Shown: positions 1 to 4,429 of the stretch, one piece after another
How the letters are laid out: every line of letters starts with the position of its first letter
Position numbering within the stretch: the first letter of the stretch is position 1
Source: a virus
Taxonomy: Duplodnaviria > Heunggongvirae > Uroviricota > Caudoviricetes
Strand: one strand, 5' to 3'
Length of the DNA: 4,429 nt
IMG/VR virus record: IMGVR_UViG_2675903289_000007
Position numbers and translations under genes: made by a program
Notes under the pieces: generated by a model
Database searches by the model: none
What the model was told of the DNA's origin: nothing
What the model saw: only the letters and a program-made list of their open reading frames with translations

Positions 1-109
1 ACACTAAATCAGTAAGTTGGCAGCATCACCGAAGTGGTAAAGAAGATAATAAAGAATAATATTTAGGGTTATAGGTCTTAGCCCATTTTAAATGGAAGGC
101 AGACATGCA

Positions 110-130
110 GCCATGCATACTTCGCATGGC
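110..130 (-). terminator. Possible weak terminator hairpin downstream of the minus-strand membrane-protein gene
   Basis: Perfect 7-bp inverted repeat GCCATGC (110-116) / GCATGGC (124-130) with a 7-nt loop, about 8 nt after the TAA stop of the minus-strand gene. No clear U-tract follows on the minus strand, so the assignment is tentative. Confidence 0.25.
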
Positions 131-137
131 AACATAA

Positions 138-444
138 TTATTTAGACAAACTATCTAATTTTTGCGTCGCTTTTTGTGTTAGGTCGCTGTAACTGATAAA
201 CCCTACGTTAGCACCTACAATTAACACTAAGAACACTAAGCTGCATATGGATAGAGTGGCAGATTTATGCTTATGGAAAACAAAATATGCTACTATTGCA
301 CTTAATATGAAGGAAATGAATAGAAATATAGATGTTGATGTTTTTAGATATTTTTCAGGAAATAATGGGTGAGCAATAATGTATACAAGATTAAGTAGTA
401 TATAAATTGCTACCGGAATGAAAATCATGCTCCAGTGTGTATCT
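138..444 (-). CDS. Hypothetical membrane protein, C-terminal portion only (about 100 aa visible, three predicted transmembrane helices); upstream part lies in masked sequence, so the true start and length are unknown
   Basis: Stop-free minus-strand frame of 102 codons in markedly AT-rich DNA, where chance open frames are short. Translation shows three hydrophobic helix-length segments (MIFIPVAIYILLNLVYIIAHPLF, SIFLFISFILSAIVAYFVF, LSICSLVFLVLIVGANVGFISY) separated by short charged loops, then a hydrophilic tail. TAA stop at 138-140. The ORF-track extension to 1202 is purely an artefact of reading through N. Confidence 0.5.
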
Positions 445-464
445 NNNNNNNNNNNNNNNNNNNN
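445..464. other. Run of N (masked or unresolved bases)
   Basis: 20 consecutive n characters. Confidence 1.
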
Positions 465-509
465 GGGAGGGATTGGCTGCAAATAATCAGACACCGTTTT
501 TCCATCAGT

Positions 510-1187
510 NNNNNNNNNNNNNNNNNNNNNNNNNNNNNNNNNNNNNNNNNNNNNNNNNNNNNNNNNNNNNNNNNNNNNNNNNNNNNNNNNNNNNNNNNNN
601 NNNNNNNNNNNNNNNNNNNNNNNNNNNNNNNNNNNNNNNNNNNNNNNNNNNNNNNNNNNNNNNNNNNNNNNNNNNNNNNNNNNNNNNNNNNNNNNNNNNN
701 NNNNNNNNNNNNNNNNNNNNNNNNNNNNNNNNNNNNNNNNNNNNNNNNNNNNNNNNNNNNNNNNNNNNNNNNNNNNNNNNNNNNNNNNNNNNNNNNNNNN
801 NNNNNNNNNNNNNNNNNNNNNNNNNNNNNNNNNNNNNNNNNNNNNNNNNNNNNNNNNNNNNNNNNNNNNNNNNNNNNNNNNNNNNNNNNNNNNNNNNNNN
901 NNNNNNNNNNNNNNNNNNNNNNNNNNNNNNNNNNNNNNNNNNNNNNNNNNNNNNNNNNNNNNNNNNNNNNNNNNNNNNNNNNNNNNNNNNNNNNNNNNNN
1001 NNNNNNNNNNNNNNNNNNNNNNNNNNNNNNNNNNNNNNNNNNNNNNNNNNNNNNNNNNNNNNNNNNNNNNNNNNNNNNNNNNNNNNNNNNNNNNNNNNNN
1101 NNNNNNNNNNNNNNNNNNNNNNNNNNNNNNNNNNNNNNNNNNNNNNNNNNNNNNNNNNNNNNNNNNNNNNNNNNNNNNNNNNNNNNN
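510..1187. other. Run of N (masked or unresolved bases), 678 nt
   Basis: Continuous n characters; no biological content can be called here. Confidence 1.
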
Positions 1188-1284
1188 CTTAAATGCGACC
1201 ACAATCTGAACTCATCACCTTGTCACAGATGCAGAAATGCACCTGCGATTTTCTGCATTCTGCGGTTTCCGTTAGGGAGGCCGT

Positions 1285-1740
1285 ATGACTCTGCCAGTAG
1301 ACGGCATCAAACTCCATCGCGGTAACTTCGCGGCCATCGGCCAGCAGATTCAGCCATTGCTGGATGCCGGGCAATGCTTACGCCTGCAGGTTAAGCCGTG
1401 GCGCGAGAAGCGCAGCCTGTCGCAGAACGCGCTCAGCCACATGTGGTACACGGAGATCAGCGAATATCTCATCGCCCGCGGCAAGACCTTCGCTACGCCT
1501 GAGTGGGTCAAAGACGCGATGAAGCACACCTATCTCGGCTACGAAAGCAAAGACCGTGTAGATGTCGTGTCCGGCGAGGTCACCACCGTCCAATCCCTCC
1601 GCCATACGTCAGAGCTGGAAACCGGCGAGATGTACATCTTCCTGTGCAAAGTCGAAGCCTGGGCGATGAATATCGGCTGCCACCTGACAATTCCGCAGAG
1701 CTGTGAATACCAGCAGCTGCGCGATAAGCAGGAGGCGTAA
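1285..1740 (+). CDS. ybcN: YbcN / NinB-family prophage protein (described as a DNA base-flipping protein in DLP12), 151 aa
   Basis: ATG at 1285 preceded by GGGAGG (1273-1278); 151-codon frame. Length, sequence character and position as first gene of the ybcN-ninE-ybcO-rusA-ylcG-Q block match my recollection of the DLP12 nin region. Stop TAA overlaps the next start (TAATG). Confidence 0.8.
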   Translation: MTLPVDGIKLHRGNFAAIGQQIQPLLDAGQCLRLQVKPWREKRSLSQNALSHMWYTEISEYLIARGKTFATPEWVKDAMKHTYLGYESKDRVDVVSGEVTTVQSLRHTSELETGEMYIFLCKVEAWAMNIGCHLTIPQSCEYQQLRDKQEA

Positions 1741-1910
1741 TGGCTACACCGCTTATTCGTGTCATGAACGGGCACATCTACAGAGTATCAAATCGTCGTA
1801 AGCGTAAGCCTGAGCTGAAGCCATCCGAAATACCAACACTGCTCGGATATACCGCTAGCCTGGTTGATAAAAAATGGTTGCGACTGGCAGCAAGGAGGAA
1901 TCATGGCTGA
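1740..1910 (+). CDS. ninE: NinE family small prophage protein, 56 aa
   Basis: Absent from the ORF track (below its length cutoff) but clearly present: ATG 1740 preceded by AGGAGG (1729-1734); translates [56 protein letters not shown]; TGA at 1908-1910. Start overlaps the ybcN stop; stop overlaps the ybcO start. Confidence 0.7.
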   Translation: MATPLIRVMNGHIYRVSNRRKRKPELKPSEIPTLLGYTASLVDKKWLRLAARRNHG

Positions 1911-2193
1911 TTTGAGAAAAGCAGCGCGTGGTCGGGAATGCCAGGTAAGAATCCCTGGCGTATGTAATGGCAATCCTGAAACGTCAGTACTGGCACATAT
2001 CCGGCTGGCTGGATTGTGCGGTACCGGTATCAAACCGCCAGACCTGATTGCCACCATTGCATGTTCTGCCTGTCACGACGAAATCGACCGCCGCACATAT
2101 TTTGTCGATGCTGAGTATGCAAAAGAATGCGCGCTGGAAGGTATGGCGAGAACGCAGGTTATCTGGCTGAAAGAGGGGGTTATTAAGGCGTGA
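1903..2193 (+). CDS. ybcO: YbcO (DUF1364) prophage protein with Cys/His cluster, putative metal-binding nuclease, 96 aa
   Basis: The ORF-track frame starts at 1864, but the ATG at 1903 has AGGAGG at 1893-1898 and gives a 96-aa product beginning [14 protein letters not shown]. Cys/His motifs present ([23 protein letters not shown]). Stop TGA 2191-2193 overlaps the rusA GTG start. Confidence 0.75.
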
Positions 2194-2552
2194 ATACCTA
2201 CAGCATCACATTACCCTGGCCTCCGAGCAATAACCGCTATTACCGCCATAATCGCGGGCGCACACACATCAGCGCAGAAGGGCAGGCATACCGCGATAAC
2301 GTCACCCGAATCATTAAAAACGCAATGCTGGATATCGGCCTGGCTATGCCAGTGAAAATCCGTATTGAGTGCCACATGCCGGATCGCCGTCGCCGTGACC
2401 TGGATAATCTGCAAAAAGCCGCTTTTGACGCACTCACCAAAGCAGGTTTCTGGCTGGATGATGCTCAGGTCGTTGATTACCGCGTTGTGAAGATGCCTGT
2501 TACCAAAGGTGGGAGGCTGGAACTGACCATCACCGAAATGGGGAATGAATGA
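2190..2552 (+). CDS. rusA: RusA Holliday junction resolvase (crossover junction endodeoxyribonuclease), 120 aa
   Basis: 120-aa product [38 protein letters not shown]...[12 protein letters not shown] matches the RusA sequence as I recall it nearly residue for residue. GTG start at 2190 overlaps the ybcO stop (GTGA); purine-rich SD-like stretch upstream. Confidence 0.9.
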
Positions 2553-2689
2553 TGTTTGAGTTTTATATGGCAGAACTTCTTCGCCACCGCTGGGGGCATC
2601 TGCGCTTATATCGTTTCCCCGGTTCTGTTTTGACCGATTACCGAATACTGAAGAATTACGCCAAAACCCTGACAGGAGCAGGAGTATGA
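2549..2689 (+). CDS. ylcG: YlcG-like small prophage protein, 46 aa
   Basis: Absent from the ORF track (short). ATG 2549 overlaps the rusA stop (ATGA); translates [46 protein letters not shown]; stop TGA 2687-2689. Position between rusA and Q matches DLP12 organisation. Confidence 0.6.
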
Positions 2690-2774
2690 AGTCAGAGATA
2701 ACAATCAACTAATACTGTTTTGTTGATTTTTGCTTGTAATTGGCGTTCTGGTCTGATTTTTGTGGAGTAAGTTG

Positions 2775-3167
2775 ATGCGTGATATTCAGATGGTTCTTGA
2801 GCGTTGGGGAGCGTGGGCGGCTAATAATCATGAAGATGTGACCTGGTCGTCCATTGCCGCCGGTTTTAAGGGATTAATTACTTCAAAAGTAAAATCTCGC
2901 CCGCAATGTTGTGACGATGACGCGATGATTATTTGCGGGTGCATGGCCCGTCTGAAAAAGAACAACAGCGATTTGCACGATTTATTAGTAGATTATTATG
3001 TAGTCGGTATGACATTCATGTCACTGGCAGGTAAGCATTGCTGCTCTGATGGTTATATCGGGAAAAGGTTACAGAAGGCTGAGGGCATAATTGAAGGGAT
3101 GTTAATGGCATTAGATATCCGGTTAGAGATGGATATCGTTGCTGTAGGTATGGTTTACCAGTTCTAA
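2775..3167 (+). CDS. quuD: Late-gene antitermination protein Q, small Cys-rich DLP12/phage-82 type; 130 aa as encoded here, with an atypical C-terminus identical to a porin terminal beta-strand
   Basis: ATG 2775 with GGAG about 8 nt upstream (the ORF-track TTG at 2760 is less likely). Product [35 protein letters not shown]... with Cys clusters ([18 protein letters not shown]). The last 11 residues [11 protein letters not shown] are a canonical porin C-terminus; see findings. Confidence 0.8.
3132..3141 (+). repeat. Left copy of 10-bp inverted repeat GATATCGTTG, at the junction where Q switches to porin-type C-terminal codons
   Basis: Exact reverse complement (CAACGATATC) occurs at 3406-3415. 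Sequence identity between the two gene ends stops immediately outside these 10 bp on both sides. Confidence 0.8.
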
Positions 3168-3183
3168 TTTGATTACTAAAAGA

Positions 3184-3337
3184 NNNNNNNNNNNNNNNNN
3201 NNNNNNNNNNNNNNNNNNNNNNNNNNNNNNNNNNNNNNNNNNNNNNNNNNNNNNNNNNNNNNNNNNNNNNNNNNNNNNNNNNNNNNNNNNNNNNNNNNNN
3301 NNNNNNNNNNNNNNNNNNNNNNNNNNNNNNNNNNNNN
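3184..3337. other. Run of N (masked or unresolved bases), 154 nt, inside the Q-porin intergenic segment
   Basis: Continuous n characters. Confidence 1.
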
Positions 3338-3371
3338 GGGGCGTTGCAACGCCCCATTTTTAATAATTTTT
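3338..3371 (+). terminator. Intrinsic (rho-independent) terminator, plus-strand orientation
   Basis: GC-rich stem GGGGCG (3338-3343) / CGCCCC (3350-3355) with loop TTGCAA, followed directly by ATTTTTAATAATTTTT (3356-3371). The 5' flank is masked, so a matching A-tract (bidirectional terminator) cannot be assessed. Sits 170 nt downstream of the Q stop and about 30 nt from the porin stop. Confidence 0.65.
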
Positions 3372-3388
3372 AGTAAACAATTGGCATA

Positions 3389-4429
3389 TTAATTAGAGTT
3401 ATTAACAACGATATCATCGGTAGCAACGCCAGATGCTTTCGTGAAATCGCTCTTATCAATCAGGTTGATTTTGTAATCAACAAAAGTGGACATATTTTTG
3501 TTGAAGTAATAGGTTGCACCTACATCAATATATTCAACCAGGTCCTGATCACCCCACGCACCCAAGTCTTTTCCTTTAGATTGCAGGTAAGCAACGGACG
3601 GACGCAGACCGAAGTCGAACTGATATTGTGCAACTACTTCGAAGTTTTGTGCTTTGTTGGCAATATGGTTATTACCAAAAACAGTCATGTTCTGGGTTTC
3701 AGAATAGGTGGTAGCCAGATAGATGTTGTTCGCATCATATTTCAGACCAGCTGCCCATACTTCAGCATTTTGACCAGATGCATTCAGGCTGTTGTTACCG
3801 TAGATAACCTGATTATTAGTGCGGTCAGATTTAGCATAGGTTGCACCTACACCGAATCCTTCATACTCATAAGTAGTGGAGAAACCGAAACCATCACCAT
3901 TAGCTTCAGTTACGTCAGTGCGGTCATTTTTACCCTGATACTGAGCAGCAAAGTTCAGACCATCAACCAGACCAAAGAAGTCGTTGTTACGATAAGTTGC
4001 AACACCAGTGGTGCGACCAGTCATGAACACATCTGTTTGAGTCCAAGTGTCACCACCGAATTCTGGCAGGACGTCAGTCCACGCACCGATGTCGTATGCT
4101 ACACCGTAGTTACGGCCGTAATCGATGGAGCCGTAGTCACCGAATTTCAGGCCAGCGAAGGCAAGACGGGTTTTATCTTTGGAGGAACCTTGAGATTCAG
4201 CGCGGTTGCCTTTGAATTCATATTCCCACTGACCGAAACCAGTCAGTTGATCGTTGATTTGGGTTTCACCTTTGAAGCCAAGACGGGCATAAGTAGTATC
4301 ACCATCATCTGCATCATTAGAGGAGAAGTAGTGCTTAGCATTAACTTTCCCGTACAGATCCAGCTTGTTACTGTCTTTATTATAAATTTCAGCTGCCTGA
4401 GCAGACATCGCCATCAGTACTGATGCAGC
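3389..4429 (-). CDS. nmpC: Outer-membrane general porin of the NmpC / OmpD / Lc (phage-borne OmpC-like) family; 5' end beyond the window (signal peptide only partly present); C-terminus aberrant (ends DDIVVNNSN, terminal beta-strand and Phe missing)
   Basis: Frame is open to the window edge upstream of the ORF-track Met (reads ...[12 protein letters not shown] then mature [16 protein letters not shown]...). Throughout, the product carries porin hallmarks ([104 protein letters not shown]). Stop TAA (complement) at 3389-3391. Confidence 0.9.
3406..3415 (-). repeat. Right copy of 10-bp inverted repeat (CAACGATATC on plus strand), at the junction where the porin loses its canonical C-terminus
   Basis: Reverse complement of 3132-3141. 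On the minus strand it encodes the D-I-V of the porin tail, after which the frame reads VNNSN-stop instead of AVGxVYQF. Confidence 0.8.

Follow-up and report, generated by a model that had tools for sequence, protein, structure and literature searches.

The closest described counterparts of the locus analyzed here are two-gene prophage units of the Rex type. In phage lambda, the gene for the soluble protein RexA comes first and that for the small polytopic inner-membrane protein RexB second, the unit is oriented against the lytic early operon, and in the logic proposed for it a cytoplasmic sensor activates a membrane effector. Mycobacteriophage Sbash carries a two-gene prophage defense, gp30/gp31, which is expressed in the lysogen and acts against heterotypic phages; Sbash gp31 has four predicted transmembrane (TM) domains like RexB, and membrane depolarization was proposed for it by analogy with RexAB (PMC6426596). 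For mycobacteriophage Butters, gp30 and gp31 are both reported as components of prophage-mediated defense with hints of mutual interaction, and TM domains are predicted for gp31 and not for gp30 (PMC7542560). Like the pair described below, those of Sbash and Butters each join a membrane protein to a protein for which no TM domains are predicted. Besides these systems, lambda ren and the DLP12 genes emrE, ybcK, ybcL, ybcM and ylcH are relevant by position, as accessory genes that are not needed for phage growth and that lie between the replication and nin modules.

Here we describe a two-gene, AT-rich accessory cassette, B-A, which, in a DLP12-like lambdoid prophage, separates the replication gene P from the nin region and runs antisense to both. 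Part of this prophage makes up the window, by which we mean the whole stretch of 4,429 nucleotides that was analyzed (IMG/VR record IMGVR_UViG_2675903289_000007). The cassette occupies the same slot as ren and the DLP12 genes, but those genes are unrelated to it and are oriented with the early operon, whereas the cassette is antisense and much more AT-rich. With RexA/RexB it shares the organization of a two-gene prophage unit, the order of soluble gene and membrane gene, and the orientation against the early operon. The two units differ in that RexA has 279 amino acids (aa) and a DUF4747 domain, whereas B has 125 aa and no Pfam domain; in that RexB has four TM helices, whereas A has three and a soluble N-terminal part; and in that rexAB adjoin cI, whereas the B-A cassette lies between P and ninB. 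Homology to RexA/RexB was considered and rejected, as profile comparison with hhalign gave a probability of 1.7% for A against RexB and of 0.04% for B against RexA. The Sbash and Butters pairs belong to a different phylum; A has three TM helices against the four of Sbash gp31, and B lacks the DUF4747 domain that Sbash gp30 carries. By analogy, B-A is a plausible non-homologous counterpart of the Rex-type systems. We tentatively read it as a two-component phage-exclusion or abortive-infection module, in which B would be a cytoplasmic sensor and A a membrane effector, and to this reading of the sequences we give somewhat less than an even chance.

Two coupled genes beneath and beside a masked run

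The features of the window are collected in Table 1. Its masked runs do not preserve length: in identical relatives, the runs of 20, 678 and 154 N correspond to 5, 613 and 121 bases, respectively. The first two of these values rule out reading the masked bases on the assumption that the masks are true to length. As references for positions 31-444 we used 46 of 5,426 complete E. coli genomes, comprising 43 that are identical to the window and 3 at 99.8% identity; among them are strains 536, F11, M-17 and A0 34/86. Positions 465-509 were compared with only one of the 46, strain BH100N (locus L001), and match it exactly, and from position 1188 onward the window is collinear with the BH100N record, in which a window position corresponds to the L001 position minus 5970. 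In both BH100N and strain 536, two minus-strand genes are annotated at this site, each as a hypothetical protein.

Table 1. Features of the window, in window coordinates unless marked L001
Feature	Position	Strand	Remarks
IS1 terminal inverted repeat	1-30		Reverse complement of GGTGATGCTGCCAACTTACTGATTTAGTGT
Replication protein P gene, last 29 bases	31-59	+	Left border of the cargo slot; L001 CDS 5316-6029
Terminator-like stem-loop and T-rich tail	66-94	+	Just past the P stop; L001 6036-6054 plus tail; consensus match only
Hairpin	105-135	-	Directly 3' of the A stop; core GCCATGC-gaagtat-GCATGGC
Gene A, visible part	138-509	-	Stop codon 138-140; reading frame intact over 141-444 and 465-509
Masked run	510-1187	-	613 bp in relatives: A codons 1-24, gene B and about 170 bp of upstream noncoding DNA
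31-aa open reading frame, ylcH-like	1193-1288	+	Overlaps the ybcN start; at the position of K-12 ylcH
ybcN (NinB-position gene)	1285-1740	+	First nin-region gene; right border of the cargo slot
ybcN, ninE, ybcO, rusA, ylcG, quuD	from ybcN	+
nmpC/ompC-type porin gene	3389-4414	-	341-aa open reading frame counted from the first ATG

The stretch from 138 to 509 is the 3' three-quarters of a gene encoding a 142-aa inner-membrane protein, A. Residues 42-142 are encoded at 141-443 and residues 25-39 at 465-509, while residues 40 and 41 lie beneath the mask at 445-464. The full length of 142 aa is that found in the 46 reference genomes (WP_000608370.1). A mechanical scan had produced a 354-aa open reading frame, which is an artifact of the N run that it crosses. 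In A, some 45 soluble residues at the N terminus precede three TM helices, and the protein ends in a short amphipathic tail. Hydrophobic segments were found by the Kyte-Doolittle method at residues ~46-66, 79-97 and 104-124, and AlphaFold2 modeled helices at 46-68, 71-100 and 103-141 with a mean pLDDT of 72. The best-conserved stretch of the protein is its soluble N-terminal part. Because KK precedes TM1 and an invariant K-H-K loop connects TM2 and TM3, the positive-inside rule would place both the N-terminal part and the KHK loop in the cytoplasm.

Immediately upstream of A, under the mask, the relatives carry a second gene, B (WP_000182282.1, 125 aa). The stop codon of B overlaps the start codon of A as ATGA, a ribosome-binding site, GGAGGG, lies 5 nucleotides before the ATG of A, and B and A are translationally coupled. 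As both flanks of the masked run are exactly identical to the relatives, residues 1-24 of A and the whole of B are presumably intact in the window's own genome. B has neither a signal peptide nor a TM or hydrophobic segment, and it is therefore presumably cytoplasmic. The structural model of B is poor (pLDDT 55), with an alpha-beta-beta-alpha-beta-beta-alpha order of elements, for which fold searches returned generic alpha/beta matches only.

An earlier note on this DNA, made from the visible letters, had described an AT-rich gene for a protein with a three-helix membrane domain, on the opposite strand and upstream of the nin operon, and had taken it for horizontally acquired prophage cargo (a moron) distinct from the genes of K-12 DLP12. 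Each of these points is borne out by the present analysis. Positions 138-444 have a GC content of 31.9%, against 53.1% from ybcN to ylcG and 50.3% from ybcN to quuD, and genes A and B, taken in full, have 33.6% each against 49 to 57% in their flanks. Gene A is a minus-strand frame located between the 3' end of P and ybcN and antisense to both; it is open in the relatives, with no stop that breaks it. The three helices were recovered by both methods given above. Since ren occupies the equivalent interval in lambda and emrE, ylcJ, ybcK, ybcL, ybcM and ylcH occupy it in K-12 DLP12, the P-to-nin interval is a cargo slot, and the cassette is not K-12 content. The note erred in two respects. It had placed the N-terminal region of the same protein, with any sensor or enzymatic domain, under the mask, but A has only 142 aa with its short soluble part, and the mask hides the separate gene B. 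It had also pointed to the left of the window for partner genes, whereas the partner lies inside the masked run to the right, upstream on the minus strand. Its suggestion of an abortive-infection or exclusion effector stands as a candidate. The correct gene model is two short coupled genes and not one gene with a hidden domain, and the annotation can be amended in this sense whatever the cassette does.

Database searches placed neither protein in a described family. In Pfam, B had no match at E <= 1 and A only subthreshold hydrophobic matches; NCBIfam returned no family for A or B, and PADLOC-DB 2.0.0 (2023, with systems described up to then) no match for either at E <= 1. A matches phrog_16940 over its full length (E = 2.3e-96, residues 1-142 of 142) and B matches phrog_18061 (E = 9.3e-85, residues 1-125 of 125), both of them PHROGs without an annotated function. 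A search of PDB sequences with the B profile gave noise only (E >= 0.036). No characterized protein, which by the earlier note would have told against its reading, was matched in the Pfam, NCBIfam, PADLOC, PHROG or PDB-sequence searches. Rfam showed no RNA family at the locus, and literature searches by protein accession, PHROG identifier and topic returned no description of an A/B cassette.

The shape of A also recalls a lysis protein, as A is of class I holin size, with three TM helices and a charged C-terminal tail. RexAB is moreover reported to help lysogens pass into lytic growth (bioRxiv 10.1101/2021.04.19.439022). On these grounds B-A might serve the phage life cycle, either as a holin-like or lysis-timing protein with its regulator or as a modulator of the lysogeny/lysis switch, as proposed for RexA. 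We regard this as having only a slender chance of being right. Neither A nor B matched a holin family in Pfam or the PHROGs, and prophages of this kind have their own distant lysis cassette (essD, rrrD and rzpD, or holin/lysozyme genes); essD, rrrD and rzpD lie about 4 kb from the B-A cassette, on the other strand. In addition, the cassette is antisense to the early operon, and homologous pairs occur at chromosomal sites without phage genes.

Conservation, mobility and partners of B and A

Between alleles at about 90% amino-acid identity, the dN/dS ratio is 0.07 for A and for B, and between alleles at 66 to 76% identity it is 0.09 for each; purifying selection thus acts on both genes, strongly and to a similar degree. 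Close homologues of A and B (65 to 100% identity) occur only in Enterobacteriaceae, namely E. coli, Shigella sonnei, Enterobacter and Klebsiella. Proteins identical to A and B are present in many fragmentary records of Shigella sonnei. In the prophages of Klebsiella and Enterobacter, the pair keeps its sizes of 125 and 142 aa and its ATGA overlap, while the replication modules around it differ (O/P, DnaB-type or DnaC/IstB-type) and so do the nin-region genes, with DUF1367 replacing ybcN, for example. In these prophages and in 18 IMG/VR viral contigs, the pair always lies between the replication and nin modules and antisense to both. A constant pair within changing modules marks B-A as a self-contained mobile unit in a mosaic background. 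The deviant GC content, the insertion between conserved phage modules and the patchy presence, in 46 of the 5,426 complete E. coli genomes, are those of a moron. The INPHARED phage collection, searched at both the nucleotide and the protein level, yielded no match; prophages and viral contigs are the only places in which the cassette is known. A search with an alignment of close sequences found no relative among 185,579 species-representative genomes.

The bacteria that harbor the cassette, which are uropathogenic, probiotic and animal E. coli as well as Shigella sonnei, would suit a cargo that acts on host fitness, with a membrane protein and its cytoplasmic partner altering envelope physiology (stress tolerance, transport or colonization). 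The slot offers a precedent, since in K-12 it holds a small multidrug transporter gene (emrE) and other host-acting genes (ybcL). We nonetheless think such a role distinctly unlikely, as A and B show no transporter or enzyme signature beyond subthreshold hydrophobic matches, and three TM helices in 142 aa are few for a transporter unless it is oligomeric. The many unrelated phage and islet contexts in other bacteria and the strict pairing suggest instead a self-contained selfish or defensive module.

To characterize the wider family, we searched 1.84 billion representative proteins with the B profile and obtained 109 clusters (50% identity) at E <= 1e-3, whose representatives are nearly all 120 to 135 aa long. 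All 76 relatives that were aligned match phrog_18061. The positions conserved in B include Y10, G39, Q72, F84-x-G86-T87-N88, I99-K100, W107 and D115. The 76 relatives have no consistent Pfam family and no NCBIfam family, and against PADLOC they gave scattered single matches only (E >= 0.002).

We then sampled the contexts of B at 11 loci, which span about 20% to 100% identity and of which nine are distant (about 20 to 37%). An A-like gene lies directly downstream of B in 11 of 11. At the nine distant loci, this partner gene overlaps B or starts within 5 nucleotides of it, and its product has 125 to 155 aa. The A-like partners have a soluble N-terminal part of about 35 to 45 residues with the pattern G...(D/E)(I/L)...G.....(Y/F)(L/I), an invariant W at the start of TM1, three TM helices of which the second and third are joined by a basic loop, and a short polar tail. 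Six of these partners, searched against Pfam, NCBIfam and PADLOC, belonged to no family and showed only subthreshold hydrophobic matches. The presence of an A-like partner in every sampled locus, down to about 20% identity, indicates that the B-A pairing is ancient. B-A constitutes a conserved, mobile two-protein module from families described in no library that we searched.

The B-A loci lie in prophages or in chromosomal islets. Loci L019 and L020 hold the pair at a phage cargo position between early genes and lysis/terminase genes, and in L045 it adjoins a tape-measure-like gene, also at a cargo position. In L008 the site adjoins PIN and DUF4160/DUF2442 genes. L016, from a marine bacterium, has it in an islet after smc-zipA-ligA that also contains an Xre/MbcA-type antitoxin gene. 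Among ten neighbors in two chromosomal contexts, PADLOC recognized no defense gene. The L016 islet (8875-16384) holds at least six further genes without a Pfam or PADLOC match and may be a variable island.

A B domain was also found outside the pair. The metagenomic protein P0105 (447 aa; L011 246-1589) contains a genuine B domain at residues 4-122 (hhalign probability 99%, E = 2.5e-18) fused to an HNH nuclease domain (Pfam E = 1.3e-12, above the Pfam cutoff). This B-HNH fusion is a single metagenomic case, and its 1.7-kb contig carries no membrane partner. The C-terminal region of P0105 that follows the HNH endonuclease domain is uncharacterized. Another short protein, P0013 (127 aa, from an ENA metagenome), joins an N-terminal half of pentapeptide repeats to a segment with 100% identity to the final 50 residues of B, and this chimera is probably an artifact of assembly or rearrangement.

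Several of these observations bear on the main rival to an exclusion module, a toxin-antitoxin or addiction module in which A would be a small membrane-damaging toxin and B its antitoxin, together stabilizing the prophage or islet. Gene order and the 4-bp overlap are typical of type II-like toxin-antitoxin operons, and the PIN and DUF4160/DUF2442 neighbors in L008 and the Xre/MbcA antitoxin gene in L016 are of toxin-antitoxin type. Moreover, in two IMG/VR loci, L024 and L031 (both at 8372-8800), independent 1-bp deletions shift the frame of A so that it ends after 73 and 15 codons, respectively, while B is intact in both, as expected for the loss of a toxic gene. These frameshifts could reflect counterselection of a toxic membrane protein, but they could also be sequencing errors in draft data. 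Neither A nor B matched a type II toxin or antitoxin family in Pfam or NCBIfam, no DNA-binding motif was detected in B, and the stronger ribosome-binding site belongs to A. The B-HNH fusion, furthermore, links B in cis to an effector; antitoxins are not usually arranged in this way. Overall, we consider a toxin-antitoxin function unlikely, while noting that many toxin-antitoxin modules also abort infection.

B-A as a candidate phage-exclusion module

An exclusion module offers, in our tentative judgment, the best account of these features. The evidence for it starts with the structure of the cassette, two minus-strand genes that overlap at ATGA, with A preceded by a strong ribosome-binding site and the GC content of both well below that of the flanks. 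Both genes are real and under selection, the pair moves as a unit, and the pairing of a soluble with a membrane protein is strict and ancient. Its contexts are mobile accessory sites, that is, prophage cargo slots and islets adjoining genes of toxin-antitoxin type, and the slot occupied in the window is a known cargo site (lambda ren; DLP12 emrE, ybcL and ybcM). Finally, functional analogues exist in RexA/RexB and in the gp30/gp31 pairs of Sbash and Butters.

If B-A works in this manner, the cassette would be read from a promoter of its own, probably during lysogeny. B would act as a sensor or regulator through the short, conserved cytoplasmic N-terminal part of A; the choice of this part as the contact site for B fits its being the most conserved stretch of A. 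A trigger from the infecting phage would cause the three-helix part of A to oligomerize and to compromise the membrane, by ion leak or depolarization, and phage growth would stop as a result. The B-HNH fusion fits the idea that B may be a sensing or regulatory module able to drive different toxic effectors.

Other observations weigh against an exclusion module. Apart from the scattered matches given above, A, B, the 76 relatives and the ten neighbors yielded zero PADLOC matches, and no association with defense islands emerged from those ten neighbors in two chromosomal contexts. A and B share no sequence homology with RexA/RexB, their promoter is only weakly assigned, and the HNH fusion is a single case. 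The order of the coupled genes, soluble first and membrane second, fits a toxin-antitoxin pair equally.

Exclusion could also act at the step of phage entry. Entry blockers are frequent among prophage cargo of this kind, and A is a small inner-membrane protein encoded by the prophage on an independent antisense unit. A might then block DNA injection in the manner of T4 Imm or P22 SieA, with B as an accessory or regulatory protein. T4 Imm is not known to need a partner. P22 SieA is likewise reported as the sole phage protein needed for its exclusion (10.1101/2023.08.15.553423). Both differ in this from the pair described here, whose cytoplasmic member is retained at all sampled loci. The family is also found in chromosomal islets that are not prophages, the nuclease-fused variant of B points to an intracellular trigger-and-effector logic, and no annotated exclusion family in Pfam or the PHROGs is similar to A or B. 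We therefore judge an entry block to be quite improbable.

Returning to a sensor-effector module, we consider B-A a reasonable candidate for a new phage-exclusion system. A broader proposal is that B-A founds a new two-component anti-phage family, homologous to none described, in which a cytoplasmic sensor of about 125 aa (phrog_18061) would be combined with interchangeable effectors, usually a small three-TM membrane disruptor and occasionally a fused HNH nuclease. Such a family would be spread by prophages and islets in Gammaproteobacteria at least, and possibly more widely; we hold this proposal to be possible but doubtful.

It is established that new anti-phage systems can be found in prophage cargo slots. 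Should the cassette be one of them, it would be a compact module of about 800 bp made of two proteins of no described family, whose sensor domain can apparently act through a membrane effector or through a nuclease. The cassette would then help to explain differences in phage resistance among strains of E. coli, Shigella sonnei, Enterobacter and Klebsiella, and, as the strains concerned include uropathogenic and probiotic ones, it would be relevant to phage therapy. As a toxin-antitoxin pair or a fitness gene, by contrast, it would be a moron of the ordinary sort.

Putative transcription signals and borders of the cassette

Upstream of B, a TATACT box resembling a -10 element is conserved in E. 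coli/Enterobacter-type alleles, and the Klebsiella-type allele has a TATGAT box at the aligned position. A consensus scan of the minus strand upstream of B found no convincing sigma-70 promoter and no good -35 element.

At the other end of the cassette, the hairpin that follows A may be a 3'-end or terminator structure. The minimum free energy of this region is -23.2 kcal/mol (window 31-145, minus strand; z = -2.8), and no U-tract lies behind the hairpin. Hairpins of other sequence occur at the same position after A in the Enterobacter-type and Klebsiella-type alleles (L025 and L002), an indication of conserved RNA structure at the 3' end, again with no U-tract. On the opposite strand, the putative terminator just past the P stop could end or attenuate rightward early transcription before it enters the antisense cassette. 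Lambda tR2 has a similar position before the nin region.

At the left border, the IS1 end abuts the remnant of P, so that the insertion lies within the last codons of this gene. This IS1/P junction is missing from all 46 complete E. coli genomes that carry the cassette, and the GTDB species representatives contain no exact match to it. At the right border, the short ylcH-like frame is annotated as a hypothetical protein in the relatives. The porin gene farther downstream is slightly longer as annotated in the relatives, and it is uninterrupted in the window, whereas the copy in K-12 DLP12 is split by IS5.

Follow-up and report, generated by a model that had tools for sequence, protein, structure and literature searches.

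The fim switch of E. coli is an invertible promoter of 314 bp with 9-bp inverted repeats; it is acted upon by FimB and FimE, the recombinase genes flank it, and both orientations are common. Schofield, Agbunag and Miller are said to have described, in Genetics in 1992, RecA-independent inversions between short inverted repeats in the same species. Gene-overlapping invertons, as catalogued in PhaseFinder and PhaVa surveys, have two orientations that coexist within one population, and are put down to site-specific invertases (PMC10028968). Here, we analyse a segment between two convergent prophage genes of Shigella sonnei that shares features with each of these systems, and whose inversion looks like a single accidental rearrangement and not a genetic switch.

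The lengths of the segment and of its repeats are similar to those of the fim switch, whereas the repeat sequence is unrelated, a consensus scan of the spacer region gave no promoter-like site, and the alternative state was unseen in other genomes. With gene-overlapping invertons the locus has in common that the repeats lie inside coding sequence and that the flip recodes or truncates proteins while the frames stay open. It differs from them in that the flipped state was found in one record and one Logan contig, that no recombinase is linked to it, that the repeat is of chance length and that the consequence would be a loss of function; neither both orientations among genomes, nor a dedicated recombinase nearby, nor a repeat beyond what chance or coding constraint explains was encountered here. 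The likeness to the short-repeat inversions reported from E. coli extends, over the readable bases, to a precise and reciprocal exchange, to the apparent lack of a dedicated recombinase, to the rare and isolated nature of the event and to the position of both breakpoints inside one short perfect inverted repeat, which is where an illegitimate inversion places them. By comparison with those inversions, the present repeat, with its 10 bp, is among the shortest and comes from a natural isolate as opposed to a reporter selection, and both of its copies lie in coding sequence and share one phase, so that two convergent genes swap their tails in frame.

The window, i.e. the whole stretch of 4,429 nucleotides that was analysed, is the entire record CXCF01000238.1 of a draft assembly of S. 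sonnei, GCA_001251775.1. It holds an IS-flanked prophage remnant of the DLP12/PA-2 type with called genes for YbcN, NinE, YbcO, RusA, YlcG, Q and a porin. None of these is a recombinase gene, in agreement with an earlier reading made from the sequence only, and among the genes called in the 4-kb flanks of same-lineage loci the IS21 and IS1 transposase genes are the sole additions. Gene order and proteins are as in the quuD-nmpC region of DLP12 and the lc region of PA-2, with which the window's prophage shares the order ybcN-ninE-ybcO-rusA-ylcG-quuD, then a convergent porin, then lysis genes; unlike those regions, it is reduced to a remnant that IS1 and IS21 have cut in the S. sonnei lineage. 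The YbcN allele of the region occurs in 9737 index blocks, and the porin protein allele is common to the S. sonnei record and E. coli strains. Silencing of the nmpC porin in K-12 is due to an altered 3' end, where IS5 has inserted; the porin of the window is likewise affected at the 3' end, but its C-terminus has been replaced via inversion and not by an IS. Comparisons were made with the reference counterpart L005 and with nine same-lineage loci, among them L009.

Aligned to these loci, the flanks of the segment match on the same strand, while both of its readable parts match on the opposite strand with 100% identity: piece X corresponds to L005 6863-6822 and L009 6088-6047, and piece Y to L005 6700-6633 and L009 5925-5858, each in reverse orientation (Table 1). 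The strand switch falls within the two repeat arms. The sequence-only reading had proposed a reciprocal swap of the C-termini of Q and the porin by inversion of the DNA between these arms, and the open reading frames together with the sequence confirm the swap, just as the alignments confirm the reversal. The length of about 264 bp that it had given to the inversion did not hold, as this figure includes a gap estimate of 154 N; the gap replaces 121 bp with two hairpins in the relatives (L009 5926-6046), in which the true spacer is 231 bp. Once positions 3142-3405 were re-inverted in silico, the window did not differ from L009 at any of 3577 compared bases, and a QuuD of 127 aa (ending DIVVNNSN) and a porin of 360 aa were restored. 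Over the readable bases the exchange is thus precise and reciprocal with none gained or lost, 121 bp of the interior being represented by N. The normal junctions read Q-...GATATCGTTGTTAATAAC and ...CCTACAGCAACGATATCATCGG, and the flipped ones AGATGGATATCGTTGCTGTAGGTATGG and TTAGAGTTATTAACAACGATATCATCGG. The terminator-like hairpin of the spacer faces the minus strand in the relatives and the plus strand in the window. We considered that this palindrome might be a fold-back artefact of a contig edge. It differs from strain 600468, yet strain 504239 and every same-lineage locus have the same 18 nt, and the idea was rejected. An Rfam search of the reference Q-porin-lysis region returned a sub-threshold Trp_leader match only, located outside the segment.

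Table 1. Features at the inverted Q-porin spacer, in window coordinates
Feature	Position	Strand	Basis
QuuD-type Q antiterminator with foreign tail	2775..3167	+	ORF list; PF06530 (Phage_antitermQ); alignment to 127-aa cluster members
Weak hairpin GATATCC...GGATATC at the end of Q	3114..3137	+	Terminator-like scan; counterpart L005 6605-6628
Left repeat arm GATATCGTTG, left crossover site, D-I-V in Q	3132..3141	+	Sequence; reference alignment
Inverted segment	3142..3405	.	Opposite-strand match to references, flanks same-strand
Piece X: last 8 codons of the porin (AVGMVYQF), stop and 15 nt of 3' flank; in-frame fusion to Q	3142..3183	+	
Scaffold gap, 154 N	3184..3337	.	The NCBI record carries the N run
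Perfect 18-nt palindrome GGGGCGTTGCAACGCCCC with a T run after it; terminator-like hairpin	3338..3355	+	Scans of reference and window
Piece Y: last 5 codons of Q (VNNSN), stop and 50 nt of 3' flank; in-frame fusion to the porin	3338..3405	-	
Prophage general porin (NmpC/Lc/OmpD type)	3389..4429	-	ORF; Pfam Porin_1/Porin_4
Right repeat arm CAACGATATC, right crossover site, D-I-V in the porin	3406..3415	+	Sequence; reference alignment

Counted from the ATG of the record, Q of the window has 130 aa. Residues 1-122 are native and identical to the common allele, whereas the last five residues have been replaced by eight of porin origin, AVGMVYQF. With PF06530 on the called gene and a native body of residues 1-122, the protein belongs to the QuuD-type family; the reference proteins have 127 aa, the length that the sequence-only reading had given for K-12 QuuD, and end in DIVVNNSN. 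The weak hairpin at the end of the gene, one of three GATATC palindromes in the region, overlaps the left repeat with its right arm. The porin gene has its stop at 3389-3391 and runs off the end of the window, with 16 N-terminal codons lying beyond, and its product ends in DDIVVNNSN without the last β-strand and the terminal Phe; the full-length flipped form would have 357 aa, as against 360 aa in the reference. The un-inverted porin can be aligned over its whole length with solved porins, in which the last strand reads ...IVALGLVYQF, and through the terminus of OmpK37, ...DNIVALGLVYQF. General porins have a 16th β-strand ending V-Y-Q-F with a C-terminal Phe, and this is what the protein of the window lacks, its remainder being that of a normal member (Porin_1). 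From what is known of outer-membrane protein assembly, absence of the last strand and of the C-terminal Phe should prevent insertion of a porin, and its function is therefore probably lost or disabled. The protein is otherwise under strong purifying selection, with 13-16 synonymous and 0 non-synonymous differences. In the databases, the two products of the record appear as CSP92733.1, the 130-aa 'Q', and CSP92740.1, the porin that lacks the final strand.

In both genes the repeat falls in phase 0, as GAT ATC GTT, and specifies Asp-Ile-Val. That the crossover took place at these shared 10 bp was put forward in the sequence-only reading, and the alignments agree with it and fit a microhomology-mediated rearrangement. 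The length of the repeat is in itself unremarkable: the 4.3-kb reference counterpart contains 3 pairs of 10-bp inverted repeats at a spacing of at most 300, compared with 1.6 expected, and at least one such pair occurs in 67% of simulated sequences. Conservation of the repeat across the relatives can be ascribed to coding constraint, because it specifies D-I-V in both genes. What goes beyond chance is that the orientation is reversed with respect to all relatives.

Apart from this record and one Logan contig, the flipped state was absent from everything that was surveyed. Flipped junctions were found in none of the 2425 complete E. coli genomes that carry the region and in none of 35 phage records, and searching GTDB representatives, IMG/VR and JGI metagenomes for exact matches gave none. 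The nine same-lineage loci are all in the normal orientation and otherwise 100% identical to the window. Hence, the suggestion that the un-inverted state is ancestral was upheld, this state being universal among the relatives compared, while the search for both orientations among other genomes, which the same reading had called for, found only one. Such uniqueness fits a rare accident.

Taken together, we consider, with a probability of roughly 70%, that the record captures a real and private inversion in the sequenced S. sonnei isolate, which arose without a recombinase and was presumably clonal in the culture. Weighing against this is the great rarity, a priori, of a private inversion at any particular 10-bp repeat. 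In the mechanism we propose, the starting point would be GATATCGTT(G), which occurs in the convergent quuD as well as in the prophage porin gene and is translated in each as Asp-Ile-Val with an identical codon phase. The two occurrences make up an inverted repeat of 10 bp that is due to chance, with 231 bp between its arms. A single illegitimate exchange at these arms, possibly by a template switch during replication or by break repair at microhomology, would flip the spacer together with the last five codons of Q and the last eight of the porin. Because the phase of the repeat is shared, both genes would stay open, giving a Q of 130 aa with a porin β-strand as its tail and a 357-aa porin devoid of strand 16 and of its C-terminal Phe; insertion of this porin should be prevented, so that the event would amount to an effective porin knock-out. 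The terminator-like palindrome of the spacer would end up pointing the other way.

The competing explanation that survives best, although we regard it as unlikely, is an artefact of the assembly or the library. The genome of the isolate would then be normal, and the flip would stem from scaffolding or gap closing, or from fold-back or template-switch chimeras formed in the library at the inverted repeat. An assembly misjoin had been named as a serious alternative in the sequence-only reading on account of the N run, and in this respect it was right: the N runs are scaffold gaps of the deposited record, one of them inside the segment, and a mask introduced by a tool was ruled out by identical N runs in the NCBI record. 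The type of deposit suggests that the record was made by the Velvet/SSPACE/GapFiller pipeline, the authors of which warn of greedy false joins, give 4-10 misassemblies per genome and use only non-proper-pair reads in the improvement step (pipeline paper). GapFiller trims and regrows gap edges and closes gaps on overlaps of at least 10 nt, the length of the repeat (GapFiller method paper), and the junctions lie 42 and 68 nt from the edges of the gap, in the zone that gap-closing software rewrites. Moreover, of thousands of same-lineage assemblies, this is the sole flipped one. The exact 130-aa chimeric Q was found on one contig only, and its 130-, 135- and 125-aa forms, which allow for alternative starts, have no Logan record.

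The suspicion of a misjoin is nevertheless weakened by two lines of evidence. Firstly, both novel junctions are inside uninterrupted sequence and neither is placed at the end of a contig, at an N run or at a repeat that reaches the word length of the assembler, although the proximity of the gap calls for caution. GapFiller extends with 30-mers that overlap by 29 nt (GapFiller method paper) and cannot cross a 10-nt repeat in this manner; ten bases are too short for a jump by either a k-mer assembler or a 30-mer extension, and the k-mers at the junctions are therefore read-derived. A false closure on 10 nt would require contig breaks exactly at both repeats, one of them inside ordinary porin coding sequence, and two tiny contigs that were misoriented and then closed at the single register possible on each side, and it would leave the Logan contig described below unexplained; we rejected it as the cause and keep it as a minor rival. 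The remaining scaffold, including the other small piece, a 45-nt island between two gaps, is correct in order and orientation, and the attribution of the record to this pipeline is itself drawn from the type of deposit. Chimeras in the library would have had to outnumber the normal molecules at both junctions and in two assemblers.

Secondly, the junction on the porin side has an independent record. Logan contigs are assembled from raw public reads without scaffolding or gap closing, and the 357-aa flipped-tail porin, built in silico, was found complete as P0018 on one Logan contig of 1679 nt, which makes an artefact of scaffolding or gap closing unlikely. Nine analogous flipped proteins, constructed in silico in other allelic backgrounds, were absent from the 15-billion-protein collection, and the match to P0018 is therefore neither a chance nor a systematic product. 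Other S. sonnei deposits that share the contig end have the normal porin tail (P0017, 223 contigs), so that the region is not systematically flipped by the pipeline. The Logan contig may well represent the same isolate in the hands of an independent assembler, although the porin protein allele also occurs in E. coli strains. It reproduces the porin-side junction at the protein level, the Q-side junction being recorded solely in the deposited scaffold. At 1679 nt, the contig is long enough for most of the spacer.

It is quite improbable, in our view, that the gap conceals a more complex rearrangement, e.g. an inverted duplication or a two-step template switch. The continuity of the flipped spacer relies on the read-pair link of the scaffold, and with the middle 121 bp given as N (3184-3337) the connection between pieces X and Y was never seen as sequence; the gap estimate of 154 exceeds the expected 121 bp; and the spacer is rich in further inverted repeats at which additional switches could have occurred, among them an 18-nt pair at 83%, one arm of which forms the extreme end of the left contig. 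However, all three gaps in these 4.4 kb are over-estimated (20, 678 and 154 N for true lengths of 5, 612-613 and 121 bp, i.e. by 15, 65-66 and 33 nt), the first two in collinear sequence, so the excess of 33 carries no signal. Past the 9-nt core of the inner repeat, the left contig goes on for 2 nt in the manner of a simple inversion, and such an inversion explains every observed base. With regard to the other gaps, hidden rearrangements were rejected, as the pieces are collinear and 100% identical to the relatives with only the gap sizes off. Several gap edges sit at hairpins, and drop-out of AT-rich sequence was dismissed as a cause of the gaps, the hidden 121 bp having 41% GC.

A recurrent or programmed switch, which the sequence-only reading had entertained, would have the spacer toggle the assembly competence of the porin along with the tail of Q, driven by a recombinase encoded elsewhere or by spontaneous flipping at appreciable frequency, and the assembly would have caught the rare state. 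Two genes that each contain an arm of a short inverted repeat, and whose products both stay in frame, do recall the geometry of gene-overlapping invertons, which together with intragenic ones are widespread (PMC10028968); the repeat is conserved in all relatives, and in related E. coli prophages ybcK, a gene of a recombinase family, lies a few kb upstream. The genome, phage and contig surveys and the nine same-lineage loci yielded no further flipped copy, however, and the flipped protein was absent in nine other allelic backgrounds. The repeat is no longer than chance allows and owes its conservation to coding constraint, no recombinase is called in the window and the same-lineage flanks add only IS transposases, so that a recombinase, if any, would be an unlinked one, and the flipped state destroys a porin whose sequence selection otherwise preserves. 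On these grounds we regard such an element as very improbable. Little credence is likewise given to the notion that the Q-porin spacer of DLP12/PA-2-type prophages flips reversibly and at low frequency at the D-I-V microhomology, spontaneously or through an unlinked recombinase, and that the flipped state took over this culture; if this were true, it would produce a subpopulation without an assembly-competent phage-encoded porin, which might be, for example, resistant to phages or colicins.

The accidental inversion that we favour explains the odd proteins CSP92733.1 and CSP92740.1, and it advises caution against calling such chimeras new variants or invertons without read-level evidence. The exact look-up of a predicted chimeric protein in read-derived assemblies may prove a useful check for others, since it tells real junctions apart from artefacts of scaffolding. 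Inversions of this sort, at short inverted repeats, are a known type of event, and the biological significance of the present case is modest. If real, it would be a natural example of how chance microhomology in a shared phase lets one inversion exchange the C-termini of convergent genes while their frames stay open, and it would offer Shigella a route, besides IS insertion, to inactivate a prophage porin whose protein sequence is strictly conserved.

In the window, the segment between Q and the porin stands in inverted order and the two tails are exchanged, as the sequence-only reading had proposed from the swapped C-termini. The window flanks match the reference loci on the same strand, whereas both readable ends of the segment, X (3142-3183) and Y (3338-3405), match them on the opposite strand at 100%. 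The reference Q of 127 AA ends in DIVVNNSN, and the C-terminus of the 360-AA reference porin lines up with the last strand of porins whose structure is solved, e.g. OmpK37 (...DNIVALGLVYQF). Both genes read the 10-bp repeat (Table) in the same phase, GAT ATC GTT. The proposed length of 264 bp did not survive, as 154 N in it stand in for only 121 actual bases; the spacer really measures 231 bp.

Coordinates of features in the window and in comparison loci (L numbers)
Feature	Position	Strand	Remark
IS1 element end	window 1-30		median 9x per E. coli genome, adjoining IS1 transposase genes
N runs of deposited record	window 445-464, 510-1187, 3184-3337		the first stands for only TTTTT
Gap edge at hairpin	piece starting 1188		begins in right arm of CGCATTTAAG-GGGA-CTTAAATGCG
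Gap edge at hairpin	piece ending 3183		ends just short of GC-rich hairpin
Gap edge at hairpin	piece starting 3338		begins with 18-nt palindrome
Q ORF	window 2775-3167	+	ends with porin-type tail
10-bp repeat	window 3132-3141		
10-bp repeat, reverse complement	window 3406-3415		
Spacer hairpin loci compared	window 3338-3355; L001 3493-3511; L004 601-618		
Repeat-rich spacer and edges	L005 6500-7000		counterpart of window 3010-3540
Porin comparison	window 3406-4429; L005 6864-7887; L001 3674-4697		
IS21 + IS1, upstream boundary	L009 2798-2830		
Second IS1	L009 7536 onward		390 nt past porin start
ybcK	L001 1		recombinase-family gene of E. coli versions
Terminator-like hairpin	L001 5157-5178	+	~140 nt upstream of holin gene essD, beyond porin
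Trp_leader-like Rfam match	L005 8254-8376		sub-threshold: 20.8 bits, gathering score 41

The suggestion that the un-inverted state is ancestral, with a QuuD of 127 AA, was borne out by nine loci (eight megabase-scale records and one 5.3-kb draft contig) that match all six window pieces, mostly at 100%, the junction with IS1 and the allele of the porin included. The segment ends lie on the other strand in 9/9 of these, with a 127-AA Q and a 360-AA porin throughout, and the window re-inverted in silico equals L009, a same-lineage chromosome, at 3577/3577 bases. Neither flipped junction occurred in the 5426 complete E. coli genomes, of which 2425 and 2198 match the respective junction probe, nor was the flipped state present in 35 phage records; exact scans for both junctions gave no match in GTDB representatives, IMG/VR or JGI metagenomes. 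The 130-AA chimeric Q is known from one contig only, that of the window, and nine flipped proteins constructed in other allelic backgrounds were absent from a collection of 15 billion proteins. Hence, the flipped state is not a common alternative state.

The best explanation, with a probability of roughly 70%, is that the two 10-bp microhomology copies recombined illegitimately in one inversion event, the product of which dominates the sequenced DNA. The crossover lies in the 10-bp identity common to both genes, in favor of the microhomology-mediated branch of the sequence-only reading, and the exchange may have proceeded by template switch or break repair at the microhomology. E. coli is known to undergo inversion between short inverted repeats without RecA, and the inversion is an instance of an already known kind of event. 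Most informative was an exact look-up of the full-length flipped porin predicted by joining the N-terminus of L009 to the C-terminus of the window: it was found (P0018), its sole source being one 1679-nt contig in Logan. Since Logan builds its contigs directly from raw public reads, with neither scaffolding nor gap filling, reads must contain the porin-side junction. As E. coli strains share the porin protein allele, this contig stems only presumably from the same isolate as the window, but whichever isolate is the source, the evidence does not depend on the deposited scaffold. For the Q-side junction, no second witness of this kind was found.

The most serious competitor, albeit an improbable one, is an assembly or library artefact. 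In draft assembly GCA_001251775.1, the window makes up the whole of record CXCF01000238.1 (4429 bp; its Q deposited as CSP92733.1, Shigella sonnei), and since the N runs sit in the deposited record itself, this 'contig' is a four-piece scaffold. One gap lies inside the segment, with both junctions 42–68 nt from it. The record was presumably made by the Sanger pipeline, the paper on which lists 299 S. sonnei assemblies, calls SSPACE and GapFiller greedy and capable of false joins, and gives 4–10 misassemblies per genome; after edge trimming, GapFiller closes on overlaps of at least 10 nt, the length of the repeat. However, both junctions lie within contiguous sequence, GapFiller extension requires 29-nt overlaps, and a 10-nt repeat is shorter than any assembler word size. 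For a false closure, the assembly would have had to break precisely at both repeats, once within ordinary porin coding sequence, to leave two tiny contigs, and each of these would have had to be misoriented and fused in its sole possible register. Another small piece of the scaffold, a 45-nt island, is correctly placed. In other S. sonnei deposits sharing the contig end, the porin has its normal tail (P0017, 223 contigs), and P0018 comes from an unscaffolded contig. A more complex rearrangement concealed by the gap is distinctly less probable. Least likely is the programmed or recurrent switch that the sequence-only reading had entertained: none of the testable defining features of invertons as given in PMC10028968 was found, there being no second orientation among relatives, no linked recombinase and a repeat of chance length (10-bp inverted-repeat pairs, 3 observed vs 1.6 expected in 4.3 kb, so that the repeat by itself is not significant), and the flipped state would destroy a protein whose genes differ between lineages by 13–16 synonymous and 0 non-synonymous changes.

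The genes of the window are ybcN, ninE, ybcO, rusA and ylcG, then a Q antiterminator of the QuuD type and, convergent with it, a general porin, in the gene order of DLP12 and PA-2-like phages. Its YbcN allele occurs in 9737 gene-index blocks, 7910 of them with a longest contig of 2–5 kb, a pattern characteristic of one IS-rich clone represented by thousands of drafts. In same-lineage chromosomes the prophage remnant is enclosed by IS21 and IS1 copies (Table), which explains its assembly as a 4–5 kb island in so many drafts. Where E. coli versions of the prophage have the recombinase-family gene ybcK and a different set of genes upstream of ybcN, the window's version (L007–L015) shows a truncated replication gene P beside IS1, together with two small ORFs on the minus strand. 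All scaffold gaps were over-estimated (20, 678 and 154 N vs 5, 612–613 and 121 real bases), and the gap edges at hairpins suggest that reads or assembly fail at hairpins in this data set.

The spacer hairpin takes two natural forms: in this lineage, in strain 504239 and in ETEC1731 it is the perfect palindrome GGGGCGTTGCAACGCCCC, and in strain 600468 it is GGGGCGTTGAGACGCCCCC. Further inverted repeats are dense in the spacer and at its edges. In an 18-nt pair at 83%, one arm closes the left contig; an 11-nt pair connects the palindrome with porin sequence directly beyond the right repeat; and GATATC palindromes occur three times in the Q–porin region, one of them within a hairpin that overlaps the left repeat. 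A few assemblies of other genomes break exactly at the left repeat, as two E. coli contigs encoding a partial QuuD (P0011, ending ...ALDIRLE) stop immediately before it.

As the late terminator-like site that precedes the holin gene lies beyond the porin, the segment probably lacks the late promoter, and phages of this type probably have their late promoter/terminator module between porin and lysis genes rather than beside Q; the Trp_leader-like match may fall in the region of this hairpin. The terminator-like palindrome with its T run points toward the porin strand in relatives and toward the Q strand in the window. Q retains residues 1–122, with VNNSN replaced by AVGMVYQF. S. sonnei-type loci, ETEC1731 and strain 600468 encode one and the same porin protein, all nucleotide differences being synonymous, which indicates that this prophage-borne porin is under strong purifying selection. 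Assembly of outer-membrane proteins needs a C-terminal signal, and having lost strand 16 and the C-terminal Phe, the flipped porin should be abolished in its insertion.

What the first reader, a model, noticed from the sequence alone, without database searches (positions are those of the whole stretch)
3168..3388. Q-porin intergenic segment carries a terminator and the would-be porin 3'UTR; inversion would re-wire it from the porin transcript to the Q transcript
In the present orientation a strong hairpin plus T-tract (3338-3371) terminates plus-strand transcription 170 nt downstream of Q. Immediately after the Q stop there is a -35-like TTGATT (3169-3174), with everything between masked. This resembles a lambdoid late leader (promoter, short RNA, terminator). 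In the opposite orientation the same element would be a ~170-nt 3'UTR plus terminator for the porin. From memory, an sRNA that down-regulates OmpC/OmpF (IpeX) has been described in the untranslated region between the nmpC stop and its terminator in DLP12. If the segment inverts, a porin-regulating 3'UTR RNA would switch between being made with the porin and being made as the tail of the Q/nin transcript. The core is masked, so this is inference.
Basis: inference. Interest (0 to 1): 0.6.

Follow-up and report, generated by a model that had tools for sequence, protein, structure and literature searches.

The report
Inverted copy of prophage IpeX region
The stretch between the phage Q gene and the porin gene is the already-known porin 3' untranslated region (the IpeX small-RNA locus) with its terminator, flipped in this one draft assembly by a 231-bp inversion seen nowhere else, so it is a one-off lesion or artefact and not a genetic switch.

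Summary
The window is a whole 4,429-bp scaffold of a draft assembly (GCA_001251775.1, CXCF01000238.1). It carries a DLP12-type lambdoid prophage: ninB, ninE, ybcO, rusA, ylcG and quuD(Q) on the + strand, and a convergent porin gene. The Ns are scaffold-gap estimates, not masking; the 154-N run stands for 121 nt in relatives. The hairpin plus T-tract at 3338-3371 is real. Flipped back, the visible parts of 3142-3405 match the K-12 DLP12 quuD-nmpC intergenic region, where the 167-nt sRNA IpeX is made as the tail of the porin transcript. A 231-bp segment bounded by a perfect 10-bp inverted repeat (3132-3141 / 3406-3415, the D-I-V codons of both genes) is inverted relative to every relative examined. 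Canonical orientation: 2,487 complete E. coli genomes, 36 phage records, about 190 metagenome and viral contigs. Window orientation: none. The inversion swaps the C-termini in frame. Q gains the porin's AVGMVYQF tail. The porin loses its last beta-strand and terminal Phe. The late-leader reading and the reversible-switch idea are not supported. The element is known and the allele is a singleton that cannot be verified without reads.

The parts
1..30 (.). Last 30 nt of IS1. The scaffold starts at this repeat. The IS1 is inserted in the 3' end of the prophage replication gene P.
   Evidence: Exact match to positions 739-768 of K-12 IS1A. A7 colinearity starts at window 30, inside the A7 P gene.
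2775..3167 (+). quuD-type antiterminator Q, chimeric. The body is normal, but the last 8 codons plus stop (3142-3167, AVGMVYQF*) are the porin's C-terminal codons.
   Evidence: Pfam PF06530 matches residues 1-118 of 130, over the full profile. Termini compared with A7, RM14723 and K-12. This exact protein is found on only this one contig.
3132..3141 (.). Left arm of the 10-bp inverted repeat GATATCGTTG (codons D-I-V of Q); left inversion breakpoint.
   Evidence: Alignments of all E. coli genomes to the left junction stop here.
3142..3405 (.). Inverted segment: 231 real bp in relatives, 264 here because of the over-estimated gap.
   Evidence: Window 3142-3183 maps to A7 10262..10221 and 3338-3405 maps to A7 10099..10032, both in reverse, with colinear flanks. 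Segment length is constant in canonical loci (174 of 177 within 1 nt).
3168..3183 (+). First 16 nt of the porin 3'UTR (IpeX region), here directly after the Q stop.
   Evidence: Identical to the sequence that follows the porin stop codon in RM14723, A7 and L015-type loci.
3184..3337 (.). Scaffold gap (154 N) standing for about 121 nt. By homology these would be three hairpins and an A/U-rich linker of the IpeX region.
   Evidence: Ns are in the stored record. Length mismatch. Predicted content and fold come from relatives.
3338..3371 (+). Intrinsic terminator of the porin/IpeX transcript (stem-loop 3338-3355 plus T-runs), here pointing in the Q direction.
   Evidence: In canonical relatives the same hairpin and T-run are on the porin-sense strand.
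3389..3405 (-). Q's original last codons (VNNSN*) now fused in frame to the porin.
3406..3415 (.). Right arm of the inverted repeat CAACGATATC (codons D-I-V of the porin); right breakpoint.
   Evidence: Alignments to the right junction end within 3 nt of this arm (window 3418).
3389..4429 (-). nmpC/lc-type prophage porin. It is cut in its signal peptide by the scaffold end. Its C-terminal beta-strand AVGMVYQF is replaced by VNNSN.
   Evidence: Porin_1 profile matched at 1-329 of 337 here, against 1-337 of 337 for the A7 porin. Annotated as a porin in relatives.

Best explanation
Interval 3168-3388 is the 3' untranslated region of the DLP12-type prophage porin gene (nmpC), i.e. the IpeX small-RNA locus, together with its Rho-independent terminator. 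In this record it lies in the reverse of its normal orientation. A 231-bp piece bounded by a perfect 10-bp inverted repeat (GATATCGTTG, the Asp-Ile-Val codons that happen to occur near the end of both Q and the porin) has been inverted. Normally the porin promoter drives porin mRNA through about 165 nt of structured UTR to the terminator, and IpeX is processed from that tail and represses OmpC/OmpF (shown in the literature, not here). After the inversion the IpeX-sense sequence and the strong terminator lie directly behind Q on the + strand. The sequence could therefore only be transcribed by read-through of the early nin/Q operon (inferred). The porin transcript now runs through the antisense of IpeX toward a weaker bulged hairpin plus CUUUU next to Q (inferred). 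Both reading frames are in the same phase at the repeat, so the gene ends are swapped in frame. Q keeps its whole conserved domain and gains AVGMVYQF. The porin loses its last beta-strand and terminal Phe, which outer-membrane assembly needs (established knowledge for PhoE-type porins), so it is most likely non-functional. I read this as a single, non-programmed rearrangement in one isolate, probably RecA-independent template switching or recombination at a short inverted repeat. It inactivates the porin/IpeX module much as the IS5 insertion does in K-12.
For: Identity and orientation. Flipping 3142-3405 restores base-for-base colinearity with K-12, RM14723 and A7. The K-12 region lies between quuD and nmpC of DLP12. 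Literature places IpeX (167 nt) in DLP12, as part of the porin transcript. The terminator is real and is on the porin-sense strand in canonical loci. The porin-sense UTR folds at -67 kcal/mol, z -8.3. It is nearly invariant in 182 loci, with common polymorphisms confined to loops, a bulge and G-U-compatible positions. Inverted repeat and breakpoints. In-frame swap and domain consequences. One-off status: no inverted junction in 5,426 complete E. coli genomes, metagenome contigs, viral contigs or species representatives. By contrast the canonical form is in 2,487 genomes, 36 phage records, 87 metagenome hits and at least 120 viral hits. The chimeric Q protein is on this one contig only. K-12 IS5 sits 58 nt from the nmpC 3' end.
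Against: The central 121 nt of the segment are absent from the record, so only 110 of 231 nt were actually compared. The record is a poor short-read scaffold (852 of 4,429 positions are N), and the inversion has no independent support. No RNA data were available, so every statement about which transcripts carry the IpeX sequence is inference from geometry. The primary IpeX paper was not held, so exact published ends could not be compared. Loss of porin function is inferred from general knowledge, not tested.
Confidence: 0.78

Rival explanations
1. The inversion is not in the bacterium's genome. It is an artefact of library preparation or assembly, such as fold-back or template-switch chimeras at the short inverted repeat, taken up into a low-coverage scaffold. 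The true locus would be canonical and this finding would simply be the ordinary IpeX region.
For: This is the only occurrence among thousands of loci. The record is a gap-ridden scaffold with wrongly sized gaps. Both contig pieces stop 42 and 68 nt inside the segment, at the edges of strong hairpins, and the middle was never assembled.
Against: Both reciprocal junctions are present inside contiguous sequence, and they are consistent with one clean inversion. A 10-bp repeat is far below any usual assembler k-mer or gap-filler overlap, so reads spanning the junctions must have existed (inference). The flanks form a natural haplotype seen in 15 other loci.
Confidence: 0.18
2. The 231-bp cassette is a genuine reversible (phase-variable) switch. 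It toggles the porin's last strand and the IpeX RNA between the porin transcript and the Q transcript, and was captured here in the rare state.
For: The segment is bounded by a perfect inverted repeat. The swap is in frame for both genes. The cassette carries one terminator-like element per strand, so either orientation gives each gene a terminator.
Against: There are no inverted copies against more than 2,700 canonical ones. The right arm is imperfect (CAACGATGTC) in 92 of 177 canonical loci, K-12 included. The repeat is only 10 bp of coding sequence and, from my memory of hix/gix/fim sites, does not resemble them. No invertase is annotated in the 15 kb around the closest relative's copy. The flipped state truncates the porin's conserved C-terminus.
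Confidence: 0.03
3. The interval is a lambda-type late leader: a late promoter (TTGATT as -35), a short 6S-like RNA with a Q-utilisation site, and terminator tR'.
For: Its position directly after Q and the terminator about 160 nt downstream, in the window's orientation.
Against: No -10 lies at the right spacing, and there is no promoter-like site on either strand in complete relatives. In every canonical relative, including isolated phages such as ev243, PhiR70_1 and mEp332, TTGATT and the terminator lie on the strand opposite to Q. The sequence is the porin 3'UTR. In relatives the lysis genes essD, rrrD and rzpD lie beyond the porin.
Confidence: 0.01

Closest known systems
IpeX sRNA / nmpC 3'UTR of cryptic prophage DLP12 (E. 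coli K-12)
   Same: The same sequence, as far as the record shows it. It lies in the same prophage module (quuD, convergent porin), has the same terminator hairpin, and spans about 161-171 nt from stop codon to T-runs, against the published 167 nt.
   Different: Here the locus is inverted, so it is cut off from the porin promoter and co-oriented with Q. The central 121 nt are missing from the record.
K-12 nmpC::IS5 allele
   Same: It is a lesion within the last 60 nt of the porin gene that removes the porin's C-terminal strand and separates the 3'UTR from the porin promoter.
   Different: The cause is an IS5 insertion, not a short-repeat inversion. Q is untouched in K-12.
Inversions between short inverted repeats in E. 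coli (RecA-independent, template-switch type; from my own knowledge of the mutagenesis literature)
   Same: The breakpoints lie exactly at a 10-bp perfect inverted repeat 231 bp apart. It is a singleton event.
   Different: The mechanism was not tested here. The classic cases were selected in reporter genes.
Site-specific invertible switches (fimS, Hin/Gin/Cin/Pin)
   Same: A short segment flanked by inverted repeats whose orientation decides which gene is joined to which sequence.
   Different: Only one orientation is seen in populations. There is no conserved recombination site and no adjacent invertase, and the flipped state damages a gene.
3'UTR-derived Hfq-dependent sRNAs in general (from my own knowledge, e.g. 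CpxQ, SroC)
   Same: A structured mRNA tail that ends at the gene's own intrinsic terminator, preceded by an A/U-rich single-stranded stretch.
   Different: It is phage-borne. Reviews state that target recognition does not rely on complementarity alone.

Membership tests
IpeX / nmpC 3'UTR locus | Sequence homologous to the DLP12 region between the nmpC stop codon and quuD | tested here: met
   After flipping, the Q-proximal 68 nt are identical to K-12 apart from the terminator loop, and the porin-proximal 42 nt are identical to RM14723 and A7. The central 121 nt are not in the record.
IpeX / nmpC 3'UTR locus | Lies directly 3' of the porin stop codon on the porin strand, so that it is made from the porin promoter as part of the porin transcript | tested here: not met
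   In the window the IpeX-sense strand is the + strand, directly 3' of Q. The porin is on the - strand. The feature is met in all canonical relatives.
IpeX / nmpC 3'UTR locus | Ends at a Rho-independent terminator, giving an RNA of about 167 nt | tested here: met
   Terminator at 3338-3371. Distance from the stop codon to the T-runs is 161-171 nt in complete relatives. Published length is 167 nt.
IpeX / nmpC 3'UTR locus | Represses OmpC/OmpF synthesis | not testable with these tools
   Known only from literature statements.
Intrinsic (Rho-independent) terminator | G+C-rich stem-loop immediately followed by a T-run on the transcribed strand | tested here: met
   7-bp stem with 6 G-C pairs, 4-nt loop, tail ATTTTTAATA on the + strand. 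Energy -14.2 kcal/mol.
Lambdoid late leader (PR', qut, tR') | Sigma-70 promoter directly downstream of Q on the Q strand | tested here: not met
   No promoter-like site in complete relatives on either strand. TTGATT is on the porin strand in canonical phages.
Lambdoid late leader (PR', qut, tR') | Terminator co-oriented with Q and the late genes in functional phages | tested here: not met
   In canonical genomes and phages the hairpin and T-run are on the strand opposite to Q.
Programmed invertible DNA switch | Both orientations occur among related genomes or populations | tested here: not met
   No inverted copies against 2,487 genomes, 36 phage records and about 190 contigs that are canonical.
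Programmed invertible DNA switch | Conserved inverted-repeat recombination sites | tested here: not met
   The repeat is 10 bp of coding sequence. It is perfect in 82 of 177 canonical loci and imperfect in 92.
Programmed invertible DNA switch | A dedicated invertase encoded nearby | tested here: inconclusive
   None in the window and none annotated in 15 kb of the closest relative A7. RM14723's DLP12 does have a 'recombinase family protein' ybcK about 3.5 kb upstream of Q. A trans-acting enzyme cannot be excluded.

The most novel reading that the evidence does not exclude
The 231-bp cassette could be a rare but genuine invertible element. The shared D-I-V codons of Q and the porin would act as crossover sites. 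Flipping would switch off the porin (by removing its assembly signal), move the porin-repressing IpeX RNA from lysogenic (porin promoter) to lytic (early operon) expression, and alter the C-terminus of Q. That would be a recombinase-independent or trans-catalysed 'C-terminus swap' switch between convergent genes.
Probability: 0.03. Interest if true: 0.6.

Novelty: already known. Interest (0 to 1): 0.17.

Why it matters
The element itself (porin 3'UTR, IpeX, terminator) is described, so recognising it adds little. Three points are worth keeping. First, the Ns in this window are assembly gaps with wrong lengths, so distances measured across them are unreliable. Second, the window carries a unique structural allele that swaps the ends of two convergent genes in frame, through a 10-bp repeat created by shared codons. 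If real, it is a second, independent way of knocking out the prophage porin/IpeX module, beside the K-12 IS5 insertion, which hints that losing this module is tolerated or favoured in some lineages. Third, the canonical segment carries one terminator per strand, each at the far end. Q-sense and porin-sense transcripts should therefore overlap over the whole IpeX region, an antisense relationship that has not, to my knowledge, been examined.

Tried and rejected
1. I looked for unmasked sequence. The exact-protein lookup returned the source record itself with the same Ns, so the core had to be inferred from relatives.
2. The primary IpeX paper (tried as PMC1347279, an id recalled from memory) is not held. 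I used statements from two reviews/papers instead. Exact published coordinates were therefore not compared.
3. Rfam 15 at gathering threshold gave no family on the window or on the complete relative, so there was no curated model to test against.
4. The K-12 RefSeq annotation in the collection lists no ipeX feature between quuD and nmpC.
5. Two scans of the species-representative genome collection found no inverted junction. This says little, because (from my knowledge of GTDB) E. coli and Shigella count as one species there, and no canonical-junction control was run in that collection.
6. A literature search for the assembly or contig accession found nothing, so the organism label, read type and pipeline remain unknown.
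7. The 18 loci where my pattern found no porin tail were checked as possible porin-less Q neighbours. Thirteen have a porin-tail sequence variant in canonical order; the other five gave no alignment to L001, and the three whose sequence I printed are unrelated chance matches. They were no help in locating the late promoter.
8. I looked for compensatory covariation in the UTR. The sequences are too similar, so only loop, bulge and G-U changes occur.
9. I considered a large inversion between two prophage copies. It would also need the 10-bp repeat and is less parsimonious than a local flip. It cannot be excluded, because the join across the gap is a scaffolder's inference.

Full report
**What the window is.** ORF listing and comparison with annotated genomes show a DLP12-type lambdoid prophage. 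On the + strand lie ninB/ybcN (1285-1740), ninE, ybcO, rusA, ylcG and the antiterminator gene quuD (Q, 2775-3167). A convergent nmpC/lc-type porin gene lies on the - strand (3389 to the end of the window). An exact-protein lookup of the window's Q found one contig in the whole assembly index. That contig is the window itself: NCBI GCA_001251775.1, record CXCF01000238.1, 4,429 bp.

**The Ns are assembly gaps, not masking.** The stored record has the same runs of N. Against the closest complete relative, E. coli A7, the pieces on either side of the two left N-runs are 100% identical, and those flanking the 154-N run are 100% and 94% identical. Yet the N-runs of 20, 678 and 154 correspond to only 5, 613 and 121 real bases. 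The length of the Q-porin segment is constant in canonical loci: in 174 of 177 it varies by no more than one base. The Ns are therefore scaffold-gap size estimates. Two things follow. Distances measured across 3184-3337 are wrong by 33 nt, and the join across that gap is a scaffolder's inference. The scaffold also begins with the last 30 nt of IS1, inserted in the 3' end of replication gene P, a typical short-read contig boundary.

**The observation.**
- The hairpin GGGGCGTTGCAACGCCCC (3338-3355) followed by ATTTTTAATAATTTTT on the + strand is real. It is the only terminator-like site in 2600-3700, at -14.2 kcal/mol with 1 of 200 shuffles folding as well.
- TTGATT does follow the Q stop codon.
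- TTGATT has no -10 partner. In complete relatives the bases at the right spacing are GGGAGG, and the consensus scan finds no promoter-like site on either strand.

**What the segment is.** Aligning the window with RM14723 showed that the sequence between two short repeats is the reverse complement of the normal arrangement.
- The repeats are a perfect 10-bp inverted pair: GATATCGTTG at 3132-3141 and CAACGATATC at 3406-3415.
- Against A7, window 3142-3183 maps to 10262..10221 and 3338-3405 maps to 10099..10032, both in reverse. Everything outside the repeats is colinear. This is a clean 231-bp inversion.
- When the segment is flipped back, its Q-proximal 68 nt are identical to K-12 DLP12 except in the terminator loop. 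Its porin-proximal 42 nt are identical to RM14723 and A7.
- One natural haplotype, seen in 15 loci, matches both visible flanks exactly.

In K-12 this is the interval between quuD and the 3' fragment of nmpC. Papers held here describe IpeX as a 167-nt RNA of DLP12. It is synthesised from the porin promoter as part of the porin transcript and then processed. It represses ompC and ompF, with Hfq needed for at least some targets (PMC12197685; PMC5069750; PMC3333887). In complete relatives the distance from the porin stop codon to the terminator T-runs is 161-171 nt, which fits.

**Structure of the complete segment in relatives.**
- On the porin-sense strand the UTR folds into three hairpins, an A/U-rich linker and the terminator. 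The energy is -67 kcal/mol, z -8.3.
- The UTR is nearly invariant across 182 loci (47 variants). The common polymorphisms lie in hairpin loops, in a bulge, or are G-U-compatible. This is consistent with the structure, but no compensatory changes are available to prove it.
- Rfam has no matching family.
- On the Q-sense strand there is a bulged 15-bp hairpin followed by CUUUU(U) at the porin-proximal end (-21 kcal/mol for the 56-nt K-12 stretch, z -5.1). The segment thus carries one terminator-like element per strand, each at the far end from its gene.

**Consequences of the inversion.** The repeat is the Asp-Ile-Val codon triplet of both proteins, in the same reading phase, so the ends are exchanged in frame.
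- Q now ends [14 protein letters not shown], where relatives have [11 protein letters not shown].
- The porin now ends [11 protein letters not shown], where relatives have [14 protein letters not shown].
- Q's Pfam domain is intact (residues 1-118, full profile).
- The porin lacks the last 8 positions of the Porin_1 profile (1-329 of 337, against 1-337 of 337 in A7). From established knowledge, the C-terminal strand ending in Phe is needed for outer-membrane assembly of this porin class, so I infer that the porin is non-functional.
- The IpeX-sense sequence and the strong terminator are now behind Q. IpeX is cut off from the porin promoter and could only be made by read-through of the early nin/Q operon. 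The porin transcript would run antisense through it. These transcript statements are inference from geometry.

**Is it a switch?** I searched for the window's junctions widely.
- Among 5,426 complete E. coli genomes, 2,428 and 2,197 records match the two junction probes, but no alignment crosses either repeat.
- The inverted left junction has no exact hit in metagenome contigs or viral contigs. Neither inverted junction has an exact hit in the species-representative genomes.
- Positive controls with the canonical junction gave 87 metagenome hits and at least 120 viral hits. Of the hits with enough flanking sequence to classify (195), 177 plus 13 have the canonical colinear arrangement and five are unrelated chance matches.
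- 2,487 complete genomes and 36 of 36 phage records carry the canonical arrangement in one colinear alignment.
- The right arm of the repeat is imperfect in 92 of 177 canonical loci, including K-12.
- No invertase is annotated within 15 kb in the closest relative.

A programmed, reversible inversion is therefore very unlikely. The late-leader reading fails as well. In every canonical genome and phage, TTGATT and the terminator are on the strand opposite to Q, and the lysis genes lie beyond the porin.

**Real or artefact?** Both reciprocal junctions lie inside contiguous sequence. A 10-bp repeat is too short to confuse an assembler or gap-filler, so junction-spanning reads must have existed (inference). 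On the other hand, the scaffold is poor. The middle of the segment was never assembled, both pieces stop at the edge of strong hairpins, and the allele is a singleton. I put about 0.78 on a real one-off inversion of the known locus, 0.18 on an artefact, 0.03 on a genuine switch and 0.01 on the late-leader reading. Only the raw reads or PCR on the isolate can decide.

**Comparison with known systems, and verdict.** The element is the known nmpC 3'UTR / IpeX locus with its terminator. The window's copy meets the sequence and terminator criteria. It fails the positional criterion (3' of the porin on the porin strand) because of the inversion. The closest analogue of the lesion is the K-12 IS5 insertion 58 nt from the nmpC 3' end, which likewise removes the porin's last strand and unhooks the UTR. 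Its 'masked core', the 170-nt distance, the promoter/late-leader idea and the re-wiring switch are not supported. Interest is low: a known element in a singleton allele that cannot be verified here.

Noticed in passing
window 445-464, 510-1187, 3184-3337: The three N-runs are scaffold-gap estimates of the wrong size. They stand for 5, 613 and 121 bases in the closest complete genome (flanking pieces 94-100% identical). Any distance measured across them in this window is unreliable.
   Followed up: yes
window 1-30: This is the exact last 30 nt of IS1. The insertion lies about 30 nt before the end of the prophage replication gene P (compared with E. coli A7), so this prophage is probably replication-defective. 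It also explains why the contig ends here.
   Followed up: partly
L003 (K-12) 3030-4286; corresponds to window about 3389-3446: In K-12, IS5 sits 58 nt from the 3' end of nmpC. That is within 35 nt of the inversion breakpoint seen here. Two independent lesions remove the porin's last strand and detach the IpeX region from the porin promoter.
   Followed up: partly
L003 2980-3022, L211 10188-10228; in the window only the tail is visible (3169-3183, - strand): On the Q-sense strand the canonical segment has a bulged 15-bp hairpin followed by CUUUU(U). It is terminator-like but missed by the simple scan. Q-sense and porin-sense transcripts would then overlap over the whole IpeX region, so early-operon read-through would make an anti-IpeX RNA.
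   Followed up: partly
window 3169-3181 and 3368-3380: A 13-nt imperfect inverted repeat (TTGATTACTAAAA / TTTTAGTAAACAA) brackets the UTR. In the predicted fold of complete relatives these ends pair and close the whole IpeX region into one domain.
   Followed up: no
window 3113-3136 (L001 4415-4438): The end of the Q gene contains a second GATATC that forms a weak hairpin with the left repeat arm (GATATCCGGTTAGAGATGGATATC). In canonical relatives it is followed by GTTGTTAATA and is flagged as terminator-like. The inversion changes that tail.
   Followed up: no
window 108 to about 880, - strand (A7 L211 7108-7910): Two small hypothetical genes on the opposite strand sit in an AT-rich insert between gene P and ninB. 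They lie mostly inside the 678-N gap, and one visible part looks membrane-spanning. This may be a moron-like insert of unknown function.
   Followed up: no
L001 1-548 (RM14723 DLP12): Classic DLP12 carries ybcK, annotated 'recombinase family protein', about 3.5 kb upstream of Q. The A7-type prophage that is closest to the window has no such gene in the 15 kb examined.
   Followed up: no
L001 4300-6400: The consensus promoter scan found no sigma-70-like site in 2.1 kb covering the Q end, the porin gene and the porin-essD intergenic region, where shuffles give 5.3 +/- 1.9. Neither the porin promoter nor the late promoter was located.
   Followed up: no

Follow-up and report, generated by a model that had tools for sequence, protein, structure and literature searches.

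The nin-Q-porin locus

The window analysed here, 4,429 nt in length, is the whole of scaffold CXCF01000238.1 from a draft genome of Shigella sonnei, and it is the nin-Q-porin portion of a decayed DLP12-like lambdoid prophage. The full gene set of the contig consists of ybcN, ninE, ybcO, rusA, ylcG, the antiterminator (Q) gene quuD and a porin gene (Table 1). In homologous loci quuD is followed by the opposite-strand porin gene and then by essD/rrrD, and the gene order of the scaffold, with the porin converging on Q, fits this scheme. The left contig boundary is formed by an IS1 end, the insertion lying 30 nt upstream of the stop codon of replication gene P, the position of which was taken from the related locus L002. 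The same IS1 junction is present in the sister chromosome, CP023645.1.

In the usual arrangement quuD (plus strand) and the porin gene of the Lc/NmpC type (minus strand) run towards each other, separated by a 188-nt spacer that holds the ipeX region and a terminator. This is the module known from phage PA-2 (lc) and DLP12 (nmpC): a porin gene, a structured 3'UTR of about 167 nt and an intrinsic terminator. In K-12 the nmpC stop codon and the end of the terminator T-run are about 167 nt apart, in agreement with the 167-nt ipeX described as a part of the porin transcript (review PMC12197685). Made within this transcript, ipeX represses OmpC (PMC12197685). Its equivalent in the sister chromosome folds with -63.2 kcal/mol (z = -7.7). 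No Rfam family, including any ipeX model, scored above threshold in the scaffold or in the usual locus L001. Promoter scans of the spacer and of the region upstream of the porin gave nothing convincing, and no position could be assigned to the late promoter pR'.

Table 1. Features of the analysed scaffold
Feature	Position	Strand	Basis or comment
IS1 terminal inverted repeat	1-30		identical to the IS1 end in locus L014, 5791-5820
nin-region genes ybcN, ninE, ybcO, rusA, ylcG	1285-2689	+	ORFs, Pfam families, annotations of homologous loci
Chimeric antiterminator quuD, 130 aa	2775-3167	+	normal body to ...LEMDIV, then AVGMVYQF and stop; ORF; CSP92733.1
Left repeat arm GATATCGTTG, breakpoint	3132-3141		quuD codons D-I-V plus G; perfect 10-bp pair
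Inverted segment	3142-3405		264 nt here, against 231 nt in CP023645.1
Displaced porin tail, AVGMVYQF + TAA, read as the quuD end	3142-3167	+	ORF; usual porin alleles
Displaced porin 3'UTR (ipeX region)	3168-3365	+	now behind quuD; mostly inside the scaffold gap
Scaffold gap (N run)	3184-3337		N run in the NCBI record; true length 121 nt in the sister genome
Intrinsic-terminator-like hairpin GGGGCGTTGCAACGCCCC, then T-run	3338-3365	+	in the usual locus on the minus strand, ending the porin/ipeX transcript
Displaced quuD tail, VNNSN + TAA, now the porin end	3389-3405	-	ORF; comparison with the sister genome
Right repeat arm CAACGATATC, second breakpoint	3406-3415		porin minus-strand codons D-I-V plus G
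Lc/NmpC-type prophage porin body, residues 12-352 of the 360-aa precursor	3406-4429	-	Porin_1/Porin_4; homology to solved porins

A local inversion exchanging two gene ends

The DNA between the two repeat arms is inverted, and the porin and Q genes have exchanged their last codons. All 3,577 sequenced bases of the scaffold match CP023645.1 with 0 mismatches, and only the 42-nt and 68-nt flanks on the inner side of the repeats lie on the opposite strand: positions 3142-3183 and 3338-3405 correspond to 5142-5183 and 4953-5020 of the sister locus, respectively. Outside the inverted segment the scaffold runs on the same strand as the sister chromosome, and relative to the latter no bases were gained or lost at either junction. 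The segment comprises the last 8 porin codons with their stop, the 3'UTR, the terminator and the last 5 quuD codons with their stop. Its re-inversion gives back both usual ORFs exactly. Also in the flipped state both chimeric ORFs are in frame and properly terminated, the usual 127-aa QuuD (C-terminus DIVVNNSN) now closing with AVGMVYQF and the porin with VNNSN. The repeat arms match in 10 of 10 positions and sit exactly at the two breakpoints; they form a perfect pair because quuD and the porin gene encode Asp-Ile-Val by the same codons, followed by G. A 10-bp repeat of this kind occurs no more often than expected by chance.

Both junctions lie within continuous sequence and the scaffold link spans the two pieces at about the expected distance, the segment itself being sequenced only at its 42-nt and 68-nt ends, around a middle of 121 nt that falls in the scaffold gap. 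The record contains three N runs, all of them oversized when compared with the sister chromosome, and the 33-nt difference in segment length was thus rejected as a real insertion. A large inversion between two prophages was discarded as well, since the scaffold joins the pieces locally and neither of them breaks at the repeat.

The flipped arrangement is rare. Neither of its junctions was found in 5,426 complete E. coli genomes, 2,416 of which carry the usual one, and scanning of GTDB genomes, IMG/VR, JGI metagenomes and the INPHARED phage records for the flipped junction also returned none. The chimeric Q was present on a single contig, while the usual Q and the usual porin each occupied at least 1,000, so that within S. 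sonnei the flipped state is private (1 contig versus at least 1,000 with the exact allele). Ten other hypothetical chimeric Q/porin alleles, including those with an imperfect repeat (few alleles), were absent from the collection. A second occurrence came from an unrelated read set, SRR11392911, in which a perfect-repeat allele with 16 synonymous differences shows the same porin-side junction. The inversion therefore probably arose twice. In SRR11392911 one junction was recovered and the contig ends 19 nt beyond the repeat, so the structure there may differ from a simple inversion.

We considered whether the isolate might carry the usual locus, the junctions having arisen either when the library was prepared, from fold-back or template-switch chimeras at the repeat, or through scaffolding or gap-filling errors; alternatively, it may contain a mixed population. 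The scaffold is gapped, with one of the overestimated N runs inside the inverted segment, both pieces end right beside strong hairpins, and fold-back priming at an inverted repeat would be expected to generate exactly these junctions. Moreover, the NCBI assembly is the only source on record for the chimeric Q, with no entry from a Logan re-assembly. However, a 10-bp repeat is far below any assembler k-mer or gap-filler overlap; junction-spanning reads must therefore exist, and on either side they must be more numerous than reads of the usual arrangement. The presence of both reciprocal junctions with a consistent scaffold link and intact base count argues in the same direction, as does the read set from the other strain, where a different assembler (Logan) gave the same porin-side junction as the main path. 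An artefact is therefore unlikely. A fold-back originating from the perfect palindrome GGGGCGTTGCAACGCCCC, with which the right-hand piece begins, was rejected separately, as this palindrome is found in the sister chromosome too.

Porin, antiterminator and 3'UTR after the exchange

Read from the stop codon at 3389-3391 on the minus strand, the porin ORF stays open to the contig end at 4429. Neither a frameshift nor an internal stop codon interrupts the frame, and over residues 12-352 (...DDIV) the product is identical to the usual 360-aa porin encoded by the sister genome; the sole difference is the replacement of the last 8 residues, AVGMVYQF, by VNNSN (codons 3392-3406). The first 11 codons (MKKLTVAISAV) lie outside the contig, which ends 33 nt short of the ATG, so the signal peptide is seen only in part, up to the boundary with AEIYNK. 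Database entries name this protein 'porin OmpD [Shigella sonnei]' and 'outer membrane porin protein LC'; Porin_1 and Porin_4 are the Pfam families detected, and residues 8-337 of the query are homologous to the solved structures of OmpK37, OmpC, OmpK36, PhoE and OmpF (E = 1e-133 to 1e-104).

The first-pass annotation had described a porin gene intact over its whole barrel that ends DDIVVNNSN, without the terminal strand and the C-terminal Phe. The ending is read directly from the ORF and is correct. The alignment proposed there gave the same picture: the solved chains of OmpC, OmpK36, PhoE and OmpF align up to query residue 336-337 and extend 7-8 residues further than the scaffold porin. Nor is the ending a sequencing error, since 3338-3405 agrees in 68 of 68 positions, on the opposite strand, with the end of the usual Q gene and the flank downstream of it. 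As to the barrel, the reading frame is clean over residues 12-352 and retains every loop and 15 of the 16 strands; the final one, beta16, is mostly lost, so that the barrel as such is incomplete.

Usual porin alleles end in AVGMVYQF or AVGLVYQF, and DDIVAVGLVYQF is among their endings. The C-terminal porin signature (Phe or Trp as the last residue, and hydrophobic ones third, fifth, seventh and ninth from the C-terminus) is absent from the DDIVVNNSN tail, which lacks Phe(-1), Tyr(-3), Gly(-6) and the hydrophobic side of beta16. This signature, with Phe at the end and its hydrophobic positions, is the recognition signal for Omp85/BamA; activation of Omp85 by DDIVAVGMTYQF, the C-terminal peptide of PhoE, depends on the last Phe of this peptide, and PhoE deprived of this Phe is assembled with drastically lowered efficiency (PMC1634882). 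Having lost the beta-signal together with most of beta16, the scaffold porin would be assembled poorly or not at all by BAM and then degraded. The inversion thus very probably disables the porin, and the gene is a probable pseudogene.

The view that the product is assembly-defective and silent, yet restorable by re-inversion, was already put forward in the first-pass annotation. It is a fair inference, given that the inversion is the cause and that flipping the segment back restores the ORFs exactly, but silence is a prediction, because PhoE lacking only its Phe keeps its interaction with Omp85 and, when expressed at a low level, is assembled, possibly by means of internal strands ending in an aromatic residue (PMC1634882). 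On these grounds, and with 15 of 16 strands and every loop unbroken, it could be argued that a real inversion leaves a VNNSN-tailed porin that is still produced and inserted, in which case the change that matters would be either the altered Q or the new connection of ipeX and the terminator. We consider this improbable. The loss here goes beyond the final Phe: eight C-terminal residues are replaced by five mostly polar ones, which compromises barrel closure against beta1, and the porin transcript is also without its terminator. Furthermore, nmpC of K-12, interrupted by IS5 58 nt before the stop codon according to the locus annotation and thus cut 19 codons short, is not expressed as a porin (PMC3333887). 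The closest engineered counterpart is PhoE deltaF330, the classic beta-signal mutant, which for lack of the terminal Phe is recognised less well by Omp85/BamA and assembled less well. The C-terminal strand of PhoE, DDIVAVGMTYQF, is nearly identical to the usual form of the porin described here; unlike that mutant, which lacks the Phe only, the present allele is natural and has 8 residues replaced by 5 unrelated ones. As a natural allele without the whole beta-signal it could be used in studies of BAM recognition.

For the transcripts, the inversion would uncouple the ipeX region and the terminator from the porin mRNA and place them behind Q. In the usual loci, as in the PA-2 lc/DLP12 nmpC module, the structured 3'UTR and the terminator are on the porin strand; in the scaffold this link is broken and both are on the plus strand, following Q. 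The new tail of QuuD is located outside the part with homology to Q21, which is confined to residues 8-86.

Origin of the inversion

It had been proposed that the segment forms an ON/OFF arrangement for a phage-borne porin. This proposal is not supported: no recombinase gene lies on the contig, the repeat is at chance level and is not conserved, and none of the 5,426 complete genomes carries the flipped state. A programmed switch would involve a site-specific recombinase that flips the cassette, toggles the assembly signal of the porin and assigns ipeX with the terminator now to the porin, now to Q. The layout does bring fimS to mind, with a 10-bp repeat around an element of about 230 bp. In the fimS switch inverted repeats of about 9 bp enclose an element of about 300 bp, and dedicated recombinase genes are placed alongside; at the locus described here there are no such genes, and the repeat differs between alleles: its arms agree fully only in the 360-aa '...GMVYQF' alleles, while the match is 9/10 for K-12 and for the 365-aa alleles and drops to 8/10 in L002. 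Serine invertases act on crossover sites of about 26 bp.

The P segment of e14, flipped by PinQ, likewise inverts within two opposed coding regions and yields two complete chimeric genes, as do the Mu G (Gin) and P1 C (Cin) segments, and for e14 crossover 16-bp repeats were reported (PMC12529663). The in-frame, properly terminated chimeric ORFs of the scaffold, and the same junction in two unrelated strains, could be taken in favour of a switch of this type. However, the e14 P (PinE/PinQ), Mu G and P1 C systems possess a dedicated invertase and conserved crossover sites, and both their orientations are common, none of which applies here. No recombinase gene was found on the contig, nor, in 13 related loci, anywhere from the nin region to the lysis genes, and the large serine recombinases located far upstream in loci L005, L012 and L013 are of the integrase type and absent from the S. 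sonnei locus. A Din-type crossover core is lacking as well; the AAACC-NN-GGTTT-type consensus gave 0 matches in the scaffold even with 2 mismatches allowed. Finally, an active switch should be met in both orientations far more often than the distribution above (2,416 genomes against none, and a single contig among at least 1,000 of the same allele) would allow. A programmed switch is thus highly unlikely.

Equally slight is the chance that the 231-bp cassette between the GATATCGTTG repeats is a genuine invertible element with low-frequency or induced flips, which would call for a recombinase encoded elsewhere or for a hairpin-driven replication mechanism co-opted as a switch. If true, a single flip would remove the BAM signal, alter Q and move the OmpC-repressing ipeX together with the terminator from a porin transcript expressed in the lysogen to Q, and the two unrelated flipped strains would be rare snapshots of the switch.

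We consider it likely that a rare spontaneous inversion between short repeats took place, leaving the porin as a probable pseudogene. Such an event would need no recombinase and may have proceeded by template switching during replication or by another illegitimate exchange at short inverted repeats. In E. coli, inversions between 12-23-bp repeats lying hundreds of bp apart have reportedly been obtained. Spacer inversions by template switching in yeast share with the present case perfect arms of at least 10 bp at the breakpoints, no gain or loss of bases, recurrence across strains and reversibility; the documented spacers, however, are 2-5 bp long (PMC8604942), whereas the present one measures 231 bp and includes the ends of two genes. 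We see here ordinary biology, which does not reveal a new regulatory system.

A porin without its terminal Phe is thereby explained by a reciprocal tail swap of converging genes that share their Asp-Ile-Val codons, and chimeric 3' ends on converging genes can serve in annotation as an indication of short-repeat inversion. Next to IS5 in K-12 and IS1 in other strains, it is a third kind of natural disruption of the Lc/NmpC porin module. The resemblance to nmpC::IS5 of K-12 covers the locus, the porin family and the neighbours (quuD, converging porin, essD), and in both cases the lesion takes only the extreme C-terminus; in contrast to the IS5 insertion, the short-repeat inversion is exactly reversible, alters Q and carries off the 3'UTR with the terminator.

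Scaffold, gene content and exchanged 3' ends

The 4,429 bp of the window make up the whole of record CXCF01000238.1 in the draft assembly GCA_001251775.1, and the proteins CSP92733.1 and CSP92740.1 encoded there are assigned by the source to Shigella sonnei. The open reading frames and their annotated homologues place the sequence in a lambdoid prophage resembling DLP12, and the genes present are those of its nin-Q region (Table). Three runs of N are also present in the public record and thus represent scaffold gaps, all oversized in comparison to the complete S. sonnei chromosome CP023645.1 (L006); the apparent 33 additional nucleotides in the window result from such an overestimated gap length. 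An island of 45 nt of sequence (465-509) lies between two of the gaps. A minus-strand ORF (138-444), cut by a scaffold gap, encodes a small, hydrophobic, membrane-like protein, whose counterpart in related prophages is annotated as hypothetical (WP_000608370.1). The IS1 junction at gene P is common to the window and L006, in which this IS1 is shortened by another IS.

Table. Coordinates of features in the window
Feature	Position (nt)	Strand	Remarks
Terminal inverted repeat of IS1	1-30		Left contig end; 30 nt before the stop of prophage replication gene P
Scaffold gap	445-464		20 nt; 5 nt in L006
Scaffold gap	510-1187		678 nt; 612 nt in L006
ybcN, ninE, ybcO, rusA, ylcG		plus	ORFs with annotated homologues
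quuD	2775-3167	plus	ORF with annotated homologue; its end is the porin's missing tail
Repeat arm GATATCGTTG	3132-3141		Perfect 10-bp inverted repeat, exactly at the switch point
Scaffold gap	3184-3337		154 nt; 121 nt in L006
Porin gene	3389-4429	minus	Exits at the right-hand end; first 11 codons beyond the contig
Repeat arm CAACGATATC	3406-3415		Perfect 10-bp inverted repeat, exactly at the switch point

Residues 12-352 of the porin show no difference from the usual 360-aa form of this allele, named in the sources 'porin OmpD [Shigella sonnei]' or 'outer membrane porin protein LC'; after them VNNSN replaces AVGMVYQF. Solved chains of OmpC, OmpK36, PhoE and OmpF align through DDIV(V) and continue for 7-8 more residues, absent from the window ORF. 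The last 12 residues of PhoE are DDIVAVGMTYQF, and in the published signature of outer membrane proteins the final residue is Phe and positions 3, 5, 7 and 9, counted back from the C-terminus, are hydrophobic (PMC1634882). The window porin has lost the hydrophobic face of the last strand together with Gly(-6), Tyr(-3) and Phe(-1); it belongs to the general porin family by homology, yet is devoid of the C-terminal signature of that family. The first-pass annotation, which described a porin without the terminal strand signature and the C-terminal Phe and proposed alignment with OmpC, OmpF and PhoE, is borne out by the ORF end and by this alignment, with two caveats: its statement that the barrel is intact throughout does not hold, as most of β16 is missing, and the N-terminal codons lie off the contig.

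At usual loci quuD, the antiterminator Q gene, converges with the porin gene and its 127-aa product ends with MDIVVNNSN. All continuous pieces of the scaffold match L006 with 0 mismatches over 3,577 nt, and opposite-strand matches are confined to 42 nt (3142-3183) and 68 nt (3338-3405), the remainder being on the same strand. Judged from this alignment, the sole difference between the two sequences is the inverted orientation of the 231-bp spacer between the repeat arms. The proposed dependence of the porin tail on inversion of the adjacent segment is reasonable.

Chimeric junctions could be suspected of being an artefact, since the inverted segment contains one of the scaffold gaps and strong hairpins adjoin the ends of both pieces. 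However, a 10-bp repeat does not mislead an assembler or gap filler, so junction-spanning reads must exist and dominate; moreover, both reciprocal junctions were found with no bases gained or lost, the scaffold links the two pieces locally, and an independent second data set makes a pure artefact less likely. We consider such an origin improbable and favour a genuine inversion.

Occurrence and origin of the inversion

The predicted full-length chimeric porin (357 aa) was found on one other contig, Logan SRR11392911_277 (L015, 1-1679), where the repeat arm is perfect and the porin runs into the Q tail at the same junction. The two porin genes differ at 16 synonymous sites and L015 is a mosaic distinct from every fetched locus, therefore neither its strain nor its assembler is that of the window. 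Beyond the repeat this contig extends for 19 nt, to roughly the point at which an assembly graph with k = 31 would join a usual Q-to-Q-tail path, and the reciprocal junction was not recovered there. L015 may represent a simple inversion in a genome with a second Q copy, or else, for example, an inverted duplication around the terminator palindrome. None of ten further chimeras postulated from other alleles occurred in the protein collection. Two independent instances among very many sequenced genomes are in line with a mutation recurring rarely at a perfect short repeat.

Neither flipped junction occurred in 5,426 complete E. coli genomes, 2,416 of which covered the equivalent usual junction used as a positive control, and scans of phage records, GTDB, IMG/VR and JGI metagenomes gave no flipped junction either. 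In a collection of 15 billion proteins the chimeric Q was present on one contig, that of the window, and the usual Q and usual porin of exactly the same allele on at least 1,000 contigs each. Given the clonality of S. sonnei and the very large number of its sequenced genomes, the flip is private to this isolate.

The layout is similar to that of serine-invertase switches that exchange gene ends, for instance the P segment of e14, which PinQ flips to give two complete chimeric genes (PMC12529663), and to fimS, where short repeats flank a ~300-bp element. What defines these systems, however, is that a recombinase gene is present, that the sites are conserved and that both orientations occur in populations; the window shares none of these features. 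No recombinase gene was found on the contig, nor in the interval from the nin region to the lysis genes in 13 related loci, and no Din-type crossover core in the window. The repeat is at chance level, because in 34% of shuffles of the region one or more perfect inverted 10-mer pairs occur within 300 nt; it exists only owing to the same D-I-V codons in both proteins, and just 9/10 of it match in K-12 and in the porin alleles of 365 aa, 8/10 in the related locus L002. With such a non-conserved repeat, no recombinase gene and no flipped complete genome, the ON/OFF arrangement suggested earlier is unsupported, and a genuine rare or inducible switch seems very improbable indeed.

Inversions with spacers of hundreds of bp are known in E. 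coli. The mutation most likely arose by spontaneous inversion between the two 10-bp arms, for which no recombinase would be required. Template switching at inverted repeats inverts spacers, needs arms longer than 9 bp, recurs independently and is reversible (PMC8604942), although the spacers in those events are far shorter than the one in the window.

Consequences for the porin

In PhoE, removal of the final Phe alone drastically reduces assembly and is lethal at high expression, with some assembly persisting at low expression, and the C-terminal peptide devoid of this residue no longer activates Omp85 (PMC1634882). On the basis of these effects the window porin is predicted not to be productively assembled. 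The earlier view of an assembly-defective product restorable by re-inversion is reasonable as a prediction.

The nearest precedent is nmpC of K-12, with IS5 inserted 58 nt before the stop (L003, 3592-4786) and no expression of the porin (PMC3333887). Decay of the S. sonnei prophage is already far advanced, with gene P interrupted by IS1, so the inversion may be selectively neutral. In L006 a full 768-bp IS1 (6631-7398), beyond the end of the window, precedes the porin ATG by 391 nt, and transcription of the porin may thus already be poor in this lineage. Independent insertions (IS1 in CP172169.1, IS5 in K-12) appear to have disrupted the porin and its 3'UTR repeatedly.

The ipeX region and terminators

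The 188-189 nt of spacer between the two stop codons at usual loci accommodate the porin 3'UTR and, on the strand of the porin gene, an intrinsic terminator. RNA of this 3'UTR forms a very stable fold (-63.2 kcal/mol, z = -7.7; L006 4985-5157, minus strand, equivalent to window 3168-3365), and in K-12 the porin stop is ~167 nt from the T-run. The small RNA ipeX of DLP12, 167 nt long and part of the porin transcript, down-regulates OmpC (review PMC12197685). By position and length the porin 3'UTR corresponds to ipeX; no Rfam family matches this region. In CP172169.1 (L014, ~5053-5820) an IS1 with target duplication CAGAAGGTT resides within the Q-porin spacer.

The terminator hairpin and T-run of the window point the opposite way compared with usual loci, behind quuD. 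The porin transcript would be deprived of its terminator and ipeX, both now placed after Q; by position the locus belongs to the Lc/NmpC-ipeX module, yet the porin-ipeX link of this module is broken. In S. sonnei the 18 nt of the terminator stem, GGGGCGTTGCAACGCCCC (window 3338-3355; L006 5003-5020), form a perfect palindrome; at this place a loop of 4 nt (TGAA or TGAG) occurs in other alleles.

Scans located no late promoter. The interval from the porin start to the holin gene contains a hairpin with a T-run after it, oriented towards the late genes (~6650-6690 in the related locus L007; 130-175 in L015); this hairpin may be the late terminator tR', and if so, the late promoter would lie outside the inverted segment.
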